The translations under genes were made by a program, and so were the position numbers. The notes under the pieces were generated by a model that worked only from the letters and a program-made list of their open reading frames with translations, did no database searches and was not told where the DNA came from. Below, in pieces: positions 1 to 63,202 of a DNA stretch of 63,202 nt. The stretch spans positions 1 to 63,202 of IMG/VR virus record IMGVR_UViG_3300030329_003706; one strand, given 5' to 3'. Source of the DNA: a virus. Taxonomy: Duplodnaviria; Caudoviricetes. Each line of letters starts with the position of its first letter. Positions within the stretch are counted from its first letter, which is position 1.

Positions 1-36
1 CCCCTCAATCTTATCTACTAATAATCTACTGGTCAT
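1..36 (-). CDS. 5' fragment of a small tail-fibre/adhesin gene (MTSRLLVDKIEG...), running off the window edge
   Basis: ATG overlaps the stop of 33..494. The N-terminus resembles MSTLSVDTIQGK and MSTLRVDNLRG of neighbouring paralogues. Probably continues into 62637..63202. Confidence 0.7.
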   Translation of the reverse strand, partial: MTSRLLVDKIEG

Positions 37-494
37 ACTATTGTATACACTCCGTTAACTGTAACAGTAGCACTTGAAACTGTAATCGGACCTGCTGATA
101 GTCCATTTGTGCCACTTGGTATTGTTATATCTGCTGTAATACTGTTGCCGTTGGTTCGTATTATACTATTGTTTCCCAGAAAAGGGTAGCGTGTATCTGA
201 TTCTGCTTTGGAGTAACTATTAGCTATTGTGAAAGCATCATAAACAATTATTTCTATAACATCATTAAGAGAAGCTCCTGTTTCCAGTACCATTGTTGTA
301 CCAGAGGTAGCTGTATAATCTGTAGAAGGCTTTAATAATACCCCATTCTGAAACACATCAACATATTCACCATCTGGATAGGAAAGAGAATTTGCATTGG
401 CATCTGACCCACTAAACGAGGTCTGCCCTGCTGTGGCTTGGTATATAAACCTAGTCCTTACTCCTTGATTTGGTGCTTTCCCTATATATGGCAT
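33..494 (-). CDS. Tail fibre-associated virion protein
   Basis: MPYIG N-terminus, VFQNGVLL beta motif and C-terminal SAGPITV motif; paralogous to 3719..4168; lies in the tail cluster. Confidence 0.65.
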   Translation of the reverse strand: MPYIGKAPNQGVRTRFIYQATAGQTSFSGSDANANSLSYPDGEYVDVFQNGVLLKPSTDYTATSGTTMVLETGASLNDVIEIIVYDAFTIANSYSKAESDTRYPFLGNNSIIRTNGNSITADITIPSGTNGLSAGPITVSSATVTVNGVYTIV

Positions 495-1744
495 TAACCG
501 TCCTCTAACTTTTTGATACGAGTTTCTAGTGCATCATTCTTTGCTGATAATTCTTGTATGGCTTTGGTAAGCATTGGTATTAGAAAGGAAGGTGCTAAAC
601 GCTGTCTGCCATCATCATTCTCTGACCAAAACTCATCATAATTTTTTACCTCTGAATGATTATCTAATACTGTCTTTACTTCTTGTGCTATAAAACCGTG
701 ATATAATTCGTCTTTAGCGTTCATAACTCTTGTTGTAGAGTCTTTTACATAAGCTCTGTGGTCTGATGGTATATCTTTCTCCATTTTCCACTTGTAAGTA
801 ACAGGTCTTAAATCATTTATAAACCCAAGTCCTGCTGTAGATGTTTCTATACTTTCTTTATATCTCTGGTCAGAAGGTGCAGAAATAGATGTGCCACCGT
901 TAGATACAGCACTATCTGAAGCTCCTGTACCAAAAGTAAAAGAACTGTTTCCACTTGCTGTCACACTGTTCCCTAAAACAGTTTGGTCAAACGCACCTGT
1001 AGCACTTACATCACATTGATACCCAACAACTGTACATCTGTTTGCTGTAGTGCCAGTATCACCTGCACCAAGCCCAAAAAAACTATTATGTTCGCCTGTT
1101 GTAATAGCACCACCAGAACCATACCCAACAGCAGTATTATTTCTTGCAGTTGAGCTTGCAGTTGTTTGTAATTTTAAAGCACCCCAACCTACGGCAACAT
1201 TATTATTGTCACCCACCATTGTTTTTCCTGCTTCACCACCAATTAATACATTGTTAGTGCCAATAGTAAGGGCGGCTCCTGCTTCATATCCAACAAACAC
1301 ACTTTGCACACCAGTTGTAAGAGCTGTTCCTGCTTCAAAACCTACAGCTACGTTAAGATTGTCAGCATCAGAATTTTGATTTGCTAAAGAAGCATGACCT
1401 ACTGCAACATTTTTACGTCCTGTATCTTCAGCACCTAATGCATCTCTACCAATAGCTACGTTGTTAAATCCTGTAGTTAAAGCATCACCTGCTTGATACC
1501 CTAAAATAGAATTTGCGTATCCTGTATTAACACTTTCTCCTGCTTTATATCCTACTACACTATTATTGTCTCCTGTAGTGATTGCTGTACCTGCTTCATC
1601 CCCTATACAAACATTATAATTACCACCACTTTCGATAGAGTTACCTGCATTTACTCCTCCTATAAAGTTTGAAGTACCTGCTGTATCAGTAGTTATTTCG
1701 TCAACAGCACCTATACCTTTGCCTGTTATTTTAGTTAAAGCCAC
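494..1744 (-). CDS. Tail fibre/spike with YadA-like (N.A.G..A) repeats and C-terminal intramolecular chaperone (peptidase S74-like) domain
   Basis: Repeated NVAIG/NVAVG units, SDQRYKESI autocleavage motif, GFIAQEV motif and terminal coiled coil. Confidence 0.85.
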   Translation of the reverse strand: MALTKITGKGIGAVDEITTDTAGTSNFIGGVNAGNSIESGGNYNVCIGDEAGTAITTGDNNSVVGYKAGESVNTGYANSILGYQAGDALTTGFNNVAIGRDALGAEDTGRKNVAVGHASLANQNSDADNLNVAVGFEAGTALTTGVQSVFVGYEAGAALTIGTNNVLIGGEAGKTMVGDNNNVAVGWGALKLQTTASSTARNNTAVGYGSGGAITTGEHNSFFGLGAGDTGTTANRCTVVGYQCDVSATGAFDQTVLGNSVTASGNSSFTFGTGASDSAVSNGGTSISAPSDQRYKESIETSTAGLGFINDLRPVTYKWKMEKDIPSDHRAYVKDSTTRVMNAKDELYHGFIAQEVKTVLDNHSEVKNYDEFWSENDDGRQRLAPSFLIPMLTKAIQELSAKNDALETRIKKLEDG

Positions 1745-1753
1745 TTCTTACTC

Positions 1754-2164
1754 CTATGGTTTACTTGGAAAGGTTACACTACTCATGTCTAATTGACCAT
1801 TACTATCTAGCTTTGGGTCGGAACTTGCAGGTAAATCTCTAAGCTGTTGTCTATACGTTTTCATGTTATTTGACATAGTTACATCGCCTAACGCTGTCCA
1901 ATCGGTTTCTGCTAGTAATCTATCTCTTTCTACACGAAGTAATCGCATCGGTTCACGGCTTTGTAGTAACGTCTTTTCACCTGATACCTGCTCCCAAGTC
2001 ACACCCCAGTCTTTAGGGTCTGCACTTTCTATAGCTGTGCCACTACTATCTGCTCCTGTGACTTTGCGAAACATAGAGTTAAACTCATCTTCGCTTGTAG
2101 GTTCTCCCCTCAGTACCCATTCTTTAATTCCTAAACTCGTTAATGCTGTTGCTATTGTTGTCAT
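1754..2164 (-). CDS. Tail fibre assembly chaperone-like protein
   Basis: R..RDRLLAETDW...YRQQLRDLP motif. Confidence 0.75.
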   Translation of the reverse strand: MTTIATALTSLGIKEWVLRGEPTSEDEFNSMFRKVTGADSSGTAIESADPKDWGVTWEQVSGEKTLLQSREPMRLLRVERDRLLAETDWTALGDVTMSNNMKTYRQQLRDLPASSDPKLDSNGQLDMSSVTFPSKP

Positions 2165-2673
2165 TGTGCTATCTCCTGTAAAACCATTGTTGACTTTGTA
2201 TCTCCGTTGAGAGCATTATAGTTATTCCAAAATACTGTTCCTGCACTATTTTGTAGCAAATATATTTGGTAGACAATGGAGCTTGTTGAACCTGCTGTTT
2301 CATAATAGTGATACGAATTTGAATACGTTCCGTAATGAGCTTCATCACCTGCTGTGGTATAACCCATTGTGCTTTGAAACCTATGTACGCTAGAAGCACC
2401 TGCTCCACCAATATCTTTATAAAGTTCTTGTATACAATGTCTACCAGTTGAACTCATATACATTCCGTTGAGGCTGACCTGAACTAAGATTTTACTAGTG
2501 CTGAATTTAGGTGTTATCGTAGCTGTAACTGGAATTGAAAAGGCAGATGTACTGGTTGAACTCCCATACGTTTCATATTCCGAATAAACAGTTTGAATTA
2601 CTACACCAGCAGGGAAAGCCACTGTTCCTGCTGTTGTCTTACCCTGTATGGTGTCTACTGAGAGTGTACTCAT
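2161..2673 (-). CDS. Small tail fibre/adhesin protein
   Basis: MSTLSVDTIQG N-terminus, ITPKFSTSKILV and terminal QEIAQ; paralogue of 2670..3164 and 62637..63185. Confidence 0.65.
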   Translation of the reverse strand: MSTLSVDTIQGKTTAGTVAFPAGVVIQTVYSEYETYGSSTSTSAFSIPVTATITPKFSTSKILVQVSLNGMYMSSTGRHCIQELYKDIGGAGASSVHRFQSTMGYTTAGDEAHYGTYSNSYHYYETAGSTSSIVYQIYLLQNSAGTVFWNNYNALNGDTKSTMVLQEIAQ

Positions 2674-3164
2674 TGGGCAATCTCCATAGCTGTGATGTTA
2701 ACCAATCCTGATGATTGCTGACCTACGTTTACTTGATTTGTGTTATAACTTTTTAATTGTCCTTTATATATACAAGTATCTGTTGTTGCAGGAGAATCTA
2801 AAAAACTATAAGACATAGAACACATAAATTCTTGAGTAGTAGGGGTTGTTATTCCTTGTCTGTCTGCAACTTGACAAACATCTGAAAAAGAGCCACCATT
2901 TATGTTTCTTACAATTTTTAGATAAAGTGAATTTGCCGCATCAGTATTAGTAACAAAAGTATCTGGAAAATTTGCAACAATCAAAACTTTACTAGTGGTA
3001 TATAATGGAGTAATGGTAACACTCATTCCACTTATATCAGCATAAGATGTCGAGGTTGATTGTGTTCTTGCACCACTAGAAGAACCATTTACAACCTGCA
3101 CCACATACCTATTCGTGCCATCTGCTGTCTGTCCTCGTAAGTTGTCTACTCTTAATGTACTCAT
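2670..3164 (-). CDS. Small tail fibre/adhesin protein
   Basis: ITPLYTTSKVLI and terminal MEIAQ, shared with 2161..2673. Confidence 0.65.
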   Translation of the reverse strand: MSTLRVDNLRGQTADGTNRYVVQVVNGSSSGARTQSTSTSYADISGMSVTITPLYTTSKVLIVANFPDTFVTNTDAANSLYLKIVRNINGGSFSDVCQVADRQGITTPTTQEFMCSMSYSFLDSPATTDTCIYKGQLKSYNTNQVNVGQQSSGLVNITAMEIAQ

Positions 3165-3167
3165 TGT

Positions 3168-3722
3168 TTATCCTAAAAATGTAACATTAAAGTAAAAGTA
3201 TCGTTGTTCGTCATCAGAAGGGTGTGTTACTGTGTCTGATTGTGTTCTCATCATTGAAGCTACTGATTTACCTGCTATTAAATGTTTACAAAAATGTATA
3301 CCACCAGTTATATCCTGCTTCTCTGCAAAATTCCAAAGTGTTGTAAGACCTTGATTACTATCATTACTATCCCCTGTAACAACTCCTAAACCTATATAAT
3401 CACCTACTGTTTCAGCATATCCAAACCATAGATTAATCATATAAAGTCCTGATATGGGTACAGTAAATATTCCAGTCGAATTGTCATAATGATTTCCATA
3501 ATTTTCAGTAACAGTAGAAAAATTTCTCATAAGTTTCCAATTAGAATCAAGGGCTGAACCATTAATAGTTGGACCTGCACTTGCGTTATCTGATGTAGCT
3601 GAAAACCCTAATGCAAAAAAATGAGGTCTTGCAGTTGTAGTTAATAAACGTCCACTACTATCTATTGTCTGAGCCGTAGTGCCATTGGTGTGCTTTATAT
3701 TTTGTACTAGAAGATTGCTCAT
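3168..3722 (-). CDS. Tail adhesin with C1q-like domain
   Basis: YDNSTGIFTVPISGLY motif; close paralogue of 61345..61890. Confidence 0.7.
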   Translation of the reverse strand: MSNLLVQNIKHTNGTTAQTIDSSGRLLTTTARPHFFALGFSATSDNASAGPTINGSALDSNWKLMRNFSTVTENYGNHYDNSTGIFTVPISGLYMINLWFGYAETVGDYIGLGVVTGDSNDSNQGLTTLWNFAEKQDITGGIHFCKHLIAGKSVASMMRTQSDTVTHPSDDEQRYFYFNVTFLG

Positions 3723-4168
3723 ATTATTGCTAGATTACCTCCAGAGTTTACTGTGATGGTTATACCAGAAGATACTGTCAAAGGTCCTGTGGCTGTGGCA
3801 TTCTCTGTTGCCTCTATCGTTGTGTCCACATCTACAGTTTGTGAGTTAACTCTAAACATACCACCATTCTTAAAGTTGCCTTTGTTCTGTGTGGGTATCG
3901 TAATACTTGTATCTGTTGCACCAAGATACATAACAAAGATATTGCCTGTACCACTTGATGGAGCGGCTGTAAATGTAAGATTTGTGCCATTTGGCACTGT
4001 AAATGCGTCTACACTCTCCTGTATTACACCGTCAACGCTTACTACGATATCTTCTTGGGCAACAGTCTGGTTTAACGTAAAGACCGTTGTAGAGCCATCT
4101 CCGTTGAATTCCTGCGTGGCAGGTCTTGACGAAAAACTAGAACCAACTTGACTTCCTATGTATGCCAT
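3719..4168 (-). CDS. Tail fibre-associated virion protein
   Basis: FNGDGSTTVFTL, VSVDGVIQ and LTFTAAP motifs; paralogue of 33..494. Confidence 0.65.
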   Translation of the reverse strand: MAYIGSQVGSSFSSRPATQEFNGDGSTTVFTLNQTVAQEDIVVSVDGVIQESVDAFTVPNGTNLTFTAAPSSGTGNIFVMYLGATDTSITIPTQNKGNFKNGGMFRVNSQTVDVDTTIEATENATATGPLTVSSGITITVNSGGNLAII

Positions 4169-4497
4169 TATGCGATCTCCATTATACTTGCTACTGTATC
4201 CATGCTATTTGCCGTATTAGATGACACTTGTAACGTATGACCTGCCTCCATAATAATTTTGTTTCCTGCCATGTATTCAAATGACGATCCAGAAGGTATC
4301 GGTATATTTTTAGCAAGAAACACATTAGCACCTGCACTAAGTTTAATATCGGCTGTTATTTGGCTTGTTGTCGTATTGGCTAACGTCAACCCTATAACAA
4401 CCGTAGTTGTACTTGAAGGCACAGTGTACACATTCATTGTTGCATCGGCTATGGTACTTGAACCATCGAATACTTTATTTTTAAAGGTATTAGCCAT
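4168..4497 (-). CDS. Virion structural protein (tail region)
   Basis: Beta-rich MANTFK...YTVPSSTTTVVIGL protein, translationally coupled within the tail operon. Confidence 0.55.
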   Translation of the reverse strand: MANTFKNKVFDGSSTIADATMNVYTVPSSTTTVVIGLTLANTTTSQITADIKLSAGANVFLAKNIPIPSGSSFEYMAGNKIIMEAGHTLQVSSNTANSMDTVASIMEIA

Positions 4498-4508
4498 TTA
4501 TTTATCCT

Positions 4509-4979
4509 TTATACGCTCACATCATGCAACAGAGCCGCCACTAAACAAGTTGCTGACGCATCTCCTACTCCATCTAAATCTGAGCTAATTGCGTGTAAAT
4601 CGGCAACTGTCACACTAGGTAATCTCCCAAACCATGTTTGAGAAGGTCCGATATATATACCGTCTGCTAAGTTATAAGCCGCCGTTCCTGCATCAATAGA
4701 CAGCATTATGCCATCTGTGGAGCTTTGATTTTGAACTAGAAGAAACTTTACTTGATCCCCTGATGCAACTGCTTCCATACCACTTCCTACGGTAACGGCA
4801 GTATAATCTATATAGTTTCCTGAAATTAAATCTGTGCTAGTGGTGGTTACAGTAGTTTTTTTGAAGTACCACTTCTCGTCATCTCCTGCAGGGGTAACTG
4901 TCATTGTACCTGATATTGTTTTCGCAATCTCATCGGGCAATATAGTTGCTGAGATTGTTACTGTTGCGTCATTTGCCAT
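4509..4979 (-). CDS. Putative virion structural protein
   Basis: AGGAG RBS; position in the structural operon. Confidence 0.5.
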   Translation of the reverse strand: MANDATVTISATILPDEIAKTISGTMTVTPAGDDEKWYFKKTTVTTTSTDLISGNYIDYTAVTVGSGMEAVASGDQVKFLLVQNQSSTDGIMLSIDAGTAAYNLADGIYIGPSQTWFGRLPSVTVADLHAISSDLDGVGDASATCLVAALLHDVSV

Positions 4980-4994
4980 ATCTATTCTCCTTTA

Positions 4995-6512
4995 CTATCC
5001 AAGGGCAATCGCTAATGCTGTCGGGTCGTCTTTAGAAAACCCCTCACTGGTCATAAATGTAGTTACCACACTCATATCCATTCTCTTAATTGTACCTGCA
5101 TCACTTACAAGTAACTCATCTGTACTCGCTAAACCAGAAGCTAACTCCGTTTGACTACTAATTACATTGTCATTCAGCATTGAAGCCTCTACTGCATCTG
5201 CCTGTATTGTTGTTGCTCCAGTAGAAGCTATACCTACATCTCCAGACATTGCTACTTCTTCATAACTTGCACCATCACCAACCAGTATTTTACCAGACGT
5301 TACATCTGGCAATATTATCTTACTTACAGTTGTTTCACCAAAAACTGCGTTCCCTACAGTTCCACTAAATACTTCAGAAGAATTTGTAGCATCAGGAATA
5401 ACGGTAAACGCTGTAGCACTGTCGTCATATCCAAAGAACCCAATTTTAGCGGCAGAGCCGTTGTGCCATCTAAACTCAATACCTCTATCTTTATTATCGT
5501 CACTTCCAGGTGCTGTGTCTCCACCAAGAGTAAAGATTGGGTCATCTACTGTAGTCGTAGTGCTATTTATTGTTGTAGTTGTGCCATTAACTGTCAGAGT
5601 TCCTCCTATAGTAACATTATCAGTTACTGTAACACTGTCTACATAAGCATCTTTAAACCTAACACCAGTTGTCCCCAAATCAACATCACTATCTGTTTCT
5701 GGACCTAATATACCGTCTGCCACATACACTTGCTCTGCATTGGAAGCATAGAAATGTATTTCATCGGCTGTTTCAAAGTCTATTTTTGTCTGGTCGTCTT
5801 CACCAATCTTTATATCCGTAGCCAATAAAGAAGTTATACCTGTTTGAGCCGCATCTACTGTAATAGTTAAATCATAAGGATCACCATCTGTACCATTATC
5901 TGTATCTGTCCAGTTTGTTGTAACGCCTGATCCAATTATCTTAACTTCTTTGCTCTCGGTTATCTGTACTTCAGTACCATCATCATCCTCTAAATAAAAC
6001 CCATCTCCCATGCTTTGTTGGTTGTCTACATAGGCTTTTACGGATTGCTGACTCGGTATGCCTGTGGCACTGTTGGAAGACATATCATCTTCATCTACAA
6101 AACTCTTACCACTTAGAATATTTAATTCTGCGGCAGTGGAGGAGACAGCCGTACTATTTATTTTTAAGGAAGGAACATCTACTGCGTTAGAAGCATCTTT
6201 AATCACCATCTTACTAGCAGGTATAGTTATAAATACGTCTTTTGTTCCTGCACCTAAGTTAACAGCACTATTACTGTTTGAACTAGCTATAATTGTTGTT
6301 CTCGCTAAAGTGGTTCCAGATGAGGTAAATGTACCTAAACCAACCTCAAAAGCACCATTAGTATTATCAACAATCGCATAATAAGTAGTATCTGAATTAG
6401 ACAGGTTTGCAGTAAAAGTTTCAAAATTACTTACAGCACCACCAAGAGCTATTGTTCCTGTACCTGTGGTGACTGTAGTTTCTCGTACTCTATCTGCGAT
6501 TGTTAGTGCCAT
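4995..6512 (-). CDS. Tail fibre protein
   Basis: ADRVRETT.TTGTG N-terminal anchor; Thr/Ser/Gly-rich; SQQSVKAYVD motif; C-terminal ALAIALG. Confidence 0.75.
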   Translation of the reverse strand: MALTIADRVRETTVTTGTGTIALGGAVSNFETFTANLSNSDTTYYAIVDNTNGAFEVGLGTFTSSGTTLARTTIIASSNSNSAVNLGAGTKDVFITIPASKMVIKDASNAVDVPSLKINSTAVSSTAAELNILSGKSFVDEDDMSSNSATGIPSQQSVKAYVDNQQSMGDGFYLEDDDGTEVQITESKEVKIIGSGVTTNWTDTDNGTDGDPYDLTITVDAAQTGITSLLATDIKIGEDDQTKIDFETADEIHFYASNAEQVYVADGILGPETDSDVDLGTTGVRFKDAYVDSVTVTDNVTIGGTLTVNGTTTTINSTTTTVDDPIFTLGGDTAPGSDDNKDRGIEFRWHNGSAAKIGFFGYDDSATAFTVIPDATNSSEVFSGTVGNAVFGETTVSKIILPDVTSGKILVGDGASYEEVAMSGDVGIASTGATTIQADAVEASMLNDNVISSQTELASGLASTDELLVSDAGTIKRMDMSVVTTFMTSEGFSKDDPTALAIALG

Positions 6513-6985
6513 TATGCTATCCTTATTATTGCGTTACTTGCATCTGCTGTTGGGAAAGTTACCGTGAAATCTCCCGAAGAAGAGGATTTATCTGATCCAA
6601 AATCTAATACACATACAGCAGGATTGGTTAAACTTGACCCCCCTTTATCATTAGCACTTGGGGTACTATTATAAATCAAAGCTCCCCTTGCATTAGAAAT
6701 AGTAGAACTACCCCATGTTTCATTATCAAATGTTACAAAAGCAGTTGTTCCACTCGTATTGGGGTAAGTAGCACTTGTTAAAGCAAGTGATCCTCCTCCT
6801 GCGGTGTAGTTTGTACCTGAACATTCATTACTTGAGCTGTATGCTGTTGTATCAGCGTTTAAAGTCGCACTATTTGTATATAGGGCAATTTTAAATGTAT
6901 CACCTCCAGAATAATGAAAATCATGCACTGCTAATAAAAGCTCTTGCTTAAAAGATGTACACATAAAATTTCCGTCAAAAGCCAT
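6512..6985 (-). CDS. Virion structural (tail) protein
   Basis: CTSFKQELL...DTFKIALY...YTAGG...ARGALIYN pattern typical of phage structural proteins. Confidence 0.65.
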   Translation of the reverse strand: MAFDGNFMCTSFKQELLLAVHDFHYSGGDTFKIALYTNSATLNADTTAYSSSNECSGTNYTAGGGSLALTSATYPNTSGTTAFVTFDNETWGSSTISNARGALIYNSTPSANDKGGSSLTNPAVCVLDFGSDKSSSSGDFTVTFPTADASNAIIRIA

Positions 6986-7269
6986 TACATTCTCCTTATT
7001 TGTTCAGCAAGTTTTTCATAACCTGCGTCTTTTATAGCATTATATATCGTAGTTCTGTCCGATATTATAGCCTCTTTCATAAAAAAAGTTATCGTTTTTT
7101 CTAAAGCCTCTCTAAACGCTCTTGCCTGTTCTTGTATTTCAGGAGGAGCATTATCTCCAATAGATATAATTCTATCCACACAACGAGCCGCAACCTCTTC
7201 TGGTGTAAACCCTCTATTATTAGTTGTATGTACTTCTACAATGGGTGTCTTTGGAAGTTCCATTAGCAT
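6985..7269 (-). CDS. Hypothetical phage protein
   Basis: Coupled ORF within the structural operon. Confidence 0.55.
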   Translation of the reverse strand: MLMELPKTPIVEVHTTNNRGFTPEEVAARCVDRIISIGDNAPPEIQEQARAFREALEKTITFFMKEAIISDRTTIYNAIKDAGYEKLAEQIRRM

Positions 7270-7919
7270 TATTGTTTACCTCTTAAAACTAATCCTGTTC
7301 TATACGCATCTGTTGATTCTTTGGATTCACCAAAACTTTTTAACCCTCCTACAGCTTCTACAAATCTTTGATTATAGTTTTGTAACACATCTGGTTCGCC
7401 TTTCATAAAAGTATACGCCTCTATTAAGCTACCATACAACATTGCGTTAGGAGCATTTGTGCTTAACCATGTTGTACCAGAATCACTTCCTGCTGTTAAA
7501 CTAGCAGGTCTGTAAAAATAATGTATCTCTACGGCATAAGTGCTATTAGGAGTAGGTGCGATTATAAAGTTATCATTGTCGTAATGGGCGTAATATTTAG
7601 GTGATCCTGTGGTAGAAGAGTTAGGGTTTACCGTCTGTATAAAGTTTACATCTTTATAATCTAAAAACACTTTTTCACTGCTAGAATTCGTAAAACTTAA
7701 TGAAAAAGGAGCCAGAAAATCACTGGGACAACCTAAATATTGATTACTTGATGTAAACGCCGCCGTCGCATTCTTACGAAAAACACTTAATTGGACATTC
7801 TTTAAAATACGCTCTTCAGCCTGCTTTATAAAAACAGATAAATTATTGGTGAATGTCGTTTCCGAATTTTCAGTGTAGTCTTGGATAGCTGTTTTTAAAG
7901 TGGCATATGTAAAACTCAT
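7269..7919 (-). CDS. Head-tail adaptor / tail tubular A-like protein
   Basis: LKTAIQDY...FIKQAE.RI, G.PKYY, APTPNSTY and LYGSLIEA motifs. Confidence 0.65.
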   Translation of the reverse strand: MSFTYATLKTAIQDYTENSETTFTNNLSVFIKQAEERILKNVQLSVFRKNATAAFTSSNQYLGCPSDFLAPFSLSFTNSSSEKVFLDYKDVNFIQTVNPNSSTTGSPKYYAHYDNDNFIIAPTPNSTYAVEIHYFYRPASLTAGSDSGTTWLSTNAPNAMLYGSLIEAYTFMKGEPDVLQNYNQRFVEAVGGLKSFGESKESTDAYRTGLVLRGKQ

Positions 7920-8230
7920 GGTGTACTCACCGTTACTGTTCCAACACTTGCAGTTACTTCAAAAGCTGTAAGTGATGTACCTATAATACCCTCTTTATAA
8001 TTTGTGTACACAGCAAAATCTGAAGTTTCTACATCATTATCTGAACGTGCATCAAACAGGGCTTCAGGATCGACTTTTTTCTGACGAGGTTCTAATTGTG
8101 GGTGCTTTATTTCAAAGCATTCAGGACAAACTTTTAAGTTATTCCACTCTTTGCGTAATTGCATATAAGGATACTCAAACCCACACCTATCACACATTCC
8201 TTTAGACTTTTTACCAATAGCATAATTCAT
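7916..8230 (-). CDS. Zn-ribbon phage protein
   Basis: CDRCG...VCPEC..KHPQL. Confidence 0.6.
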   Translation of the reverse strand: MNYAIGKKSKGMCDRCGFEYPYMQLRKEWNNLKVCPECFEIKHPQLEPRQKKVDPEALFDARSDNDVETSDFAVYTNYKEGIIGTSLTAFEVTASVGTVTVSTP

Positions 8231-8907
8231 GTTATAAACGTATAGTAATCCCTACTTGGAGTTAAACTTAAACTTGCTCTATCTCTATCTTCAGCGGCGG
8301 CTCTTTCAAATTCTTCTTCATAAACGGCTTTTAATACTTGAATTCTTTCAGGTGCTTTCTTTAGAGCTATGTAATAAGCTAATCCTGCAGATAAACAAGG
8401 ATAAAATCTAAAAGGAACATCTAAAGTGTTTGTAAAAGTATCTGCATCATCTATTCTTGTTAATCTATCATACACAATAGTATAAGTATCATCAGGAGTG
8501 GGATAAAGCTTTATAGAAGGTGTTACTTGTCTATCTACATAATACTGAGTGGGTTTAGCTTGAGTATTTTTACTGGGTATGGCTAAATACGCATCTCGAC
8601 TTATTCTTGTTAAAGCAGTGTCTGATTGGCTAGTTCCTGTTCCTGTTCTTACAACAGCACTTAATACATCAATAGTATCTGCTCCTAAACTATAAGATAA
8701 AGTCCCCGAACTAGTCGTGGTTGAAGTTTGGGCTATTGTCCAACGATTCAAACCACGATTAGCCCAGTCAGCTAGCAACAGATTAAGAGACCTTTTAGCG
8801 GTTTTTAAATCATAGCCTGTACGAACCTCAAGACCACATCTTTCAAATGCTTCTTCTATATAATCCGCTACATCTAACTCAAAATCTGTGGATCCTGATA
8901 CTGCCAT
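8227..8907 (-). CDS. Head-tail connector/adaptor protein
   Basis: IEEAFERCG, ARRS-like LNLL..DWANRG, PTQYY and LYPTPD motifs. Confidence 0.65.
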   Translation of the reverse strand: MAVSGSTDFELDVADYIEEAFERCGLEVRTGYDLKTAKRSLNLLLADWANRGLNRWTIAQTSTTTSSGTLSYSLGADTIDVLSAVVRTGTGTSQSDTALTRISRDAYLAIPSKNTQAKPTQYYVDRQVTPSIKLYPTPDDTYTIVYDRLTRIDDADTFTNTLDVPFRFYPCLSAGLAYYIALKKAPERIQVLKAVYEEEFERAAAEDRDRASLSLTPSRDYYTFIT

Positions 8908-8915
8908 AATTCATC

Positions 8916-9173
8916 CTAACTGTGTGGTCCTTTTATAAGTTTGCCCTTTAAATATTTAAGAGCTTTTATTGGGCTAATACGACCTTCCTGTACCGCTATG
9001 GATCTTTTTGTCATATCCTCTGGCGTTGTTCCTGACTTAAATTTTTGGCGTTTTTTCATCATACCACCACCCATTTTTTTGGGTCTTCCTACTTTACTTC
9101 CATATGTTCCTGGTCCTTTTGGCATTTTACCTCCTTTTGTTATTTGATTCTCTATTTTGCCACGAGTAATCAC
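8916..9173 (-). CDS. Small basic protein (true start possibly at MPKGPG)
   Basis: Lys/Gly-rich; GGAGG lies upstream of the second Met. Confidence 0.45.
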   Translation of the reverse strand: MITRGKIENQITKGGKMPKGPGTYGSKVGRPKKMGGGMMKKRQKFKSGTTPEDMTKRSIAVQEGRISPIKALKYLKGKLIKGPHS

Positions 9174-9179
9174 AGCACA

Positions 9180-9338
9180 CTAAAACAATCGTTCTACACC
9201 TGAAGCAATGACAATCAAAACCGCTAGACCCCACATTCGCATATCGAGTTTATCCAAAGTTTTTTCTATTTTGGCATACCTTCGATTACACTCTTCTTCA
9301 TGCTTTTCTAGCAGTTTTAATATATCACTTGTTTTCAT
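9180..9338 (-). CDS. 52-aa coiled-coil plus C-terminal TM protein, not in the ORF track
   Basis: Hand translation MKTSDILKLLEKHEEECNRRYAKIEKTLDKLDMRMWGLAVLIVIASGVERLF; fills the gap in the operon. Confidence 0.65.
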   Translation of the reverse strand: MKTSDILKLLEKHEEECNRRYAKIEKTLDKLDMRMWGLAVLIVIASGVERLF

Positions 9339-9344
9339 TCTAAC

Positions 9345-9947
9345 CTACGCATAAAAGAACGTCATCATATCCGCAACATCAACGGTGTATTGAACACTCA
9401 TACCACTTGCAAATAGCACTCCTTGCTCAGGAATAGTTCTATCAGTAGCTGTATTAGCTGTACCTATAGTTCTTGCTTTAAACAAGACCGTACCATCTTC
9501 AGGAGCACCGTCATAAAAAGAAACTGTGCCTGCTGTACCACCTGAAATAATGGACATGCCCTTTAACCGAACACGAGCACCATCTCCTACAGCCTGAGCA
9601 CAAAGAGTACCCGAACCAACTGTTATGTTCGCCGCATATTGTGCAGAACATTCAACTGCGGATACAGTCAAGAAATACTTAGTTCCTGCAACAGTTTCTG
9701 CTGAACTAGTTGATGTTATAACTTCCGTCATAGCATCACCAAAAACATCTGTACCTGTGATAGTGCAGGTTTTTCCATTATCGCCTGTTCCTGCGGTTGT
9801 CACAGTTACGTTTCTTGCCGCTCCTCCTGCATGAGTAGTCGCCGCCATAGTTGCTGAAGTGTCGGGTCGTGCCGCAGTCACTAAACGATCAGCATCTGCG
9901 GCATTTTCATCGTTAATGGTTAGAGCTTTTACGTCTGAACCTGCCAT
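9345..9947 (-). CDS. Virion structural protein
   Basis: Ala/Thr/Gly-rich; downstream of the capsid gene. Confidence 0.55.
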   Translation of the reverse strand: MAGSDVKALTINDENAADADRLVTAARPDTSATMAATTHAGGAARNVTVTTAGTGDNGKTCTITGTDVFGDAMTEVITSTSSAETVAGTKYFLTVSAVECSAQYAANITVGSGTLCAQAVGDGARVRLKGMSIISGGTAGTVSFYDGAPEDGTVLFKARTIGTANTATDRTIPEQGVLFASGMSVQYTVDVADMMTFFYA

Positions 9948-9968
9948 ATCAATTTCCCCTATTTAAAA

Positions 9969-10595
9969 TTAAGCTTCATATCCATATAATTCTATTAGCA
10001 ACTTACCTGCTGTGTAATCAGCATTTGTTGTAGCACCTAGAGTTAGATACAAGTATGAATCTGCCGCAGGAACGGCTGATAAAATAACAACACTACCTAG
10101 TGATGCGTCACCTGCATTAACCAATAAAGTTTCTGTCAAATCTGAGATAGCCCCATCTTCAACACCTGTTGCTTCAGTTGCAGAATGAATATTGATATCT
10201 GGGTCACCACCTGCAGGAGCTTCAAAACAAGTCATTCTGCCTGCAAGTATAGTTCCGTTTCTCGCGGCGGTTATCTGCCCAATGTGACAAGCATTAGATG
10301 TACCATCAACACCAATAATGTCGCCACTAGCTGTTGATCTTAGTCCTGTAAGGTCAATTAGGATACTTGTGGTAATAATACCACCTGACCTAAGAACCGA
10401 ACTTTTGTAAATAGTACCTGTACCACCTGTGATACCTGTACCTGCTTCTGTAGCCATTGTATTAGCATCAAGCGAAGTAAAGCCTGCAGATGAAATGGAC
10501 ATTTGTGTTGTTTCTGCACCTGTAGATGTGGCTGTAGCTATTGAAGAGTAGCCTCCCTCAGATCGTAAAGTGCCTTTAAATGTAGTATTAGCCAT
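9969..10595 (-). CDS. Virion structural protein (possible capsid fibre/decoration)
   Basis: MANTTFKG N-terminus; first gene after the capsid terminator; AGGAG RBS. Confidence 0.55.
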   Translation of the reverse strand: MANTTFKGTLRSEGGYSSIATATSTGAETTQMSISSAGFTSLDANTMATEAGTGITGGTGTIYKSSVLRSGGIITTSILIDLTGLRSTASGDIIGVDGTSNACHIGQITAARNGTILAGRMTCFEAPAGGDPDINIHSATEATGVEDGAISDLTETLLVNAGDASLGSVVILSAVPAADSYLYLTLGATTNADYTAGKLLIELYGYEA

Positions 10596-10663
10596 GTTTT
10601 ATCTCCTTGTCTTGGCTGTTGTCAATCACACCATGTGATTGTCAAGGTTATTAAACTGTACAT

Positions 10664-10694
10664 AAAAAAAGAGCGACTGACAAGCCGCTCTTTT
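10664..10694 (-). terminator. Intrinsic terminator after the major capsid gene
   Basis: AAAAGAGCG...CGCTCTTTT stem followed by a T-run on the - strand. Confidence 0.7.
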
Positions 10695-10715
10695 AAAATG
10701 TTTTATGTGAAACAG

Positions 10716-11624
10716 TTAAGCTCCAGGAGAACCAAACACACATCTTGGGTCAGAAACACCAAAACTATAACGCTCTCTAGCCTTATAGCGAACATTGCCT
10801 GTTTCAAAATCCCCTTCCATAGAGGTTTTGATAGCACTTCTTTCAAAATGCTTAAAACCATTTGGAGCATCTGTTTTGATAAAAAACGCATCAGTATCGG
10901 TTAAGAAGTGATTTACCACATAACCATCTGGTAGCATTCCCATGTTCTTAACAGCATTTACATCATTATCTGCTGTTCCAGATCTCAGGTTAGAAGCCAT
11001 CAATCTTTCTGCAACAAACTGTAATGCAGGTGGGATAATTAATTTCCTACCTTGTAATGCAATTTTCAAACCTCTTTCATCAATAAAAGCGGCGATATCG
11101 ATTAACGATTGCTCTAGTGATGTTTCATTAAGGTCTGCGGCTGTTGAAAGCTCGTTACGGAAAGTTCCTCCACCTACTGTTGGATGATCAGTCGCACAAA
11201 GCTCTTTACTATCGCCTATTGCGTAACTGCTGTCAAACGCATTGTTTAGTACAGAAGCCGCCTTGACTTGCTTAGTATTAGCCATTGATCTTGCTAATGC
11301 ACGAGTATAACGAGAGCTAAGTCTGTCATAGAGATTATCCTCTACAGCTTCCTCAGTAATCGCAAAAGCAAGTGCAATAGTTTCATGGGTATACCTTGCT
11401 GTAAAAGCTTCGTTTGCAGAGTCATATGCGACTGCCGCTCCCTCACCTTTCACTGGGGCTTGTCCAAAACCAGACAACATTACTTCCTCTTCAAACGCTC
11501 TGTCTGAAGATTCGGTTTCAAAAATTTCGGCATGCTCATTGTCATACCTATCGTACTCCATTCCGAACAAGGCATTTAATCCTGGTTCTAATTCTTTAAG
11601 GAGTTGTGATCTACTTATAGCCAT
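10716..11624 (-). CDS. Major capsid protein
   Basis: MAISRSQLLKELEPGLNALFG...YKARERYSFG..DPR.VFGSPGA, a recognisable MCP family; strong GGAGG RBS; followed by a terminator. Confidence 0.9.
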   Translation of the reverse strand: MAISRSQLLKELEPGLNALFGMEYDRYDNEHAEIFETESSDRAFEEEVMLSGFGQAPVKGEGAAVAYDSANEAFTARYTHETIALAFAITEEAVEDNLYDRLSSRYTRALARSMANTKQVKAASVLNNAFDSSYAIGDSKELCATDHPTVGGGTFRNELSTAADLNETSLEQSLIDIAAFIDERGLKIALQGRKLIIPPALQFVAERLMASNLRSGTADNDVNAVKNMGMLPDGYVVNHFLTDTDAFFIKTDAPNGFKHFERSAIKTSMEGDFETGNVRYKARERYSFGVSDPRCVFGSPGA

Positions 11625-11635
11625 ATTATACCTCC

Positions 11636-12253
11636 TTAAATACCTGCTATCGTACCATTTTGGCTGTAGCCGTAAAAATGGTTCGTAAGTTTAACAATCG
11701 CCAAACGCCCTGCACTTGAGGCATCACTGCTTGAAGGTGTATCTTCAAAACCCATGATTCTCATGTTCAAAGTGTTTGTAGTTGCAACAGTAGAAACTGC
11801 TAACTCACCAGAGGATTTACCTGTGGAAGAATCACCAGAAGTGGCTGTAGCAAAATTGGCGTTTGCGTGAATGGTTGCGTCTGCGGCGGCGGCATCACAA
11901 TTGATCAAAAATAATTGGTCAGGGTGACACGCAACTAATGCAGTCGCGGCGGTCGAACTCTTAAGAGAACTCGTTCCAGGGTACTTGTTCGTAAAGGTTG
12001 GAGTTCCGTCTGTAGCGGTATACTCACAACCAATAAATGCTCCGAGCAGAGGAACAGTTCCACCATTAGCATTGCCCACAATATCAATCATTCCATTCGC
12101 CAACGGTATGACAGGAGTTCCTTCGTATATTACACTGGAAGTTCCCGCCGTCGCTGATGTTTGAATCTTGAAAGAGACAATACCATTAGTGTTTGCTCCT
12201 GCACCAAGCATTTTATAGGGTCTTAACCCAAAGGCGGCGTCTAAATTTGCCAT
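11636..12253 (-). CDS. Capsid decoration/cement-like protein
   Basis: MAN.DAAFGLRP N-terminus; immediately upstream of the MCP. Confidence 0.6.
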   Translation of the reverse strand: MANLDAAFGLRPYKMLGAGANTNGIVSFKIQTSATAGTSSVIYEGTPVIPLANGMIDIVGNANGGTVPLLGAFIGCEYTATDGTPTFTNKYPGTSSLKSSTAATALVACHPDQLFLINCDAAAADATIHANANFATATSGDSSTGKSSGELAVSTVATTNTLNMRIMGFEDTPSSSDASSAGRLAIVKLTNHFYGYSQNGTIAGI

Positions 12254-12280
12254 CGCTTAGTCCTTTCTTCAAAATTAAAA

Positions 12281-12757
12281 TTATTCAGAAGTATTTTGAT
12301 TACCTCCGAAGGTTACACGAGATTGCCTTTCAGGTTTACTGATAGGCATTGACGGATGTTGTTCCCTCATTAAATCGTTATCTACGGCAGTCATTTGATC
12401 AGCTGTTTGCTGACGGTAATAAGTTGTCCGTTGATCACGAGTTTCTTTTGGGAATCTTGCAAGTACCAATCCTCCTACACCTATTACTCCTGCATGTTTT
12501 CCATCTTGGATAGTAGGTGCTTCAAAATCTGGGTACTCATCTGCACGAACAAGCTCAAAGCCTTCGCGAAGCCTAGCAGAAAGATTCTTTTTGTCATCAT
12601 ATCCCATTACAGATTCACGAATCCATCGATGAACAAATCCTTCTGGAGGGGGTGGTGCGTCCAGTGTAGACGGTGGTCGCCACGGAGCGTTGCGACTAGT
12701 TTTCTCCCTTGTCTGGGAATTGCGTGGGTTTCTATTGGTCATTTTTACCTTCCTCAC
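12281..12757 (-). CDS. Conserved head-module protein
   Basis: WRPPSTLDAPPPPEGFVHRWIR motif; lies between scaffold and capsid genes. Confidence 0.6.
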   Translation of the reverse strand: MRKVKMTNRNPRNSQTREKTSRNAPWRPPSTLDAPPPPEGFVHRWIRESVMGYDDKKNLSARLREGFELVRADEYPDFEAPTIQDGKHAGVIGVGGLVLARFPKETRDQRTTYYRQQTADQMTAVDNDLMREQHPSMPISKPERQSRVTFGGNQNTSE

Positions 12758-13674
12758 GATTGTAAGCGTAACTTTTGTTTCGCATATTGTTCATTACTTA
12801 TACCAAGTTTGCGAGCGATTGCAACTTCAGATTGAGTTAACTTGACTTTTTGTTGCCCTCCTCGTTGATTTCCACGATTTGCTCCACCCACAGGAGGGGC
12901 AGATCTACCATTAGCTTTTTGTTGAAACTTATGGGGAAATTCGTTTCTTATTCTTTTATCGAGCTCTTCATAGTACTCATCAGAAGTCCCATCGTAGCCT
13001 TCTTGCTCTATCATTCGCTTATGAAAGCTAAAAGCAGTTAAAGTCATAGGCTCATCAACACCAAACCAAGTGTTTTTATCTGCCCAAGCTTTAGCTTTTG
13101 GATGAGGCTCTTGTGCTTGTGCCACAGGAGGTTCTTTAACTTCTTCCTCTTTAGAAACATTTTGTTCTTCTTTCTGTTGCTTTACATAAGATAATCTTTC
13201 ATTATCTTGTGCTAATTGTGCCAAGTTTTTCTGGGCTTCAACTTGAGCATCAACATCTCCTCTGTCAATAGCATCTTTTAGCTGTTGTTTAAGCATTTGA
13301 TCCTGATACTTAATCCTGTTTTCAAACTCATTAACAAATGTGGTATCTAGTTTTTGTGTTTTCTGGTTTTGTTCTTCAAGTTCTTTTTTCACAGATTGAG
13401 CATAGTCTAAAGCCGCTTTTTCTCTACGTTCAGCTTCACGCATCTTGGCAGTAAGCTTACTAATTCGTTTCTGAACACCTTCACTATAGTTCTCTAACTC
13501 ATCTTTTTGATCAGATTCATTTTCTACAACAGCTTCTTTAGATTGTTCTTGTTCTGGTGTCTTTTCAGCCTCTGCTTGTGTCTCTTGAGCAACAGGTTCC
13601 TCCTTTTCAGGAGTATCTTCTATAATTTCTAATTCTAGTTCTTGTTGAGTTTCTTGCTGTGCTTCAGCTTGCAT
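12754..13674 (-). CDS. Capsid scaffolding protein
   Basis: Acidic coiled coil; AKAWADKNTWFG; C-terminal AIARKLGISNEQYAK. Confidence 0.7.
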   Translation of the reverse strand: MQAEAQQETQQELELEIIEDTPEKEEPVAQETQAEAEKTPEQEQSKEAVVENESDQKDELENYSEGVQKRISKLTAKMREAERREKAALDYAQSVKKELEEQNQKTQKLDTTFVNEFENRIKYQDQMLKQQLKDAIDRGDVDAQVEAQKNLAQLAQDNERLSYVKQQKEEQNVSKEEEVKEPPVAQAQEPHPKAKAWADKNTWFGVDEPMTLTAFSFHKRMIEQEGYDGTSDEYYEELDKRIRNEFPHKFQQKANGRSAPPVGGANRGNQRGGQQKVKLTQSEVAIARKLGISNEQYAKQKLRLQS

Positions 13675-13688
13675 GGTTTACCTCCATG

Positions 13689-14159
13689 TTAAATATGCAA
13701 AATGTCATTAGGGTCTTTAATTCTGGCTAAAATTTCATCATCGTTTAAAATTCTAACCTCTCCACCTTCTATTTTAAAGCGACTTCCTGCGTATCTACCA
13801 AAGATTACCCAATCGCCTTCTCTACACCACGGACCTCCAAGTGGAAACTTATCATAATCATGATAAGCAAGAGGACCTACTCGTAACACATACCCACAAA
13901 CAGTGCCAACTGCTTCTTTTTCCCGTACATCATCAGGAATGTATATACCTCCAGATGTCTTCTTTTTTCCCTGAAATGGTAATAATAAAATTCTCCACCC
14001 TGTAGGCTGAGGCATTTTATCTATAGCATTTTCTGAAAGTTTTGTTGGATCTAGAACTCGATCCTCTTCTTTTACATAGGCTTTTTCTAATTCACCCTGT
14101 TGTTCTTTTTCTTTTTTCTTTTTTATAAAACTATCTGGCACATAAAGTGTCTTAGTCAT
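13689..14159 (-). CDS. groES: GroES-like co-chaperonin
   Basis: P.GWRILL, TSGGIYIPD, VGPLAY, GDWVIFGRYAG and RILNDDEILA motifs. Confidence 0.9.
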   Translation of the reverse strand: MTKTLYVPDSFIKKKKEKEQQGELEKAYVKEEDRVLDPTKLSENAIDKMPQPTGWRILLLPFQGKKKTSGGIYIPDDVREKEAVGTVCGYVLRVGPLAYHDYDKFPLGGPWCREGDWVIFGRYAGSRFKIEGGEVRILNDDEILARIKDPNDILHI

Positions 14160-14343
14160 TATTTACCCTTTCTAGCAGGTCTTTTAGTTCCTGTTCTGTT
14201 TGAGCAAGCTCACTGAGTTTTGCCCTTAACTCTTTAAAAGCTGTATAATCGCCTACAGCACCATAACAAATAGTCTCTTCAACTGATTTGCGTCTTTGTT
14301 GCAGTAGCTTAATCATATTTTCATAAATGTAAAGGTCGTTCAT
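14152..14343 (-). CDS. Hypothetical protein
   Basis: Coupled ORF between the endolysin and groES. Confidence 0.55.
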   Translation of the reverse strand: MNDLYIYENMIKLLQQRRKSVEETICYGAVGDYTAFKELRAKLSELAQTEQELKDLLERVNND

Positions 14344-14346
14344 GAA

Positions 14347-14850
14347 TTATTTTTCCATCATATGTAAAGCAGTTTCCTTAGTTTCATTGTTTCTTCGTGT
14401 CCAACCTTTACCAAAAGTGCTAAAAGTTTTTAAACTTTCATAAAAATCTTGTCTTATTTTGTGCATCTGTTCAATAACGTAACTTGTGTCTTGCATGTTT
14501 ATTAAAGCTAGTGTTTTAGGACCAATCGCTCCATCTTGCCCTGCTCCACATATTTTCTGTATGGCTTTTGCGGCTCTACCTGTACCACTATTAACTGCCC
14601 AATCAAAAACTGCCCAATCTACACCGCTCTCTAAATCATCACACTTGCACCTATCCCAATATTCTTTTTTATAAATAGGAGCTACATCTTCTACAGTGAG
14701 GTCTTTCATATCCTTAGTACCTCCCCATTTTTCATAAACTCTTTTAGTTACTCCAAGGTTAGTTTCGCCTCCTGGATCTTTTGGGTGATTCACATACCCT
14801 CCCTCATGCTTTAATAACATTTTTAGGCATTCATCAAAATTATTCTTCAT
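14347..14850 (-). CDS. Endolysin, glycoside hydrolase family 108 with peptidoglycan-binding domain
   Basis: HEGGYVNHPKDPGGETNLGVT, FDWAVNSG, DGAIGPKT and FGKGWTRR motifs. Confidence 0.92.
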   Translation of the reverse strand: MKNNFDECLKMLLKHEGGYVNHPKDPGGETNLGVTKRVYEKWGGTKDMKDLTVEDVAPIYKKEYWDRCKCDDLESGVDWAVFDWAVNSGTGRAAKAIQKICGAGQDGAIGPKTLALINMQDTSYVIEQMHKIRQDFYESLKTFSTFGKGWTRRNNETKETALHMMEK

Positions 14851-15148
14851 CTTTTTTCTCCTTTTCAGTAATCTCAGCGTTATCTAAAATAAAATCCATC
14901 CAATCTTTTGCAATATCGTAAGAATAAAAACCCTCACAATACATACAAGCTAATCGATCATTAAGTTTCTCCATAGAATGACCACAAACATCACATCTAA
15001 TTGATGGAGGCGTGACTATCATCCATAAGGTTTTTAAAGAACTCTCTATCTTTTGGTAGATATACTTCCACATAGGTATCACAACTAGGACATGACAAAT
15101 TTGTAACCATCGTGTACTCTTCACAGTCTTCAATATCATGGTCACCAC
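14840..15148 (-). CDS. Small Zn-finger protein (true start probably further downstream)
   Basis: CDVCG...CMYC. Confidence 0.4.
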   Translation of the reverse strand: MVTMILKTVKSTRWLQICHVLVVIPMWKYIYQKIESSLKTLWMIVTPPSIRCDVCGHSMEKLNDRLACMYCEGFYSYDIAKDWMDFILDNAEITEKEKKDEE

Positions 15149-15185
15149 CCCAAGTTAGTTCTGTATTACAATGCCAACATTTCAT
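14997..15185 (-). CDS. Small Zn-finger protein
   Basis: MKCWHC..WGGDHD...NLSCPSC; ATG overlaps the holin stop. Confidence 0.65.
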   Translation of the reverse strand: MKCWHCNTELTWGGDHDIEDCEEYTMVTNLSCPSCDTYVEVYLPKDREFFKNLMDDSHASIN

Positions 15186-15583
15186 TTTGTTATTCCTTTT
15201 TGCTTTTCATAAGTCCTAAGACCCCCAATACCTAACATTCCACCTAAAACAGTAAGCAACGTACCCATATCAAACTCGGGTAGCTCTGGAATATCTATAC
15301 CTGCAAAAGAGCAACCAAATATAATTAAATCTTTAATAATAAAATGGTAAGCAAACGCAATCGCACACACCCAACCAACAGCAGGTCGCCAACCCCCTTT
15401 AAAAATAGAACCACTCGCCGCTTCTGCTTTATTAACTTCTATTTGGGCAATACTTAATTCTTGGGCATGTTTTTGACTCATTGTGGCAATTTCATGTGCC
15501 AATGCCGCTTTTTGATCTTTATCTTCTATAAATTTATCTAATAATCCTGTTACAGGACCAACTAAGGAATTTAATAAGCTCAT
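15182..15583 (-). CDS. Holin (3TM/GTA-holin-like)
   Basis: QIEVNKAEA, GWRPAVGWVC and LGGMLGIGGLRTYEK; close to the GH108 endolysin. Confidence 0.85.
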   Translation of the reverse strand: MSLLNSLVGPVTGLLDKFIEDKDQKAALAHEIATMSQKHAQELSIAQIEVNKAEAASGSIFKGGWRPAVGWVCAIAFAYHFIIKDLIIFGCSFAGIDIPELPEFDMGTLLTVLGGMLGIGGLRTYEKQKGITK

Positions 15584-15587
15584 TGGA

Positions 15588-15827
15588 TTAACTTTTTATA
15601 ATTTCTGGTTTAGGTACTTCTGGTATTTTTAGGTTTCTTTCATCCTGTAAATCTGTAGGAATATCTTCCCAAGGATCAGGATACGGAATAATAGGCACAC
15701 CCATTATATCTGTTTCCCACCCAAAAGTGGCTGTCCTTTTACTTTTACCCTTTTTTAACTTATTCTGCTTTTTTGTCCAAGCACTTTGACTTTGCTTTGA
15801 ACCTGCTATTTGATCACTTTTACTCAT
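15588..15827 (-). CDS. Hypothetical protein
   Basis: ORF preceded by a GGGAG RBS. Confidence 0.45.
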   Translation of the reverse strand: MSKSDQIAGSKQSQSAWTKKQNKLKKGKSKRTATFGWETDIMGVPIIPYPDPWEDIPTDLQDERNLKIPEVPKPEIIKS

Positions 15828-15927
15828 AGTTAATCTCCCTAAGCTCCATCTTTACATAAGCATACTTCACATTTTCTATTTAATAAAGCACACCATAGTC
15901 TACGAATATATTTCATTATCACAGCTC

Positions 15928-16251
15928 CTATTGTTTTTTACTTATCCATGCCGATGTTCCCATGTAAGTTCCTACTATACCTGCCATAGAAATATAAAAC
16001 AAGTTACTTACATCACTTAACGCTTTTAATCGTTCTAAAGGTACAAGGGGAGTAAACAACACAAAAGTAAAAACCCCCATAGCAACAAGACTTGCAGTCG
16101 CCATGCGTCTCTGAGCCCTAAGTTTTCTTCCTTCTGCCTCTGCTTCATTAATTTCTTTAACTGCTTGTAGCTCTTCATCCGTTACAACTCCGTCTTGATC
16201 GAGGTCGTATTTGGCGTACTTACTTTCGGGCTGTAGTTTCTTAGCGTTCAA
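15928..16251 (-). CDS. Membrane protein with EF-hand-like loop
   Basis: DLDQDGVVTDEE followed by two hydrophobic segments. Confidence 0.55.
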   Translation of the reverse strand: MNAKKLQPESKYAKYDLDQDGVVTDEELQAVKEINEAEAEGRKLRAQRRMATASLVAMGVFTFVLFTPLVPLERLKALSDVSNLFYISMAGIVGTYMGTSAWISKKQ

Positions 16252-16586
16252 AACACACCTTTAAACTTTATACCTTTTAAAGTTGCTCCCGCTCCACGAG
16301 AAACAAAAGGCGTTCCTGCTCTGTCTTCTGTAGCATTCATCAAAGCGGCATTTTCTCCTCCACTAGGGCTTCCCATTGACCGCATTATTCTTTCACCATG
16401 CCCACCATGTTTAGCCATAACTCTCTTTTTTGTTTTCTTATTAGACTTTTTAGCATATTTACCCAAATGCCAGTCAGGATCTAGTTGAAAAATTTCTGCC
16501 TCTATTTCCGATTGGTTATCATCGGTTAACGAACCTTCTAGTTCTTTTATACGGTTTATATCATCTTTTCCTATTGTATCAGCCAT
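16248..16586 (-). CDS. Hypothetical protein
   Basis: Coupled to the portal stop; C-terminal SRGAGATLKG.KFKGVF. Confidence 0.5.
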   Translation of the reverse strand: MADTIGKDDINRIKELEGSLTDDNQSEIEAEIFQLDPDWHLGKYAKKSNKKTKKRVMAKHGGHGERIMRSMGSPSGGENAALMNATEDRAGTPFVSRGAGATLKGIKFKGVF

Positions 16587-18958
16587 TAGTTTCCTCCTTT
16601 AACTGATTGTTGTGTTCGTTCTCTTGCTATTTGAGCTCTCATATTAGCAATATCCTCTGTTGATTGTATTCGCTCTCTTGCTATGTCGGCTGTATCTTTA
16701 TTTTTCATAGCATCTTGCTGTAACTTTTGTTCATCTACTTGGGCATCTTGGTTAATTTGCTTCTCACGCAAGGCTACCTCTTGTTTCTTAATTTCTACAA
16801 GTGGGTCTTGGTCTGTTTGTGGTGGGTTTTGTTGTTGGAACTCCATTATTAACTGTGCTTGTATTTGTGCGAGCATTTGTGCATGAGCCTCGGGCGGTTG
16901 TTGCTGTGCCTGTGGGTCTTGTGCCATTTGTTGATCATGAACTACTTGTGCTTTCATACCGAGATGTTCGTAAATATGCTTTTCTAATGTCAACAACAAC
17001 GGTGGTTGCATCTGGGCAACCTTACTATTCATATAAGCCAAGTGTACAGCAATATGAGCATCGTGGTCTTGTTGAGGAAATGCCTGTATCTGCGTTTGTC
17101 CTTCTGCGGCTTGACTGGCTTTTTGGTTTTCTGTTGCAGGATCCAATGGCTGTGGTGGCTCTTTCGGGGTCAATATCTGCTCGACATTATTCACACCCAA
17201 TGCTTCATAAACTCGACGGTAAGCCTCGTGCATATTGTGCAATTCTGGAGCCGCAGTCGCCAATTTTAACTGTTCTTGTGCCAAAACCACTCTTTGTGAC
17301 ATACTAAAAATATTAGGGTCACTAACAGGTAATATATCAACACGGTTATCAAAATCTTGTGCCTTAATTTGATTATCCGCACCAACTTCATAAGGATAAG
17401 GGGTAGGATCCTCACCAAATAAAGAACTCAATAACCTTAATTCACTTTTCATACTCGCATGTAACCGTTTATGCACAGCACTAACTATCTTTGCTCCTCT
17501 TTCAAGTAAAGCAATGGTTGTACCTACAGGCATTTCTTGGTTTCCATCCCCAACACCCATATCTGTAGTACCAATAAACTTCTGAGCCGCACTCACCACA
17601 AACCCCATTAACTGAAATAACGTACCAGAAGGTTCTTTATAGGGCAAAGGCATCAAACTTGTGCGTAAATCACCTCCAGGAACATCAACATCTCTAAATT
17701 CTCCTGGAGATAAAGGGTTTTGGTCATCAGCAATACGCAAACCCCGAGCTTTAAATCCCGCAGGCATATTACTCAACGTTCCCGCATCGATTAATTGGCG
17801 TAAATTCGCTGTAGCTGTGCGTGAAAGATTAGAAAGTAGGTGTATTAACCCAAAACCATAAAATCCAAGTCCTGGAGTAAACTTATACTGCACAAAATGG
17901 GGTATTTTATCCTTATTTACATCATCTGGGCGGTAATTTCTGCGTATTGAAAGCACCTCATGGCTTGTTTCACTCACAGTAACTACATAAGGTAACTTAA
18001 TTTCAGTCAATTGACCGCTTTCATCGGTATCTGGGTACTCATCCAAGTCCAAATAACAATGGCACTCATATAAAATCACCTCATCTGAATCATTAGCAGG
18101 GCTAACTCCTTCAAGTTTTTCATACGCTTTCTTAATTTCATTGTTTGGCTCATCACTATCCTTAGAAATATCAATTTCTTTGTAAAAACCCTTTACCTGT
18201 AGCTTCCGAAGGTCATTTTGCGACATACGAATAATATGAGTCACACGGTCAGCAGTCTTTAAATCAACAGCAGTGTACGGTACAATCACATCTTCCGCAG
18301 GTACAAACTTACTAACAGGGCGATTTAATACATCATCTTTATAAATTTTCTTAAAAGTTGATCCCGCCAACCCCAAATAATACAACATCTGGTCAAACTC
18401 TGGCTCATACTCCTCCATCTGGTACATTATCTGGTAATTCATATAATCTTGAACACGCTTCGCCTGCTTTTCCGTTTCGATACTAGGCACTCCTACAATA
18501 TTAGCTCGCACAGGACCACCACTCGGCAACATCTCCTTATATGCTCCTGCCTGAAACTGCGTAACGGCTTCATTCAAAACAGGGTGGATTACACCTGTTG
18601 CTCCATCAAAAGGTTCAGTACGGGACTCATACTTCAAACCAAGCAAATCTAAACCCTTTGTATATGTCTCTACCCACTCCTCTCTACTATTCTTATCCTC
18701 TTCTACGTTTTCAATTACCATAGAAGCAATATCAGTAAGGGTGCTATCCTCTAAATTATCTACTAAGTTATCGAAAAAATCATCAGGTTCAGTACCCATA
18801 ACCTGCTCTTCACCAAAAATAACTTCCGCACCACCATCTTCCGTTTCTATAGCCTCTACTTCAACATCTAAAGGTTGTTCTGCCTCCATCTCCATAGGGG
18901 TAAGCATATCATCTGGGGCTTGCAAAAGTGATCTATCTACATTACTTGGTTTTGCCAT
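16586..18958 (-). CDS. Portal protein
   Basis: 790 aa directly after TerL; EAVTQFQA, PGLGFYGFGL and RQLIDAGTLSN motifs; long Gln-rich C-terminal coiled coil. Confidence 0.88.
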   Translation of the reverse strand: MAKPSNVDRSLLQAPDDMLTPMEMEAEQPLDVEVEAIETEDGGAEVIFGEEQVMGTEPDDFFDNLVDNLEDSTLTDIASMVIENVEEDKNSREEWVETYTKGLDLLGLKYESRTEPFDGATGVIHPVLNEAVTQFQAGAYKEMLPSGGPVRANIVGVPSIETEKQAKRVQDYMNYQIMYQMEEYEPEFDQMLYYLGLAGSTFKKIYKDDVLNRPVSKFVPAEDVIVPYTAVDLKTADRVTHIIRMSQNDLRKLQVKGFYKEIDISKDSDEPNNEIKKAYEKLEGVSPANDSDEVILYECHCYLDLDEYPDTDESGQLTEIKLPYVVTVSETSHEVLSIRRNYRPDDVNKDKIPHFVQYKFTPGLGFYGFGLIHLLSNLSRTATANLRQLIDAGTLSNMPAGFKARGLRIADDQNPLSPGEFRDVDVPGGDLRTSLMPLPYKEPSGTLFQLMGFVVSAAQKFIGTTDMGVGDGNQEMPVGTTIALLERGAKIVSAVHKRLHASMKSELRLLSSLFGEDPTPYPYEVGADNQIKAQDFDNRVDILPVSDPNIFSMSQRVVLAQEQLKLATAAPELHNMHEAYRRVYEALGVNNVEQILTPKEPPQPLDPATENQKASQAAEGQTQIQAFPQQDHDAHIAVHLAYMNSKVAQMQPPLLLTLEKHIYEHLGMKAQVVHDQQMAQDPQAQQQPPEAHAQMLAQIQAQLIMEFQQQNPPQTDQDPLVEIKKQEVALREKQINQDAQVDEQKLQQDAMKNKDTADIARERIQSTEDIANMRAQIARERTQQSVKGGN

Positions 18959-20418
18959 TAATAATATATCCTTTGTACTGGACCACGAGGCTCATCTTCA
19001 TAATCCTCAGGGTGTTGTATAAAACCGCCTTCTCTAAATCTTCGCAAAGCCTGTGTAACAGTATCAACGTAATCATCGTGTTCTCCTGCTGGAAAAGCCG
19101 CACATTCCTCAATTACCTCCTCAGCCCAACGAGTATCTGGACACCATACTAACCCACTTTCTAGCAACGGTGCAATAGAATTTACTCGACTAAATTTATC
19201 ATTTCCTCTACTTGGGCTGTAATTAGTCACTGGAATACCCATGTTTCTTAGCTCTTGGGTCAGCGGCATACCCGAAGCTTTTGCCTCGATTAATACACAT
19301 TCAGGATCCCAATACTTAAACTCCTCTAACGCTCGCCGTCGCAAATCAGGAAAATCCCATCGTCCACGCTTGGCATCAACTAGAATAATGTTTGGTGGTT
19401 TCCCTTCCTCTGGGTAAAAAACACCCCATGTGGTAATCGCACTAAAATCAGCATTAGTCTGCTTACTATACGCCGTATCATAACTCTGCATAACATACTC
19501 CAACGGTGGTAACTCATCCTTCCACGTCTGCCACCAATCACGCTTTAATATCGCCGCTCCCTCACTTGTAGGGTTCTGTTGCCATTGGGCTTCCCACTTA
19601 TTAATAGAAAGTGATCCCTTAACCGATAATAAATCCTCTTTTTTCCAAAATTCTCCCCACAACGGCTCCTCTGTATCAGGCATCAACGCAGGGAATTCAA
19701 CTATCTCCCACTTATCCGCTAATATATCTCTCGCTTGTTGCTTAACCAATTTACCTGTCAAATCGTTTTCTGCCCATCGGGTCATAATCATTACAATACT
19801 CCCTCCTGGTTGTAAACGCTGTCTAGGTCCACTAGTATACCATTCATACGCATGCTCCATAGCCGTCGGCGATAAAGCATCTTGCTCACTGTGGGGGTCA
19901 TCAATAATCAATAAATCCGCACCACGTCCAGTAACCGCACCTCCAACTCCAGCCGCGAAATATTCACCCCCCTTATCCGTCTCCCATCGTCCCGCCGCTT
20001 GGCTATCCGCTCGCAAAGAAACATTGTCGAATATAGCTCCGTATTCACTCGAATTCATCAAATTACGCACCTTACGTCCAAATCTAAATGCCAACTCAGC
20101 CGTATGCGTAGTCTGCATAATCTTTAACTTCGGGTTTCTACCCATCAACCACGCAGGTAGTAAATAACTTCCGAATTCAGATTTCGTGTGTCTCGGTGGC
20201 ATATTCACTATCAATCGCTTTAACTCACCTCGGGCTATACGGTTAAACTTCTCAGCCATTATCTTATGGTGGCGTCCATTTATAAACTCCACCCAAACAG
20301 CCTGTACAAAGCACATAAAATCCTCTCGGGCTTTTTCCGCTTGGTCTAAACTCTTAGCTCTATCCAATAAATGGGCAAACTTCTTAAGGCTTTCCTCAGG
20401 TATACGTTCTAAGTCCAT
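18958..20418 (-). CDS. terL: Terminase large subunit
   Basis: MPPRHTKS Walker A variant; GRGADLLIIDDP Walker B; nuclease motifs SYDTA, DFSA and HDDYVD. Confidence 0.95.
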   Translation of the reverse strand: MDLERIPEESLKKFAHLLDRAKSLDQAEKAREDFMCFVQAVWVEFINGRHHKIMAEKFNRIARGELKRLIVNMPPRHTKSEFGSYLLPAWLMGRNPKLKIMQTTHTAELAFRFGRKVRNLMNSSEYGAIFDNVSLRADSQAAGRWETDKGGEYFAAGVGGAVTGRGADLLIIDDPHSEQDALSPTAMEHAYEWYTSGPRQRLQPGGSIVMIMTRWAENDLTGKLVKQQARDILADKWEIVEFPALMPDTEEPLWGEFWKKEDLLSVKGSLSINKWEAQWQQNPTSEGAAILKRDWWQTWKDELPPLEYVMQSYDTAYSKQTNADFSAITTWGVFYPEEGKPPNIILVDAKRGRWDFPDLRRRALEEFKYWDPECVLIEAKASGMPLTQELRNMGIPVTNYSPSRGNDKFSRVNSIAPLLESGLVWCPDTRWAEEVIEECAAFPAGEHDDYVDTVTQALRRFREGGFIQHPEDYEDEPRGPVQRIYY

Positions 20419-20613
20419 ATTTCCTCTATATATCGAAAATTTTCCAAAGGCAATGAACCTATAATCAATATACAGTGTTCAGGGGGGTAGCAACTTTAAT
20501 AATTTTTCGATTACCCTTGAATCGGAAAAAACATGGTTTTACACGCAAAACCAAGGGAAGAATTCTCGCACAGGGGGGTCGCAAATTTGCAACCGTGCCG
20601 ATGGGTAAAATGG

Positions 20614-20643
20614 GCTAGGGGGTAACCTTAGTTACCCCCTAGC
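20614..20643 (-). terminator. 13-bp perfect hairpin terminator after 20651..21088
   Basis: GCTAGGGGGTAAC-CTTA-GTTACCCCCTAGC. Confidence 0.75.
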
Positions 20644-20650
20644 GTTAAAA

Positions 20651-21088
20651 TTAACTAGCTGTAGGCTGTACAACTAATTTAATGTAGCAAGTACCCCAAT
20701 AGCTACTGCTTGGGCTGTAGCCACCGTTTAAAAGTGCAAACAAGCAATTTGGGTTTTTGGCACTATGACCAAGCTTACTAGCGTTTGCCAAAACGACAGC
20801 CAAACTAGTGTTTGTTTTGTGGGCGTTTAAAATACTATTTTGTATTGTAGCCCTTACGCCTTGCCCACTACCACCGTAGCCAAACGGTGTAGGTTTAGCA
20901 CTACCAAGCTTTACGTTTGATAGTGGTACTATTTGCACATTGGCTAACTGCCCTTGAGCGTGTGTATTTACCCACTTGTAAAAGCTAGTGGCATTGTACG
21001 GCGTTTGACCACACCCTACGCCACCGTAAACGACAGCTTTGGTGCTAACAGCATTTTTACTGTTATTTTTTGGTTTAGTGTTTTGCAT
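20651..21088 (-). CDS. Early protein of unknown function, Asp/Glu-free paralogue of 21863..22324
   Basis: Own promoter, AAGGAG RBS and terminator. Shares PFGYGGS..GVR.TIQ, KLGHS.K.PNC and NGGYSPSS.YWGT.YIKLVVQ with the paralogue. Confidence 0.85.
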   Translation of the reverse strand: MQNTKPKNNSKNAVSTKAVVYGGVGCGQTPYNATSFYKWVNTHAQGQLANVQIVPLSNVKLGSAKPTPFGYGGSGQGVRATIQNSILNAHKTNTSLAVVLANASKLGHSAKNPNCLFALLNGGYSPSSSYWGTCYIKLVVQPTAS

Positions 21089-21129
21089 AATATACTCCTT
21101 TTTGGTTGTTATGCGTTTGCGTTAATATC

Positions 21130-21200
21130 AGAGTAAACGTTTTTTAAAAGCTTGTAAATAGTTTTTTTAACTTTTTTTAACTTTTTTTAATTTTTATTTT
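21130..21200 (-). promoter_or_regulatory. Sigma70-type promoter TTTACA-N17-TACTCT with phased A-tracts (UP-like)
   Basis: -35 at 21153-21158, -10 at 21130-21135, and about four A-tracts at 10-bp period at 21161-21200. Confidence 0.7.
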
Positions 21201-21378
21201 TGATTGATGCGATTGAGTTGAGTTGATTTGACTCATTATATAAAGAGATAGACAGACACAGATGCACACAGATGAACACCTATCCCCTTGCGATGGGAAG
21301 GGAATGGGAGCTATCGCCCCCACACCATATATAGAAAGCCTAAGAATATACCGATACAAAGTAAGAATGCGATTACCA

Positions 21379-21600
21379 TTAGCAATCCTCCCAACCTGGA
21401 GGTCCACTGTACGCTGTTTCCCTTTTTTTAACCTCGCATGGGTCACATAACTCAGTATGCCCACCGTATCCTGTCATGCCACATTTACTAGGGACATGCT
21501 TTGCTTCCTCCCACTCCAATGTTAATGCAGATTGTCCTGCAGGTTTTAGTAAAGTGATAGGTTTACCACAACCTCTAAAATTTCCCATATACCAATTCAT
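21379..21600 (-). CDS. Small Cys-containing early protein
   Basis: AAGGAG RBS and its own promoter at 21642-21682. Confidence 0.65.
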   Translation of the reverse strand: MNWYMGNFRGCGKPITLLKPAGQSALTLEWEEAKHVPSKCGMTGYGGHTELCDPCEVKKRETAYSGPPGWEDC

Positions 21601-21641
21601 TTTGTGCTCCTTTCAATATACACAGTTTGCGTTAATAATTA

Positions 21642-21682
21642 ACATTAACGCACCACGTATCACTGGACTATTCTTATTTACT
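21642..21682 (-). promoter_or_regulatory. Phage promoter, variant (TAGTCC-N17-TAATGT plus AAATAAGA box)
   Basis: Same spacing and upstream box as the TTATCA promoter family. Confidence 0.55.
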
Positions 21683-21700
21683 CAGCAGAAGAGAATCCTT

Positions 21701-21773
21701 GAAGATCTTTCTTGATCTTTCTAGATCTTTCTAGATCTTTATTGATCATATATATGTTTATACATATGATCAA
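21701..21773. repeat. Five GATC-containing decamers plus an inverted repeat
   Basis: GATC at 21704, 21714, 21724, 21734, 21744 and 21768; TTGATCATAT...ATATGATCAA inverted repeat at 21742-21773. Confidence 0.9.
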
Positions 21774-21818
21774 GTCAAATCAAATCTTGTCCTCTTTCAT
21801 CCTCCGGAGATGGGAGTC

Positions 21819-21851
21819 AAAAAAATAGGGGACGCCACCAGACGTCCCCTA
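21819..21851 (-). terminator. Intrinsic terminator after 21863..22324
   Basis: TAGGGGACG...CGTCCCCTA stem plus T7 on the - strand. Confidence 0.8.
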
Positions 21852-21862
21852 AATATTTGAGG

Positions 21863-22324
21863 TTAACCTTGAACCACCAATTTGATGTAAGGAGTTCCCC
21901 AATATTTACTTGATGGGGAGTAACCACCGTTCATCGCGGCGAGCACACAGTTTGGACGTTTTTTACTGTGTCCAAGTTTCGCGGCTTTCGCGAGTACAGT
22001 TTTAAGGGACGTGTCACCATCAACACCAAAAATTATCCAGTCTTGTATGGTTTGACGAACGCCACCTTTTGACCCACCGTATCCAAAAGGCAGTGGCTCA
22101 CTGCCAGTCTTGTCAACATTAGGTAAGCATTCAATTTTGACATTCGCCTCATTGCCTCCTGCTTGCTCAGCAATAAACTTAGTGATGTCGGTGTAATCAA
22201 GAGTCTTGCCGTCCTTAACAACTAACTCTACAGACTTTACGACTGCCTTAGGAGTCGCTGCCTTTGATTTTGGTTTAATGTTATTCATGAGTATCTCCTT
22301 TCTACGAGAATTATTTTTTAACAT
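21863..22324 (-). CDS. Early protein of unknown function, paralogue of 20651..21088 (true start probably MNNIKPK at 22288)
   Basis: AGAAAGGAG RBS before the second Met; own promoter and terminator. Confidence 0.85.
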   Translation of the reverse strand: MLKNNSRRKEILMNNIKPKSKAATPKAVVKSVELVVKDGKTLDYTDITKFIAEQAGGNEANVKIECLPNVDKTGSEPLPFGYGGSKGGVRQTIQDWIIFGVDGDTSLKTVLAKAAKLGHSKKRPNCVLAAMNGGYSPSSKYWGTPYIKLVVQG

Positions 22325-22330
22325 TAATTA

Positions 22331-22380
22331 AGAGTACCATAATAAACGTCACTTGATAAGTCTTTTTTTATCTTATTTTA
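22331..22380 (-). promoter_or_regulatory. Phage promoter TTATCA-N17-TACTCT
   Basis: Member of the repeated family, with upstream AAATAAGA-like boxes. Confidence 0.7.
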
Positions 22381-22484
22381 TCTGTCAAATCAAATCAAAT
22401 CCAGTCATTCTTCTTCTTTCATCATCTATCAGATAACATTCTAAGAGGACGATTGACGAAGATTGATGAACCGTTTTCCCTCCT

Positions 22485-22949
22485 CTATGATGGGAGCTGA
22501 GAAGATTTGATTTTCCCCTCCTTGGTGATGGGAGAAGATGATGTTAGAATATGATTGATGAGACCGTTCCAATCGTAAGGAGATCGGGAACTCCAGTCAG
22601 GGGTTAATGGTCCGTCAATCATGGACTCTCCGCTTATTTCCATCGCTCTACTACCACAAAATATATTTATAGTGGCTGACGAAGGATGCTCAACCAAGTT
22701 CATGACGATTCCAGAATATCCGATATATCTTATCTGCCAAGCGATTTGGTGTGGACTCAGCTTTATATTTTTTAGCGACTTTAACCTATGGACTTTCAAT
22801 TCTAGCCAAAAACTCAGTCCATCTTTAACACCATGCACATCAGGGACACCAGGACTAGACCAGGACTCTAGGCGTGTCCAAAACACACCCAGATCCTTAG
22901 TTCCCTCCCTTAATTTATGCCACAGTTTAGACTCAGGCTTTACGGTCAT
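22485..22949 (-). CDS. PD-(D/E)XK nuclease (VRR-NUC / Holliday junction resolvase-like)
   Basis: ESKLW...RLES...PGVPD...FWLELK...LSPHQIAW. Confidence 0.8.
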   Translation of the reverse strand: MTVKPESKLWHKLREGTKDLGVFWTRLESWSSPGVPDVHGVKDGLSFWLELKVHRLKSLKNIKLSPHQIAWQIRYIGYSGIVMNLVEHPSSATINIFCGSRAMEISGESMIDGPLTPDWSSRSPYDWNGLINHILTSSSPITKEGKIKSSQLPS

Positions 22950-23111
22950 TCAATTTCCATACTTATTTTTTGGGCGAACTCAAACAACTCCTCATTCGTA
23001 AGACCTTCTCCCTCATGTTGCAGTATGAGTTCTTGATCAATATTTTGCTTAGAGCTGTAGTACCAGTCATATGTCCAAGTGACTTCAGTTTGTAAAGATT
23101 CCCTCATCATA

Positions 23112-23246
23112 TTACTCCTTTGCATCTATTGCGTCTTCAAGAACTTGTTTAATTTTAAGCAACTCTTCTAGAGTTAACTCATCTCTTATAAAATACATGA
23201 TTTCATGAACTTTATTTTTAAGCATTATTTTTCTATCTTCATTCAT
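23112..23246 (-). CDS. Small hypothetical protein (44 aa), not in the ORF track
   Basis: Hand translation MNEDRKIMLKNKVHEIMYFIRDEL...; GGGAG RBS. Confidence 0.5.
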   Translation of the reverse strand: MNEDRKIMLKNKVHEIMYFIRDELTLEELLKIKQVLEDAIDAKE

Positions 23247-23425
23247 GTTTAACTCCCTTCTTCATTAAAATGGTTTTTTATGACTTCATGGTCAGGACAC
23301 TCACCACAAACACTGCACACATATCCTTCCATGACATACATATCATTGTTGCTATCTGGGACTTCTTGTTCAAAAGATTCTAAATTATCTAAACAGTTAT
23401 GCTCTTTCATATCATAGTCCTCCTT

Positions 23426-23638
23426 TTAACAAGCTTCTATCTGTTCAATTTCGGGGTGTAAATTAGCTTCAAGATAAAGACAAACTTTTTGCCAAGTGTT
23501 GCAGTTGGGATCACCAATATCGGCAAATTCCTCCCCCTCATCTCCGTACGCAACTATAAAATTGCTGTTTTCCTCAATAGTACCGTAGCACTCGCAAGTA
23601 CCACCGTCTTTACGATTGTATGTGTATGTTGCTGACAT
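23426..23638 (-). CDS. Hypothetical early protein
   Basis: TAGAAAGGAG RBS; promoter at 23682. Confidence 0.65.
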   Translation of the reverse strand: MSATYTYNRKDGGTCECYGTIEENSNFIVAYGDEGEEFADIGDPNCNTWQKVCLYLEANLHPEIEQIEAC

Positions 23639-23681
23639 TTGTTAACTCCTTTCTAAAATTAACTGGTTTGGTCATATTATA

Positions 23682-23725
23682 ATTATATGGCAAGACTATT
23701 TAAACGATAAATCTTATTTGTTCTG
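23682..23725 (-). promoter_or_regulatory. Phage promoter TTATCG-N17-TATAAT
   Basis: Family member with an AAATAAGA box. Confidence 0.7.
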
Positions 23726-23735
23726 CTTGCCTCTT

Positions 23736-24170
23736 TTATTTTCCTAGTACCCACTGATGATCACTTAAATCATCAACACTAATAACTGCTAACTTAGTGT
23801 ACTCTTTCATTGAGCCTTCTGGTATTTGGTAAAAATCAATTTCTATGTTTATTCCCTCAAGCCCTCCGTCTTGGGTAGGTACATAATACTCAAAGCTAAA
23901 CCAATGATCTAATTTAGCAGACTTGCTCCTTAACTCATTTAATCCCTGAATGAACGAAGCAGTGGTTGTCGCCTTTTCCGTATTATAACATTTTTTAGGA
24001 CCTCTAAGGTTTTGGCTTATGACTTCATCTACTGCACTAAAAGCGACTTTTTGAATAAGCTTTTCCTCAGGGTTAATTGTGTCCTTAGGTTTTGTATAAT
24101 AGGGCAGATTTGGATACATGTACTGTAACCATCCATCCCAAACATCAAAATGTTTTAAATCAACTTGCAT
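23736..24170 (-). CDS. Hypothetical early protein
   Basis: TAGAAAGGA RBS; promoter at 24211. Confidence 0.65.
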   Translation of the reverse strand: MQVDLKHFDVWDGWLQYMYPNLPYYTKPKDTINPEEKLIQKVAFSAVDEVISQNLRGPKKCYNTEKATTTASFIQGLNELRSKSAKLDHWFSFEYYVPTQDGGLEGINIEIDFYQIPEGSMKEYTKLAVISVDDLSDHQWVLGK

Positions 24171-24210
24171 AACACGATTCCTTTCTATGACTGTGTTTTG
24201 TTATACTTCA

Positions 24211-24250
24211 ACAATAACAGTTAAGCTGTCTTGTGATAACTCTTTTATTT
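24211..24250 (-). promoter_or_regulatory. Phage promoter TTATCA-N17-TATTGT
   Basis: Family member. Confidence 0.6.
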
Positions 24251-24796
24251 TCCTTTTTTGTCTGGCTCTACGACTTCAGCTTCAATAACCAAATTGTCAT
24301 CACTGATCACACCCAGAGCAGGATACTCTTCTTGAAGTCTTTTGATTTCTTTCATAACCTCGTCTTTACTCATCTGATCAATATTTCCATGGAGTATTTC
24401 TTTACGATCAATGTAGAGTCCAGCCGCTTGACCTCTGGATTTTTCAGCCGCGACTGCCGCAGGATAATTGTTGTTCTGCATTGCTAGATCACGTATTTCT
24501 GCAAGTTTTTTTACATGTCCCTCAAAAGTCACCTCATACTTACGGGACAACTCTTGCTTTAACTCCCGAATTCTTTCAACAACATGGGGGTATCGTTGTC
24601 CGTTTAATAGTTGGGAGGCGATTGCATGGGCAGATTTCTCAGAGTATCCTGCTTTGAGAGCCGCTTCTGTCTGGGAAACATCTTCACAAACATAGATTCT
24701 ACAAAACTCCTCCTGTTTGGGTGTGATGCTTTTTTCTGTCCGTGGATTTCCCACGACAGACAGTGTATGTTTGTGAGTTGCTTTTGCGATTGCCAT
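24245..24796 (-). CDS. terS: Terminase small subunit
   Basis: ITPKQEEFCRIY...QTEAALKAGYSEKSAHAIASQLL helix-turn-helix typical of TerS. Confidence 0.85.
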   Translation of the reverse strand: MAIAKATHKHTLSVVGNPRTEKSITPKQEEFCRIYVCEDVSQTEAALKAGYSEKSAHAIASQLLNGQRYPHVVERIRELKQELSRKYEVTFEGHVKKLAEIRDLAMQNNNYPAAVAAEKSRGQAAGLYIDRKEILHGNIDQMSKDEVMKEIKRLQEEYPALGVISDDNLVIEAEVVEPDKKGK

Positions 24797-24883
24797 TTTG
24801 TTACTCCTCCTCCGAGCTGATGGGATACTTTGTATAATAGGGCAGATTTCAAATCATGTTAATTTTTATTTTATCAAAATTAA

Positions 24884-25040
24884 TTTTCGCGTAGACCCGA
24901 AAGTTACTGTCTAGATATTGAATTCTTGGTCATTGTTCCCTGCTAAGTTATTGTAGATATGGGGATACTGAGATATTGTATATTATCAATTCTTAAAAAA
25001 CAAATTTACTCTCATCCGTATTTCACTCCTATATAGCAAA
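24884..25040. repeat. Three-part cis element, copy 1
   Basis: TTTTCGCGTAGACCCGAAAGT, AGATATTGTATAT and TATTTCACTCCTATATAGCAAA, all identical to 45021-45118. Confidence 0.9.
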
Positions 25041-25138
25041 CTGGTTATAGAGCCGTGTAAAGTGGTCAAAAATTTTTGGGCTACTGTGGGGTATTAAGGG
25101 GGGCTTGAGTTAGTCGAGTGGCGTCGGAAATGGGGCTT

Positions 25139-25180
25139 AAAAAAAGAGACCCCCTACCGTTTGGGTGTTCGGGTAGGGGG
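25139..25180 (-). terminator. Intrinsic terminator closing the early-gene run
   Basis: CCCCTACC...GGTAGGGG stem followed by a T-run on the - strand. Confidence 0.7.
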
Positions 25181-25216
25181 TGAAGTGGGAGGAATATTAT
25201 CATGAAGATAAACTAT

Positions 25217-25516
25217 TCACCCCAAGCCTAGCATTGATTTCAATTTTTGCCAACCTTTTTGAAAGAGATTTGGAGAGGCTGTGAGATTTTGTGTTAATTT
25301 TTGGTGATTTTCCATTGACCCTACATTGGCGATAATCTCTTCTTTTGTGAGAGTTGATTTATGCTTGGGTCGGGTTTTGGTGCGACCATACAGTATGTAT
25401 TTAATTTGACCAGGACGCAGATTAAACTCTTCCCCGATGCTAAACAGAGTGTATCCTGCTTTATGCTTCTTGGTAACTGAAGTGATTAGCTGTTTTGTGT
25501 ATTTGACTTTTGCCAT
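25217..25516 (-). CDS. Putative HTH DNA-binding protein
   Basis: GYTLFSIGEEFNLRPGQIKYIL HTH-like pattern; AGGAG RBS. Confidence 0.5.
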   Translation of the reverse strand: MAKVKYTKQLITSVTKKHKAGYTLFSIGEEFNLRPGQIKYILYGRTKTRPKHKSTLTKEEIIANVGSMENHQKLTQNLTASPNLFQKGWQKLKSMLGLG

Positions 25517-25527
25517 AAGAGTCTCCT

Positions 25528-25770
25528 CTAATTAAGGTTTGTTTTATAGAGTTTCATATAACACGCTAATAGAGCTTTGGTAAACACAAGCTCAAACTCT
25601 AGGTGTTTGTGGATAAACGTACTCATTAAGTCGGTATCCCCTTTGAACACCTTATTTTGTGCCATTTTGTCAAGCACTTTTTTACCGAAAGGAGTTTGTA
25701 GCAGTTTATCTAGGTCGTCGTCTGGTAAGAATTCAGCTAATTCGTTAAACATATTTAATTCTTTGTTCAT
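25528..25770 (-). CDS. Hypothetical protein
   Basis: GGAGG RBS; coupled ORF. Confidence 0.55.
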   Translation of the reverse strand: MNKELNMFNELAEFLPDDDLDKLLQTPFGKKVLDKMAQNKVFKGDTDLMSTFIHKHLEFELVFTKALLACYMKLYKTNLN

Positions 25771-26072
25771 TTACCCTCCTGTCTTTTTTTGGTTTCTAAG
25801 TAACGCACATTATTCTTTTCTAACAGAGCAACGGATCGTGCTTTTTCATTAATGTATTGCATCAATTGATCCCTTGCTTTTTTGTTTTGAGTACAAATTG
25901 CTGTGAGAATAAAGATTAGTGTACCACTACTATCGTAGTAATGGGCAGACTTTTTGAATTCTTCAGCTGTCATTTCTCTTTCAAGCCTATACTCTTTTTC
26001 TCCAAGGTTGAGGAGCTGACCAACAGCTCCCCTTACCTCATTATAACGTATAGCCATCGTTACCACCAACAA
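25767..26072 (-). CDS. Hypothetical protein
   Basis: Coupled ORF. Confidence 0.5.
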   Translation of the reverse strand: MLVVTMAIRYNEVRGAVGQLLNLGEKEYRLEREMTAEEFKKSAHYYDSSGTLIFILTAICTQNKKARDQLMQYINEKARSVALLEKNNVRYLETKKRQEGK

Positions 26073-26464
26073 CTATACATTATCCCTTTTCCTTTTTTCA
26101 AGGCTTCAAGGGCTTCTTTAACAAAAGCTTTGTCCTGCTCGTTATACTCTTTTACCGATTCGTCCTGGAATTGGTGTCCGTAGAAAAAGCCTCCCTCGCT
26201 TTGGCAGGTTTCGTAGCCTGATTCTACTTGTTTAGCTAACGACAGTATATCCTCCTCTGTAAGCCAGAGTTGGTTGCAGTTGAGCTCGGTAGCGGACTTT
26301 TGTGTTTTTTCCACAAACAGGTCTTCCATAAACTTTTGCAGACGAGCATGTTTCCTCCAGTAGAACTCTTTTTCTGCGTCGTTTCGTGTTTGTGTTGTTT
26401 TTGTCTTAGCATTGTAGCTAGTGATGGTTTCGGCGTTGATGTAAGCGTATTGATCTAACCCCAT
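26060..26464 (-). CDS. Conserved phage protein (MGLDQY...YWRKH family)
   Basis: MGLDQYAY, YWRKH, GFFYG and terminal YSCWW pattern common in phages. Confidence 0.7.
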   Translation of the reverse strand: MGLDQYAYINAETITSYNAKTKTTQTRNDAEKEFYWRKHARLQKFMEDLFVEKTQKSATELNCNQLWLTEEDILSLAKQVESGYETCQSEGGFFYGHQFQDESVKEYNEQDKAFVKEALEALKKGKGIMYSCWW

Positions 26465-26501
26465 AATTATGTCCTCCTTGGTTGTTGTTTAAAGATTTTC
26501 A

Positions 26502-26747
26502 TTACTTAATTCCTTTTGGTTGTCGCTTGTTTAAAATATTGTCTAATTCAAATGCAGAAAATCTAAACTCTTCAAACTCCTCTAGCTTAAAACTTCTCCA
26601 TTCTGTTACACCTAGCTTGGCTGAAAGATAAAATTTTTCATTAGTAGGGTTTCGTTTTATTTCTTGAATTTCAAGCCATTTCCCAGACCAAAGACTTCCA
26701 TCTTTTTTGCGTTTTGCTTTACTTAAATAATCCATTTTAATAATCAT
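26502..26747 (-). CDS. Hypothetical protein
   Basis: AGGAGG RBS. Confidence 0.5.
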   Translation of the reverse strand: MIIKMDYLSKAKRKKDGSLWSGKWLEIQEIKRNPTNEKFYLSAKLGVTEWRSFKLEEFEEFRFSAFELDNILNKRQPKGIK

Positions 26748-27029
26748 TTAAAGCCTCCTGATAACCAATAGCAGTAAGCCACGACGAGCACCCATGCTGA
26801 ACACAGCATGAGTACCCCATAGATAAACTCGGGAGAGTATATCATATTAATAACTTCAGTCATTACTTTACTCCTTAACTATTTCATATTCAGGATTATC
26901 ATTCTTCAGATACTCTACGGCATCATCAAGAAACTTATCTATTTGTATATAGATTTTCATTTCGCCATCTTCGTCAAACTGAATATATTGATTAATATCA
27001 ATAGTTAACTTTGTAAGGATTGTCATTAC

Positions 27030-27275
27030 TTAGCCTCCTCTTTTAAAGCCATCAAACTTATTAATTTTGAATTTGGCAAAGTGATCATAGACGTCTTGTA
27101 AAAGATAAGTTGCTTGTTTATTTGCTTTTTCAAGCTCGTCTACTTTTAGGCTAAGTTTACCGAGTTCACGGTTCATTATTTTTAGGCGTGTGCTTAGAAT
27201 ATCAACCGTATTATCAACAGGCATATCCCGAACAGTATTAGAAATCCTATCATTATTTTTACTCTTTCTTTCCAT
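27030..27275 (-). CDS. Hypothetical coiled-coil protein
   Basis: TAGAAAGGAG RBS; promoter at 27389. Confidence 0.6.
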   Translation of the reverse strand: MERKSKNNDRISNTVRDMPVDNTVDILSTRLKIMNRELGKLSLKVDELEKANKQATYLLQDVYDHFAKFKINKFDGFKRGG

Positions 27276-27388
27276 GTGCTCTCCTTTCTAAAAAGCGTTT
27301 GTTGGTGTGAGGCGTAAGATTCGCTCGCAACTGATTCTCTTACTTTAATAATAGTACCTAGGACTGCGAGTATTAACCCCACTAATAA

Positions 27389-27432
27389 ATATTACTACAG
27401 CATTTGTCGTATGATAAGTCTTATTTGTTCTT
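27389..27432 (-). promoter_or_regulatory. Phage promoter TTATCA-N17-TAATAT
   Basis: GATAAGTCTTATTTGTTCT on the + strand. Confidence 0.7.
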
Positions 27433-27816
27433 GTATTTTCTTAAAACGCCCTCAATATCAGGAGGTTTGTAGCTTGGTCCTTTGAGTATTTTGCCATCTT
27501 TACGATAAATAGGTTTTCCCTCGTCATCAAGTTTTGACATATTGCTTTTATGAACTTCTGTGAATAATGGATCAAGGTCTATGCCAAAAGAGTGACCAAT
27601 CCCGTAAACAACATATAGTAAATCGGTTAAGCCATCAGCAATACCTATTATATCTTTTTCTGCTAGTGCTTTATAGAACTCTGCTAATTCTTCCTCTAGC
27701 AATAGCATACCAAGTTTTGAGGTATCTTCATCAGGAAAGGTTGGTGTGTCGTGGACTTTATGCCCGAAAGTCTTCATAAATATTTTTACTTTCCCAGAGT
27801 TTGAAAAACCTGTCAT
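27421..27816 (-). CDS. MazG-like/PRA-PH-family nucleoside triphosphate pyrophosphohydrolase
   Basis: EELAE...ADGLTDLLYVVYG...EVHKSNMSK...RKDGKILKGP. Confidence 0.85.
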   Translation of the reverse strand: MTGFSNSGKVKIFMKTFGHKVHDTPTFPDEDTSKLGMLLLEEELAEFYKALAEKDIIGIADGLTDLLYVVYGIGHSFGIDLDPLFTEVHKSNMSKLDDEGKPIYRKDGKILKGPSYKPPDIEGVLRKYKNK

Positions 27817-28049
27817 CTAATCCTCCATATTCTTACCGTACCATCTGGCATTTGCCTTTGAGTAAGGACAATATTGTAGTTAAAGTGAATCCACGCTTGT
27901 ATCTTTTGTGCTTCTTTTAAGCTCTTTACTTTAAAGCTGTCACCAATCTCCATTTCAGTTACAAAGGAGTATGTACCTAGACTATGGTGTGTTTGTCTTG
28001 GTTTCCCCGATCGTTTGGGTGGAAGTGGAATATCTTTTTCTATTTTCAT
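27813..28049 (-). CDS. Conserved small phage protein
   Basis: KIEKDIPLP...MEIGDSF...VRIWR pattern. Confidence 0.65.
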   Translation of the reverse strand: MKIEKDIPLPPKRSGKPRQTHHSLGTYSFVTEMEIGDSFKVKSLKEAQKIQAWIHFNYNIVLTQRQMPDGTVRIWRIR

Positions 28050-28061
28050 TTAAGTCTCCAT

Positions 28062-28361
28062 TCAGTATCTATCTGAAAGACGATTCATTATCAAGCCCTT
28101 ACTACGGACTTTGTTTAAAAACTCTAGTATAAGGTCAAAATCGACTGTCTCAAACAACCTAATGAGTTCTGTTTCTTTTACAGAGAGGTGGTGAGTTGTG
28201 CCTTGTTGTCTAGAAAAGAAATCATTTTCTTTCTTCCAGTCTTCCCAACAATTAAATCCTTTTTCTGTTGGTAATCGTAAGGCGAGGAGAGCGGGAGTCG
28301 CTTTAGACTCCCACACCCAGTCTGCTATAATATCGTAAGGTATAGGGATTTTTACTGCCAT
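28062..28361 (-). CDS. Hypothetical protein
   Basis: Coupled ORF. Confidence 0.5.
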   Translation of the reverse strand: MAVKIPIPYDIIADWVWESKATPALLALRLPTEKGFNCWEDWKKENDFFSRQQGTTHHLSVKETELIRLFETVDFDLILEFLNKVRSKGLIMNRLSDRY

Positions 28362-28609
28362 TAACTCATTCCTTCTGGTTTAGGTAAGGGAACTCTCATA
28401 TATGTCGGATATTCTTCTACTTCAACACAGTTTCGTTTACCGACCCAAGGATCACTTCTTTGATTAAGAGCTGAAGCGATATACATACAAGTTTCGTAAT
28501 CATGAAACACAAGTCTGTGTATTTGGTGCTTATCGGTTTCAATATCGGGTAGGGTGATTAAAAACAAAGTAAAATAAGTGATGGTAGTATTCATATTCCT
28601 TCCCTCCAT
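28361..28609 (-). CDS. Hypothetical protein
   Basis: Hydrophobic N-terminus and a Cys pair. Confidence 0.5.
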   Translation of the reverse strand: MEGRNMNTTITYFTLFLITLPDIETDKHQIHRLVFHDYETCMYIASALNQRSDPWVGKRNCVEVEEYPTYMRVPLPKPEGMS

Positions 28610-28761
28610 TGCCTAAGTATCTCCTCAGCATGTTCTTTAGCCATTGTACCGAGTTCTTTTTCTATAACCTTTAGAGCCTGCTCGTTTGTGGCTCCTTCAG
28701 TGTTAAGCAGATGATAAAGTTCCTCTTCTGCTTGGATAAGTAAATCTTTAACTTTTCCCAT

Positions 28762-29316
28762 TTATTTACCTCCTTTTTTCTTTATTGGTTCTTCAATTTC
28801 CCACTGACCCAGATAAGTTAAGGCTTCGCTCGCAACTATAGGTCGGTAGTTTTCTATTTCATATTCAGCATTTGAAGGGAGATCTACTTTCCACACATGA
28901 AAGTTACAACAAAAGGCAACTGTCCCACTACGGTGTTCATTTTCACCCATGTTTGTGAAATAATCAAATACTTCATATATATCGTTGCTTGTTCTCCATC
29001 TAAAAACATTAGAACCAAAGAAATGATAGGGTTGGTTGGTTGAATCTTTGGTTTGTATCATGGGCTTACCCATGACTTTACCGTCTTTAGAGACACAGTC
29101 AGGGTTGTACACTTTTCTGGTATATATCCAGTTTATTTTTTTACGCATGGTTATCCTCCGATAATAATTTTTGGTGAAATGCGTTATGCTCGGCTTCAGT
29201 TTGATGTTTTGCAATGAAACGCATATTTTCGTATTTGCCCCAAATCTCTTTTTGATATTTAAGCCATGTTTTGAAGTGCTTGATTGCCTTGTGCTGAGAA
29301 ACAGCAACATAATCAT
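28762..29316 (-). CDS. Hypothetical protein (true start probably MRKKINW near 29148)
   Basis: GGAGG lies before the internal Met; the upstream part overlaps 29141..29356. Confidence 0.55.
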   Translation of the reverse strand: MIMLLFLSTRQSSTSKHGLNIKKRFGANTKICVSLQNIKLKPSITHFTKNYYRRITMRKKINWIYTRKVYNPDCVSKDGKVMGKPMIQTKDSTNQPYHFFGSNVFRWRTSNDIYEVFDYFTNMGENEHRSGTVAFCCNFHVWKVDLPSNAEYEIENYRPIVASEALTYLGQWEIEEPIKKKGGK

Positions 29317-29356
29317 TGCCCTGAACTAAATACAGATAATGATATTTTATACACAT
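29141..29356 (-). CDS. Hypothetical early protein
   Basis: TAGAAAGGAG RBS; promoter at 29397. Confidence 0.6.
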   Translation of the reverse strand: MCIKYHYLYLVQGNDYVAVSQHKAIKHFKTWLKYQKEIWGKYENMRFIAKHQTEAEHNAFHQKLLSEDNHA

Positions 29357-29396
29357 TTATTAACTCCTTTCTACGAGTTTTATTTGCTATACTTAC

Positions 29397-29447
29397 ATTC
29401 TAGGGCAACAATAGTCTGTTGATAAGTCTAATTTGCTCTTATTTATT
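29397..29447 (-). promoter_or_regulatory. Phage promoter TTATCA-N17-TAGAAT
   Basis: Family member with two upstream boxes. Confidence 0.7.
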
Positions 29448-30093
29448 CTTCTTGTTTTAGGCAGTCACAAGACGGTTCGCCTTGTTCGTAAGTGTTATCA
29501 CATTCGGGGCATATGTTTTCGTAGTAGAAAAAGAGTTTTTGGTTGTGGTGAGTTTTTCTTATTCCTAGCTCACCTGCGTTCTTTTTATCGTAGGGTGACA
29601 TAGAACTCCAAAACGCCCAATTTGTGTGACCCATAGCCTCTTCACATATATCGTCAATTTTTTCTGATGTATCACGCATTTCTTTTTCTCCTTCTATCTG
29701 TTATACGCATTACTTTTTCTATCATTTCTAATTGACCATTAAAGTTGGATTGCTCCCTTGAGCTATGACCTCCATAGTAAATGCTATTTATCTCTTTTTT
29801 TGTTTCACGACAAAAGTCTCTAAGGTTTTCAATGATAGCTTTGTAATATTCAACATCTCTATTCATTTTCATTCTACCAACTCCGATTCACCTACAAACA
29901 TTTCATTTAATGGTGTGATACATTCTTCACCGTTCTTAAAAACTTTAATACTTAATCCTGAACTCCATGGAAAAAACTTTTCATCTAGTTTAGCTACTCT
30001 TATAGAAAAACCATCTACTTCTAGCCATGCTCTCTTTTCTTTAAGAACATAGTCTTTATCTAATATAAAACTTTTCATTACTGACCCTCCCAT
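29443..30093 (-). CDS. Three small coupled hypothetical genes (29443..29679, 29672..29872, 29869..30093)
   Basis: Overlapping start/stop codons in an early operon. Confidence 0.5.
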
Positions 30094-30325
30094 TTGCGTA
30101 TTTGATCTAGCAAACTTGTCGCGGCTTCATTCCTGCCAATGTAAATATCATCTGTGCCGTCTGATGTTACCCAATCTTCACCATTTTCTTTAGCATCAAC
30201 AAACTCTTGACTGTCTTCTATTTCATTTTCAAGCCATTCTTTGACCTTGTTTAGCACCCTCCCCTCGTGTGAAGGGAAGATGCTTTTTAACCATGAGGTT
30301 AATTGTTGAAAAGAAAAGCTCACTG

Positions 30326-30733
30326 TCAATACTCCGATGGCAGGAAGAATACTGTACGTTCTCCACTTTTCTGCATATAAAATTTCCATGTTCCAGGAAA
30401 AGCGTCAGTAAACTCGATTTCACGCTCAAAAAGGGTAGGACTAGTAGCATCGTTCCCATCACTGGCAGTGATTATTGCTTTTTTGTCCTTTACATAAAGA
30501 AACACAACTAAGAAATCATGTTTTTCCATTAGTGGAGCAATTTCGGTAGCGACTATGTCGTTAAACCAATAGGCTCCCCCACTACACTTTTCAAAGAAGT
30601 AACGTGTCCCATCAGTGTAGCAATAGTTATGGACTAAGGGGTGTTTGAAATATTGACTTGTTCCAGTAAACATGTTCAAATTTTGCATAAACTCGTTCAC
30701 CTTAGGATCCTGAAGATTAATTACGTTGTTCAT
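30326..30733 (-). CDS. Conserved hypothetical protein (DUF6876-like)
   Basis: FTGTSQYFKH...YTDG...GAYWF.D...DGND...IEFTD.FP...LPSEY. Confidence 0.65.
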   Translation of the reverse strand: MNNVINLQDPKVNEFMQNLNMFTGTSQYFKHPLVHNYCYTDGTRYFFEKCSGGAYWFNDIVATEIAPLMEKHDFLVVFLYVKDKKAIITASDGNDATSPTLFEREIEFTDAFPGTWKFYMQKSGERTVFFLPSEY

Positions 30734-30765
30734 TTATTCCTCCTTTCTATAAGGAATTAAGTTAA

Positions 30766-31135
30766 AAAACAAAGAGCAGAGGCAAAAATGTTTAGTGGTA
30801 TAGAAAAACATTGTGAAAATAACACCTCTGCTCCAACAGATTTGGGTAGAACTTTTCAAGCTAAACGCAAACTCAACCAGAAAGGAATGTTCTACCCAAG
30901 CCTAGTATAAGAATAACAAATAAAAGCATCGTTGATAAGTCTTATTTGTTCTTATTTATTCCGCTAAAAAGAGGGGAGCAAAAGTAGAAAGGAATGTTAA
31001 AACTATGCAAATTAACAGATTTGCTCCCCAAGTGAGCAGTAATTGGAGATTAAAAGCCCTCAAAGTTTAAGAAAGCTACTTTCGTGTCCACCAACGAAAA
31101 ACTCTTCCTTTAACTAACCGTGCTTTTAATTCACA
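30766..31135 (-). ncRNA. Putative small-RNA cassette of large-loop hairpins
   Basis: No ORF. Stems at 30774-30833, 30842-30899, 30973-31029 and about 31049-31130, lying directly downstream of promoters 30910 and 31142. Confidence 0.55.
30910..30960 (-). promoter_or_regulatory. Phage promoter TTATCA-N17-TATTCT
   Basis: GATAAGTCTTATTTGTTCTTATTTATT on the + strand. Confidence 0.7.
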
Positions 31136-31141
31136 CTATAA

Positions 31142-31191
31142 ATAATACACTATTTTTTATCTATGATAAGTCTTATTTGCTCTTATTTATT
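31142..31191 (-). promoter_or_regulatory. Phage promoter TTATCA-N16-TATTAT
   Basis: GATAAGTCTTATTTGCTCTTATTTATT on the + strand. Confidence 0.7.
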
Positions 31192-31389
31192 CTTCCAAGT
31201 AGAACCTATTAAGAATCCACACTCTGCACAAGAAATACCTCCTTCTTGTTTGGGCTTTTCTTCCTCTGTCACAAGGTGAAAAACATTACTCCCACAAAGA
31301 GAACACATTAAAACTCTCACTTGTTTTTCTTCTACGGTAGGTTTAGTCTCTCTCCTGAAGGGGATTACATTACTTTTTTGCTTTTCCAT
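31183..31389 (-). CDS. Small Zn-ribbon protein
   Basis: CSLCG...CAECG. Confidence 0.6.
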   Translation of the reverse strand: MEKQKSNVIPFRRETKPTVEEKQVRVLMCSLCGSNVFHLVTEEEKPKQEGGISCAECGFLIGSTWKNK

Positions 31390-31433
31390 ATCTGACCTTT
31401 TTATTGCCTGTAATAATACACCATATTAAGCAA

Positions 31434-31646
31434 TTAGCTCGTTGACTTTTCCTTTTTGTTCCTTTTTTGTTGTTTTTTGCCCTTATTATTGAATAAATCA
31501 GGAGAAATCACCGAGTTTTTCGCTTCTTTTTGCATTTCTTTCCATGCTTTTAACACTTCTGGCTTGAGAAATCGTACATGTTTGACCCTTTTATCAGGTT
31601 CTATTTTTTTCAACGCAAATTGTTCTTCCAGTGAGGTTTTTGTCAT
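31434..31646 (-). CDS. Hypothetical basic protein
   Basis: AAGGA RBS. Confidence 0.45.
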   Translation of the reverse strand: MTKTSLEEQFALKKIEPDKRVKHVRFLKPEVLKAWKEMQKEAKNSVISPDLFNNKGKKQQKRNKKEKSTS

Positions 31647-31658
31647 TTTATTTCCTTT

Positions 31659-31907
31659 TCAGTTCATTACAAATTTAGTATAGCAGTCTTTACAATAGCT
31701 TGATGTGGGTATGGCTACTTCTCCACATTCACATTTAAGAGCTCCGTTTAACAACACACGGTGACAAGCACCACAATAGACATCAGTTTTATGATCATCC
31801 TCATAAATTCTGCCTCTTGTTTGTTCTCCACAATAATCACAACTTATAAAGGTTTTCCAATGTCGTTTGTACCGTAGAGGGTTCTTTATTTTTGAGGGTA
31901 ATTGCAT
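31659..31907 (-). CDS. Small Zn-finger protein
   Basis: CDYC, CGAC, CEC and CKDC motifs; AGGAG RBS. Confidence 0.6.
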   Translation of the reverse strand: MQLPSKIKNPLRYKRHWKTFISCDYCGEQTRGRIYEDDHKTDVYCGACHRVLLNGALKCECGEVAIPTSSYCKDCYTKFVMN

Positions 31908-32472
31908 TTATAATCTCCTGTACTTGCTGAAATTCATCCAGTTTTCTATAGTTTTCTTGCAAATAGTTAATTCCCTTTATGAAAACATCTTCCGCAAGAG
32001 AATTTCCTGTTTGCATTAGTCTATAACAATGGAGAATAAGTTCAAGCTTATCTGCTATATCGCATAAAGATTTTTCAAGCACCGTTACTTTATAGATTCT
32101 ACTACCCACCCCTATTTTATCTTCATGGTCGTTTTCCACTTGTTCCATTAATTTATTCAGCTGTGGGTATTTCCACTTAGTCGTTGCAGGCATATCCCCT
32201 GTTTCTGCTTCTGCCACATCATGATACATTAGGTGAATCATGCAGTTTTTACTTACGTCAGGAAAAAGTGTTTGTAAAATAACCATCGCCCTCCATGTAT
32301 GAGCGGCGACATTCTGCCCCTCTGATAACTCTGGTCGAGTATGGTAGCGAACAACATGTCCTGCTTTTAGACGTTCGTGTAGTCTTTGCAAAATAAGTGC
32401 TTTGCTGAATTTAAGTCGTATTGATTTTAAGTCAACATCTGGCTGTGTTGACTCTTGAGTCCTCTTGTCCAT
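31837..32472 (-). CDS. HD-domain phosphohydrolase (YfbR-like 5'-deoxynucleotidase)
   Basis: VVRYHT...QNVAAHTW...YHDVAEAETGDMPATTK...ADKLE. Start placed at the GGAG-preceded ATG 32472 (track start 32508). Confidence 0.85.
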   Translation of the reverse strand: MDKRTQESTQPDVDLKSIRLKFSKALILQRLHERLKAGHVVRYHTRPELSEGQNVAAHTWRAMVILQTLFPDVSKNCMIHLMYHDVAEAETGDMPATTKWKYPQLNKLMEQVENDHEDKIGVGSRIYKVTVLEKSLCDIADKLELILHCYRLMQTGNSLAEDVFIKGINYLQENYRKLDEFQQVQEIINAITLKNKEPSTVQTTLENLYKL

Positions 32473-34343
32473 GGCTTCTCCGTAAATGTTTGTTTTGCCT
32501 CCCCCCAATTTGGTCCAAATTCAGCGTCAACTACTGAGGGAACTTCTAGTTGGACGCAGTTTTCCATGATTTCTGTGATTTGTTTAGCCTGTTGTTCGTC
32601 CTCTACAGAAATATCTAGTTCATCGTGAACTTGAATCATGGGTAGTATACCTTCTTCCGCTAATGCGACCATCGCCGCTTTTGTTTGATCAGCCGCTGAC
32701 CCTTGTATCAGTTTATTCAAGGCTTTATATGTAAACGCTCTTTTGATGGCAGGACCATGCTCTCCGTAAGCTTCTTGGTAGCTCATGGGTTTCCAACTTC
32801 CATATTTGTTAGGCTCCCATTTATCGAATCTACAACGCCTCCCTAACAAAGTGCGTATAACCCCCCGATTACTCGCTCTATTTGAGGTGTATTCACTTAA
32901 TTCTCTTACAAAAGGCACTTTGTCGTGGTAGGTGGAGAATAAATCTTGAGCATCTTCGTATTCGAGTCCTAAACTAGCGGCGAGTTTCTTACTTCCCATA
33001 CCATAAAACAGTCCTAAGTTAATGTCTTTGGCTTGTTTGCGTGGAACTCCTACAATATCAGCCGCCATTTGGTGGAAATCTGTTCTTGCGTTTTGGTTGT
33101 ATTGCTCAGAGAACTCTGAAGCCCCTCTGAACCCCATCAACTTAGCATAATGAACAACTATGCGTGGTTCTTGGCTAGAGTAGTCGAACGCACCCCATAA
33201 GGCTCCTTCTTCTGGTAAGAATAGGCTACGTATCATTGGTCCAATTTCACCATGCCTAGCAGGGATTTGTTGTAGGTTTGGATTGCTGTAGCTAAACCTA
33301 CCTGTGACTGTACCCCCTTGATCGCTTCTCAAGGGGTGTAGCTCAGCGTGAATACGTCCATTCACCTGATGTTTTAAAACGGTGTCTACAAAAGTAGACC
33401 TTGCTTTTTGATATTCACGAGCCTGCACTATCATTTTAGGTATTTCATGGGGGTGATTAGCTAAAAATCCTTTAGTAAAAGAAGGAGCTTCGGTTTTTTC
33501 TGTTTTGGTGTAGCTAAGATTTAAAGAATCAAACACTTTTGCCACACTTTCGGCTGACCAGATTTCTACTGCAACCCCTGTCTTTTTAAGAATAGTCGTT
33601 AGAAGATTATTTTCCCTAACTAATAAATCTTCTTTTATCTTCTCTGCTTTGTCTAGGTCTACTCTAACTCCTCTTTGTCTCATAGGAATAATGGTTTTTA
33701 AAACTTTAAGCTCTAAATTAAAGATATCCTGAATGTCCTCCTTAATAATTAAGGATTTAAAGTGCTTCCATAACCTTAATGTAAGCGAGGCATCTTGTTC
33801 TGCGTATTTGCCTACATGAGCCGCAGGGAGTTTATACATTTCGCTTTTTGCATTTACTCCAAAAGCTTCGGCGGCTTCTCTTAATTCAACCTCACTTTTA
33901 CGCTCTTGTAGGTAATCTCTTCCCAAAGCATTTAGAGCATAACTAAACCTGTTCTCATCTAGTAAAGGAGCAACAACCATTGTGTCAACAATTCTGCCGT
34001 GAATGGTTACGTTTTCAGCGAGTAACCAACCGACATCGTAAGGAGCATTGTGGAAAATGTAATCTCGGTCTATTTTACAAACAGAAGCTAACCACTTTAA
34101 TGTCATATCGGGATCGAAATTAGGTCCGATTTCGTGGCGAATGGGAAAATACCATTGGTCTCCTTCTACAGCTACGGCTACTCCTATTATACAGCCATCT
34201 TTTCTAGCCCAACCACTTCCCATAGAGGAAAGATTAGGATCTTTGGTTTCAAGATCTATTGATACTTCTTTAGCATGACTTAAATCTGGGTAGCCATCTG
34301 GCATAACCCATTCAGTCGGGGGTTGAAATAGGGGGTACTGCAT
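32427..34343 (-). CDS. polA: DNA polymerase family A with 3'-5' exonuclease
   Basis: DLET, HNAPYD and YAEQD exonuclease motifs; TGRFS..NPNLQQIP; DYSSQEPR; RKQAKDINLGLFYG; VHDEL. Confidence 0.97.
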   Translation of the reverse strand: MQYPLFQPPTEWVMPDGYPDLSHAKEVSIDLETKDPNLSSMGSGWARKDGCIIGVAVAVEGDQWYFPIRHEIGPNFDPDMTLKWLASVCKIDRDYIFHNAPYDVGWLLAENVTIHGRIVDTMVVAPLLDENRFSYALNALGRDYLQERKSEVELREAAEAFGVNAKSEMYKLPAAHVGKYAEQDASLTLRLWKHFKSLIIKEDIQDIFNLELKVLKTIIPMRQRGVRVDLDKAEKIKEDLLVRENNLLTTILKKTGVAVEIWSAESVAKVFDSLNLSYTKTEKTEAPSFTKGFLANHPHEIPKMIVQAREYQKARSTFVDTVLKHQVNGRIHAELHPLRSDQGGTVTGRFSYSNPNLQQIPARHGEIGPMIRSLFLPEEGALWGAFDYSSQEPRIVVHYAKLMGFRGASEFSEQYNQNARTDFHQMAADIVGVPRKQAKDINLGLFYGMGSKKLAASLGLEYEDAQDLFSTYHDKVPFVRELSEYTSNRASNRGVIRTLLGRRCRFDKWEPNKYGSWKPMSYQEAYGEHGPAIKRAFTYKALNKLIQGSAADQTKAAMVALAEEGILPMIQVHDELDISVEDEQQAKQITEIMENCVQLEVPSVVDAEFGPNWGEAKQTFTEKPWTRGLKSQHSQMLT

Positions 34344-34512
34344 TTCGTTTTATCCTCATTGATTGTTTACATCTTTTACAGATGGGAAATTTGTTTTTTA
34401 ATGCTCGAAAGGTAATTATCTTACTTGTTCCACAGTCATCACACACGGCTCTAATTGTGTTATCTAGTTTTCCATTCGCACCTGTCTTCACGAAACATAT
34501 CCTCCTCTTCAT
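34312..34512 (-). CDS. Small Zn-ribbon protein
   Basis: CDDC...CKRC. Confidence 0.5.
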   Translation of the reverse strand: MKRRICFVKTGANGKLDNTIRAVCDDCGTSKIITFRALKNKFPICKRCKQSMRIKRNAVPPISTPD

Positions 34513-34882
34513 GAGATATTCTACTAGGGTGATCTAAACCATCTGTATCATAAGACTCATGGTTATTATCCTTTCTAAGAATTTCTGCTTCTACAAGCAT
34601 AAGATACCTGCGTAAATCTTTGATATCATCAATAACACCCTCTGGTCGAGTATCTAACTGAGCTGTTTTGAATATATCATAGTTATGCTCCGTGACTTGC
34701 TTTTCAAGCCTGTCCCATTTACGAGCAAGCATCATAAACGCCCCTACACCTCCACGCTGTTTCCAGCTGTCACCGTAGCTTTGTTCAGATTTATGCAACC
34801 CTTCTACATCTTGCTTTGCTACTTTTTCTACAAGTGCTATCATCGTGCTGTATTGTGTCATTTTTTCCTCCTTTTTAACCAT
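34460..34882 (-). CDS. Nucleotide-modification-associated all-alpha protein (Nmad1/DUF1599-like)
   Basis: SYGDSWKQRG...ARKWDRLE...DDIKDLRRY; adjacent to the TS homologue. Confidence 0.6.
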   Translation of the reverse strand: MVKKEEKMTQYSTMIALVEKVAKQDVEGLHKSEQSYGDSWKQRGGVGAFMMLARKWDRLEKQVTEHNYDIFKTAQLDTRPEGVIDDIKDLRRYLMLVEAEILRKDNNHESYDTDGLDHPSRISHEEEDMFREDRCEWKTR

Positions 34883-35835
34883 TCAACACACGCCTTACGC
34901 CATGCTCTGTCTTCTATTTTAAAAGCATACTTAAAAGCCGAACTCATATTCTTTTGTTTCCACATATGCCACGATTTTCTCATCATAGCCGCCGTCTTGC
35001 CCAAGAATTCATTTTTATAATTGAATAAATCTTCATCTATAAACCATTTTTGCAATTCTTCATCAAAACAACTTGGGTCTGAAACAATAGGGGGAGAACT
35101 GTAACTCAACCCATCATCCGCAATGGTGAGGTAAGGTTCTCTGTCTATTTGCATACCGTCTAACTTTTTTAAAGGCTCTACATAGGCATGAAGATTATTA
35201 CTGAATTGGTAATAGTCGCCCACCTTACAGCCTGTCATAGATGCCATATACTCTTGCAGTATAGACATATGCACAGCATTAGCTCCATAAGCTCCCCATA
35301 TCATATCATTACTACGATTAACTACTGTCATGTGAAGTTCACTTTTTCGTTTCCAAAAGAAGATTTGTGTATTACAGGGGTGATCTTTACCACCATTACT
35401 TCTATGGAGGTCTTGTATGGGATCCCACATATTTATAACCACTCTCCTATCGTTGGGATAAGTGGTTAATCTAAATATGGCAATTTCTAACTGATCTTTA
35501 CCAAACCATGTTCTCCACCTGTAACCGTAAGCTCCATGTGAAGTTATTCCATCATCACTGTATTCCACCATTCGCTTATTGTAGTTTTGTATAAACTCTA
35601 CATCGTTTCTACCTGCTAACATCCAAAGGGATTCCATTAAATGGAAATAGGGGTTAGCGTCCCTTTCTGGATAAAACAATACTCTTTCTCTACTGTGTGT
35701 ATAGGTCGTTACAACTGGACCAGGAAACTCCAATGCTAACCCATTACGAGTTTCCACTTCTATACCTGAAGATTCTAAAGCATCTTTGCCTATGGCTAAA
35801 GCTTCACTAACATTACGAACCCATATTTCTTGCAT
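34858..35835 (-). CDS. Thymidylate synthase-family enzyme, probably dUMP hydroxymethylase
   Basis: ETRNG, HGAYGYRWR, catalytic KDHPCN, NRSND..WGAYGAN (Asn, dUMP-type) and NLHAY; lies in the modification cluster. Confidence 0.85.
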   Translation of the reverse strand: MQEIWVRNVSEALAIGKDALESSGIEVETRNGLALEFPGPVVTTYTHSRERVLFYPERDANPYFHLMESLWMLAGRNDVEFIQNYNKRMVEYSDDGITSHGAYGYRWRTWFGKDQLEIAIFRLTTYPNDRRVVINMWDPIQDLHRSNGGKDHPCNTQIFFWKRKSELHMTVVNRSNDMIWGAYGANAVHMSILQEYMASMTGCKVGDYYQFSNNLHAYVEPLKKLDGMQIDREPYLTIADDGLSYSSPPIVSDPSCFDEELQKWFIDEDLFNYKNEFLGKTAAMMRKSWHMWKQKNMSSAFKYAFKIEDRAWRKACVEWLKRRKK

Positions 35836-36508
35836 CTGCTACATCCTTTCTTATCCAACAACTGTTAGGTTCAATGAGTTTAGGCAATGAACCTTTTTTA
35901 TTTGCAACTCTTTCAGTCCACTTTAATAAGTATCCCTTAGAACGTAAAAGCTCCCACTTTCGCTGTTTTATTTCTTCCTGCTCCTCTCTATACTCTTTAG
36001 TGGTATTGCCCTTAATAGCTACATAATCTTCTGTGATTATTTCTTCTGGAAACACTTGCCAACTGTAAGCAGATAATATGTTTTTATCATTGCCTTCTGT
36101 ATCTATCTTTAATATGTCCACATGGGTAATATTGTGTTCCTTGAATAAAGTGTCTAAAGTTTTAAGGGGAACAGTTTGATACTCATCTGTTAAATGCTGT
36201 GAAATATATTCGGTGTCCTTTAATAAAGAAGAACGCATACATTTTTCTTTTTGTGCAGGACTACGTCTGTTCATAAATCCATATTTCCCCATATATAATT
36301 TACCTACACCATCTTCATTGCTTATGGCACAATGTTCATACTTGAAATCACACCCCGATAAGCTTTTAAATATTTCCTCTTTTAAATGAATATTGGGTTC
36401 TACCATCAAACCAAACCATTTTTCTCTTTTACGATGCAATAACTTATTAGCTAGAGATAATGTTCTGGCATTAAAGCACCCAATGTCTACAATTACCTTT
36501 TTGTTCAT
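35813..36508 (-). CDS. FkbM-family SAM-dependent methyltransferase
   Basis: VDIGCF, VEPN, CAIS, TLDTL and DILKIDTEG motifs. Start placed at the AGGAGG-preceded ATG 36508 (track start 36553). Confidence 0.85.
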   Translation of the reverse strand: MNKKVIVDIGCFNARTLSLANKLLHRKREKWFGLMVEPNIHLKEEIFKSLSGCDFKYEHCAISNEDGVGKLYMGKYGFMNRRSPAQKEKCMRSSLLKDTEYISQHLTDEYQTVPLKTLDTLFKEHNITHVDILKIDTEGNDKNILSAYSWQVFPEEIITEDYVAIKGNTTKEYREEQEEIKQRKWELLRSKGYLLKWTERVANKKGSLPKLIEPNSCWIRKDVADARNMGS

Positions 36509-36582
36509 ATAACGCCTCCTCGACGTAGTTAGTGGTTTTGCTACCCTGTACACCTAAAAAGGCGTAGAGGGGGTCGAGTGGC

Positions 36583-37677
36583 TTAAATACGCCCCTCAAA
36601 AAAGCTTAAATACTGTTTTCCTATAACTTTTGGGCTGTGTAGAGCTAATGCCTTGCTACCGTTCTCTCTATAAAAAGATAAAGGCGTTGAAGTAGAAGAG
36701 TACTGTGTTCCCATCACTCCTGCGTTAGATGCTACTCCCATACTCTTTCTGGGTATAGAATCGTTGGGGGAATCTATACTGTTTATAAGTTCAGCTAATT
36801 CTTCTGCTGTGCTTACGACTAAACAATTGATATCTGGCTTCATATCGTCTGGCTCATCCAGTAACCACTTAGAATGAATAATAGGAATACATCCTGCGTT
36901 CCATGCTTCAAGCCAAGTGTACTGTGTTCCCCCTCCATCGCCTACTATTTGGGTCATATCTACATTAAAGATATATTTTTTCATAAGGTTAAACGCATGA
37001 TCATTTTCTCTTGGGTAGTGAGCCTTAGACTGTACCCATTCAGGATACTTAGGCACTATCTTAAAGCGAGTGTATATTCTGTTTTCAAATCCCCTTATGT
37101 TTATTTTCTTGTTATCTGGTAATAAACGGTTAGCATCAAGCAAAACTTCTGTGTGCTTATCAAAATCTATTCTAGAAGTACTGATAGCAATTCCTCCACG
37201 AGTGCTTATATTGTTTGGGGTTTGAGAAGTAAAGGGGGAGTAGGGGTGTCTTATGAAAGTAGAACCCTTTAATGTCCTTGCCCCAATTTGTCTTATACTG
37301 ATACACCTATTGGGATCTAAGTTTTCAGGCAAGTTTTTCAACTCAGTAGGATCATGCACCACTATGAAAGCACCGTTGTCATATAGCTGTTGTGTTTGTT
37401 CCTTGAACTGTTTGGCTCCTGCGACAACAAGCTTAATCTCTGATCGCATAGAATTACTTGAAAAGTTACCATTGTATTTGTTAAAAACATCATCCAAAGA
37501 AATGTTTTGGTACTTTTTCCCATACCCAAAATCTCTTTGAAACTTTTCTGATTTTGGACGAACCTTGTAAAGATAAGGGGTAATCCCCACTTCTTTTAGT
37601 GCGTCCATAAGGTGACTGGTATAAGTTACCCAACCTCCATAGGGATTGGGACTTAAATAAAATAAATTTGCTCTCAT
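36583..37677 (-). CDS. GT-B fold glycosyltransferase
   Basis: N-terminal YGGWVTY, HDPTE, SRIDFDKH and GGGTQYTWLEAWNAGCIPI (GT4-like E.x.G motif). Confidence 0.75.
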   Translation of the reverse strand: MRANLFYLSPNPYGGWVTYTSHLMDALKEVGITPYLYKVRPKSEKFQRDFGYGKKYQNISLDDVFNKYNGNFSSNSMRSEIKLVVAGAKQFKEQTQQLYDNGAFIVVHDPTELKNLPENLDPNRCISIRQIGARTLKGSTFIRHPYSPFTSQTPNNISTRGGIAISTSRIDFDKHTEVLLDANRLLPDNKKINIRGFENRIYTRFKIVPKYPEWVQSKAHYPRENDHAFNLMKKYIFNVDMTQIVGDGGGTQYTWLEAWNAGCIPIIHSKWLLDEPDDMKPDINCLVVSTAEELAELINSIDSPNDSIPRKSMGVASNAGVMGTQYSSTSTPLSFYRENGSKALALHSPKVIGKQYLSFFEGRI

Positions 37678-38579
37678 TCTATTTTTCCTTTTATTGAATC
37701 TGTAAATGTTTGTTTGTACAAGCTACGAGGCTTACCCTCACCTAGCCTAACTCTTTCGTACTTGTCCCACTCACATAGGCTATGTTCAATAGTACGCATA
37801 TCTATGTCTGATTCAGAACAAATTAATTGACCATACTCTCGCTTGTATTGAAGCAAGAACCACATTTCTTCATTAGCTTGTTTTTGGCTTATCGTTTTGT
37901 TGAGGGGGCGTTCCCCAATCCTGTTAAGACCGCGAATTGCTCCAGGTCCTGCGTTTGCCCAAGTAAAACGGTCTTTTGGGCATGGTAACACAGATGTGTA
38001 GTTGAGGTCGGAAACGACCTCGTATGACATAAAACCTCCCCCTCCCCACCCTTTATAGGAAGCCATCGCATTGTGGAGACTTTGCAAGGAATTTGTTTGG
38101 GACGCCACAATAGCAAGTTTTTCCTTGTCTCGCCAGATTGGGGATAAGAAGTGGTCAACTACTACCTCCGATTTCCTAAGTTTAAGACCCTGATTCGTAA
38201 TTATATACGCTCCAGTAAATGTCCGTAAACCCTTATCTAATCTTCTTTCTATGATTTCTTTGGTGCGAGTAGGATCCCACTCTGTTACCCACCCATGTTC
38301 CTCAGCAAACTCTATAGTACCCACCATTCTAAACAAACAGCAATTAAATATTATTTCGCCATGATCACGATTATGGTTTAAATCAGTCCAGTTCCTACGC
38401 ATCCAAACGGTTACTCTATCGTTTTCCCTAAATGGATTAGTGAACTTATATTTTTGTAATATAGGGTCAGTAGTCCAAGGAGGAGGTTTACCCTCTAGCC
38501 TACGTTGATATATACGATGCCGTTCTGTTATCCAATCATATAACAAACAGGCATTTAATCTAGCTTCTTTTTCAAACAT
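37674..38579 (-). CDS. aGPT-Pplase1 / 5-hmdU DNA kinase-like protein
   Basis: ERHRIY..R..G.PPPWT.DPILQKYKFTN.FRE.DRVT, FTGAY, GFMSYEVVSD, GPGAIRGL and IEHSLCEWDKY motifs. Confidence 0.85.
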   Translation of the reverse strand: MFEKEARLNACLLYDWITERHRIYQRRLEGKPPPWTTDPILQKYKFTNPFRENDRVTVWMRRNWTDLNHNRDHGEIIFNCCLFRMVGTIEFAEEHGWVTEWDPTRTKEIIERRLDKGLRTFTGAYIITNQGLKLRKSEVVVDHFLSPIWRDKEKLAIVASQTNSLQSLHNAMASYKGWGGGGFMSYEVVSDLNYTSVLPCPKDRFTWANAGPGAIRGLNRIGERPLNKTISQKQANEEMWFLLQYKREYGQLICSESDIDMRTIEHSLCEWDKYERVRLGEGKPRSLYKQTFTDSIKGKIE

Positions 38580-38601
38580 ACTTCTCCCTTTCTATGAAGT
38601 G

Positions 38602-38632
38602 GTGTGGCTACATTGTAATATAGTAGCCACAC
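38602..38632 (-). terminator. Hairpin between the DUF932 gene and the modification operon
   Basis: GTGTGGCTAC...GTAGCCACAC; no clear T-run, so it may be a processing or stability hairpin. Confidence 0.5.
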
Positions 38633-38651
38633 TAGGACAATAATTACTTTA

Positions 38652-39683
38652 TCAAGCTACTGAGGCATATTCAAGAACCTTGCTTAGTGCTTTTCGCTTG
38701 GTGTTCGCACCTGCCCCGAACCATGCTGAATGCAAAGCATTCCCTTCAGCGTGTGAGCGTTTTTGGTGATCCATAACATAGGTAACACCATTTAGTACTC
38801 CCCACCAAGTCCCTAAGGCAGATTCCATATTAGCTCCAGGGGAAATTTCTATTGCTTCATAAACGAGCTCTGCTGTGTGCTTAAACTGATCTCGCATTGG
38901 AACATTTACCTCTGCTGAACTTTCTGCTTTGCCTCGTTCAATAAGTAAGTTTGGTTGGAACAACTCAGCAATAAAGTTATCTACATCAAAAGGTTTTGCC
39001 TTTTTACTAGCTAAAAACTCTGATTGTTCTTGGAACACTTTCATTTGCTGACCACTAATACCTAATGCCTCCTCAGCGGCTTTCTGTATTTCTTCGTCAA
39101 ACATTTGTAAATGCAATACTCGGAAACGGTTGCCTTCTATGTTAAGAGCTTGTGTTAGAGTATTATTACAAACAACTCTTATAGGTGTGAACATAATAGT
39201 CATTGCTTTACCTACCTGATGGCTATTGTTCAGTAATAAATAACCTTGTACGTCATCGTTTCCTGGAAGCCTGAATTTATCAGTAAGTTTAGCTAACCCC
39301 CACACATCTTTACCCTCTTTTAAGCTTCCTGCTGTTTCCATTGTCATTTGTCCTGCTTCGGTAAACTTTTTGAAAAACTTCATTACCTCTGCGTTTTGGA
39401 ACGGAACATAGCTATCACCACAAGAAGAAAGCACTTTGTTGTCTGAGTCTCGAACTAAAAAGTAACTTTCAGGAGCACGAATAAATCCTGCTTCTCCTGT
39501 TGGGTCGATGATATTCCAACAATCTGGCTTATCTACCGTGTAAGCAGGACGTTTGGAAACTGTCCAATCGATTTGTGCTTCGACCAACATTTGTTCAGGG
39601 GTCATTTGATTGCTAACTTTTTTACCTAGCCCATGCCAAGGAACTTGTCCTGCATAAGCCATTGTTTCAATTTCGTGTGCCAT
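38652..39683 (-). CDS. DUF932-family protein (phage/plasmid-like TIGR03299)
   Basis: MAHEIETMAY.G.VPWHGLG, ETAGSL, TPIRVVCNNTL and GTWWG..NGVT..DH motifs. Confidence 0.88.
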   Translation of the reverse strand: MAHEIETMAYAGQVPWHGLGKKVSNQMTPEQMLVEAQIDWTVSKRPAYTVDKPDCWNIIDPTGEAGFIRAPESYFLVRDSDNKVLSSCGDSYVPFQNAEVMKFFKKFTEAGQMTMETAGSLKEGKDVWGLAKLTDKFRLPGNDDVQGYLLLNNSHQVGKAMTIMFTPIRVVCNNTLTQALNIEGNRFRVLHLQMFDEEIQKAAEEALGISGQQMKVFQEQSEFLASKKAKPFDVDNFIAELFQPNLLIERGKAESSAEVNVPMRDQFKHTAELVYEAIEISPGANMESALGTWWGVLNGVTYVMDHQKRSHAEGNALHSAWFGAGANTKRKALSKVLEYASVA

Positions 39684-39960
39684 GTGTATCTCCTTTCTCT
39701 GAGTTATTAGGCATATCTATATACGGTAAAGTTTCATATGTTTTATAAGGAACATCGAGCAATACTTGGTCATTGCCACCAAGTAAAACCTGACAACGCA
39801 TTTCTACATCGTTATGGGACATATTCCATGCAACAGGGTATAGATTCCCTGCTTCCAACCATTCAAACACTTTTGGGTCAATTGAACGATTACGCTTACT
39901 GCGAATCGCTTCTTTATTTGCCTCTTGTAAGGCATCTTTAGTAAAATACTTCACTTGCAT
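39667..39960 (-). CDS. Hypothetical protein
   Basis: AGGAG RBS; promoter at 39994. Confidence 0.6.
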   Translation of the reverse strand: MQVKYFTKDALQEANKEAIRSKRNRSIDPKVFEWLEAGNLYPVAWNMSHNDVEMRCQVLLGGNDQVLLDVPYKTYETLPYIDMPNNSEKGDTHGTRN

Positions 39961-39993
39961 TTCTTTCTCCTGTGCTAGTTAGTAACAATTATT

Positions 39994-40043
39994 AATATAC
40001 ACCCAACCTTTTACATTGATAATTCTTATTAATTCTTATTTAC
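39994..40043 (-). promoter_or_regulatory. Phage promoter TTATCA-N17-TATATT upstream of the DUF932/modification/polA operon
   Basis: Family member with two AATAAGA boxes. Confidence 0.7.
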
Positions 40044-41561
40044 TCAGGCTGTTAACGAATACCCTTGACTGAACATAGGGTGTATTAAATGTAGCCTATC
40101 GGTAGCTCTTGTTAATCCCACATAAAAAACTCTAGCCTCGTCATCTTCGTAGTTATTAATCTTCCTCCACATACTGTATGGTCTTCTCATTGTATCTGTT
40201 AAAAGCATTACATTTGTAGCTTGAGCTCCTTTAGCAGAATGAATGGTAGAGATTCGTATTCTAGGAGTCTTAGTTAAACTTTCTCCTTTTCGCAAACAAG
40301 CCTTTATGTAAATTCTATCTCTTTCACTTATTTTGCCTAACCCTGTCTCCCATGAATGGGAGTGTAATAGTCCATGATCCTTTTGCAAATCTTCTAAACT
40401 ATAGAAAACACCATCTTCACCATCAGGCATTGTTTTACTGCCATAGGTAATTTGACTATTCAACATCATATGTTTATACACAAGTCGTACTTGATCAGCA
40501 TCTAACCTGTTTCCTTGCCTAAGTGATTCCCACAACCTAACAGCCTCTAGTACTCTACTATCTATACTCTTTGAGCCGTTATAAATATATAGGTGTCCTC
40601 TTCTGCGAACTTCTTCCTCTATTTGTTGAGCTCCACGAGTGGTTCTGCTTAACAGTAGCCAATCCCCACTACTTAAATCAACTTCTTCAGAATGACGATG
40701 CCAATAAATATTTCCTTCTATTTCTTTTGGTTGAAAAATCTTTTCTCTTCTTCCTACTATAGTTTTTATTACATGATGACTAAGCTTGTGATGAGAAGAT
40801 GGAATCCTGTAGGACTTATCTAGTAGAGTTACTTTACCCTCTAATCCCACAAAATGTTCTACATCTGCTCCTGCATAACGAAAAATAGCTTGGTCATCAT
40901 CTCCTGCTACATAGCAGATTTTACTGTTTTGTTCTAGCATATTAACCATCTCCCATTGAATGGGAGACAAATCCTGTGCTTCGTCAATAAACACAGCTTC
41001 TAACTTTGGGCAAAGACCGTTTTCAATAAATGTTTCAAGCATACCTGCATAGTCTTGTAAGCCATAAGAAGTTTTCCAATATGCCAAACCACGAGCAACA
41101 TATTCTACTCTAGCCCAGTCCGTTTTCAAAGGCACAGTGCTATCGTTGTATATCTTGCGTAAAGGTTGGCGTAATACCCGAGCCATGTTTATAATTTCTA
41201 AAAACTTATCGCCATAACCAAAGTCCTTGTACGGACCTTGCTCCATAACTGTTCCTGTGTAGAATTTTCCTATCTTTAACCAATCAGCCACTTCTTGATA
41301 TTTTTCAGGCGTAATGATTTGGGAGTGTGTTAACCCTGACATCATAAAGGCAAGACTGTGTAATGTCCTAAAATAGGGGAGCTCTTTCTTTGATAAATTA
41401 AACTTTTCACATGCTCGGTCTACTGCCTCTGTTGCGGCTCTTCTTGTAAAGGCAAAATAGCCTATTCTATCAGGAGCGACTCCTGAGGTTAAATACTGCT
41501 CTACTAAACTGAGTAGTTTTGTTGTTTTTCCTGTTCCAGGAGGACCTAATACAATCTGCAC
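40044..41561 (-). CDS. UvrD/Rep-like SF1 helicase
   Basis: GPPGTGKT, DEAQD, GDDDQAIF, STIHSAKG and YVGLTRA motifs. Confidence 0.93.
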   Translation of the reverse strand: MQIVLGPPGTGKTTKLLSLVEQYLTSGVAPDRIGYFAFTRRAATEAVDRACEKFNLSKKELPYFRTLHSLAFMMSGLTHSQIITPEKYQEVADWLKIGKFYTGTVMEQGPYKDFGYGDKFLEIINMARVLRQPLRKIYNDSTVPLKTDWARVEYVARGLAYWKTSYGLQDYAGMLETFIENGLCPKLEAVFIDEAQDLSPIQWEMVNMLEQNSKICYVAGDDDQAIFRYAGADVEHFVGLEGKVTLLDKSYRIPSSHHKLSHHVIKTIVGRREKIFQPKEIEGNIYWHRHSEEVDLSSGDWLLLSRTTRGAQQIEEEVRRRGHLYIYNGSKSIDSRVLEAVRLWESLRQGNRLDADQVRLVYKHMMLNSQITYGSKTMPDGEDGVFYSLEDLQKDHGLLHSHSWETGLGKISERDRIYIKACLRKGESLTKTPRIRISTIHSAKGAQATNVMLLTDTMRRPYSMWRKINNYEDDEARVFYVGLTRATDRLHLIHPMFSQGYSLTA

Positions 41562-43084
41562 TAAATTATACCTTCTCCTGCAGGAAGCTCAGGTAACGGT
41601 ATTTGATCTTGGTCATCATTGAAAAACTCTTGTGGTAACGACCAAACATGAATTCCCTTTCCTCTCACTCTCCAAAACATTTTTTCTGCCTGTATATCCT
41701 GCAGTCTTAATGTTATTTTATTAGAAGTGTAGTGGTTAAAGTCGTTTACAGATAAATGCTTTTTTACGTCTTTTACTTGAAAATAAACTCTACCTTCAAC
41801 CCAAACAGCTACACCTTGAAGTATATCTTCTCGTTCCTCCCCTTTAGCTCTTTCTGAACAGAACGCATGAAGCAAGTCTTCAAACTCACCTTTTAGTGTA
41901 GCATCTGGTGGAACTTCTACAATAGTTAAATTATCCAATAAAAGCTGTATTCTGGTTTGCCATGCTCTCTGGTTCACTGCTATAGGAAATTTGTTAATTT
42001 GGGAAACACATTCCTTTTGAAACTGAGCTTGACTGGTCAACCCATTAGTGCTTAATTCCACACGTTGACCATCTACATTTAATATCCATATAGGGGGGTC
42101 ACCATCTATTTTGGTAAGACTAGACATATCGTTACCAACCCCTGAAGGACCAACACCATACTTCCTACTTTTACATACCTCTTTATCACAAAAGGGCTTT
42201 ATAGGTTGGTCTTCACATTTATAAAAATAATCTTTTTTCTTTAATTGCCGAATAACAACACCCACCTCATTATGAGAAAGGGGAGGCTTTAGGTAATCCA
42301 TATTATATTTCTGCACCAACACTTCCCAATCATCTTCGTTATACATTCTTGCATAAACACCCAAGTTGAATAGGGCATTGTTCCGTGAGCCTTCCCCAAA
42401 ACCCTTACTGCATAGATGCTGTAGGCAAGGAGGACCTTCCTTTAGTATACCTTCTTTTGTGCCAAAACTCATTGTTAACTTACGGAACTTGGCAGGAGTG
42501 ATAACAAAAGGTTTTGCATATTCTAAAAACTCTTGTACCTGTAAAGCTTTACCCTCGTCATCAAAAGCATACCTAGTGGTTTTATCGCTTCCGTGATAAG
42601 GCATATTTAAGAAATTTCCTGTGTCACCCCTATCTAATAAAATAGTTGTTTGTTTGGGAAATATTTCACTGCCCGAAAATCCTAGAGCCGCACTCAGCTC
42701 TATCATTTTCCTTTGCATTTCCTCTGCTTCAATAGTCTGTGTTAAAAATATCCATATATGAGCTCCCCCTGATTTTGTTCTTCCCACAATGGCAGGGATA
42801 TTATTAGCTCTTAAAGTGGTGACTAATTGTTTATGGTTAATGTCATATTTGTCTATATCTATAGCACCCCATTGACAGGTGTTGTCACTACGAATGGGGA
42901 TTATTCCTAGCCCTGTGCCTCCCTTAAGATGTTCTTCCCACATAGCAATAGTGGTCGATTCTCTTATAACTTTAGCCGTTCCTTGTTTCTTACCATCAGA
43001 TCGGCGTGTGCTAACAACATATGTTCCATGAGCAATATCACTACCTAAAAATAAATAGAAAAATTGTTGTGCGAGTGATGTCAT
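41561..43084 (-). CDS. Primase (AEP-type with PriCT domain)
   Basis: WGAIDID, TKSGGAH, NLPY-like NMPY, PPCL and EGSRNNALF motifs. Confidence 0.85.
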   Translation of the reverse strand: MTSLAQQFFYLFLGSDIAHGTYVVSTRRSDGKKQGTAKVIRESTTIAMWEEHLKGGTGLGIIPIRSDNTCQWGAIDIDKYDINHKQLVTTLRANNIPAIVGRTKSGGAHIWIFLTQTIEAEEMQRKMIELSAALGFSGSEIFPKQTTILLDRGDTGNFLNMPYHGSDKTTRYAFDDEGKALQVQEFLEYAKPFVITPAKFRKLTMSFGTKEGILKEGPPCLQHLCSKGFGEGSRNNALFNLGVYARMYNEDDWEVLVQKYNMDYLKPPLSHNEVGVVIRQLKKKDYFYKCEDQPIKPFCDKEVCKSRKYGVGPSGVGNDMSSLTKIDGDPPIWILNVDGQRVELSTNGLTSQAQFQKECVSQINKFPIAVNQRAWQTRIQLLLDNLTIVEVPPDATLKGEFEDLLHAFCSERAKGEEREDILQGVAVWVEGRVYFQVKDVKKHLSVNDFNHYTSNKITLRLQDIQAEKMFWRVRGKGIHVWSLPQEFFNDDQDQIPLPELPAGEGII

Positions 43085-43179
43085 CTCGTTCTCCTTAAAG
43101 TGGAAGAAGAACTCAGTAAGCTACCTCACCAAGTTCTTCCTCCGCAGTTACAAGGCGATCAACCCTTGTATCTGTCTGG

Positions 43180-43983
43180 TTACATTACGCTATTGTTTTC
43201 AGCCTTAGAGTCAGAGGCAGAAGTATCTTCCTGCACCTGTACTGTCCCTGCTGTTACCGACTTACCAAACGCTAACCCCATATTGAATAAAAATTCATCC
43301 TCAGAGTTTTCTAAGTCGAGTTGTCGCACCCTGTTGATTTCCCAACCAAACCAAGAACCTTTATCGTTCTGCTCTGGAATAGTGGATAATTTGTACACTT
43401 GCGACATCAATGGTAATGTATAAACTCCATTGGCTCCTTTTGCCGTTATGGATTGGGCTTGTGTCAGCCACTTACGAGACTTCTTTAATTGTGTTGAAGT
43501 CATTGTAATCAGAGCTCGCTGTGCTCCCATTGTCTTGTGTAAAAACAACACAAAAAATTGAGCAGTATTGGATAAGTAATTACCATTTGGTAATACATCA
43601 CGCCCCTGATCATCTCGGTTTGTACTCGACACCACAGGATCATCACTTGAATAGGATTCAACGTACCCCCCACCTTTTTCTCGTGGTGTCCATTCAACAT
43701 AACGCCTATTATAATGGCATGGGATTACTTCAATACCTTCTTCGCCGTTATAGGCTTCATTTAAGACTGTATTAAAAATCATGCCTGCGTGAGCATCTTC
43801 AACATAAGCACCATCTCTTTTGTTTACTTGCGGACTCATCTGAGCCAATATTCGCAAGAACGGAATAGCTAAGTCATCTGAAGCGACCTCACTAAACCCT
43901 GCTGAGCTCACTTTTTCAAAACCCTCATATATCATGGGGGTCTTATTTCCTGCGTTTGCAGTTACTTCGTTTTTATTCACCAT
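43180..43983 (-). CDS. Probable single-stranded DNA-binding protein
   Basis: DLAIPFLRIL, YVEWTPR, MTSTQLKKSRKW and GSWFGW motifs; lies in the replication block. Confidence 0.65.
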   Translation of the reverse strand: MVNKNEVTANAGNKTPMIYEGFEKVSSAGFSEVASDDLAIPFLRILAQMSPQVNKRDGAYVEDAHAGMIFNTVLNEAYNGEEGIEVIPCHYNRRYVEWTPREKGGGYVESYSSDDPVVSSTNRDDQGRDVLPNGNYLSNTAQFFVLFLHKTMGAQRALITMTSTQLKKSRKWLTQAQSITAKGANGVYTLPLMSQVYKLSTIPEQNDKGSWFGWEINRVRQLDLENSEDEFLFNMGLAFGKSVTAGTVQVQEDTSASDSKAENNSVM

Positions 43984-43994
43984 GTACTTTCTCC

Positions 43995-44543
43995 TTACTT
44001 CTTAGTGATTACGGCTTTTTGCCCAATATACAAACCGAATAAGTCCTGTGGTATATTTACGCCTTTTTCGGTTGTGTCTTTTGCCCATGCTTTTAAGGTC
44101 ATCGGCTCTACCCATTTACGAGTATTAACAGGCATACCACGACCTGTTAACTCATCAGCAAATTGTTCTGCTTGGTCTTCTTGTCCACGCACAAAGTTTG
44201 TTGAAACTTGGTTTTTAATTAAATCACCATACTCATTTTCAACAAGCCATTCAAAAGCTTCTTCAGCTTTAGCTTTAGGGATAGAAGCACTGTAGAACTT
44301 TACAACATTTATTTCTGTACCATCAGTCATGGAAAAGACTTTTATGTTGTGTTCTGCTAATAATTCAGGCAACTCTTCTTCTTGTATAGTTCTAAAGTTT
44401 GCCTTAACTTCTTTAATTTCAGCCTCCAACTGTTCTTGTCTTTGCTGAAGTGTTACTAGTTTATTTACAAGTTTACTCACTTTACTCAAGCCTTGCTCGG
44501 TGATTTGGCTGAGCTCGCCTGCTACATTTTCGAAACTACTCAT
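43995..44543 (-). CDS. Conserved replication-module protein
   Basis: Coiled coil followed by AFEWL..N.YGDLIKN and VEPMTLKAW. Confidence 0.6.
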   Translation of the reverse strand: MSSFENVAGELSQITEQGLSKVSKLVNKLVTLQQRQEQLEAEIKEVKANFRTIQEEELPELLAEHNIKVFSMTDGTEINVVKFYSASIPKAKAEEAFEWLVENEYGDLIKNQVSTNFVRGQEDQAEQFADELTGRGMPVNTRKWVEPMTLKAWAKDTTEKGVNIPQDLFGLYIGQKAVITKK

Positions 44544-44877
44544 TGTTCCCTCCTGGACGATGGCTAAGATTGGCTTCCAAAGGAAAATACTTACCCTCTT
44601 GCCTGTCCCATTTTAACATTTTAAATTTTCCTGCATTGAACTGAGAAGCCAACGCCGCCGCGAGTGCGATAGCCGCTGGATCCCCTGCAAGTAACAAATA
44701 ATCTTCGTCTGAGAACTTACTAAGCTTACGAATCATACGGCTAATTGTAGGCTGAGTCGAATAACTTGTTTGTTCTCCTGCAGGAAGTAATATTTCCACA
44801 TCACCAAAACTAGTAGCATCTGTTATATCTCTTCCACGCATTTCTTGTGTAATATATACGGTCATGTCTTTCTCCAC
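44536..44877 (-). CDS. Conserved hypothetical protein
   Basis: DYLLLAGDP...LKWDRQ..KY. Confidence 0.6.
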   Translation of the reverse strand: MEKDMTVYITQEMRGRDITDATSFGDVEILLPAGEQTSYSTQPTISRMIRKLSKFSDEDYLLLAGDPAAIALAAALASQFNAGKFKMLKWDRQEGKYFPLEANLSHRPGGNNE

Positions 44878-45020
44878 ATGTTGGTTTATTCGTTATAGCA
44901 TATATTGTACTAACAGCGTTAGTCTTATTTAGTCATTTTTACTCCGCTATATTTAATATATACAACTTTGCTTATTACAGGGTAAAACCCATTGAAAGAA
45001 AACACTTTTTTTATCTTTTG

Positions 45021-45118
45021 TTTTCGCGTAGACCCGAAAGTAGCTATCAGATATTGTATATCGGAGAAAGTTAAAATTTGAATTAACAGTAATTTATATT
45101 TCACTCCTATATAGCAAA
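45021..45118. repeat. Three-part cis element, copy 2, in the divergent intergenic region
   Basis: The same three blocks, in the same order, as 24884-25040. Confidence 0.9.
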
Positions 45119-45189
45119 GTTAGGCTGATAACAAAAGATTAGTCCTGTTTTTGTTTTTGTGCTATTTATAAAAGTAACAGCAAACTGTA

Positions 45190-45283
45190 GCAGGTTGAAG
45201 CCAATAGTTCGAAAAGGCAGAAGGCTTCTTTAATAGTTGATCTGGCTTGGGGATTGATCAACCCACTATCAAACAACACCTGC
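45190..45283 (+). ncRNA. Structured 5' leader (three-way junction) of the SNF2 helicase gene
   Basis: GCAGGT/ACCTGC closes two internal stems, GAAGCC/GGCTTC and ATAGTTGATC/GATCAA..ACTAT. Confidence 0.45.
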
Positions 45284-45299
45284 GTCTAGAAAGTAAGTT

Positions 45300-46739
45300 A
45301 TGCGATACAAATTTAAACATAAGCCGTATGAGCATCAGCTCACGGCATTAGAAAAATCCTGGGATAAGGAATATTTTGCTTATTTTATGGACATGGGTAC
45401 AGGTAAGTCTAAAGTTCTTATAGACAACATATCCATGCTCTACGATAAAGGAAATATTTCTGCATCTCTTATAATCGCCCCAAAGGGTGTGTATAAAAAC
45501 TGGGAACGCAAAGAATTACCCACTCATCTACCAGACCATATAAAAGCGAATATTGTTTCCTGGTCTCCAGAAAAAACTAAAAAGAAAACAGAAGAATTAA
45601 AAACCTTATTACAGGTTGGTGAAGACTTACAAATATTTCTTATGAACGTTGAAGCACTAAGCACTAAAAGAGGTGTAGACATAGCAGGGAATTTCTTACT
45701 GCATCACAGGTGCTTATTAGCTGTAGATGAAAGTACAACTATAAAAAGCAAGTCAGCTAGAAGAACAAAAAACCTAATAAAATTAGGTAAACAGGCTCCA
45801 TATAGGAGGATACTTACAGGATCTCCTGTTACTAAATCACCTTTAGATTTATTTACACAGTGTGAGTTTTTAGAAAATTATGTGCTGAAACAAGGAAGTT
45901 ATTGGACATTTCAAAACAGGTATGCTAAAATGGTTCGTAGAACTATGGGAGCTCATAGTTTCAACCAAATAACAGGATACCAAAATCTTGATGAACTTAA
46001 TGGTATCATTGAACCTTTCAGCTTTCGTGTTCGTAAAGAAGATTGTTTAGATTTACCTGATAAGGTGTACACCAAGCGTACTGTAGAGTTAACAGATGAA
46101 CAGAAAAAACTTTATGAACAAATGCGTCGTACAGCTCTTGCTGTTATAGAAAATGAAGGTATGGTTACTGCTCCAACAGTATTGACACAATTACTAAGGC
46201 TTCAACAAGTATGTTCGGGGTTTGCTAAGTTAGAAGATGGCAGGGTGATAACTGTTAAAACTAACAAACTTCAAGAACTAATGGACGCTTTGGAGGAAGT
46301 CGATGGGAAAGTTATTATTTGGGCAAACTTTACCCATGATTTAATTAGCATAAAATCAACATTAGATAAAGTTTATGGGGAGGGCTGTGCAGAGTTGTTT
46401 TATGGTGAAACTCCTGCTAATGAACGACAATTAATTGTTGAACGTTTTCAAGACCCTAATAGTTCACTTAGGTTTTTTGTAGGACAACCACGCACAGGAG
46501 GCTATGGTCTAACTCTTACAGAAGCGAAAACAGTTATATACTATAGCAATGGATATGATTTAGAGGTTAGACTACAAAGTGAGGATAGAGCTCATAGAAT
46601 AGGACAAACAAATAAAGTAACCTATATAGACATTATCGCTGAAAAAACAGTTGATGAAAAGATAATCAAGGCGTTAAGAAATAAAATTGATATAAGTAGT
46701 AGTGTATTGGCAGAGGGACATAGGGAATGGATAATATAA
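45300..46739 (+). CDS. SNF2-family helicase
   Basis: MDMGTGKS, VDEST, LTGSP, GYGLTL and QSEDRAHRIGQ motifs. Confidence 0.93.
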   Translation: MRYKFKHKPYEHQLTALEKSWDKEYFAYFMDMGTGKSKVLIDNISMLYDKGNISASLIIAPKGVYKNWERKELPTHLPDHIKANIVSWSPEKTKKKTEELKTLLQVGEDLQIFLMNVEALSTKRGVDIAGNFLLHHRCLLAVDESTTIKSKSARRTKNLIKLGKQAPYRRILTGSPVTKSPLDLFTQCEFLENYVLKQGSYWTFQNRYAKMVRRTMGAHSFNQITGYQNLDELNGIIEPFSFRVRKEDCLDLPDKVYTKRTVELTDEQKKLYEQMRRTALAVIENEGMVTAPTVLTQLLRLQQVCSGFAKLEDGRVITVKTNKLQELMDALEEVDGKVIIWANFTHDLISIKSTLDKVYGEGCAELFYGETPANERQLIVERFQDPNSSLRFFVGQPRTGGYGLTLTEAKTVIYYSNGYDLEVRLQSEDRAHRIGQTNKVTYIDIIAEKTVDEKIIKALRNKIDISSSVLAEGHREWII

Positions 46740-46771
46740 CTCTTATCGCATTGCTTTATTTGTTTGGGGTG

Positions 46772-46954
46772 TTAGTCTTGCTTGTTTTCAACCACTAGGG
46801 GTTTACAATAAGCTGAATAATTCCTTGTTTTACCTGCTAATGAGTTATTTATAGTTTCTTCATACCATTTACATTTTTGATAGCTAGGATATGTTATTTC
46901 TCCCTCTGGTTGGGTGTTGTTCATAACAGTCAGAATAAATACTAATGTTTTCAT
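46772..46954 (-). CDS. Small hypothetical protein
   Basis: Coupled ORF with a Cys pair. Confidence 0.5.
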   Translation of the reverse strand: MKTLVFILTVMNNTQPEGEITYPSYQKCKWYEETINNSLAGKTRNYSAYCKPLVVENKQD

Positions 46955-47454
46955 TTAAAACTATCGTTTAACGAATCTACCACACTATCTATATTTGGTT
47001 CTTTACCATTTGGATCATATTTACATTGATATTCCATTGGGCATTGACCTTCTACCACTAATGTATATGTATCATTAGCTCCTTTATACAAACACACTTC
47101 CTGTCCATTTTTTGCTTTTCTTCTTTTATATCTTCTACAAGTTATGTATTTTGGGTCTTCTCTTATGCCTTTTCGTATTTCTTGTTCCCAAGTCCAATCA
47201 CTAAATTTCTTTAAGAAACAGGTAAAACATTGCTTTATATTTTCTGATTTAGCTAGATATATTATTTCACCATCAGCACATAGCCACTCAAATGTTTCTT
47301 GTCCACCGTCTCTTCTTAAACAATTAATCCCACCATCCTCTGTCGACCCCCATGAGGGAGTAAGTGAATAGACCAAGAACAGCCAAACCAATAGAAAGAA
47401 CAACAACGAGGGCAACAATCCCAATGATTTTTTCTCTAAATTTTTGTCTATCAT
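46951..47454 (-). CDS. Cys-rich putative exported or membrane-anchored protein
   Basis: N-terminal hydrophobic stretch and 8 Cys; overlaps the upstream gene by 131 bp. Confidence 0.55.
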   Translation of the reverse strand: MIDKNLEKKSLGLLPSLLFFLLVWLFLVYSLTPSWGSTEDGGINCLRRDGGQETFEWLCADGEIIYLAKSENIKQCFTCFLKKFSDWTWEQEIRKGIREDPKYITCRRYKRRKAKNGQEVCLYKGANDTYTLVVEGQCPMEYQCKYDPNGKEPNIDSVVDSLNDSFK

Positions 47455-47821
47455 ATATTTCTTTTTGCCTTCTTTTACGAATTTGACCTTCCATTGCTAA
47501 TAACTCATCCCACGCTTTACTTCCATGAGTGAACATTAAAAATTGTTTCAGTTCATATCTTTGTTCTTCTAATTTCTTTTTTGCCGTAAACGCCTCAATC
47601 GCTTCTTGTTCAATACTACCCCCACCAAACACTTTTCGTATCATAGAGGGATTTTTTGCTGATTTATGAGCATTGTCTACATCACTTACAGCACCCATCC
47701 ATCTTGATAAATCTTGAGACATTGATTCCAAATCACGTCCTGCTTGAAAGGCTCTCTTTATGCCTGCGAAAGCTGTAGAAGCTGTGCTTACAGCTACAGA
47801 AATACTAACTGGATCGAACAT
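47324..47821 (-). CDS. Membrane protein with C-terminal TM helix
   Basis: MFDPVS..A.STA.TAF N-terminus; coiled coil; terminal TM segment. Confidence 0.6.
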   Translation of the reverse strand: MFDPVSISVAVSTASTAFAGIKRAFQAGRDLESMSQDLSRWMGAVSDVDNAHKSAKNPSMIRKVFGGGSIEQEAIEAFTAKKKLEEQRYELKQFLMFTHGSKAWDELLAMEGQIRKRRQKEIYDRQKFREKIIGIVALVVVLSIGLAVLGLFTYSLMGVDRGWWD

Positions 47822-47824
47822 TAT

Positions 47825-50800
47825 TTATCCTAAAAGGGTGTTTATCCCGCCTGTAGGCGATCTTCTTTTTGCAATGGCGATGGCTGTAGCATCGTTTGGA
47901 AATAAACTGGCAACATCTGTGGTAGATTGTTGATTGGGCATCAAACTGGTTGTTGGTCCGATGATTCTAGAAAGAGGAGGAGGTTGTATCGGAGGCTGAA
48001 AGGTTTCTTCTTTTTTAGGTCTTGGTTGAGGTTCTGTTATGGGTTCAGTTGTTATGTTTGGTAAAAGCTCTATAGTTTCTGTTCCAACAGGTCCTGAAAC
48101 ACTTTCACTTAAAGATTCCCCATAATCCACACCAAGAGTATACAGGTAGGCGTTTATAAATCTTTTGTTTTTCTCTGTAATACCACCAGAACTTACTCCA
48201 TTTTGTTCTTCAACTAATCGTTTTGCCAGAGTAGGATTAAACATAGCTTCTCTAAATAAAGCATCTGCCCTTGCACTAGTTCTAGATGAAAGTGCTCTAA
48301 AAAGCCCCCAAGCGGCGACTGATTTAGGTCCAACACGCTTTTCTTGCAAAGCTACAAACCTTGTTGCTAAAGCAGGAGGGCTTGATCCAAAAGCTTGTGT
48401 GAATTTTTCAATAGCTCCTTCGGGTATTATACCTGTGCCTCCTGGTTCAATTCCTGTTGCGATCGCTCTTTCTGTGGCATCAGCAAGTAACCACATATTA
48501 TCAACATGGGATTTATCAAGAGCAATATCTAATATTTTGTGGTGCTTGTTTAGTGCAGATTTAAAAGCAACTGGATCCTGCCATGTTTTTTCAGGGAACA
48601 ATCTGCTTATGATCGCCGCATTAAACACCTCCGTTGCTTCATTACTAGACATAACACTGTTTTTCAAACTTGCTTCTCTGGTAACAGCTTTTTTCAGGTC
48701 AAGCATTAATTTAGGACTTCTTAAAGCATCATCTAGCAATTTGTCAGGAGAATTGTATCCCTGTGTGTTTCTTAAAAGTGTTTTCATTAACAAGTTAGAA
48801 TTTATTGCTTTCCTTCTGTTAACTAATGATTCTTGTCTTTTTAGTAAAGATCTAAGTAAAGTCTCTGTGTTTGAAATATCTTCAAACAAACCAAGCTCAG
48901 AAAGAACTTCACTATTCTTGTTTATGTAGGTATTTAATTTATCAGGATCAAGTACGCTTTTATTTTTGTTGTACACTTGGTTATGAATCTTATCAAGAAT
49001 TATGTTTTTCATATGTTTTTGAGCTAACGGATCATTTTCAAAAACTTGCATGAAGTGTTTTGCAGAAACAGAATCAGTTAAAAAAGCATCTGCTACTTTT
49101 TCTCCTGGAAGGATGTAATGGGAATATTGCATACCACTTTCGGCTAATTCTTTACTAATGTTTGGAGCAAGTACTCTAGTCACTCCTCCTTTTTCAAAAG
49201 GAACAACTACGTTTTCGGAGTACCATGTTTTAAACGTATTAAAGTTTTCATTTGTTTTGCCAAAAGTGGTGGCTAACTTGTCTAATGTTTCTCCTAATAT
49301 GGTTAAGTTTCTTACATCTTGTTTATTACCTCTGGCGAAAGCAACCCCTATCTCACTTCCAACTTGATCCCTAAATGTTTTCCAATCTTGAAAAGACATT
49401 CTGCCGTTTTTAAAATCTGTTTCCATAAATTTTTTAAGAGTTTTTGGTAGCCCTGCATAAGAAATTGAAGTGACCCCTTCTTTTGGTAGAAACATTCCTT
49501 TTAATAGTTCTTGGGCGTCCACCACCTCTGTGCCTTTTGACAAAGGATCAGCAGTATTAATTCTTAGTTTTCTGGCTAACGTCTCAGCATCTTTTTTAGC
49601 TCTGTCACGAGCTGTTTTAAGAATGGTACGAATTGCCTCTCCCTCTTGTGCTACTTCTGTTCCTGTGCTTTTCTTTATTTTAGGGATAACACCTGTGTTC
49701 GAATTTGATACTATCTCTAGTTTATTGGCAACCTCTTTTTCCGCATTGCCCATTTTACCTATTAGATGTTGGTATTTATTATTGGCTTGATCAAAAACCC
49801 ACATAGGTCCATCGTCAACGGCATTCCCACTAAAGTTATCGTCCCAAAAGTTTTTAACGGCTGTTAATATGTTTGCTTTTCTATTAGCGTTTATTCTTGA
49901 AAAAGAAGGAGTACCACCTGCCTCTACTCTTTTTTGAGTTGCTAATAAAGAAGCATCTAAAGTTTGTTCTGCAGGACTGTATACAATCGGACCTTCTTGT
50001 GTGTAAGGGTTAAGTAATGTTTCTATTTCTGTAGCTTTTTCAACATTTTTTATTCCTGTGGCTGTAGTCGCCGCCGCATCTATTTCTGCTTCCACACCTT
50101 TCCTTACTTGAGCACCTTTAACTCCTGCTCCTGGATCTTGTTTACCTGAAGAAACACCTAAATTGTCCGCAGTATCAAAAATTTTATTCTTCAACCAACC
50201 AATACCTTGACCAATAGGTGATTTAGTTACAGCATAGTAAGAGACAAAAGGAGCAAAGGGTAAAAATCCTCCTAACCCCACTTGGTACTTCTCAGGTAAT
50301 AGCTCTTTTTCTAAAGCTATACCTCCACCCGATAAAGCACCTACTGTTCCTTCAAGGGCAGTTGTTACTCCAGGAGAGGTTAAATAGGGGTCAGTTATAG
50401 CTTTTTTTACACCCTCATATGTAGTCTGAGGTATTACCTTAGGAGTTTGTGCAGAAAGGTTCGCCGCTCTACCTGTTAATCCCGCAAAAGGAACAGCAAA
50501 AGCTCCACCTTGTCCCATTCCTCTAGAAAATTTAGCTAAAGTAGAATCACCACTTAAATCTCCTTTTTCTCCCAAACCAATATTTAAAACATATGGAATT
50601 AAGGGTTTTACTTTTTCATAATCCCCTGCATTAAAGATTCTTGTTAAATAGTTTCTATCAACCATATCTTTTTCAGGTATTATACCTAATCTTTCTCCTA
50701 TTTCGGCTACTGCATTTATGGCGGTATCTGGTAAAGCTAATATAATTTCATTAAAGCCGTGTAAAAAATCACTAGCTAACCCAAAATCACCATACCCTGT

Positions 50801-50956
50801 TGCATCTCTTGCACTAACTTTCTTTACCTCCGCATTAAGTTTTTCCATTTCTGGGGTTACACCAAAACCTACGTTTTCGGAGGCAGTTTGTCCTATTGCA
50901 TGAGGACTAGTCTCTAATTCTTCTTTAGTTGGGGCTGTTATTTTTATACTTGCCAT
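47825..50956 (-). CDS. Large internal virion / DNA ejection protein
   Basis: 1043 aa, helical, last of a run of large genes following the tail stabiliser. Confidence 0.6.
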   Translation of the reverse strand: MASIKITAPTKEELETSPHAIGQTASENVGFGVTPEMEKLNAEVKKVSARDATGYGDFGLASDFLHGFNEIILALPDTAINAVAEIGERLGIIPEKDMVDRNYLTRIFNAGDYEKVKPLIPYVLNIGLGEKGDLSGDSTLAKFSRGMGQGGAFAVPFAGLTGRAANLSAQTPKVIPQTTYEGVKKAITDPYLTSPGVTTALEGTVGALSGGGIALEKELLPEKYQVGLGGFLPFAPFVSYYAVTKSPIGQGIGWLKNKIFDTADNLGVSSGKQDPGAGVKGAQVRKGVEAEIDAAATTATGIKNVEKATEIETLLNPYTQEGPIVYSPAEQTLDASLLATQKRVEAGGTPSFSRINANRKANILTAVKNFWDDNFSGNAVDDGPMWVFDQANNKYQHLIGKMGNAEKEVANKLEIVSNSNTGVIPKIKKSTGTEVAQEGEAIRTILKTARDRAKKDAETLARKLRINTADPLSKGTEVVDAQELLKGMFLPKEGVTSISYAGLPKTLKKFMETDFKNGRMSFQDWKTFRDQVGSEIGVAFARGNKQDVRNLTILGETLDKLATTFGKTNENFNTFKTWYSENVVVPFEKGGVTRVLAPNISKELAESGMQYSHYILPGEKVADAFLTDSVSAKHFMQVFENDPLAQKHMKNIILDKIHNQVYNKNKSVLDPDKLNTYINKNSEVLSELGLFEDISNTETLLRSLLKRQESLVNRRKAINSNLLMKTLLRNTQGYNSPDKLLDDALRSPKLMLDLKKAVTREASLKNSVMSSNEATEVFNAAIISRLFPEKTWQDPVAFKSALNKHHKILDIALDKSHVDNMWLLADATERAIATGIEPGGTGIIPEGAIEKFTQAFGSSPPALATRFVALQEKRVGPKSVAAWGLFRALSSRTSARADALFREAMFNPTLAKRLVEEQNGVSSGGITEKNKRFINAYLYTLGVDYGESLSESVSGPVGTETIELLPNITTEPITEPQPRPKKEETFQPPIQPPPLSRIIGPTTSLMPNQQSTTDVASLFPNDATAIAIAKRRSPTGGINTLLG

Positions 50957-50964
50957 TGTCTTTC

Positions 50965-53406
50965 CTAAAAATTGATTTGGTCACCTATTTTTAAATCCAC
51001 ATGAGATTCACCTTGTGGTACAAGATGCCCTAGACCTTGCCTAACAGCTTCTGCTTTTGTCATTCTTATAAATTTGCCTGCAAGTCTTGCTTTTCCTCCT
51101 GGTTTTGCTGACAATATCATTAAAGTATCATATTGTCCATGTCCACTAAACAAGAAAGGATCGTTAGCTGTTCCTGTGGGCATTGCAGTTAAATATGGAA
51201 TTTCTAACTTCTCTTCTACAAGACCTCTATTATAACTTAATTCGTTTTGTAAGTTTCTCAAAATCTCAACAAACTTAACCTCACTCATTTTGGCACTTTT
51301 CCAAAAGCCTTTAGGATCTTGAGCCAACTCTTTGATCATTTCTTGCTCTTTTACAGCAAATCTGTCAGATAAAGCGACTGCGGCAATTAATTCTCTTGAC
51401 CAAAGATTCATAGCCTGTCTGCCTCTTGCTGTTGCCGCGAAATCAACTAAAGCACTCCAACTATCAGGTGAAAATCCTCCTACCCAATTAGAAGTCCAAT
51501 CTTTTATCGAGTTGTAAGGACCTATTGCATCTCCAATCAAACTTAAGACTTCTTCTCCTGCGGCGATAGCTTTTGTATTAGCTATTATTTTCCTGTGCAT
51601 TTTATTAACTTGTTCGTTTGAAAAATGAGCATACGGTATTCCAGGAGATTTAATAGTTTTGACTAAAGGATCTCCACTTAATAAAGCATTATTTGCATCT
51701 CTTACAGGAATTTGTAGTTCATATGCAAAACCCAAACTGTCATCTAGTCCCTCTATTTTAGTCAAGAACCTTTGTCCTTGTCTTGGACCTACTTTGATAG
51801 TGGCGAATATTCTGCCTCCATCTGCTTCAGAAATCTCAATAGCATCATTCATCCCTCCGATGAGAAATCCTCTAGGGGCTAATTTAGGAGCTCCCCCTCC
51901 TCCAGGAGTATACCAAAAAGAGCCGTTTAAATAAAAACCTGCATACTGATTATATCCTGTTTTGGATTTACCTGTTGGATCAGGAAGTAACATTTTGTCT
52001 ATTTTCTTAGCTTCCGATAAATCTACCGCCGCATTTGGGTTAGATGCCGCAAGAGCATTTTTATCATAAGGAACATATCCCGCAGGAACCTTAACCCAGT
52101 CATTTGTTTCTGGGTCAAGATATTTGACGGTATCTTGAAATCTTCTAACTCCAATCACGTCTATCTTACTTTTTCCTTCAGATGTAATAACCTTTGCCCA
52201 AGTCTCACTACCTAAAGCGGCGAATTGATTATTTGCTTGCCACATCATTCTTACTGTATCATTGAACTTTTTAACCTCTGCTTGTGATTGAAGAATACCC
52301 TTATTAACTGCATCTTTTTGAGCGGCTAAAATGGCTTGCTCAACATTGTTTTGGGCTGAAGCATTTCTAGCAAGAGCCGCATTAGCAATGGATATTTCTT
52401 GAGCTTGTCTTGTTCTATCGATTTCTTTTGATTCTTGTATAGAAGCAAGCTTCAAGGCACGTTCTTTTTCACTTAGATCTGAAGCGATTTTTTGAAATCC
52501 AGGAGCAGATTCTCCTGCGGCGGCTGTCGCCGCTTGTAATAAGTTTTCTGGAGACTGAGCTATATTAGCTCCCATTTTCATAAGCTCTAAAAACCCCTGT
52601 GTTTTTGCTGAATCTCTGTCTGATTCACCAAACATTTCTTGGTATTCTTGTAATATCTCTTCAGAAGACCTTTTCTTTGGTAAATAAGGACTTAACTGAG
52701 CAATTGAAGCATCTACTCCAGGACCTGATCCTCCTGTCAATGCTTCTAAATAAGGAGACATCAAACTCATGTATTGGGTTGAGTAATCTTTTACCATAGA
52801 AGGGTTTATAGCCAGTAATGGAGGTGGTGATAAATTTGATGATAAATAAGGAGTGTTAAGGTTATAGTTTCCTATATTAAAATCAGTTGAGGTTGAGTTG
52901 ATTTTACCATAGGGCAAATGACTTTTTATATTGTCGTAAACATTTTCAGCATCTGTACTACCACTTTGACGATAAATAGGTTGTTCCCCCATAGCAATAC
53001 GCATACTTGCTTCTTCTGTTCCAGGAGCTTGTATAGGCACGTCAGAAATGCCTCCTTCTGGGGCTTGTTGTGCCACCTCTAATATAGTTAAGGTAGGCTG
53101 TACGAGCGTTAAAACGGTCTCAGGGGTTTGTTCTGCATCTTCTTTACCAACATACATAGCTAATTCATTGTAACGCTCCTCCATACTGGCATTGTCACCC
53201 CGAATAGCGTTTATTGTTTCTTCAGGCGTTTCTGAAGCATCAATTTTATTAAACATATCTTGCACACCACCTGCTACTTGACCTAATCCTTGTTCAGTGA
53301 CCATTTGTTCTTGTTGCATTGGGTCAGTTAAACCAGAGGTGATTCCTACCCCTTCTGCTGAGGGCATAGGTGCATTAAACATTGGTCTATTCATTGGATT
53401 CATCAT
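50965..53406 (-). CDS. Internal virion / DNA ejection protein
   Basis: MNRPMF...GITSGL N-terminus; Ala/Gln-rich coiled coil. Confidence 0.6.
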   Translation of the reverse strand: MMNPMNRPMFNAPMPSAEGVGITSGLTDPMQQEQMVTEQGLGQVAGGVQDMFNKIDASETPEETINAIRGDNASMEERYNELAMYVGKEDAEQTPETVLTLVQPTLTILEVAQQAPEGGISDVPIQAPGTEEASMRIAMGEQPIYRQSGSTDAENVYDNIKSHLPYGKINSTSTDFNIGNYNLNTPYLSSNLSPPPLLAINPSMVKDYSTQYMSLMSPYLEALTGGSGPGVDASIAQLSPYLPKKRSSEEILQEYQEMFGESDRDSAKTQGFLELMKMGANIAQSPENLLQAATAAAGESAPGFQKIASDLSEKERALKLASIQESKEIDRTRQAQEISIANAALARNASAQNNVEQAILAAQKDAVNKGILQSQAEVKKFNDTVRMMWQANNQFAALGSETWAKVITSEGKSKIDVIGVRRFQDTVKYLDPETNDWVKVPAGYVPYDKNALAASNPNAAVDLSEAKKIDKMLLPDPTGKSKTGYNQYAGFYLNGSFWYTPGGGGAPKLAPRGFLIGGMNDAIEISEADGGRIFATIKVGPRQGQRFLTKIEGLDDSLGFAYELQIPVRDANNALLSGDPLVKTIKSPGIPYAHFSNEQVNKMHRKIIANTKAIAAGEEVLSLIGDAIGPYNSIKDWTSNWVGGFSPDSWSALVDFAATARGRQAMNLWSRELIAAVALSDRFAVKEQEMIKELAQDPKGFWKSAKMSEVKFVEILRNLQNELSYNRGLVEEKLEIPYLTAMPTGTANDPFLFSGHGQYDTLMILSAKPGGKARLAGKFIRMTKAEAVRQGLGHLVPQGESHVDLKIGDQINF

Positions 53407-54374
53407 ACTATCATGCCTAAGTTTTTCATGGCTCCGTAACCACCGAGTGCTGTTGTTCCTGCTCCCACGAGTTGATTTAATACACTTGGTGAGGGCGAAC
53501 TAGAAGTAAGTGCTGTTGTTTGTCCACTTGGTAAGCCTTGTAATATATCACTGTAGAAACCAATCCGTTTATAAGGTTCATATAAATTAGCCATTTTTGT
53601 TTGGTAATCTGCCTCTAAACCTGCTTGATCTGTTTTTTGCTCTGTACTACCAAAGTTCATAAGTTGATTAAGTTGGTCACCTGTAAGTCCTGCCATTAAC
53701 TGCCCGATACCTGCCTGTTGTCCACCAAGAGTTCCCATAGCCGACCCTAATGCTCCTTGTGTAGCGGCGAGTTGACCTATTCCTTGCCCTGCCATCATTG
53801 CTCTTTTTAATTCATCTTGAGCCGCTTTCTGTGCCTGCATGAAATTTTGTGCTTGGCTTTGAGCAAGAGCTGAAGCACGATTACGATCTATTTCTGTTCC
53901 TTCAATCGCCGCTCTTGACCCACCAAAAGCTGATGGACCTCCAGGAGTACCTGTTGCTCTACCTTGTGCCTGTGATTTTTGTATATCATATGCTCTGTTA
54001 ATTTCTGCCTGAACAGCATCTTGGTAGGGGTTCATATACCCTTGTATCATCTCTTCAGATGGAGCACCTACCCCCATACCATAGAGATTTGCACCTTGTC
54101 CCACAAGACTCAATCCTCCTTGAAAAGTAGGAAGTCCTGCCCCCATTGTGGTGTAACCTGATTGTAAATAAGGCATAAAGTTTCCAATACCTGATTTAGA
54201 TAAATCGATAGCTGTTTGCTGTGTATCTGTTAAATCTGCTGACTTAACATCAGGTAGACCTCCTGCAGGAGGTTTACTAACTAAATCTTTTGTTTGGTCT
54301 AATAAACCAAGATAATAAGCCTGTTTTTCGGGATCAGGTAAAACCTGCGTAATTGTTTTTTCTACTTTAGCCAT
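53403..54374 (-). CDS. DNA transfer/pilot (ejection) protein
   Basis: YMNPYQ and AFGGSRA motifs; Gly/Ala/Gln-rich. Confidence 0.65.
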   Translation of the reverse strand: MAKVEKTITQVLPDPEKQAYYLGLLDQTKDLVSKPPAGGLPDVKSADLTDTQQTAIDLSKSGIGNFMPYLQSGYTTMGAGLPTFQGGLSLVGQGANLYGMGVGAPSEEMIQGYMNPYQDAVQAEINRAYDIQKSQAQGRATGTPGGPSAFGGSRAAIEGTEIDRNRASALAQSQAQNFMQAQKAAQDELKRAMMAGQGIGQLAATQGALGSAMGTLGGQQAGIGQLMAGLTGDQLNQLMNFGSTEQKTDQAGLEADYQTKMANLYEPYKRIGFYSDILQGLPSGQTTALTSSSPSPSVLNQLVGAGTTALGGYGAMKNLGMIV

Positions 54375-55552
54375 TATGCTACTCCCGCTTTTTCAGCATC
54401 TTTTTCAAATTGTTTCATCATAGCGTACATCTTTTTAGCCCCTTTGTTAACATCTCCTTTTCCTGCACCTCTTACAGCTTTAGCTGTGTGTATGAATTCA
54501 TTGTTACTTATCATGGCGGGAATAGAATCACTGGTTTCTGTTCCAGGACCAACGGCTAATCCACCTACGTTAGCTTTCATATAAAAAGGGTTATCCCCAT
54601 AAAATAAAGCAGGATCAAATCCATAATAGCCTCTATTTGCTTCGTATCGTTCTCTACCGCCTTGAATATCTGGTAGTTCTTCATCTTTATCGGCTAGCAT
54701 ATCAGCTATAGCTAAACCACCTAATGTTGTTCCCATAAGAGGACCAAACTTTTTCATAAACCCTGCATCCGCAGGTAGCCCTGCTCTGCTTGGGCTTAAA
54801 TGTTTAGCATAGAAACTCTCATCACCAACAAATTTATCTTTTAATCCACCTATACCTGCTTTAACAGATTGTGAAAATGTTTGTGGAGGTACTAAACTGG
54901 AGTCTGCCATTGCTGTCGCAGAACTGACATTTGGTCCTCCTGCTAAACTTTGAGGTCTAATCACTTTTCCTCCTGGATACATTTGGTTACTTGCTTGATA
55001 ACCAGGAAAGTTAGCCCTTTTTGAACCTAGAAATTTGCCACTCGGACCAAAATAACTACCGATTCCTGCCATTCCTCCTGTTAGAAGAGCACTTTTTAAA
55101 GCATCTTCTGGGGAGGCTCCTCCTACTATATTCCCTGCAAAACTACCAAGACCTGCGGACAAAGCCATAGGCATAGCAGGAAGCATAAAAGGCATAGCAA
55201 CTGCAAGAGCAATGGGAGCTACTTTCTTAACAACATCTTTCAACCCACTAAAAATATCTTTTAAAAAGAATTCAGGTTGTCCTGTTTCTGGGTTAATACT
55301 ATTTAATTCATTACCCACTATGTAGCGTTCAGGTTCTAAACCCATTTCACGCATTTGCTTAAAAATCATTTTCTTCATGCGTGGATTAGATTCCAACACT
55401 TCCATTGGAATAACTGTTTCACCCTCAGCGGCATGGACAATATAGGTATCGCCTTCTCTTCCATAAGAAGAAACAATATCAGCGGCATCTTTTATAGAGA
55501 AAATACCATCTGTTGGAAAAGTTTGCTGTTTAAGTGTTTCTATACCAGTCAT
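54374..55552 (-). CDS. Internal virion protein with TM segments
   Basis: GREGDTYIVH..GE, INPETGQPEFF and GPGTETSDSIPAM.SNNEF motifs. Confidence 0.65.
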   Translation of the reverse strand: MTGIETLKQQTFPTDGIFSIKDAADIVSSYGREGDTYIVHAAEGETVIPMEVLESNPRMKKMIFKQMREMGLEPERYIVGNELNSINPETGQPEFFLKDIFSGLKDVVKKVAPIALAVAMPFMLPAMPMALSAGLGSFAGNIVGGASPEDALKSALLTGGMAGIGSYFGPSGKFLGSKRANFPGYQASNQMYPGGKVIRPQSLAGGPNVSSATAMADSSLVPPQTFSQSVKAGIGGLKDKFVGDESFYAKHLSPSRAGLPADAGFMKKFGPLMGTTLGGLAIADMLADKDEELPDIQGGRERYEANRGYYGFDPALFYGDNPFYMKANVGGLAVGPGTETSDSIPAMISNNEFIHTAKAVRGAGKGDVNKGAKKMYAMMKQFEKDAEKAGVA

Positions 55553-55642
55553 TTATCTACCTATTGCCATTGAGCAGGGACAGCGAAATCCTGATATACG
55601 CTTAAAACCATATAATAATTGTACTTTCATCATTTTGCAACC

Positions 55643-55942
55643 TTAACCTGTTGTTACCGACACTGAGCCTATTCCCATTGTACCCCCTGTACCCTGTGGG
55701 TGAGGAATATCTACCTTACTTATTTTTAAAACCCCTCGCACTTCAAACACTGCTCCTGTTTCTAAACTTACATCTGTTTCACTGGGTACGGCTGTCATTG
55801 TGATTTTTGTTACACGCCCTTCACCTGGATTACGTTGTTGTTCTATGTATGTGCCAAAAGCTCTCACAATTTCTGCAAAATACTGTTGTTGGTAATCTAT
55901 TGGTGGGTAAGGAAAAAATGGAGCAGGTAAATTTCTAGACAT
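55643..55942 (-). CDS. Small virion protein
   Basis: Coupled to the tail stabiliser gene. Confidence 0.5.
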   Translation of the reverse strand: MSRNLPAPFFPYPPIDYQQQYFAEIVRAFGTYIEQQRNPGEGRVTKITMTAVPSETDVSLETGAVFEVRGVLKISKVDIPHPQGTGGTMGIGSVSVTTG

Positions 55943-58290
55943 TATCTTCTCCCATCTGGTCTTACTTCAAGCCGAGGAACACCTAATCTCCACATCACAC
56001 CTGTAGCACTACTTTCTATTTTGAAAGCAAAGGCTCTGCCTCTTAAACGTATATGAAGTTGGTCAGTGTAGGCTTCTACAGGACTTGTTGCTGTTCGGGT
56101 TACATTACTACTAGAAGTTTCATTAAAATTGATTCCAGGAGCATTGGTAGCTTTTACTGTCATACTTACAACAGGAGTGTTAGCAGTGCTGTCCTTAAAA
56201 GTTACATCAGGTATAACTTTTTGTATAAGAGCAAATTTATCTCCTTGGTCTAAATCTAATTGACTTGATTCTATATTTGCTGTAATTGCTGAAGCAGGGT
56301 TAGTGCTTCCATCATCTTGACCGAATTCATGATAATACAAAGTATTATCTGTACCTGCGGCGATGGGATATTGATTAATACCTCTATCTACCCATGCTGT
56401 TCTTGTAAGAGTGCCGTAATACCATGCTTGTTCTTGGTAATTATACACAACGTATCTATCGTTTGTAGTACTGTCTTTAGAAGGATAAAACCACCATACT
56501 TCAGCATAAGAAGAATTATGTCCTGCTGTAACTTTACCTATTTGGTCACGGTTAAAATCACTAAACACATAATCTAATACGGTACAAGGCAACCGTTGAA
56601 CAGTACCACCAAAAGCATAAAACTCTTTTGATCCCATCCAAAAAACTAAGTCGTTTACAGCCACCACTGCCATAGGACTAGCTACCGTAATGTTTCTTGA
56701 TATTTCAGATAAACCAAAAGTAAAAGGAGGTCCAAGATACTGTAGCCCATGCAAAGACACATCTGTGAATACAAGAATTTGCTGTTTGGTTTGTATAGCA
56801 ATAACTATTTCACTGCCTGTAGAAATGCGTAATTCGCCTGCTGAATTAGTAGCTAGGGTTTGCCATTGGGTTAGGCTTTCTTGATCGCTGAAACGAATGA
56901 TCAGTGGGTCTTGGGTTCCGATAGAAGACTCACCGTCACAGCCAAAAGCGATAACATGCCGTGATTGGTCACTTACCATAATTTGTTTAGCTAATGTGGG
57001 AGCAAAGCTACTGCCAGAAATATCTTTTAATTCTATAGCTCGTGTAGAAGTGCCTGTGGTACGATCCCAGTAAAAAATGCCACCATTTTTTATATTCATT
57101 AATAAATCTTCACCAAAGTTATCATGTGTCCAATTAGAAAGGTTTGCTCCAGGAACAGTGCTTGTCGCAGGCATTCCCCACCCCTGACTCGCTTCTATTA
57201 CAGCTATATTATCAGCATGTGTCGCCGCAGTTGTTCCAAAAGACCCTCTGTTTAACCCTGTAAAAGTGGTAGAAGTAGTGCCTGTATATTCTATAATTTC
57301 ATCTTGAATTTTTATATAACCTGAACTTGCAAAATTAGCGGCTGAATCTACTGTTGCCGTAGTTACTGTCACATCTGAAGCTAATCCACTGCCGTTAATA
57401 AGCGTTACATAATCATCAGAGGCTTGTGCTGTTGCATTTCCAACGGCAAGTGTAACCGTTGTTCCGTTTAAATGTGTCGCCGCTGTTGACCCACCGTATC
57501 CTCGTGTTACGGTTAAAGTATTAGTAGAAATAGTCCCCACTAACATTAATTCATCTTCAACTTGTATTATATCACCAGAACTCGCCGCTATTCCTGTGGC
57601 ACTTGTTACATCAACCTCTGTTTCCGAAGCATCTAACTCTTCGTTGAGAGTCGTGGTTAATGCGTCAGTATCCACTCCACTCCATGTACCTGCCCCGAAC
57701 CCTGTGCCAAAGAAATTGCTGTCTAACCCTGTGTTTATTTGGTAGTTAGCTACAACAGACCCACCACCATTATTTGTATCAGAACTATTCGCCGCTGATG
57801 CTAACGTAATAGTATAAGTGTTGTTATTGACAATAGAAGCTATTTGATGTTCTGCATTTAACACGGTTGCTGTTACAGTTCCTCCTAAAGAAGCGGCTCC
57901 TGAAAAGGTTACATAATCATTAGCTACAGCTCCGTGAGCGGAATCAGTTACAGTTAAAGTGGTGCTTGTATTAGACGCTGAAAAGACCACCGCATTTGTT
58001 GTTGTTTTACGAACAGGGGTAATGTCATTGTATGTACCCCCATCAGCTATGTAATATTTTAAATTAGTTCCAAGCCCTAAATATTTAGTACCATCTAACG
58101 CTACCCAACTAAACAAGGCTCTACATGTTCCTAAAAAAGTATTTTCACTATACTTTGACCACCCACCTATTTTTTCAGGTAATCCTAGTCGGAATCGTAT
58201 TTTATTACCATCAAACCACCCACCTTCATTAGAGTACGAAGTTCCTTCACGATTGATTCCAGGTTTGAATTTTAAAGGTGTAAAAGGCAT
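55942..58290 (-). CDS. Tail tubular B / head-stabilising (nozzle) protein
   Basis: LKFKPGINRE.T.Y..EG.W.D..KIRFR.G.PEKIGGW; IRFSDQE; terminal WRLG.PR...RPDGRR. Confidence 0.75.
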   Translation of the reverse strand: MPFTPLKFKPGINREGTSYSNEGGWFDGNKIRFRLGLPEKIGGWSKYSENTFLGTCRALFSWVALDGTKYLGLGTNLKYYIADGGTYNDITPVRKTTTNAVVFSASNTSTTLTVTDSAHGAVANDYVTFSGAASLGGTVTATVLNAEHQIASIVNNNTYTITLASAANSSDTNNGGGSVVANYQINTGLDSNFFGTGFGAGTWSGVDTDALTTTLNEELDASETEVDVTSATGIAASSGDIIQVEDELMLVGTISTNTLTVTRGYGGSTAATHLNGTTVTLAVGNATAQASDDYVTLINGSGLASDVTVTTATVDSAANFASSGYIKIQDEIIEYTGTTSTTFTGLNRGSFGTTAATHADNIAVIEASQGWGMPATSTVPGANLSNWTHDNFGEDLLMNIKNGGIFYWDRTTGTSTRAIELKDISGSSFAPTLAKQIMVSDQSRHVIAFGCDGESSIGTQDPLIIRFSDQESLTQWQTLATNSAGELRISTGSEIVIAIQTKQQILVFTDVSLHGLQYLGPPFTFGLSEISRNITVASPMAVVAVNDLVFWMGSKEFYAFGGTVQRLPCTVLDYVFSDFNRDQIGKVTAGHNSSYAEVWWFYPSKDSTTNDRYVVYNYQEQAWYYGTLTRTAWVDRGINQYPIAAGTDNTLYYHEFGQDDGSTNPASAITANIESSQLDLDQGDKFALIQKVIPDVTFKDSTANTPVVSMTVKATNAPGINFNETSSSNVTRTATSPVEAYTDQLHIRLRGRAFAFKIESSATGVMWRLGVPRLEVRPDGRR

Positions 58291-58292
58291 TA

Positions 58293-59690
58293 TTATCCTG
58301 GTCTTAGTTCAACGGCTAAATAAGTAAAGTTTCCTGAGTCTACTGATACAGATGCTCCGTTGGGTAGTATAGTGGCTACATCATCATATGTACCGCTATC
58401 ACCATCGCTCATGTCTAAAGTTTTTCCTGTACCGTTAATGGTAACAGTGAAACTACGATTTCCTGAGCTAGTGGAACGCCCAGAGATAAATACAGGGTAT
58501 CCTGTACTGTTCGTGTAAGAGCTATCAGTTCCTGTGCTATGAAGAGTAGCACTGTTTGTAATCCAACTATTTTTCATTGCTACCGTAGAAGCACTTGTTT
58601 CTTCTAGACCATTGCCTACTGCACTGTGTTTATCGTCACCCACAGAATCCACATATGCTTTAATAGATTGTTGCGTTGCTAATTTAGTAGCAGAATTAGA
58701 AGACATATTATCTTCATCTTTAATTCCTGTTACGGTGGCTCCATCACCTGCAATAGTTAAACTGGTGCTTGCAGTAATTCCCCCACCATCGGCTATAGTT
58801 ATAGCATTATCACCATCTGTGTAGCCTATGTTTGTTGTTTGCAATTCACCTGCTAAGTTTAAATTACCACTTGTATCTATTGTTACTTTGGTGGCATATG
58901 AACCAGACGTTTTACTTTGCCATGTGATTGTGCCACCATCTGCAAAGTTAATTTTCCAATTATCAGCATTATCATCTCCTTGATCAGCAATCATAGTGAG
59001 AGCCAAAGGCTGACCTTCTACATTAGCTTTAATTTCTAAGCTATTTTCACCATCTTCATCATAACCAACCACTACATCTTGGTCGTTGCCAAACTTTATG
59101 TACTTATCATCGGCTATGTAAACATCACCAAATTCTGCCGAACTAGAACCAATATCTGCTCCACCAGAAGCATCAGGTAAAATAGAAGTATTGGCTGTGA
59201 TGGTAGTACCTACAATAGTAGAAGGGGAACTAGAACCAATAGCTACTCCATCAACAGCCACAGATGAAAACAATGCTGATAAATCTGTTACAGCACCATT
59301 AGTATCACCTTCTCCATCTGCAAATATAATAGCTCCTTTTCCATTAGCTATTGTTACAGTTGACCCTGAACTTCCTTGCTTAAAAATAACCGATTGACCA
59401 CTAGCGTTTTTTACAAAATACAGCTTTTCTGCGTTGGAAGGGTCTATTGTTATTGTATTTGTACCAGAAGGTGATCCTCCTAAAACTAAAACCTTAAACA
59501 TTCCGTTTGATAAACTACCATCACTTGTAGTCAATGTGTGTGTAGTGCCTGATAAGGTTATCGCACCGACACCATTTATTAGTCTATCTATTATATCGAA
59601 ATTATTATTTGTAGTAGTACCCCAAGTTCCTGCCTGTTCACCAAGACCTATCTTTTCTATACCACCACTATCTGTATATTCTGATCCCAT
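58293..59690 (-). CDS. Tail fibre protein
   Basis: GEQAGTWGTTTN.N anchor motif; ATQQSIKAYVD. Confidence 0.75.
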   Translation of the reverse strand: MGSEYTDSGGIEKIGLGEQAGTWGTTTNNNFDIIDRLINGVGAITLSGTTHTLTTSDGSLSNGMFKVLVLGGSPSGTNTITIDPSNAEKLYFVKNASGQSVIFKQGSSGSTVTIANGKGAIIFADGEGDTNGAVTDLSALFSSVAVDGVAIGSSSPSTIVGTTITANTSILPDASGGADIGSSSAEFGDVYIADDKYIKFGNDQDVVVGYDEDGENSLEIKANVEGQPLALTMIADQGDDNADNWKINFADGGTITWQSKTSGSYATKVTIDTSGNLNLAGELQTTNIGYTDGDNAITIADGGGITASTSLTIAGDGATVTGIKDEDNMSSNSATKLATQQSIKAYVDSVGDDKHSAVGNGLEETSASTVAMKNSWITNSATLHSTGTDSSYTNSTGYPVFISGRSTSSGNRSFTVTINGTGKTLDMSDGDSGTYDDVATILPNGASVSVDSGNFTYLAVELRPG

Positions 59691-59699
59691 AATTTACCT

Positions 59700-60059
59700 C
59701 TATGCTACTTCTGTCCAAGTTTGCGTGGATCCTGGGTCTACTGTTGTCCATGATGGACTGCTAGAAGGACTCACGGTTGTGTACTCTGTTCCTGGAGCAG
59801 GAACTTCCATGCCCCATACTATAACACTTGTTGTAGAAAGTGTACCAAAAATTCCTGTTACCGAAACATTTGCTTTTCCTATAATGGTTACATCATCACC
59901 CTGAGAAACAGTAATACTAAACCCTGTTACAGACTGATTTACTTCTGTACTTACTCCTTCTTGCCCAAGAGTAGCTGTTCCACTAACTCCTGAAGCATGA
60001 GCAAAAATATTAGGAAGTTGAGCAAAGGCTAACTCCGATATGGAGCTAAAGCCAAGCAT
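59700..60059 (-). CDS. Tail-associated protein
   Basis: MLGFSSISE N-terminus; Thr/Ser-rich. Confidence 0.55.
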   Translation of the reverse strand: MLGFSSISELAFAQLPNIFAHASGVSGTATLGQEGVSTEVNQSVTGFSITVSQGDDVTIIGKANVSVTGIFGTLSTTSVIVWGMEVPAPGTEYTTVSPSSSPSWTTVDPGSTQTWTEVA

Positions 60060-60232
60060 CAGTCAGCGTCCTTTATGGTTAGTGTACCTTCCTTTACTTG
60101 TGCGAGTATTTCTTGGTAATCTGTGTTGTCATTTGCAAGTGGGACGTAATATGCTTTACTTCCATCCATGACTTTAACAGCATTTATATTTCCATCTATA
60201 TCTTTAGTGTATTGAGCATTATCTATATTCAT
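60059..60232 (-). CDS. 57-aa tail-fibre accessory protein, not in the ORF track
   Basis: Hand translation MNIDNAQY...VPLANDNTDYQEILAQVKEGTLTIKDAD; TGATG overlap with the next gene. Confidence 0.7.
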   Translation of the reverse strand: MNIDNAQYTKDIDGNINAVKVMDGSKAYYVPLANDNTDYQEILAQVKEGTLTIKDAD

Positions 60233-60233
60233 A

Positions 60234-61340
60234 CTATAACTCCGAAATAAACTCTAAATAAGCATCATCATCATTGTTAGCTCTCCATAGACCAATTTTT
60301 CCTGCTTCATTATTATCTGGTGTCGTGCCATAAAAATTCACAGATGAACCACTTGTAGCTGTATTTATCTGAAGACTTGATATAGCTCTATCTGCCCCTT
60401 CTATATTTGCAGCAAAACTACCTCCTGAAGAAAAAGTTGGTGTCCCTCTCATCATAGGACTTAAATAATAATGACCAAAAGCATATGTATCACCGTGCAT
60501 GACAGCATCAGTGGCTACATCATGGGTAGAATTAGCTAACCATTTAAAATAATACCTTTTACATTTTTCAAACGTAACTGCAAAAGGCTCATGCTCAAAC
60601 TCTGTTGGGTTCTGCCCTATTTCTAACTGAACGCCTGTAAGATAAAAATCATTAGAAGCACTTGATGTTATATTTGCTACTTGTCCGTTAAACATTTTCG
60701 CATTGGCAAAAGCACTCCAAGAACTACTCGCTGTTCCTGTCCTGTCTGACCCTGTTCCCAAAGCAAAATTTATATAAAATCCTGCACCATTATCATCATC
60801 AATAACTCCTGTTGTATCTCCCTCAAATGTAATAGTTTTCTTTTCCCATGTATCAGCACTTGATATAGAATAAGTTGAATTTATTATTCTATCGTCATCT
60901 GGCTGATATATTGAGACAGCAAATGTACTAGTAAGGTTAGACCTTACCCAAAAAGATAATGTAATTGTTTTAGCATCTGATGTTCCGTAATTAAGTAACT
61001 GAAGATTTTGAGCTTCTATACCATGCAATATTCTTATATATTCATCTGAAGCTAATGCTGACTCTGCTGTAGTTATATCTACTTTCATGGAGTTAGCAAA
61101 ACCTTGACCAGATGGAACGCTTGAGTCTTGCGTAACTGTTAAATGAAGTTCGTCCATACCACTCGTGTCTAGTTTAAATCTATCTAATACATAGCCAGAT
61201 GTCGTACCATCATGGTCGATAGTGTCACTTCCTCTTTGATAGACGTTCATTGCACCATTGATGATGACATTCCTGTTTACTCCACCACCACCCATGTTGA
61301 TGTTGCCTATAAGGTTTGCTAAATCTGCCGCTTTGCTCAT
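60234..61340 (-). CDS. Tail fibre with carbohydrate-binding-like domain
   Basis: NRNVIINGAM.VYQRG, TLSFWVRS, TGVQLEIG..PTEFEH and CKRYY motifs. Confidence 0.75.
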   Translation of the reverse strand: MSKAADLANLIGNINMGGGGVNRNVIINGAMNVYQRGSDTIDHDGTTSGYVLDRFKLDTSGMDELHLTVTQDSSVPSGQGFANSMKVDITTAESALASDEYIRILHGIEAQNLQLLNYGTSDAKTITLSFWVRSNLTSTFAVSIYQPDDDRIINSTYSISSADTWEKKTITFEGDTTGVIDDDNGAGFYINFALGTGSDRTGTASSSWSAFANAKMFNGQVANITSSASNDFYLTGVQLEIGQNPTEFEHEPFAVTFEKCKRYYFKWLANSTHDVATDAVMHGDTYAFGHYYLSPMMRGTPTFSSGGSFAANIEGADRAISSLQINTATSGSSVNFYGTTPDNNEAGKIGLWRANNDDDAYLEFISEL

Positions 61341-61344
61341 GGTG

Positions 61345-61890
61345 TTATCCTATATGCGTTATACTAAAGCGAAAATAATCTATGCCTGTGTTTGGATAGG
61401 TGTAAGTTGTTTCTCTAAACATTATGCAAACATCATTTCCTGCTGTTAATAATTTCATCATTGAAATGGTACTGTTGTGTCCTGTTGTGTCTGTATCTTG
61501 ATCCCAGTTATGTGTTAATCCAATTATTCCGTGATCACTAGATGTTCCAGTCACCCAACTCATTCCAATAGTATTAGTTGCCGCTTTGAAACCATATCCT
61601 GCTGTAAGATAGTATATTCCAGTAATAGGCACACGAAAAAATCCAGTTGAGTTATCGTAATGACTACCTTGATTTTCTGTAACTTCATCTGCGTTATAAT
61701 GAATACCCCATGATTCATCCATAGTTTGACCATTAATAGTAGGTGTAGCTGTAGTAACTGAGCCAAAACCTCTACAAAACACATGAGGTCTATTAGTTGA
61801 CGTAGTTATTCTGCCTGTTGAATCAATAGTCATAGCCGTATTAGAGTTTGTTGCGTCTTGTATGGTATTTACTTTAAGTATTGATGCCAT
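61345..61890 (-). CDS. Tail adhesin with C1q-like domain
   Basis: YDNSTGFFRVPITGIY; paralogue of 3168..3722. Confidence 0.7.
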   Translation of the reverse strand: MASILKVNTIQDATNSNTAMTIDSTGRITTSTNRPHVFCRGFGSVTTATPTINGQTMDESWGIHYNADEVTENQGSHYDNSTGFFRVPITGIYYLTAGYGFKAATNTIGMSWVTGTSSDHGIIGLTHNWDQDTDTTGHNSTISMMKLLTAGNDVCIMFRETTYTYPNTGIDYFRFSITHIG

Positions 61891-61898
61891 TGTTTATC

Positions 61899-62117
61899 CT
61901 ATGACGGTTTAGTAGGAAAGTCAGACTCGTCCAACTTAGGACTATTAGACAAAAACTTAGGTGTTGCTGTCTTTGTTAAGTCTCTAAGTGCCTGTCTATA
62001 TGTTGCCCATTCTTTTTTCTTTTCCTCTGACAAAGGACTATCTGGTGATTGTGTCCAATCGCTGTCTACTAACTTTTTATTTCTTACTGCTCTAAAAATT
62101 CTTAATTCTACATTCAT
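61899..62117 (-). CDS. Tail fibre assembly chaperone-like protein
   Basis: RNKKLVDSDWTQ.PDSPL...W.TYRQALRD. Confidence 0.8.
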   Translation of the reverse strand: MNVELRIFRAVRNKKLVDSDWTQSPDSPLSEEKKKEWATYRQALRDLTKTATPKFLSNSPKLDESDFPTKPS

Positions 62118-62121
62118 ACTA

Positions 62122-62637
62122 TTATCCTATTAAATGACCACCAAAATGTGTATAAGTTCCATAATAATCAGAACCTGTTGATGCTCTTATATCAACATAG
62201 TCAGAGGCAGTTAAATCAAGAATAACTGTTCCAGAAATTGTTTCATCTTGAGCACCATTTGTTTGACCCCCTTGAAAGTCATAATTACCAGAAGAGGCTG
62301 TTGTTATAGCCGAACCATTTTTGTATAAACGAAAAGCATTAACAGAGTCGCTGTTAAAAGTGTAACAAAGAAAAGTAAATATGTATTTTCCTGCTATTGG
62401 TGCAACAAAACGATTATTGCTTGTATCAAAATCACCTCCAATATCAAAACAATTACCACTACTTACATCATTAAAAGGCACAACATCACCAGTGGACAGA
62501 GTTGCCCATGAACCAGTGCTATTACACGCTTGAAAAGAAGGCTTTGTTGGTTGGCTTACTCGCCCTTCTGCATCTATCGTCATGGCACTTGTGCCACCAG
62601 AATGTTTTATTGAATCTACATGAAGTTCACTTGCCAT
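62122..62637 (-). CDS. Tail adhesin with C1q-like domain
   Basis: FDTSNNRFVAPIAGKYIF, LYKNG and L.ASDYV motifs. Confidence 0.75.
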   Translation of the reverse strand: MASELHVDSIKHSGGTSAMTIDAEGRVSQPTKPSFQACNSTGSWATLSTGDVVPFNDVSSGNCFDIGGDFDTSNNRFVAPIAGKYIFTFLCYTFNSDSVNAFRLYKNGSAITTASSGNYDFQGGQTNGAQDETISGTVILDLTASDYVDIRASTGSDYYGTYTHFGGHLIG

Positions 62638-63202
62638 TACTGTGCTATCTCCTGTACTGTTACAGACCCTTCAATTCCTGAATTTGAAAAGGTATTGTTA
62701 CCACCAAAAACCACTATAGAGTCAAAATCACAAGAAGCATATAAAGCAAAATTTACTGTTGTTCCTGCCCCTACTGTTGAAGAGGGTGTAAATAATTTAT
62801 GGTAAGCCGTAACTCTATCCATATTAAAGTATCGTTCATCATAAAGTCCTGATGAATAATAAGCATCAGCCGCTGTAAAAATCAAATTACTTGAATTTGT
62901 ACCAGTAATTGTTTCTCTATCAAAACTAACTCCTGCAACTGGGTCATAGTCTGAGGAACTACTTGAGACAGCTCCTGTTTTAAAGCCAAGACCAAGCCCT
63001 CTATCCCTATCCAAGTTACCTGTGCTATCTCCTTTTCTTATAGATGCAATAACAGACACATAAAATTTACTCCCTGCTCCCTTTGTAACAAAGGAACATT
63101 CAAGACATTTAGCATTGGTATTATTTATAGATACTTTATCCGTTGCTGTGGCTTGAGCAATTTGAATTATATGATTCGGTATCATAATGGTTGTTGAGGT
63201 TG
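62637..63202 (-). CDS. Small tail fibre/adhesin protein, 5' end probably beyond the window edge
   Basis: Reading frame is open to the window end; terminal QEIAQ shared with 2161..2673. Confidence 0.65.
   Translation of the reverse strand, partial: TSTTIMIPNHIIQIAQATATDKVSINNTNAKCLECSFVTKGAGSKFYVSVIASIRKGDSTGNLDRDRGLGLGFKTGAVSSSSSDYDPVAGVSFDRETITGTNSSNLIFTAADAYYSSGLYDERYFNMDRVTAYHKLFTPSSTVGAGTTVNFALYASCDFDSIVVFGGNNTFSNSGIEGSVTVQEIAQ

What the first reader, a model, noticed from the sequence alone, without database searches (positions are those of the whole stretch)
20581..21095. A whole transcription unit with no TC on its template strand, encoding a protein without Asp or Glu
Seen: the + strand from 20581 to 21095 (515 bp) has no TC dinucleotide by hand scan, where a few dozen would be expected. 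The first TC on the right is the one forced by the AGGAG Shine-Dalgarno (21096). GA on + is also scarce: 7 copies, all CGA or TGA. The mRNA therefore has no GA, so no GAN codons, and the 145-aa product has no D or E. Inference: T in 5'-TC (or a longer TC-containing motif) carries the bulky modification made by the 34.4-38.6 kb operon. This gene would be kept free of it on the template strand so unaided host RNA polymerase can read it first, acting as a bootstrap gene. Alternative: avoidance of a host TC-targeting defence, such as DarT-type TNTC ADP-ribosylation or restriction sites, in first-entering DNA.
Basis: partly seen in the sequence, partly recalled or inferred. Interest (0 to 1): 0.95.

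Follow-up and report, generated by a model that had tools for sequence, protein, structure and literature searches.

The report
Phage gene purged of GA and TC
One small gene unit in a marine phage, and its relatives in dozens of related phages, has been kept free of the two-letter words GA and TC so strictly that its protein has lost all aspartate and glutamate, which suggests it must stay readable when some GA/TC-specific process hits the rest of the genome.

Summary
No TC occurs on the + strand from 20580 to 21095. This is the largest gap for any dinucleotide in the window (P about 2e-17 per site). The 145-aa product has no Asp or Glu.

The cause is not protein composition. Back-translating the same protein predicts 11.4 GA, and 0 are observed (0 of 50,000 simulations).

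The gene is the "B" copy of a conserved A/B paralogue pair in marine phages. B copies across the family lack GA on the sense strand, and ancestrally TC too. This holds from the promoter through the Shine-Dalgarno to the terminator, in genomes of 36-58% GC. Pairs that differ by 24-179 substitutions stay clean, although one third of possible substitutions would create GA or TC.

All 8 near-complete genomes with the pair carry a 5-hmdU DNA kinase operon. Published work shows such thymidine hypermodification is dinucleotide-specific (TG, less TC).

Best reading (about 0.4): the unit avoids the phage's own TC-context modification so that host RNA polymerase can read it. Three results count against this:
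- One genome with an intact operon has a relaxed B.
- Three other kinase-bearing phages have no such island.
- An RNA-level nuclease or a host DNA enzyme is not excluded.

The protein's function is unknown.

The parts
20651..21088 (-). Gene B (g1): 145-aa protein with no Asp or Glu. It has 0 GA and 6 TC on the sense strand.
   Evidence: Relatives.
20580..21095 (.). Stretch with no TC on the + strand (no GA in the transcript). It runs from the base after the TC at 20579 to the Shine-Dalgarno.
21095..21099 (-). Shine-Dalgarno AGGAG (CTCCT on +). It holds the only GA between the terminator and position -41 from the ATG.
20615..20642 (-). 12-bp G+C-rich hairpin followed by CCCATTTTA, taken as the probable terminator of the unit. 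The consensus scan did not list it because the T run is short.
   Evidence: read. Scan. Pooled 3' boundary.
21100..21233 (-). 5' leader and promoter region. It holds TTTACA and TGATATTAA candidates (not mapped) and phased A-tracts, AAAAAAAGTT three times. It has only one sense GA (+ strand TC at 21128) and lies in the window's second largest TC gap.
21200..21300 (-). TC-dense tract on the sense strand just upstream of the unit: 14 TC in 80 bp, against a locus null 95th percentile of 8.
21863..22324 (-). Paralogue A (g2): 153 aa, 50% identical, 13 D+E, 29 GA and 22 TC. Its composition is normal.
37674..38579 (-). 5-hmdU DNA kinase (HMUDK_hel, 176 bits).
34858..35835 (-). Thymidylate synthase homologue. 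It is a candidate dUMP hydroxymethylase, but that specificity was not tested.
35813..37677 (-). FkbM methyltransferase (35813-36553) and a 364-aa protein with no Pfam hit (36583-37677). They sit where relatives carry a group-1 glycosyltransferase.

Best explanation
Gene B and its promoter, leader and terminator form a stand-alone unit with a sigma-70-like promoter. Long-term purifying selection keeps it free of 5'-TC-3' on the template strand, which means no GA in the RNA. Ancestrally it was free of TC on both strands.

The most likely agent is the phage's own thymidine hypermodification. All T is replaced by 5-hmdU. The DNA kinase then marks 5-hmdU in a dinucleotide context, inferred here to be TC. 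A glycosyltransferase-type enzyme builds a bulky group on it.

A unit without TC carries no bulky base. Host RNA polymerase can therefore bind and read it whatever the modification state of the genome. That covers transcription straight from injected virion DNA, and late transcription when all DNA is modified. Paralogue A has normal composition and supplies the same protein when the DNA is readable.

Shown: the purge, its extent, its conservation, ongoing selection, and co-occurrence with the kinase operon.

Inferred: that TC is the modification context, that the modified base hinders RNA polymerase, and when B is expressed.
For: - Nucleotide-level selection: with the protein held fixed, 11.4 GA are expected and 0 observed.
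- Extent: in 30 loci pooled, GA and TC run at 0.05-0.25 of expectation from -100 to +50 around the gene. They return to normal beyond. In strict lineages even the Shine-Dalgarno avoids GA (AAAGGT, AAGGGG). The -35 boxes are TTGCAA, TTGTAA or TTGTGC, never TTGACA.
- Family-wide: 16 of 56 unique B genes have 0 GA and 0 TC. 18 of 96 unique cores have no D/E, GA or TC, and they lie on deep branches. 39 of 71 full-length family representatives have 3 or fewer D+E. The purge also appears in 54-58% GC relatives. One has a 1168-bp TC-free zone that also holds a second, unrelated D/E-free ORF.
- Ongoing selection: one third of possible substitutions would create GA or TC, yet pairs differing by 24-179 substitutions stay clean. 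Two natural variants of the window's gene add no + strand TC.
- Uniqueness: in 6 of 7 whole genomes, B is the top outlier among all 16 dinucleotides.
- Link to modification: the kinase is present in 15 of 18 records with the pair and 8 of 8 near-complete ones. It is absent, together with the pair, from 4 of 4 nearest GenBank relatives. The window also carries dTTP-excluding enzymes, a MazG-like protein and an HD nucleotidase.
- Literature: the modification is dinucleotide-specific, TG mainly and TC less, in phage SH-Ab 15599 (PMC13458397 passages). A TG/TC preference is seen in M6, ViI and phiW-14 (PMC6449724). Kinase treatment of a 5hmU template cut E. coli RNA polymerase output to about 10% (PMC6457204 passages).
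- The template-strand component is the most strictly conserved.
Against: - G004 carries the same DUF932-kinase-GT1-TS operon as strict genomes, but its B has 17 GA and 24 TC, and the genome has no island.
- PhiJL001, YuA (first 50 kb) and SH-Ab 15599 carry the kinase but have no purged island for any dinucleotide, including TG/CA in SH-Ab 15599.
- All other genes of the window are rich in template-strand TC (sense GA 5-10%). The modification therefore cannot be a general block to transcription.
- TerL and portal show depletion of sense-strand TC, not template-strand TC.
- Co-occurrence with the kinase may reflect shared ancestry only.
- The modification and its context were not observed.
- The window's 364-aa operon protein has no Pfam match.
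Confidence: 0.4

Rival explanations
1. RNA-level immunity. A host or phage endoribonuclease cuts RNA at GA (and more weakly at UC). B's mRNA lacks these sites from the 5' end to the terminator, so it survives when other mRNAs are cut. B could be the countermeasure or a function needed under attack.
For: - The strictest and most universal component is absence of GA on the sense strand.
- The 3' boundary for GA falls within 50 nt of the stop codon, at the terminator.
- Leaders, Shine-Dalgarno and terminator stems are purged.
- A second ORF in the same unit is purged too.
- Repeated relaxation in some lineages fits loss of a host factor. The only gene family present in at least 5 of 6 strict genomes and absent from relaxed G004 is tail-fibre-like.
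- Site-free transcripts are a known way to escape MazF (PMC9102682 and PMC5408214, search listing abstracts).
Against: - No RNase was recognised among the window proteins scanned.
- I know of no nuclease specific for GA plus UC (recalled, not searched exhaustively).
- Depletion also covers -100 to -50, the predicted promoter and UP region, and partly -150 to -100. That sequence is constrained anyway.
- All other phage mRNAs, including A's, are GA-rich.
Confidence: 0.2
2. Evasion of a host DNA-directed enzyme that acts at TC or GA. Candidates are a TC-specific cytosine deaminase, a DarT-type ADP-ribosyltransferase, a nuclease, or PAM-dependent CRISPR. B is the one unit that must stay intact and transcribable, for instance because it encodes the countermeasure.
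For: - The A/B phages show mild genome-wide under-representation of sense TC (0.69-0.87) and GA (0.86-0.98). Three other phages show 1.09-1.39. The relaxed G004 is the least depleted for TC (0.87), with GA at 0.94.
- Both strands are purged ancestrally.
- Relaxation occurs with an intact modification operon.
Against: - A symmetric double-strand recognition does not explain lineages with 0 GA but normal TC on the sense strand (L010, L012).
- Damage to the rest of the genome would still be lethal unless B acts very fast.
- No residual-site context such as TNTC emerged.
- The host and its defences are unknown. No relative was found in 185,579 species genomes by the pattern used.
Confidence: 0.2
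3. Mutational origin. Repeated TC-to-TT deamination (GA to AA on the other strand) of a highly transcribed region erased the dinucleotides without selection for their absence.
For: AA and TT are slightly above expectation in the unit: 66 vs 50-62 and 43 vs 34-44. Some A-to-B replacements are D to N or E to K.
Against: - Many replacements are not G-to-A products: E to L/V/Q, D to G/S/K.
- GC, GT, AC and CA are the enriched dinucleotides.
- The protein family is conserved and folds confidently (pLDDT 82.7).
- The sharp boundaries at promoter and terminator, and the purged Shine-Dalgarno, need selection.
Confidence: 0.03

Closest known systems
Dinucleotide-context thymidine hypermodification through 5-hmdU DNA kinase: alpha-dapT at TG in Acinetobacter phage SH-Ab 15599, and a TG/TC preference in M6, ViI and phiW-14
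   Same: The window has a homologous kinase (34.6% identity to the SH-Ab 15599 locus; Pfam HMUDK_hel) next to a TS homologue and PolA. In these phages a two-letter context decides which T is modified (PMC13458397, PMC6449724).
   Different: No modification-free gene has been described in those phages. I found none in SH-Ab 15599, YuA (50 kb) or PhiJL001. The context here (TC) is inferred, not measured. The transfer enzymes differ (GT-type).
Cleavage-site-free (ACA-less) transcripts that escape MazF-type endoribonucleases
   Same: A whole transcript lacks a short word and so stays functional while other RNAs are hit (PMC9102682 and PMC5408214, search listing abstracts).
   Different: Here the word is a dinucleotide, which forces loss of two amino acids. 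The promoter region is also depleted. The complementary word TC is avoided too. No cognate nuclease is known.
Restriction-site avoidance in phage genomes, and early anti-restriction genes such as T7 gene 0.3 (recalled, not checked here)
   Same: Sequence words are avoided so that DNA escapes a sequence-specific enzyme. An early gene has to work before protection is in place.
   Different: Avoided words there are 4-8 bp sites and the avoidance is genome-wide. Here a dinucleotide is removed completely from one unit only.
T4 hydroxymethylcytosine DNA with Alc, which discriminates transcription by base modification (recalled, not checked here)
   Same: Base modification state decides which DNA host RNA polymerase reads.
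   Different: T4 modifies every C and has no modification-free gene. No Alc relative was found here.

Membership tests
5-hmdU-derived thymidine hypermodification system (the phage as a carrier) | 5-hmdU DNA kinase gene | tested here: met
   PF18723 HMUDK_hel scored 176.4 bits against a cut-off of 25, at 37674-38579. It is present in 15 of 18 related records.
5-hmdU-derived thymidine hypermodification system (the phage as a carrier) | dUMP hydroxymethylase (thymidylate synthase homologue) | tested here: inconclusive
   Pfam Thymidylat_synt scored 77.2 bits. Hydroxymethylase versus methylase specificity was not tested.
5-hmdU-derived thymidine hypermodification system (the phage as a carrier) | Enzyme that replaces the phosphate with the final group | tested here: inconclusive
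   The window's 364-aa protein has no Pfam hit. In G001 the protein at the same place matches Glycos_transf_1 at 28.9 bits against a cut-off of 26.4.
5-hmdU-derived thymidine hypermodification system (the phage as a carrier) | Modified thymidine in virion DNA, and its sequence context | not testable with these tools
   This needs LC-MS and native-DNA sequencing.
Cleavage-site-free transcript of a sequence-specific endoribonuclease | Transcript lacks the word | tested here: met
   There is no GA from the terminator to the Shine-Dalgarno. The same holds family-wide.
Cleavage-site-free transcript of a sequence-specific endoribonuclease | A cognate nuclease with that specificity | tested here: inconclusive
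   None was recognised in Pfam or PHROG scans of window proteins. The host is unknown.
Restriction-site avoidance | Avoided word is a 4-8 bp recognition site, depleted genome-wide | tested here: not met
   The word is a dinucleotide, removed from one unit only. Genome-wide observed/expected is 0.82-0.97 in the window.
Terminase small subunit (considered because of the position upstream of terL) | Terminase_2-type domain | tested here: not met
   g1 has no significant Pfam or PHROG hit. TerS is 24245-24796 (Terminase_2, E = 3e-15).
Winged-helix DNA-binding proteins | Winged-helix fold | tested here: inconclusive
   The AF2 model has pLDDT 82.7. Foldseek gave nothing at E <= 0.001. The best VIA-align Z was 5.1, with many winged-helix rows at Z 3-4, which is below the noise level stated by the tool.

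The most novel reading that the evidence does not exclude
TC is the recognition context of this clade's bulky thymidine hypermodification. A modified T in the template stops unaided host RNA polymerase. B is a modification-proof copy of a DNA-binding factor, possibly winged-helix-like, that reads modified DNA or lets the polymerase transcribe it. The phage thus boots its own hypermodified genome from one clean unit. If so, dinucleotide-purged units would allow modification motifs to be read from sequence alone in uncultured viruses.
Probability: 0.25. Interest if true: 0.95.

Novelty: categorically new. Interest (0 to 1): 0.85.

Why it matters
A whole transcription unit purged of a dinucleotide on both strands is a kind of genomic feature I could not find described. 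It has been conserved across a deep, virus-only protein family, at the cost of two of the twenty amino acids. Searches gave no relevant paper.

The feature shows that some process in these infections acts at two-letter resolution. That process is strong enough to reshape a protein's alphabet.

If the process is the phage's own DNA hypermodification, three things follow:
- It gives a sequence-only readout of the modification motif.
- It gives the first hint that such modifications constrain transcription.
- It points to a candidate factor for handling modified DNA.

If the process is a nuclease or a host defence, the feature points to an unknown GA/TC-specific system in abundant marine bacteria. 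Either way it is directly testable.

Tried and rejected
Explanations considered and rejected:
- Protein composition alone. Rejected by the back-translation simulation and by the purged untranslated regions.
- Assembly or sequencing artefact. Rejected because independent assemblies and diverged homologues show the same purge.
- Terminase small subunit or pac site. terS lies elsewhere, and the boundaries match a transcription unit.
- Depletion of Asp/Glu tRNAs by an anticodon nuclease. This would explain only in-frame GAN codons, not the other frames or the untranslated parts.
- Avoidance of CsrA sites or internal Shine-Dalgarno-like words. These cover only GGA or GGAG.
- An extended motif around residual sites. 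None was found, so the window's 'all TCR' pattern is not general.
- Deaminase hypermutation. See the rival explanations.

Searches for function that gave no lead:
- Pfam and PHROGs.
- PDB profile search, 0 hits at E <= 10.
- Foldseek against PDB and BFVD, nothing at E <= 0.001.
- VIA-align wide, best Z 5.1.
- ESM Atlas, only unnamed viral clusters.
- tblastn against 50,697 GenBank phage records, no match.
- Genome-contig scan, no relative.
- The profile search of 1.84 billion representatives found 104 proteins. One is fused to an HNH_2 domain.

Expression: no RNA holder is listed among 24 runs. The contigs laid show presence and variants only.

Association test in the distant high-GC lineage: the contigs are 1.5-13 kb, too short to show presence or absence of the kinase.

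Literature:
- PMC6449724: passages and section 19.
- PMC8989533, PMC9599517 and PMC13458397: passages.
- PMC6457204: outline and passages.
- PMC11550810: outline with abstract.
- PMC9102682 and PMC5408214: search listing only.
- Supplementary files were not opened. The restriction tables of PMC6449724 and PMC13458397 may bear on how strong the TC preference is.
- T4 Alc, T7 gene 0.3, DarT motifs and DddA are recalled, not checked.

Full report
**What the window is.** The window is a complete IMG/VR virus record of 63,202 bp, found in marine metagenomes. Nearly all genes lie on the - strand.
- It encodes TerL (18958-20418), a portal protein and tail proteins. It also encodes TerS (24245-24796), PolA, an AEP primase and a UvrD-type helicase.
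- It carries an operon with a thymidylate-synthase homologue, an FkbM methyltransferase, a 364-aa protein with no Pfam match, and a 5-hmdU DNA kinase.
- A MazG-like pyrophosphatase and an HD 5'-deoxynucleotidase are also present. Together these fit replacement of T by 5-hmdU.
- Its nearest GenBank relatives by terL DNA are HTVC023P-type pelagiphages.

**The observation.**
- On the + strand, TC occurs 4522 times, but none lies between 20579 and 21096. This 517-bp gap is 37 times the mean spacing. The next largest outlier for any dinucleotide is 15 times. The second largest TC gap (105 bp) is directly adjacent.
- The per-site probability is 2.5e-17.
- The ORF at 20651-21088 (-) encodes 145 aa without Asp or Glu. 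It has no GA in any frame. Sense-strand TC is also low (6 in the ORF).
- The paralogue at 21863-22324 is 50% identical. It has 29 GA and 22 TC.
- With the protein held fixed, synonymous back-translation predicts 11.4 +/- 2.8 GA and 18.7 +/- 3.2 TC. Zero GA was never reached in 50,000 trials. Gly is never GGA, and 14 of 15 Ser codons are AGY.
- The purge is therefore a nucleotide-level property. It goes beyond what follows from a protein without acidic residues.

**Relatives.**
- Pattern scans of IMG/VR found 4 and then 79 loci. Nearly all show the gene order TerS, VRR-NUC-like gene, paralogue A, paralogue B, TerL.
- A copies have 10-17 D+E, 20-35 GA and 17-37 TC.
- B copies have 0-3 D+E in most lineages, and their GA count is about equal to their D+E count. 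Often they have no TC at all. 16 of 56 unique B genes have neither GA nor TC.
- A tree of 96 unique core sequences puts B copies in a deep clade. 18 leaves on its long branches have no D/E, GA or TC. Relaxed copies are nested and derived. The sense-strand TC constraint was lost at least four times. GA mostly stays close to the number of Asp/Glu codons, exceeding it by 4-6 in the most relaxed copies.
- The profile search of 1.84 billion representatives found 104 family members. Of 71 full-length ones, 39 have 3 or fewer D+E.
- More distant members from 42-58% GC contigs show the same purge. In L113 a 1168-bp zone has no TC and a single GA, which is the one Asp codon. That zone also holds a second, unrelated 64-aa ORF without D or E.
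- The property therefore belongs to the transcription unit, not to one protein.

**Extent of the purge.** Thirty loci were pooled, with observed counts compared to mononucleotide expectation:

| Interval relative to the gene | GA obs/exp | TC obs/exp |
|---|---|---|
| -150 to -100 | 0.42 | 1.0 |
| -100 to -50 | 0.18 | 0.25 |
| -50 to 0 | 0.14 | 0.10 |
| coding sequence | 0.056 | 0.09 |
| +0 to +50 | 0.05 | 0.11 |
| +50 to +100 | 1.0 | 0.28 |
| beyond | normal | normal |

- Upstream lie sigma-70-like promoters (TTGCAA, TTGTAA, TTGTGC or TTTACA, then 16-17 nt, then TATAAT, CATAAT or TATATT). They are preceded by phased A-tracts and followed by a leader hairpin.
- In strict lineages the Shine-Dalgarno itself avoids GA (AAAGGT, AAGGGG).
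- Downstream is a hairpin terminator, and GA reappears 10-30 nt after it.
- These promoters are predictions. No transcript ends are known.

**Ongoing selection.**
- In a GA/TC-free sequence, exactly one third of all single substitutions create GA or TC. Even so, pairs of B genes that differ by 24-179 substitutions remain clean. Examples are L069/L073 with 70 substitutions and L078/L082 with 179.
- Contigs of two other marine runs carry variants of the window's own gene, with 41 and 25 differences. The listed substitutions create no + strand TC. The + strand GA count moves from 7 to 1 and from 7 to 10.
- Sense GA (template TC) is therefore the hard constraint, and sense TC is the softer one.

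**Uniqueness and controls.**
- In G000, G001, G002, G006, G007 and G008 the B unit is the top outlier among all 16 dinucleotides, at 23-41 times the mean spacing. In G004 no island exists (maximum 12.8).
- Three kinase-bearing phages outside the clade show maxima of 12-18 and no purged gene. They are PhiJL001, YuA (first 50 kb) and SH-Ab 15599. In SH-Ab 15599 the modification is published to sit at TG, and TG/CA are not purged there either.

**Link to the modification operon.**
- The kinase family was found in 15 of 18 records that hold the pair. It was found in all 8 that are at least 90% complete. The three misses are 45-59% fragments.
- The four nearest GenBank relatives have neither the kinase nor the pair. 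No GenBank phage has the pair.
- The enzyme between kinase and TS differs among genomes. G001, G002, G004 and G008 have a group-1 glycosyltransferase. G000, G006 and G007 have an unmatched 331-364-aa protein.
- Published work supports two-letter specificity of this pathway. Sites resistant to restriction enzymes in M6, ViI and phiW-14 are enriched in TG/TC (PMC6449724). Alpha-dapT sits at TG, and less at TC, in SH-Ab 15599 (PMC13458397).
- Kinase treatment of a 5hmU template reduced E. coli RNA polymerase output to about a tenth (PMC6457204).
- With T7 RNA polymerase, template-strand modifications had positive or negative effects, and non-template ones were mostly mildly positive (PMC11550810, abstract).

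**Interpretation.**
- The shared core of all viable readings: the B unit must keep working when something that acts on GA/TC affects everything else. Paralogue A is the ordinary copy.
- I favour the phage's own TC-context hypermodification as the agent (0.4), for two reasons. It explains both strands with one cause, because template-strand lesions matter more than non-template ones. It also ties to a system that is present and known to work at dinucleotide resolution.
- The main facts against are set out under Best explanation (the Against line).
- One further observation fits a costly GA:TC step but does not say why it is costly. Sense TC and GA are mildly under-represented genome-wide in this clade. 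TC is 0.69-0.87, with the value closest to 1 in G004 (0.87; GA there is 0.94). The three outside phages show 1.09-1.39.
- An RNA-level nuclease (0.2) and a host DNA-directed enzyme (0.2) remain open.

**The protein.**
- The AlphaFold2 model is confident (pLDDT 82.7). It has no clear structural relative. Many weak rows are winged-helix domains.
- One family member is fused to an HNH endonuclease domain.
- Net charge is about +11 to +12 in both A and B.
- A nucleic-acid-binding role is a lead, not a finding.

**Verdict.** I found no description of such a feature in print.

Noticed in passing
window 21200-21300 (- strand sense); also L005 2800-2900, L115, L067: A TC-dense tract on the sense strand lies directly upstream of the purged unit. 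Maximum TC per 80 bp exceeds the locus's own 95% null in 15 of 25 loci.
   Followed up: partly
window 21150-21200; L005 2895-2935; L008, L010: Phased A-tracts (AAAAAAAGTT three times at about 10-bp period) lie upstream of the predicted promoter. They resemble an UP element or bent DNA.
   Followed up: no
window 16586-20418 (terL, portal) and the same genes in G001-G008: Sense-strand TC is 0.35-0.86 of expectation in terL and portal of the A/B phages. It is 0.96 in terL of HTVC027P, which lacks the kinase. GA is not depleted there.
   Followed up: partly
whole genomes G000-G008 versus PhiJL001, YuA, SH-Ab 15599: Genome-wide sense TC obs/exp is 0.69-0.87 and GA 0.86-0.98 in the A/B phages. TC is closest to 1 in the relaxed G004 (0.87; its GA is 0.94). 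The three other kinase phages show 1.09-1.39.
   Followed up: partly
L113 3439-3633: A second ORF (64 aa, no D or E, unrelated to the family) sits inside the same 1168-bp TC-free zone.
   Followed up: no
protein P0132 (420 aa): A family member is fused to an HNH_2 endonuclease domain (residues 313-366). This is the only domain fusion seen among 104 representatives.
   Followed up: no
window 10593-10647 (-): An Rfam Mu-gpT-DE RNA match (58.5 bits against a gathering score of 49) lies just downstream of the ORF at 10716-11624 and overlaps the start of the ORF at 9969-10595, both of which lie among virion-protein genes and were not themselves scanned.
   Followed up: no
window, whole: No TTGACA-N16-18-TANNNT occurs on either strand, against 3.3 expected from shuffles. 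The phage seems to lack consensus -35 promoters.
   Followed up: no
window about 20570-20580; L005 about 3505-3515; L067 about 1822-1838: A run of six or more C lies just after B's terminator in several lineages. Sense TC stays low for about 50 nt further than GA does.
   Followed up: no
window 21379-21600 (-): A 73-aa Cys-rich ORF lies between A and B. It had no Pfam hit. The region between A and B in the window is 310-450 bp longer than in L005 and L006.
   Followed up: no
contig of L020/L022 (G002): Slightly different copies of B lie at both ends of one 60,123-bp contig. This probably reflects closure of a circular assembly across strain variants.
   Followed up: no

What the first reader, a model, noticed from the sequence alone, without database searches (positions are those of the whole stretch)
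20651..22324. Two paralogues of an unknown early protein, one recoded and one normal
Seen: 20651..21088 and 21863..22324 share PFGYGGS..GVR.TIQ, TSL..VLA.A.KLGHS.K.PNC and NGGYSPSS.YWGT.YIKLVVQ. Acidic residues of the second become neutral in the first (IQD>IQN, GDTSL>TNTSL). Each has its own promoter and terminator. The TC-free copy has a near-canonical TTTACA -35 with A-tracts; the normal copy uses the TTATCA family. Both share the -10 TACTCT. Inference: a two-stage switch in which copy 1 is made by unaided host RNAP and enables transcription of modified DNA or of the TTATCA promoters, and copy 2 amplifies this.
Basis: partly seen in the sequence, partly recalled or inferred. Interest (0 to 1): 0.8.

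Follow-up and report, generated by a model that had tools for sequence, protein, structure and literature searches.

The report
Gene unit purged of TC/GA steps
A marine phage that chemically decorates its thymines keeps one small gene, a twin of a normal neighbour, written without the two-letter DNA step TC/GA, most likely so that this one gene stays ordinary, readable DNA.

Summary
Copy B (20651..21088, -) and copy A (21863..22288, -) are 52% identical paralogues with no known family or clear fold. B lies in a 517-nt run without TC on the + strand, so its message strand has no GA. B has no Asp or Glu and uses AGY for 14 of 15 Ser codons.

The tandem pair recurs in 128 of 163 related marine phage pieces. 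A is never purged. B is purged of GA nearly everywhere, and of TC as well in about half of its versions. The purge runs from about the start of the transcript to the end hairpin.

All near-complete relatives carry a thymidine-hypermodification cassette. A palindrome-avoidance test, checked with a positive and a negative control, suggests that TC-containing sites are the protected ones.

Best reading (0.5): B is a transcription unit free of modification sites, and it encodes a small basic, probably DNA-binding protein. An RNA-level rival (escape from a GA/UC-cutting RNase) is not excluded.

Earlier notes of this scan report the same kind of island in other genomes. Two literature searches found no description of it.

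The parts
20651..21088 (-). Copy B: 145-aa acid-free paralogue (K11 R1, no D/E). Coding strand GA 0, TC 6.
20580..21096 (.). Run of 517 nt with no TC on the + strand, i.e. no GA on the message strand. It spans the CDS, the 3' region and the end hairpin. The first GA upstream is in the Shine-Dalgarno GGAG.
20615..20645 (-). End hairpin of B (12-bp stem, 4-nt loop), not followed by a T-run.
   Evidence: not flagged by the scan
21130..21197 (-). B promoter, read by eye: phased A-tracts 21162..21197, TTTACA 21153..21158, 17-nt spacer, TACTCT 21130..21135. The A-tract array is unique in the window.
21863..22288 (-). Copy A: normal paralogue of 141 aa. The ORF is open back to 22324, but the RBS and the homologues favour 22288. 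For the 153-aa ORF: GA 29, TC 22.
21826..21851 (-). Terminator of A (11-bp stem, T7 tail).
22331..22400 (-). A promoter: TTATCA 22354..22359, 17-nt spacer, TACTCT 22331..22336, with AAATAAGA-type boxes upstream. It is one of nine similar units in the window.
21379..21600 (-). Cys-rich 73-aa ORF between A and B, with its own RBS and a promoter of the TTATCA-like family. It has no homologue in the five complete relatives.
21202..21290 (.). TC/GA-saturated spacer just upstream of the B promoter: 12 GA in 60 nt on the + strand, the second densest GA window in the genome.
22370..22582 (.). TC- and GA-saturated stretch upstream of A. It holds the densest TC window (14 in 60 nt) and the densest GA window (13 in 60 nt) of the whole window. 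It partly overlaps the 3' end of the nuclease-like gene 22485..22949.
34858..38579 (-). Thymidine-hypermodification cassette elsewhere in the window.

Best explanation
Copy B, from its promoter-proximal leader through the coding frame to the end hairpin (about 20580..21135), is a transcription unit kept free of the sites where this phage hypermodifies its own thymines. I infer that the modified context is T followed by C.

Because the template strand has no TC, host RNA polymerase would meet no bulky modified thymine while reading B on the infecting, fully modified genome. In many relatives neither strand has any TC.

B encodes an acid-free version of a small, strongly basic, probably DNA-binding protein. 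Its normal-composition twin A lies 0.8 kb upstream behind a promoter of the phage's own AAATAAGA-box class.

Shown: the purge, its extent, its recurrence, the paralogy and the modification cassette.
Inferred: the TC context, the effect on transcription and the protein's role.
For: 1. The purge is real and unique in the window. The TC-free run is 517 nt, against at most 190 nt in 200 resamples. B is the only gene with GA below 4.2%.

2. It acts on nucleotides, not only on amino acids. In A genes about 11 GA per gene lie outside Asp/Glu codons. In B genes with TC of 5 or less the figure is 0.4. The 3' untranslated part is purged too: the first GA/TC after the stop lies at a median of 80 nt in 23 purged B units, against 3 nt in 72 A units. 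In L072 an extra ORF inside the same unit is also purged.

3. It recurs. 128 of 163 related pieces hold the tandem pair. Every leaf of the A clade has GA of 15 or more and TC of 13 or more. Of 124 unique CDS sorted as B, 26 have GA 0/TC 0 and 23 have GA 1-5/TC 0.

4. Both strands are hit, the template strand most consistently. One DNA-level cause explains this. In T7 RNAP assays bulky or charged base modifications inhibit mainly in the template strand, and bulky groups are reported to block bacterial RNAP at promoters (passages of PMC11550810).

5. All 9 near-complete genomes examined carry a thymidylate-synthase homologue and an aGPT-Pplase-like gene. Eight of these nine carry a glycosyltransferase that Pfam recognises.

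6. Thymidine hypermodification is known to depend on dinucleotide context: TG/TC in M6, ViI and phiW-14 (PMC6449724 section 10), and TG in SH-Ab 15599 (passages of PMC13458397).

7. An independent genome-wide test. In 16 family genomes, 6-mer palindromes that contain TC/GA are spared from avoidance (median O/E 0.88; 1 of 16 below 0.5). TG-containing ones (0.45), GC-only ones (0.03) and the rest (0.65) are avoided; MWU p 0.0009. In SH-Ab 15599 the same method spares TG (p 0.0007). In two pelagiphages without the cassette it shows nothing (p 0.29).

8. The TC/GA-densest windows of the window and of all five complete relatives flank A and B.
Against: - The modification itself, its chemistry and its TC context are not shown for any of these phages.
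- Some B versions are not purged of TC (TC 16-33, GA 7-18), yet their genomes carry the same cassette and show the same palindrome signature.
- Very close pairs (A 95-98.5% identical) differ in purge state.
- A pan-genome comparison of 9 purged and 7 unpurged genomes found no gene that tracks the purge.
- The two TC-containing 4-mer palindromes are themselves avoided: GATC 0.73 and TCGA 0.54.
- SH-Ab 15599, where the TG context is known, has no TG-free island.
- All other genes, early ones included, are rich in TC and must still be transcribed.
- B's own -10 hexamer, TACTCT, contains TC, and some relatives have GA/TC in the promoter spacer.
- The 16 genomes are related, so the palindrome p-values overstate independence. 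For the window alone p is 0.058.
- The extent of the purge, from transcript start to end hairpin, fits an RNA-level cause equally well.
Confidence: 0.5

Rival explanations
1. RNA-level escape. The B message is written without GA, and in many lineages without UC, so that it survives an endoribonuclease with that dinucleotide preference. The enzyme could be a host defence or a phage shut-off enzyme. B would then still be translated when other messages are cut.
For: - The purge follows the transcript. It begins near the -10/start and ends with the 3' structured region.
- GA/TC are tolerated in some promoter spacers.
- GA avoidance on the message strand is near-universal in the B clade, while TC avoidance is lineage-specific, as two separate RNase specificities would give.
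- Purge state changes between very close phages, as a host-borne agent would predict.
- From memory, no call: RNases with dinucleotide preferences exist (Cas13b orthologues with GA or UC; T4 RegB at GGAG; ACA-less messages resist MazF).
Against: - It needs two specificities that happen to be reverse complements of each other. One DNA-level cause explains both.
- It does not explain why TC-containing palindromes are spared genome-wide.
- It does not explain why the TC/GA-densest DNA flanks the locus.
- Pfam or PHROGs named no RNase among the 43 other window proteins scanned.
- The GGAG of the ribosome-binding site is kept in the window.
Confidence: 0.15
2. Self-insulation from a reader protein. 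A and B bind TC-marked (modified) DNA and coat or silence it, like an abundant phage histone-like factor. B's unit has no sites, so it stays uncoated and keeps supplying the protein.
For: - The protein is small, with net charge about +12, and needs no acidic residue.
- Weak winged-helix-like structural matches (Z 3-5.1).
- One protein, P0190, joins the family domain to a C-terminal HNH_2 nuclease. From memory, modified-DNA reader domains occupy that position in type IV restriction enzymes.
- TC/GA-saturated arrays lie next to both promoters in the window and all five complete relatives.
- There are two gene copies. B also has a strong-looking promoter and, in most relatives, a conserved 5' hairpin.
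Against: - No DNA binding is shown.
- The fold matches are below the level that is informative.
- The HNH fusion is a single sequence on a single contig.
- If coating silenced genes, the late genes would be silenced too.
Confidence: 0.15
3. A cis-acting or damage-avoidance role unrelated to expression. The island could be kept as ordinary DNA because the terminase must recognise it (a pac-type site next to the large-terminase gene). Or it could avoid a TC-specific single-strand nuclease or deaminase.
For: - The island always lies immediately upstream of the large-terminase gene.
- From memory, no call: TC-specific enzymes acting on single-stranded DNA exist (T4 endonuclease IV; APOBEC-like deaminases).
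Against: - The borders of the purge match a transcription unit, not a site.
- The ribosome-binding site is itself rewritten (AAAGGGG instead of GGAG) in fully purged relatives.
- The message-strand GA purge comes first. This is the reverse of what attack on the exposed non-template strand would give.
- The B protein stays conserved, with 15 invariant positions shared with A.
Confidence: 0.07

Closest known systems
Dinucleotide-context thymidine hypermodification from 5-hmdU (phages M6, ViI, phiW-14, SH-Ab 15599)
   Same: The window has a thymidylate-synthase homologue and a protein 33-37% identical to the aGPT-Pplase-type proteins of these phages, SH-Ab 15599 included. In those phages the modified thymines sit in TG and/or TC contexts (PMC6449724 section 10; passages of PMC13458397).
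   Different: The inferred context here is TC alone: TG-containing palindromes are strongly avoided. Pfam recognised no P-loop kinase. A glycosyltransferase accompanies the cassette. No modification-free gene is described for the cultured phages, and SH-Ab 15599 has no TG-free island.
Restriction-site (palindrome) avoidance in phage genomes
   Same: Selection removes short words from DNA. These genomes nearly lack GGCC, CCGG and GCGC.
   Different: Here a two-letter, non-palindromic step is removed from one transcription unit only, at the cost of every Asp and Glu. The likely agent is the phage's own chemistry, not a host enzyme.
Motif-free messages that resist a sequence-specific RNase (ACA-less mRNAs and MazF; recalled, no call)
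   Same: A whole message is written without a short word, so that it escapes an activity that hits all other messages.
   Different: Here the reverse complement is purged as well, and a DNA-level signature exists. No RNase is identified.
SPO1 TF1, an abundant phage protein that prefers hmU-containing DNA (recalled, no call)
   Same: A small basic phage protein in a phage with modified thymine. It is a possible functional analogue.
   Different: There is no sequence relation: Pfam finds nothing in A or B at E up to 1. TF1's gene is not known to be recoded.
T4 MotA/AsiA activation of middle promoters (recalled, no call)
   Same: A family of phage promoters has a phage-specific box next to or in place of the -35. 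One factor gene sits behind a host-type promoter.
   Different: There is no homology. It is not shown that A or B binds the boxes.

Membership tests
Thymidine hypermodification systems derived from 5-hmdU (genome level) | Thymidylate-synthase-family dUMP hydroxymethylase | tested here: met
   PF00303, E 1.4e-21, at 34858..35835. Homologues 62-69% identical are present in G001-G005. Substrate specificity (dUMP or dCMP) is not testable here.
Thymidine hypermodification systems derived from 5-hmdU (genome level) | aGPT-Pplase / HMUDK helical-domain protein | tested here: met
   PF18723, E 1.1e-51, at 37674..38579. tblastn matches 427 phage records, some annotated as alpha-glutamyl/putrescinyl thymine pyrophosphorylase. 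Present in 5 of 5 complete relatives.
Thymidine hypermodification systems derived from 5-hmdU (genome level) | 5-hmdU DNA kinase (P-loop) that activates the base | tested here: inconclusive
Pfam recognised no kinase in the window's cassette. The relatives have an unassigned protein of about 200 aa beside the Pplase-like gene.
Thymidine hypermodification systems derived from 5-hmdU (genome level) | Modified thymine present in virion DNA, in a defined dinucleotide context | not testable with these tools
   Indirect only: TC-containing palindromes are spared, and the B unit is TC/GA-free.
Winged-helix DNA-binding proteins (A and B) | Three-helix bundle plus beta wing, matched with a convincing structural score | tested here: inconclusive
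   AF2 model: pLDDT 89, pTM 0.80. Foldseek on PDB and BFVD: nothing at E 0.001 or better. VIA-align best Z 5.1; many Fur/MecI/RRE-type rows at Z 3-4 over residues 50-141.
HU/TF1 family (A and B) | Match to the bacterial DNA-binding protein profile | tested here: not met
   No Pfam family in A at E up to 1. In B only a sub-threshold asparaginase hit.
Small terminase subunit (A and B) | Match to a terminase small-subunit profile | tested here: not met
   A and B have no Pfam or PHROG match. A separate gene, 24245..24796, carries Terminase_2.

The most novel reading that the evidence does not exclude
A and B are readers of the phage's own TC-directed thymine hypermodification, and B is the bootstrap of the infection. 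On the incoming, fully modified chromosome, the TC-free unit behind a host-type promoter is the only one that unaided host RNA polymerase reads efficiently. Its acid-free product then licenses the AAATAAGA-box/TTATCA promoters on modified DNA, including the promoter of its better-built twin A. This would be a new class of phage gene control, in which covalent DNA chemistry and a purged 'clean' gene together set the temporal programme.
Probability: 0.2. Interest if true: 0.9.

Novelty: categorically new. Interest (0 to 1): 0.8.

Why it matters
If the reading holds, phage genomes carry a readable 'negative footprint' of their own DNA chemistry. A gene stripped of one dinucleotide would reveal both that the DNA is modified and in which sequence context. 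That is information which today needs mass spectrometry on cultured phages.

The reading would also show that hypermodification has a cost for gene expression, large enough that selection rewrites a whole protein without Asp and Glu.

It gives a testable entry to a widespread family of small marine phage proteins with no known function. There are 189 homologues in one search and 100 clusters at 50% identity; 46 of these 100 cluster representatives have at most two acidic residues.

The palindrome-sparing test could be applied to uncultured phages in general. Here it was checked on a phage with a known TG context.

Tried and rejected
Family and fold
- Pfam and PHROGs on A and B: nothing.
- ESM Atlas: only unnamed viral clusters.
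- Foldseek on PDB and BFVD: nothing at E 0.001 or better. VIA-align: weak rows only.
- tblastn of A and of B against 50,697 phage records: no match, for B even at E 1.
- Search for longer, fused forms: none (weak evidence by the tool's own note).
- The HNH fusion P0190 is a singleton. In representative genomes only its HNH part has relatives, and their N-terminal parts have no Pfam family.

A gene that tracks the purge
- All-against-all clustering of ORFs from 9 purged and 7 unpurged genomes gave no convincing candidate. The unpurged genomes fall into only two lineages.
- Presence of the cassette does not separate the two states.

Generality
- SH-Ab 15599 has no TG/CA-free island.
- Two distant acid-free members gave no viral loci.

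Expression
- No RNA holder is listed among the 24 public runs, and only assembled contigs are served. I did not lay reads.

Other steps
- The promoter scan flagged neither promoter.
- A pattern for the double AAATAAGA box with 3-nt spacing found only chance-level matches, because the real spacing is 2.
- RNAalifold on 80 mixed 5' leaders gave no consensus. The hairpin is seen by eye only.
- My first estimate, that the purge runs 20-50 nt beyond the end hairpin, did not hold. The whole 3' region folds, and the purge ends about where the structure ends.
- The first 6-mer palindrome summary returned NaN and was redone.
- Chance or foreign composition is rejected: the same purge occurs in many lineages with different G+C.
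- A purely protein-level loss of acidic residues is rejected: silent and non-coding positions are purged too.
- Supplementary files of the papers were not opened. Tables on resistant sites in PMC6449724 and PMC13458397 may refine the TC/TG contexts.
- No complex prediction was sent, because I do not claim that A and B bind each other.
Full report
**What is there.** The window is a phage genome of 63,202 bases with nearly all genes on the - strand. The two ORFs of the finding lie between a small-terminase gene (24245..24796), a nuclease-like gene (22485..22949) and the large-terminase gene (18958..20418). They are paralogues: 75 of 144 residues identical, E 6e-43. I call the upstream copy A and the downstream copy B. 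A most likely starts at 22288. That start has a GAAAGGAG ribosome-binding site, and the homologues are 139-141 aa long. A Cys-rich 73-aa ORF with its own signals lies between A and B.

**The recoding.**
- On the + strand there is no TC from 20580 to 21096 (517 nt), although TC is 7.2% of all dinucleotides. The second longest TC-free run (105 nt) lies next to it.
- In 200 Markov resamples the longest run was 190 nt. The analytic chance is about 1e-12.
- On its coding strand B has GA 0 and TC 6. A has GA 29 and TC 22.
- B has no Asp or Glu, uses AGY for 14 of its 15 Ser codons, and has no GGA, AGA or CGA codon.
- Every other gene of the window has at least 4.2% GA.

One correction applies: only the template strand is fully TC-free.

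**The protein.** A and B have no Pfam or PHROG family. They have no relative in 50,697 phage records. One search found 189 unnamed homologues, mostly from marine metagenomes. A profile search of 1.84 billion representatives found 100 clusters. An AlphaFold model built on a 48-sequence alignment is confident (pLDDT 89, pTM 0.80). Foldseek finds nothing in PDB or BFVD. VIA-align gives at best Z 5.1, with many winged-helix-type rows at Z 3-4. That is a hint, not a membership. The protein is strongly basic, and B needs no acidic residue, which fits nucleic-acid binding better than metal-dependent catalysis. One 420-aa protein joins the family domain to an HNH_2 nuclease, but it is a single sequence. 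Among the 100 cluster representatives the Asp+Glu content is bimodal: 26 have none and 46 have at most two.

**Recurrence.** I fetched 82 viral and 80 metagenome loci.
- 128 of 163 sources, the window included, hold two family genes in tandem and 35 hold one. Most single-copy sources are cut by a contig end. Two of them (L189, L195) have 2.5 kb or more upstream without a second copy.
- The arrangement nuclease-like gene, A, B, large terminase is the same in relatives.
- A tree of 168 unique proteins splits into an A clade and a B clade, so the duplication is old.
- Every A leaf has GA of 15 or more and TC of 13 or more.
- A motif rule sorted 124 unique CDS as B, and about 8 of these really belong to the A clade. 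Among the 124: 26 have GA 0/TC 0, 23 have GA 1-5/TC 0, 9 have GA 0 with TC 1-23, 27 have GA 6-12/TC >12, and 20 have both >12.

**Shape of the purge.**
- In A genes GA occurs on average 11.9 times in Asp/Glu codons and 10.9 times elsewhere (codon positions 2-3 and codon boundaries).
- In B genes with TC of 5 or less these figures are 1.9 and 0.4.
- In B genes that keep TC (TC >12 and GA >5) they are 8.3 and 4.9.
- GA avoidance on the message strand is therefore near-universal in the B clade. TC avoidance is confined to about half of the versions.
- Upstream, the purge starts near the -10 or the transcript start. It sometimes starts tens of bases above the -35, and sometimes GA/TC are left in the spacer.
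- In fully purged relatives even the ribosome-binding site is rewritten, as AAAGGGG.
- Downstream, the first GA/TC comes a median of 80 nt after the stop in 23 purged units, against 3 nt in 72 A units. This is about where the folded 3' region ends.
- In L072 a second ORF inside the unit is purged as well.

The unit of selection is thus the transcription unit.

**Link to DNA modification.** The window carries a thymidylate-synthase homologue, an FkbM methyltransferase, a 364-aa protein and an aGPT-Pplase/HMUDK_hel-like protein. The last one matches 427 phage records, among them M6-like, ViI-like and SH-Ab 15599. Five complete relatives have the synthase homologue and the Pplase-like gene, plus a GT-B glycosyltransferase. 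G008 has the window's 364-aa type instead. In cultured phages thymidine hypermodification depends on the next base: TG/TC in M6, ViI and phiW-14 (PMC6449724, section 10 read) and TG in SH-Ab 15599 (PMC13458397, passages). Bulky major-groove groups are reported to block bacterial RNA polymerase. In T7 assays they inhibit mainly in the template strand (PMC11550810, passages).

**An independent test of the TC context.** If T in TC is protected, restriction-type palindromes that contain TC need not be avoided. I computed observed/expected counts for 6-mer palindromes with a maximal-order Markov model, pooled over 16 family genomes (749 kb).

| Palindrome class | n | median O/E | n below 0.5 |
|---|---|---|---|
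| contains TC/GA | 16 | 0.88 | 1 |
| contains TG/CA (no TC/GA) | 14 | 0.45 | 8 |
| G/C only | 8 | 0.03 | 6 |
| the rest | 26 | 0.65 | 7 |

- Mann-Whitney, TC class above all others: p 0.0009. Against T-containing palindromes only: p 0.005.
- The signal holds in genomes with purged B (p 0.003) and with unpurged B (p 0.002). For the window alone p is 0.058.
- Positive control: in SH-Ab 15599 the TG class is the spared one (p 0.0007).
- Negative control: two pelagiphages with related terminases but without the cassette show no difference (p 0.29).
- Against: the 4-mers GATC (0.73) and TCGA (0.54) are avoided. The genomes are also related to each other.

**Surroundings.** In the window and in all five complete relatives, the densest TC and GA windows of the whole genome flank A and B. 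A sits behind TTATCA-17-TACTCT with AAATAAGA-type boxes, like eight other units of the window. B sits behind phased A-tracts plus TTTACA-17-TACTCT, and the A-tract array is unique in the window. Pfam or PHROGs recognised no phage RNA polymerase among the proteins scanned, so host polymerase is presumably used.

**What speaks against a simple story.**
- Purge state is patchy in the B tree.
- Pairs whose A proteins are 95-98.5% identical have B proteins only 80-91% identical, with different purge states. B therefore evolves or is exchanged faster than its surroundings.
- No gene tracks the purge among 9 purged and 7 unpurged genomes.
- Unpurged genomes share the cassette (the G001 and G004 glycosyltransferases are 74% identical).
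- SH-Ab 15599 has no TG-free island.

**Verdict.** I put 0.5 on this reading: the B unit is kept free of the phage's TC-directed thymine hypermodification so that it is read unhindered on modified DNA.

The rivals are escape of the message from a GA/UC-cutting RNase (0.15), insulation from a DNA-coating reader protein (0.15), and a cis or damage-avoidance role (0.07).

Earlier notes of this scan describe GA/TC-free, acid-free cassettes in other phage genomes that carry thymine-modification genes. They agree with my reading but are not independent proof. Two literature searches listed no paper that describes such an island.

Noticed in passing
L020:3330-3400, L009, L021, L034, L045 and others (upstream of copy B); alignment: Most B leaders carry a hairpin just upstream of the ribosome-binding site. 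Its stem changes in a compensatory way between lineages (GTAGCC/GGCTAC, GTAAGC/GCTTAC, TGTGCC/GGCACA, GTTCC/GGGAAC), often around an AATAAN loop. The window's own leader does not show it clearly.
   Followed up: partly
window:1-63202 and G001-G008: The palindromes GGCC, CCGG and GCGC are almost absent from the window (O/E 0.00-0.02) and from G002. GTGCAC occurs 0 times against 111 expected over 16 genomes. This is very strong avoidance of sites that a thymine modification at TC could not protect.
   Followed up: yes
window:21701-21773: Five GATC sites lie at 10-bp spacing, plus an inverted repeat, between A's terminator and the next promoter. Pairs of GATC 10 bp apart also lie upstream of the B promoter in L043, L051 and L071.
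   Followed up: partly
window:21642-40043 (nine sites listed): A promoter family has two AAATAAGA-type boxes abutting a TTATCA -35-like hexamer, a 17-nt spacer and TAnnnT. It looks like an activator-dependent phage promoter class.
   Followed up: partly
L072:4284-4500: An extra ORF of about 70 codons, without Asp or Glu, lies inside the GA/TC-free unit upstream of copy B. It is purged like B.
   Followed up: no
G005 (L095-L098): 29-460 and 58614-59042: This record holds two nearly identical B copies and duplicated neighbours at its two ends. This is probably an assembly overlap of population variants rather than a true repeat.
   Followed up: no
window:18958-20418: The large-terminase gene is poor in TC on its coding strand (24 TC in 1461 nt, 1.6%). 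It has TC-free coding-strand stretches of 255 nt (over its 5' end) and 224 nt. G004 has a 325-nt stretch at the 5' end of the same gene.
   Followed up: no
P0190 (420 aa; metagenome protein): A single protein joins the A/B family domain (residues 56-193) to a C-terminal HNH_2 endonuclease. The HNH part has relatives of 34-53% identity in many bacterial genomes. It may be a host nuclease that borrowed the phage domain.
   Followed up: partly

What the first reader, a model, noticed from the sequence alone, without database searches (positions are those of the whole stretch)
21201..22500. TC/GA-saturated spacers between the first early units
Seen: right next to the TC-free unit the composition reverses. 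21201-21310 reads TGATTGATGCGATTGAGTTGAGTTGATTTGACTC..GAGATAGACAGA. 21685-21820 and 22380-22500 (TCAAATCAAATCAAATCCAGTCATTCTTCTTCTTTCATCATCTATC..GACGATTGACGAAGATTGATGAA) are similarly dense. Each sits just upstream of a promoter, and GATGGGA recurs at the distal edges (about 21292, 21809, 22489, 22527). Inference: if TC is the modified context these are densely modified patches that could act as transcription insulators, staged-ejection stops or decoys for a reader protein.
Basis: partly seen in the sequence, partly recalled or inferred. Interest (0 to 1): 0.75.

Follow-up and report, generated by a model that had tools for sequence, protein, structure and literature searches.

The report
Phased repeat islands between phage gene cassettes
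Two short non-coding stretches in a marine phage genome are the most TC/GA-rich DNA in the genome because they are built from small repeats spaced exactly one DNA turn apart, a design kept in dozens of related phages and probably a docking platform for a still unknown protein.

Summary
Windows 22385-22504 and 21690-21809 are the two highest TC+GA windows of the whole 63,202-bp phage genome, and they lie beside its lowest stretch (20601-21201). Spacer 21201-21310 is only in the top 1%. In 30 of 33 dereplicated relatives the locus-wide TC+GA maximum sits at the same place, after the p154 nuclease-like gene. In 16 of 25 a second peak follows the parB-like gene.

The islands are not compositional noise. 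GA/TC positions repeat at exactly 10 bp in 28 of 33 islands, against 1.8% of control windows. GAT/ATC and TGA/TCA are the enriched cores. About half the relatives share an ATCAATCATCCTCG-type unit in inverted blocks; others use GATC or other units. CCCATY..GAGGA boxes copy the terS leader, and an AT-rich palindrome is often present.

My best reading (0.4) is a phased protein-binding array between a terminator and the next promoter. A densely modified patch, a pac site and a replication origin remain open. Island density is unchanged in relatives whose neighbouring gene is not TC-depleted. No modification data exist. Other first readers of this scan noted the same architecture on related genomes.

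The parts
22376..22560 (-). Island 3. It runs from the TC-rich 3' end of the p154 gene (stop at 22485) through a non-coding array to the promoter boxes of the parB-like gene. It is the highest TC+GA stretch of the genome.
   Evidence: density 0.242-0.25; lag-10 autocorrelation 0.43; same position in 30 of 33 relatives
22481..22532 (-). Two CCCATC-N-GGAGG boxes 38 nt apart (22514-22532 and 22481-22494). On the + strand they read GATGGGAG at 22527 and 22489.
   Evidence: (D8, D16). The same box lies in the terS leader at 24824.
22384..22466 (-). Repeat block: TCAATC at 22461-22466 and 22451-22456 (10 nt apart), GATGAAAGA at 22415-22423, and (GATTT)3GAC ending in TTGATTTGAC at 22384-22393.
22331..22379 (-). 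Predicted promoter of the parB-like gene: A-rich boxes AAAATAAGATAAAAAAAGA, then -35 TTATCA, a 17-nt spacer and -10 TACTCT.
   Evidence: The same GACTTnnn-17-TAyTCT layout was found in 21 of 33 relatives. Not mapped experimentally.
21863..22324 (-). parB-like gene (153 aa, my nickname), the paralogue with normal composition. It is a basic protein of a virus-only family.
21819..21851 (-). Intrinsic terminator of the parB-like gene (11-bp stem, T7 tail).
21680..21818 (-). Island 2: CCCATC..GGAGGA box (21800-21814), GATGAAAGA (21793-21801), TTGATTTGAC (21774-21783), a 32-nt AT-rich palindrome carrying two TTGATCA (21742-21773), and four AAAGATCW units at exact 10-nt spacing (21703-21740).
   Evidence: D1; lag-10 autocorrelation 0.49. 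A 10-nt deletion variant occurs in another sample.
21642..21679 (-). Predicted weak promoter of the p73 unit: AAATAAGA box, TAGTCC, 17-nt spacer, TAATGT.
21195..21330 (-). Spacer 1, a weaker island that is TC-rich on the sense strand only. It holds CCCATTCCCTTCCCATC..GGGGA, CATCTGTGT twice, GTCAAATCAA (the third genomic copy of TTGATTTGAC, inverted) and TCAATC twice.
   Evidence: lag-10 autocorrelation only 0.17
21130..21188 (-). TC/GA-poor version of the family promoter for the parA-like gene: three A7GTT boxes at 10-nt spacing, TTTACA, 17-nt spacer, TACTCT.
   Evidence: (D4)
20615..21088 (-). parA-like gene (20651-21088, 145 aa, no Asp or Glu) and its terminator hairpin (20615-20642). This is the TC/GA-depleted unit that the islands adjoin.
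22485..22949 (-). p154, a PD-(D/E)xK / VRR-NUC-like protein. The nuclease motif is my reading of the sequence. Its last ~25 codons form the TC-rich left arm of island 3.
   Evidence: PHROG 2165, E 8e-14; PHROG 93

Best explanation
The islands are conserved, composite control regions that separate small promoter-gene-terminator cassettes lying between the small and large terminase genes. Each island is built from short repeats with a GAT or TGA core (TCAATC/GATTGA, GATGA, GATC, GATTT). The repeats sit at a strict 10-bp period, often as blocks of opposite orientation. With them come CCCATY..GAGGA boxes that copy the start of the terS transcript and, after the parB-like gene, an AT-rich palindrome. 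TC/GA saturation is the compositional footprint of these repeats.

I read the arrays as clustered binding sites for a DNA-binding protein, of phage or host, not identified. This protein would coat the stretch between the terminator of one cassette and the A-tract/-35 region of the next promoter. It would so set the strength or timing of that promoter and insulate it from the unit upstream, just ahead of the late terL operon.

Shown: the composition, the periodicity, the shared motifs, the position relative to predicted terminators and promoters, the conservation across relatives, and unit-number polymorphism in nature.

Inferred: that a protein binds, that the effect is on transcription, and that the TC step (possibly a hypermodified T) is part of what is recognised.
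For: - Genome-wide extremes of TC+GA at 22385-22504 and 21690-21809.
- The position is conserved. In 30 of 33 dereplicated relatives the 100-nt maximum of the whole 4-13 kb locus lies at the p154 3' end or the p154-parB spacer. In 16 of 25 two-paralogue relatives the spacer after the parB-like gene exceeds everything outside the block.
- Exact 10-bp periodicity of GA/TC positions. Mean lag-10 autocorrelation is 0.32, against -0.17 and -0.15 at lags 9 and 11. It exceeds 0.2 in 28 of 33 islands and in 1.8% of 660 control windows. The window values are 0.49 and 0.43.
- Motif content. GAT/ATC is 3.2x and TGA/TCA 2.8x enriched (32 and 33 of 33 islands), and the GC dinucleotide is at 0.16x in 33 of 33. 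GATTGA/TCAATC is 12.6x, GATGA 5x and GATC 4.3x enriched.
- Shared units. TCATCCTC occurs in the spacers of 18 of 32 loci and in the rest of none of them. TCAATCAT occurs in 18 of 32 and ATGATTGA in 16 of 32.
- Within this genome TTGATTTGAC occurs 3 times, against 0.15 expected, once in each spacer.
- CCCATY boxes reach 6.8 per kb inside the islands against 0.25 per kb outside. The same box lies just downstream of the predicted terS promoter in this phage and many relatives.
- A perfect palindrome of 9 bp or more lies 45-195 nt after the parB-like stop in 13 of 25 loci. The shuffle mean is 5.5 bp.
- The layout is terminator, island, then A-tract boxes and -35.
- Natural variants differ by exactly one 10-nt unit (also L004).
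Against: - No binding protein is identified.
- Close relatives (terL 80-89% identical) use at least four different repeat types: TCAATCATCC, TTGATC, GATTACGACGGAGAGA and GGATTCGTGA. This needs either a co-evolving binder or selection on composition itself.
- The arrays are not phase-locked to the -35 element across 21 anchored loci. Between-locus R is 0.235 with p about 0.3 at period 10. The only nominal signal is p about 0.01 at period 11, among six periods tried.
- The seven other promoters of the same family in this genome follow coding sequence and have no such array, so the arrays are not needed for promoter function as such.
- The neighbouring paralogue's AlphaFold2 model (pLDDT 87.7) gives only weak winged-helix-like matches (best Z 5.1). 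That is below the level that means more than a common arrangement.
- A TC/GA-free transcription unit 100-1,200 nt away in the same phages shows that something in this system reads the bare dinucleotide. A sequence-specific binder does not explain that.
Confidence: 0.4

Rival explanations
1. T followed by C is the context that this phage's thymidine-hypermodification enzymes act on. The islands would then be stretches where bulky modified bases line one face of the helix every 10 bp. They would work through that density, as a transcription insulator, as a barrier to host proteins or nucleases, or as a platform or decoy for a reader of the modified base. The parA-like unit next door would be kept free of modification.
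For: - The genome's TC/GA extremes of both signs lie side by side.
- The depleted unit is conserved. 17 of 32 dereplicated relatives have 0-1 TC/GA sites in 440-600 nt.
- Different repeat units in different relatives all keep 2.4x GA/TC enrichment (33 of 33).
- The phage encodes a thymidylate-synthase homologue, a protein of the 5-hmdU DNA kinase helical-domain family, an FkbM methyltransferase and a 364-aa protein of no Pfam family.
- The kinase-family protein and the synthase homologue are each present in all relatives tested: 10 of 10 and 5 of 5.
- Passages of PMC6449724 infer a TG or TC context for this class of modification. Passages of PMC13229309 report an NTC preference for a phage T-dioxygenase.
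- In partly depleted units ATC and TCT are the contexts lost most (12% against 22%, and 8% against 22%). ATC/GAT is the most enriched trinucleotide in the islands.
Against: - There are no modification data.
- No TET/JBP family match is found in the genome.
- TG/CA behaves neutrally (0.96x in islands; 1.26-1.27 in depleted units), so the published TG/TC rule does not fit as it stands.
- Island density does not change with the depletion state of the parA-like gene.
- The modifying enzyme between the kinase-family gene and the synthase gene is swapped between relatives. The 364-aa protein occurs in 3 of 10. A GT4-like protein of about 435 aa sits there in 7, with a weak Pfam match (best E 4.6e-6; near or below the curated cut-offs) in 5 of those 7. 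The islands persist in all.
- The conserved 12-14-mer, the leader-like boxes and the palindrome are not explained by composition.
Confidence: 0.2
2. The islands are a packaging recognition (pac) region. The terminase would bind the arrays between terS and terL. This is comparable to the phage P1 pac site, where clustered TGATCA/G hexamers flank the cut and their modification state gates cleavage.
For: - The location is between terS (24245-24796) and terL (18958-20418).
- Six GATC in 73 nt include two TTGATCA.
- TTGATC arrays at a 10-nt period occur in several sub-lineages.
- Blocks of opposite orientation surround a central palindrome.
- A passage of PMC10028697 describes the P1 pac site as 161 bp with seven TGATCA/G repeats. 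A passage of PMC6449724 describes its gating by methylation.
- One relative's record carries the same gene fragment at both ends, as a circularly permuted assembly would.
- Contig ends cluster 100-300 nt upstream of terL: 8 of 79, about four times the density elsewhere.
Against: - There are two or three islands per genome, 0.5-1.2 kb apart, rather than one site.
- They lie 1.7-3 kb downstream of terS, not inside it.
- No D12-class (Dam-type) methyltransferase is found in the phage.
- Many relatives have no GATC in the island (9 of 33).
- The contig-end cluster lies at the far edge of the depleted unit, not in the islands. It could reflect strain variability.
- No raw reads were available to map ends.
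Confidence: 0.15
3. The islands are replication origins or origin auxiliary elements. Iteron-like arrays and an AT-rich palindrome next to a promoter would help open the DNA.
For: - Iteron-like repeats at a helical period.
- An AT-rich palindrome at a conserved distance (13 of 25 loci).
- A-tract blocks and promoters directly adjacent.
- GATCTTTCTn units that resemble the GATC-led AT-rich 13-mers of the E. coli origin (my recollection, not a tool result).
Against: - The polymerase, primase and helicase genes lie 10-25 kb away.
- No skew inflection is seen, although with every gene on one strand that test is weak.
- No initiator gene is adjacent.
- There are several islands per genome.
Confidence: 0.12
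4. The islands have little sequence-specific function. They would be slippage-prone low-complexity DNA, or C-rich, G-poor loading sites for Rho-dependent termination behind the p154 and parB-like genes, with the purine-rich half serving the opposite strand.
For: - The sense-strand TC count peaks at 28 and 24 per 200 nt against a genome mean of 7.5, right after gene ends.
- Unit-number polymorphism occurs in nature.
- RNA folding is unremarkable (z from +0.07 to -2.5 for 8 islands), as expected for unstructured loading sites.
Against: - Positional conservation in 30 of 33 relatives.
- Exact 10-bp phasing.
- Conserved units found only in the spacers.
- The purine-rich halves are G-rich and C-poor on the transcript, and the palindrome and boxes are extra parts. 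None of these is expected of neutral DNA or of a simple Rho site.
Confidence: 0.08

Closest known systems
Phage P1 pac site (clustered TGATCA/G hexamers whose adenine methylation gates terminase cleavage)
   Same: It is a short region near the terminase genes packed with GATC-containing hexamers in two blocks. The density of a base modification is what is read (passages of PMC10028697 and PMC6449724). Island 2 has six GATC in 73 nt, including two TTGATCA. Several relatives carry TTGATC arrays.
   Different: The islands are intergenic, not inside terS, and there are two or three per genome. 9 of 33 relatives have no GATC in the island. No Dam-type methylase is found in the phage. No ends have been mapped.
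Iteron and centromere-like repeat arrays next to promoters (plasmid R1 parC, plasmid and lambda origin iterons) - recalled, not retrieved here
   Same: Several copies of a 10-11-bp unit at helical spacing flank or precede a promoter, with an AT-rich segment and a palindrome nearby. The unit sequence differs between relatives while the architecture stays.
   Different: No cognate binding protein or initiator gene is adjacent or identified. The units here share a GAT/TGA core and an almost complete lack of the GC dinucleotide. They lie beside a gene purged of the same dinucleotides.
Sequence-context-limited thymidine hypermodification (5-hmdU kinase pathway of phages M6, ViI and PhiW-14; phage T-dioxygenase 5mYOX97)
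   Same: The phage carries a thymidylate-synthase homologue and a 5-hmdU kinase helical-domain protein. The published contexts are TG/TC (PMC6449724, passages) and NTC (PMC13229309, passages).
   Different: TG is neutral here. No dioxygenase is found. Neither paper, in the passages I read, describes local islands or modification-free genes.
Base J (glucosyl-hydroxymethyluracil) marking transcription boundaries in kinetoplastids; SPO1 TF1 binding to hydroxymethyluracil DNA - both recalled
   Same: A modified thymine, concentrated at particular sites, is read to stop or tune transcription.
   Different: One is a eukaryotic system and the other a Bacillus phage system. No homologous reader was found here. 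My searches returned only passing mentions of TF1.
Promoter-stem-loop cassettes of T4-type phages (mobile promoter-gene-terminator units) - recalled
   Same: Small genes each have their own promoter and terminator and are exchanged between relatives. Here p73 is replaced by other small ORFs.
   Different: Those cassettes are not known to me to carry phased TC/GA-rich arrays.

Membership tests
Phased protein-binding repeat array (iteron/operator type) | Three or more copies of a short unit within about 150 bp | tested here: met
   Four AAAGATCW units, two TCAATC, three GATTT and two CCCATC boxes in the window. Comparable arrays occur in relatives.
Phased protein-binding repeat array (iteron/operator type) | Spacing at about one helical turn | tested here: met
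   Lag-10 autocorrelation exceeds 0.2 in 28 of 33 islands and in 1.8% of 660 controls.
Phased protein-binding repeat array (iteron/operator type) | A cognate binding protein | not testable with these tools
   None identified. The neighbouring paralogue gives only weak winged-helix-like structural matches (Z 5.1 or less).
Phased protein-binding repeat array (iteron/operator type) | Fixed register relative to the regulated promoter | tested here: inconclusive
   Across 21 anchored loci, R is 0.235 with p about 0.3 at period 10, and p about 0.01 at period 11, among six periods tried.
P1-type pac site | Clustered TGATCA/G hexamers in two blocks within about 160 bp | tested here: inconclusive
   The window's island 2 has six GATC in 73 nt, two of them as TTGATCA. 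24 of 33 relatives have at least one GATC in the island region and 9 have none.
P1-type pac site | Site lies within the small terminase gene | tested here: not met
   The islands are intergenic, 1.7-3 kb downstream of terS.
P1-type pac site | Phage-encoded Dam-type methyltransferase | tested here: not met
   PF02086 finds no match in the 63,202-bp record at E up to 0.1. Host enzymes are unknown.
P1-type pac site | Packaging cut mapped at the site | not testable with these tools
   All 24 runs listed are kept as contigs only. No starts or ends were reported.
Lambda-type replication origin | Iterons plus an AT-rich segment plus a palindrome | tested here: met
   The palindrome is present in 13 of 25 relatives.
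Lambda-type replication origin | Location in or beside the initiator or replication genes | tested here: not met
   The polymerase gene is at 32427-34343 and the helicase and primase genes at 40044-43084.
Lambda-type replication origin | Strand-composition switch at the site | tested here: inconclusive
   No inflection in cumulative GC skew. All genes but one lie on one strand, which swamps the signal.
Context-specific thymidine hypermodification target | Phage encodes a hypermodification pathway | tested here: met
   PF00303 (E 1.4e-21), PF18723 (E 1.1e-51) and PF05050 (E 2.1e-12).
Context-specific thymidine hypermodification target | The enzyme acts on T in TC context | not testable with these tools
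   There is only published analogy (PMC6449724, PMC13229309). TG, the other published context, is neutral here.
Context-specific thymidine hypermodification target | Modified bases mapped to the islands | not testable with these tools
   No raw reads or native-DNA data were available.

The most novel reading that the evidence does not exclude
The islands are epigenetic sensors built from hypermodified thymine. T in TC context is the modified site, and the arrays place many such bases on the helix at a 10-bp period. A phage protein, perhaps the basic parB/parA-like paralogues or the terminase, reads whether that patch is modified (virion or mature DNA) or still bare (freshly replicated DNA). 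It would then switch the adjacent promoters, or license packaging. The neighbouring TC-free paralogue unit is the modification-blind copy that works in either state. This would be the thymidine-hypermodification counterpart of Dam-gated switches such as the P1 pac site.
Probability: 0.15. Interest if true: 0.85.

Novelty: new variant of a known kind. Interest (0 to 1): 0.6.

Why it matters
Phased repeat arrays next to promoters are familiar. A clade-wide pairing of the most TC/GA-rich DNA in a genome with a whole transcription unit purged of the same dinucleotides is not something I found described. These phages are abundant marine viruses that carry a thymidine-hypermodification operon.

If the TC step is the modified context, the islands give a ready-made natural test object. 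They could show how hypermodified bases are placed and read, and whether phages use them to time transcription or packaging rather than only to resist restriction. If it is not, the arrays still define a conserved regulatory or packaging element, with its conserved units, in an uncultured phage group. That helps annotate the terS-terL interval in several hundred related metagenomic contigs: 436 terL matches were found, of which I examined 80.

Tried and rejected
RNA structure. Eight islands folded as RNA gave z-scores from +0.07 to -2.5. Only the palindrome of island 2 stands out, so the TC-arm/GA-arm dyad is compositional and not a conserved long hairpin. RNAalifold on 15 palindrome windows found only 4 pairs, because the MAFFT alignment was not in register. 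I replaced it with a per-locus palindrome search against shuffles.

Promoter register. No convincing phase-lock of the arrays to the -35 element.

Link to the modification operon. The kinase-family protein is present in 10 of 10 relatives tested and the synthase homologue in 5 of 5 tested, so neither discriminates. The 364-aa protein is in 3 of 10 relatives, all with a depleted parA-like gene. The GT4-like substitute is in 7, of which 5 are non-depleted and 2 depleted. Counting the window, that is 4 of 4 against 2 of 7. The sample is small, phylogenetically dependent and not clean.

Function of the paralogues. Pfam and PHROGs gave nothing. The AlphaFold2 model has pLDDT 87.7. Foldseek against PDB and BFVD found nothing at E 0.001 or better. 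VIA-align gave a best Z of 5.1 with many winged-helix rows at Z 3-4, too weak to name a fold. The Atlas returned only virus-only clusters of hypothetical proteins.

Sequencing runs. No RNA holder is listed, and all 24 runs are kept as contigs, so neither expression nor DNA ends could be read.

Cultured relatives. The phage collection gave only terL matches of 64-67% identity in 4 records. Pelagibacter phage HTVC027P shows neither a depleted unit nor an island in its terS-terL interval.

GC skew showed no inflection.

Graded TC depletion into terL was a lead from notes on other genomes. In this window the sense-strand TC count is low across the whole late region (about 3-6 per 200 nt), with no clear gradient.

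GATC sites inside terS sit at conserved Asp codons (nt 388 and 418), so I do not read them as a pac signal.

Literature. The tables of PMC6449724 and PMC13229309 that list contexts could refine the TC/TG question.
Full report
**What the window is.** The window is a complete 63,202-bp virus record with nearly all genes on the minus strand. The finding lies between the small terminase gene (24245-24796, PF03592 E 3e-15) and the large terminase gene (18958-20418).

Read on the minus strand, the order is as follows:
- terS and several small genes
- p154, a nuclease-like protein (PHROG 2165)
- spacer 3
- a 153-aa gene I call parB-like
- a terminator
- spacer 2
- p73
- spacer 1
- a 145-aa paralogue I call parA-like, with its terminator
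- a 230-nt spacer
- terL and the portal gene

**Checking the observation.** TC+GA density in 120-nt windows has mean 0.109 and sd 0.026. The three highest windows of the genome are 22385-22504 (0.25), 21690-21809 (0.242) and 22526-22645 (0.217). The lowest are 20606-21095 (0 to 0.017).

Only 0.96%, 0.09% and 0.06% of same-length windows reach these values. Outside 20300-22800 the maximum is 0.199-0.209. Spacers 2 and 3 are thus beyond anything else in the genome, and they rank first and second of 22 intergenic regions. Spacer 1 is high but not exceptional, and it is one-stranded (18 GA against 2 TC on the + strand).

GATGGGA is at the four stated places. The depleted zone 20601-21201 has 9 TC/GA sites in 601 nt and covers the whole parA-like unit, promoter and terminator included.

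**Relatives.** A terL search gave 436 related stretches, of which 80 loci were kept. A search with the parB-like protein gave 9. The order terS, p154, parB-like, parA-like, terL is conserved.

Of 61 loci holding p154 and its downstream DNA, 33 remained after removing near-duplicates. In 30 of these 33 the highest 100-nt TC+GA window of the entire locus (0.22-0.30) lies at the p154 3' end or in the spacer behind it. Among 25 loci with two paralogues, 16 have a second peak behind the parB-like gene that exceeds everything outside the block.

The parA-like gene is depleted to 0-1 TC/GA sites in 17 of 32 relatives. It is partly depleted in others and close to normal in about 8. Island density is the same in the depleted and the non-depleted groups.

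**Anatomy.** The islands are built from repeats.
- GA/TC positions recur at exactly 10 bp. The mean autocorrelation is 0.32 at lag 10, -0.17 at lag 9 and -0.15 at lag 11. It exceeds 0.2 in 28 of 33 islands and in 1.8% of 660 control windows.
- Enrichment is for GAT/ATC (3.2x) and TGA/TCA (2.8x). The GC dinucleotide is almost absent (0.16x in 33 of 33) and TG/CA is neutral.
- More than half of the relatives share an ATCAATCATCCTCG-type unit and its complement. TCATCCTC is in the spacers of 18 of 32 loci and in the rest of none. The unit is often arranged as blocks of opposite orientation.
- Other sub-lineages use TTGATC, GATTACGACGGAGAGA or GGATTCGTGA units.

In the window the units are as follows:
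- TCAATC twice
- GATGAAAGA
- (GATTT)3GAC
- four AAAGATCW units at 10-nt spacing
- a 32-nt AT-rich palindrome carrying two TTGATCA
- TTGATTTGAC, whose only three genomic copies lie one in each spacer (0.15 expected)

CCCATY-N-GAGGA boxes open each island. They reach 6.8 per kb inside against 0.25 per kb outside. The same box lies just downstream of the predicted terS promoter (TTAACA-17-TATTAT) and includes the terS ribosome-binding site, in this phage and in many relatives.

A perfect palindrome of 9 bp or more lies behind the parB-like terminator in 13 of 25 loci, against a shuffle mean of 5.5 bp. Its sequence differs between loci.

Downstream of each island come A-rich boxes at 10-nt spacing and a promoter-like element. 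The layout GACTTnnn-17-TAyTCT recurs in 21 of 33 relatives. The promoter of the parA-like gene is a TC/GA-poor version of the same design, with A7GTT boxes and TTTACA-17-TACTCT.

A contig from another study lacks exactly one 10-nt unit of the GATC array.

**What it does.** The strict helical period, the shared units, the fixed position between a terminator and the next promoter, and the extra parts fit a nucleoprotein platform. I give 0.4 to a protein-binding array that tunes or insulates the adjoining promoters.

Against this reading:
- No binder is known.
- The unit types differ between close relatives.
- The arrays are not in a common register with the -35 element.
- The other seven promoters of the family do without them.

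Published work infers a TG/TC context for 5-hmdU-kinase-type modification (PMC6449724, passages read) and an NTC context for a phage T-dioxygenase (PMC13229309, outline, one section and passages read). The phage has a thymidylate-synthase homologue and a kinase-family helical-domain protein. A bare-dinucleotide reader is needed anyway to explain the depleted unit. However, no dioxygenase is present, TG is neutral, the islands do not depend on the depletion, and the enzyme next to the kinase-family gene is swapped among relatives without any effect on the islands.

A pac site (0.15) is suggested by the terminase context and by the likeness to the P1 hexamer clusters (PMC10028697, one passage). 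The number of islands, their position and the missing methylase speak against it.

An origin (0.12) fits the iteron, AT-rich segment and palindrome pattern but not the location.

Neutral or Rho-loading DNA (0.08) fits poorly with the conservation.

**Comparison and novelty.** The element works like iteron, operator or pac arrays, but it fails or cannot be tested on the defining features of each named family (see the membership test). I found no description of TC/GA-saturated islands paired with a TC/GA-free unit in phage genomes (searches; listings and abstracts only for most hits). Other first readers of this scan noted the same repeat architecture, and the depleted paralogue, on related genomes. 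Those notes are not independent evidence.

I rate it a new variant of a known kind, with interest 0.6. The mechanism is open, and it gives a direct handle on how hypermodified thymine might be placed and read.

Noticed in passing
20601-21201: The whole parA-like transcription unit (promoter boxes, 5' leader, 145-aa gene without Asp or Glu, terminator) has 9 TC/GA sites in 601 nt. In relatives the equivalent gene ranges from zero sites (17 of 32 with 0-1) through partial depletion to near normal. One relative (L063) has an unrelated but equally TC/GA-free ORF at that place.
   Followed up: partly
21379-21600 and 21330-21378: p73 (Cys-rich, 73 aa) seems to be inserted into a small hydrophobic-peptide ORF. 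The near-identical contig L004 and a contig of run X10 carry the short peptide ORF or a different 183-nt segment instead. Relatives have other small hydrophobic ORFs at this position.
   Followed up: partly
21714 (array 21703-21740): A contig from another study lacks exactly 10 nt, one repeat unit, of the GATC array. L004 also has three units instead of four.
   Followed up: partly
20419-20650; loci L017, L021, L022, L031, L042, L048, L077, L087: Metagenomic contigs of relatives end 100-300 nt upstream of the terL start in 8 of 79 cases, about four times the density of ends elsewhere in the 6 kb upstream. This could mark a physical DNA end or an assembly break at a strain-variable segment. The same spacer carries repeated ACCCCCC motifs and a conserved GGTTCATTGCC before terL, possibly a late promoter.
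   Followed up: partly
24797-24870: Predicted terS promoter (TTAACA-17-TATTAT). Its transcript would begin at about the TCCCATC box and would use the GGAGG of the same box as its ribosome-binding site. The arrangement is conserved in many relatives.
   Followed up: partly
36583-37677; L092-L100: In the hypermodification operon, the 364-aa protein of no Pfam family is replaced in 7 of 10 relatives by a protein of about 435 aa; 5 of those 7 give a weak GT4/GT1 glycosyltransferase match (best E 4.6e-6; near or below the Pfam cut-offs). Counting the window, all 4 genomes with the 364-aa form have a depleted parA-like gene, against 2 of 7 with the GT4-like form.
   Followed up: partly
21863-22324: The parB-like protein folds with high confidence (pLDDT 87.7) but matches no solved or viral predicted structure by Foldseek. 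It has a Lys-rich disordered N-terminal tail, and its C-terminal half resembles winged-helix domains only weakly (Z 5.1 or less).
   Followed up: partly
island cores in 33 relatives; 22376-22560 and 21680-21818 in the window: The GC dinucleotide is almost absent from the islands (0.16x in 33 of 33). It is over-represented in the depleted units (1.79 observed/expected). I have no explanation beyond the repeat content.
   Followed up: no
24297-24416: The highest TC+GA window outside the terS-terL spacers lies in the 3' half of terS. It holds three TGATC(A/G) sites, which fall on conserved Asp codons also present in relatives.
   Followed up: yes
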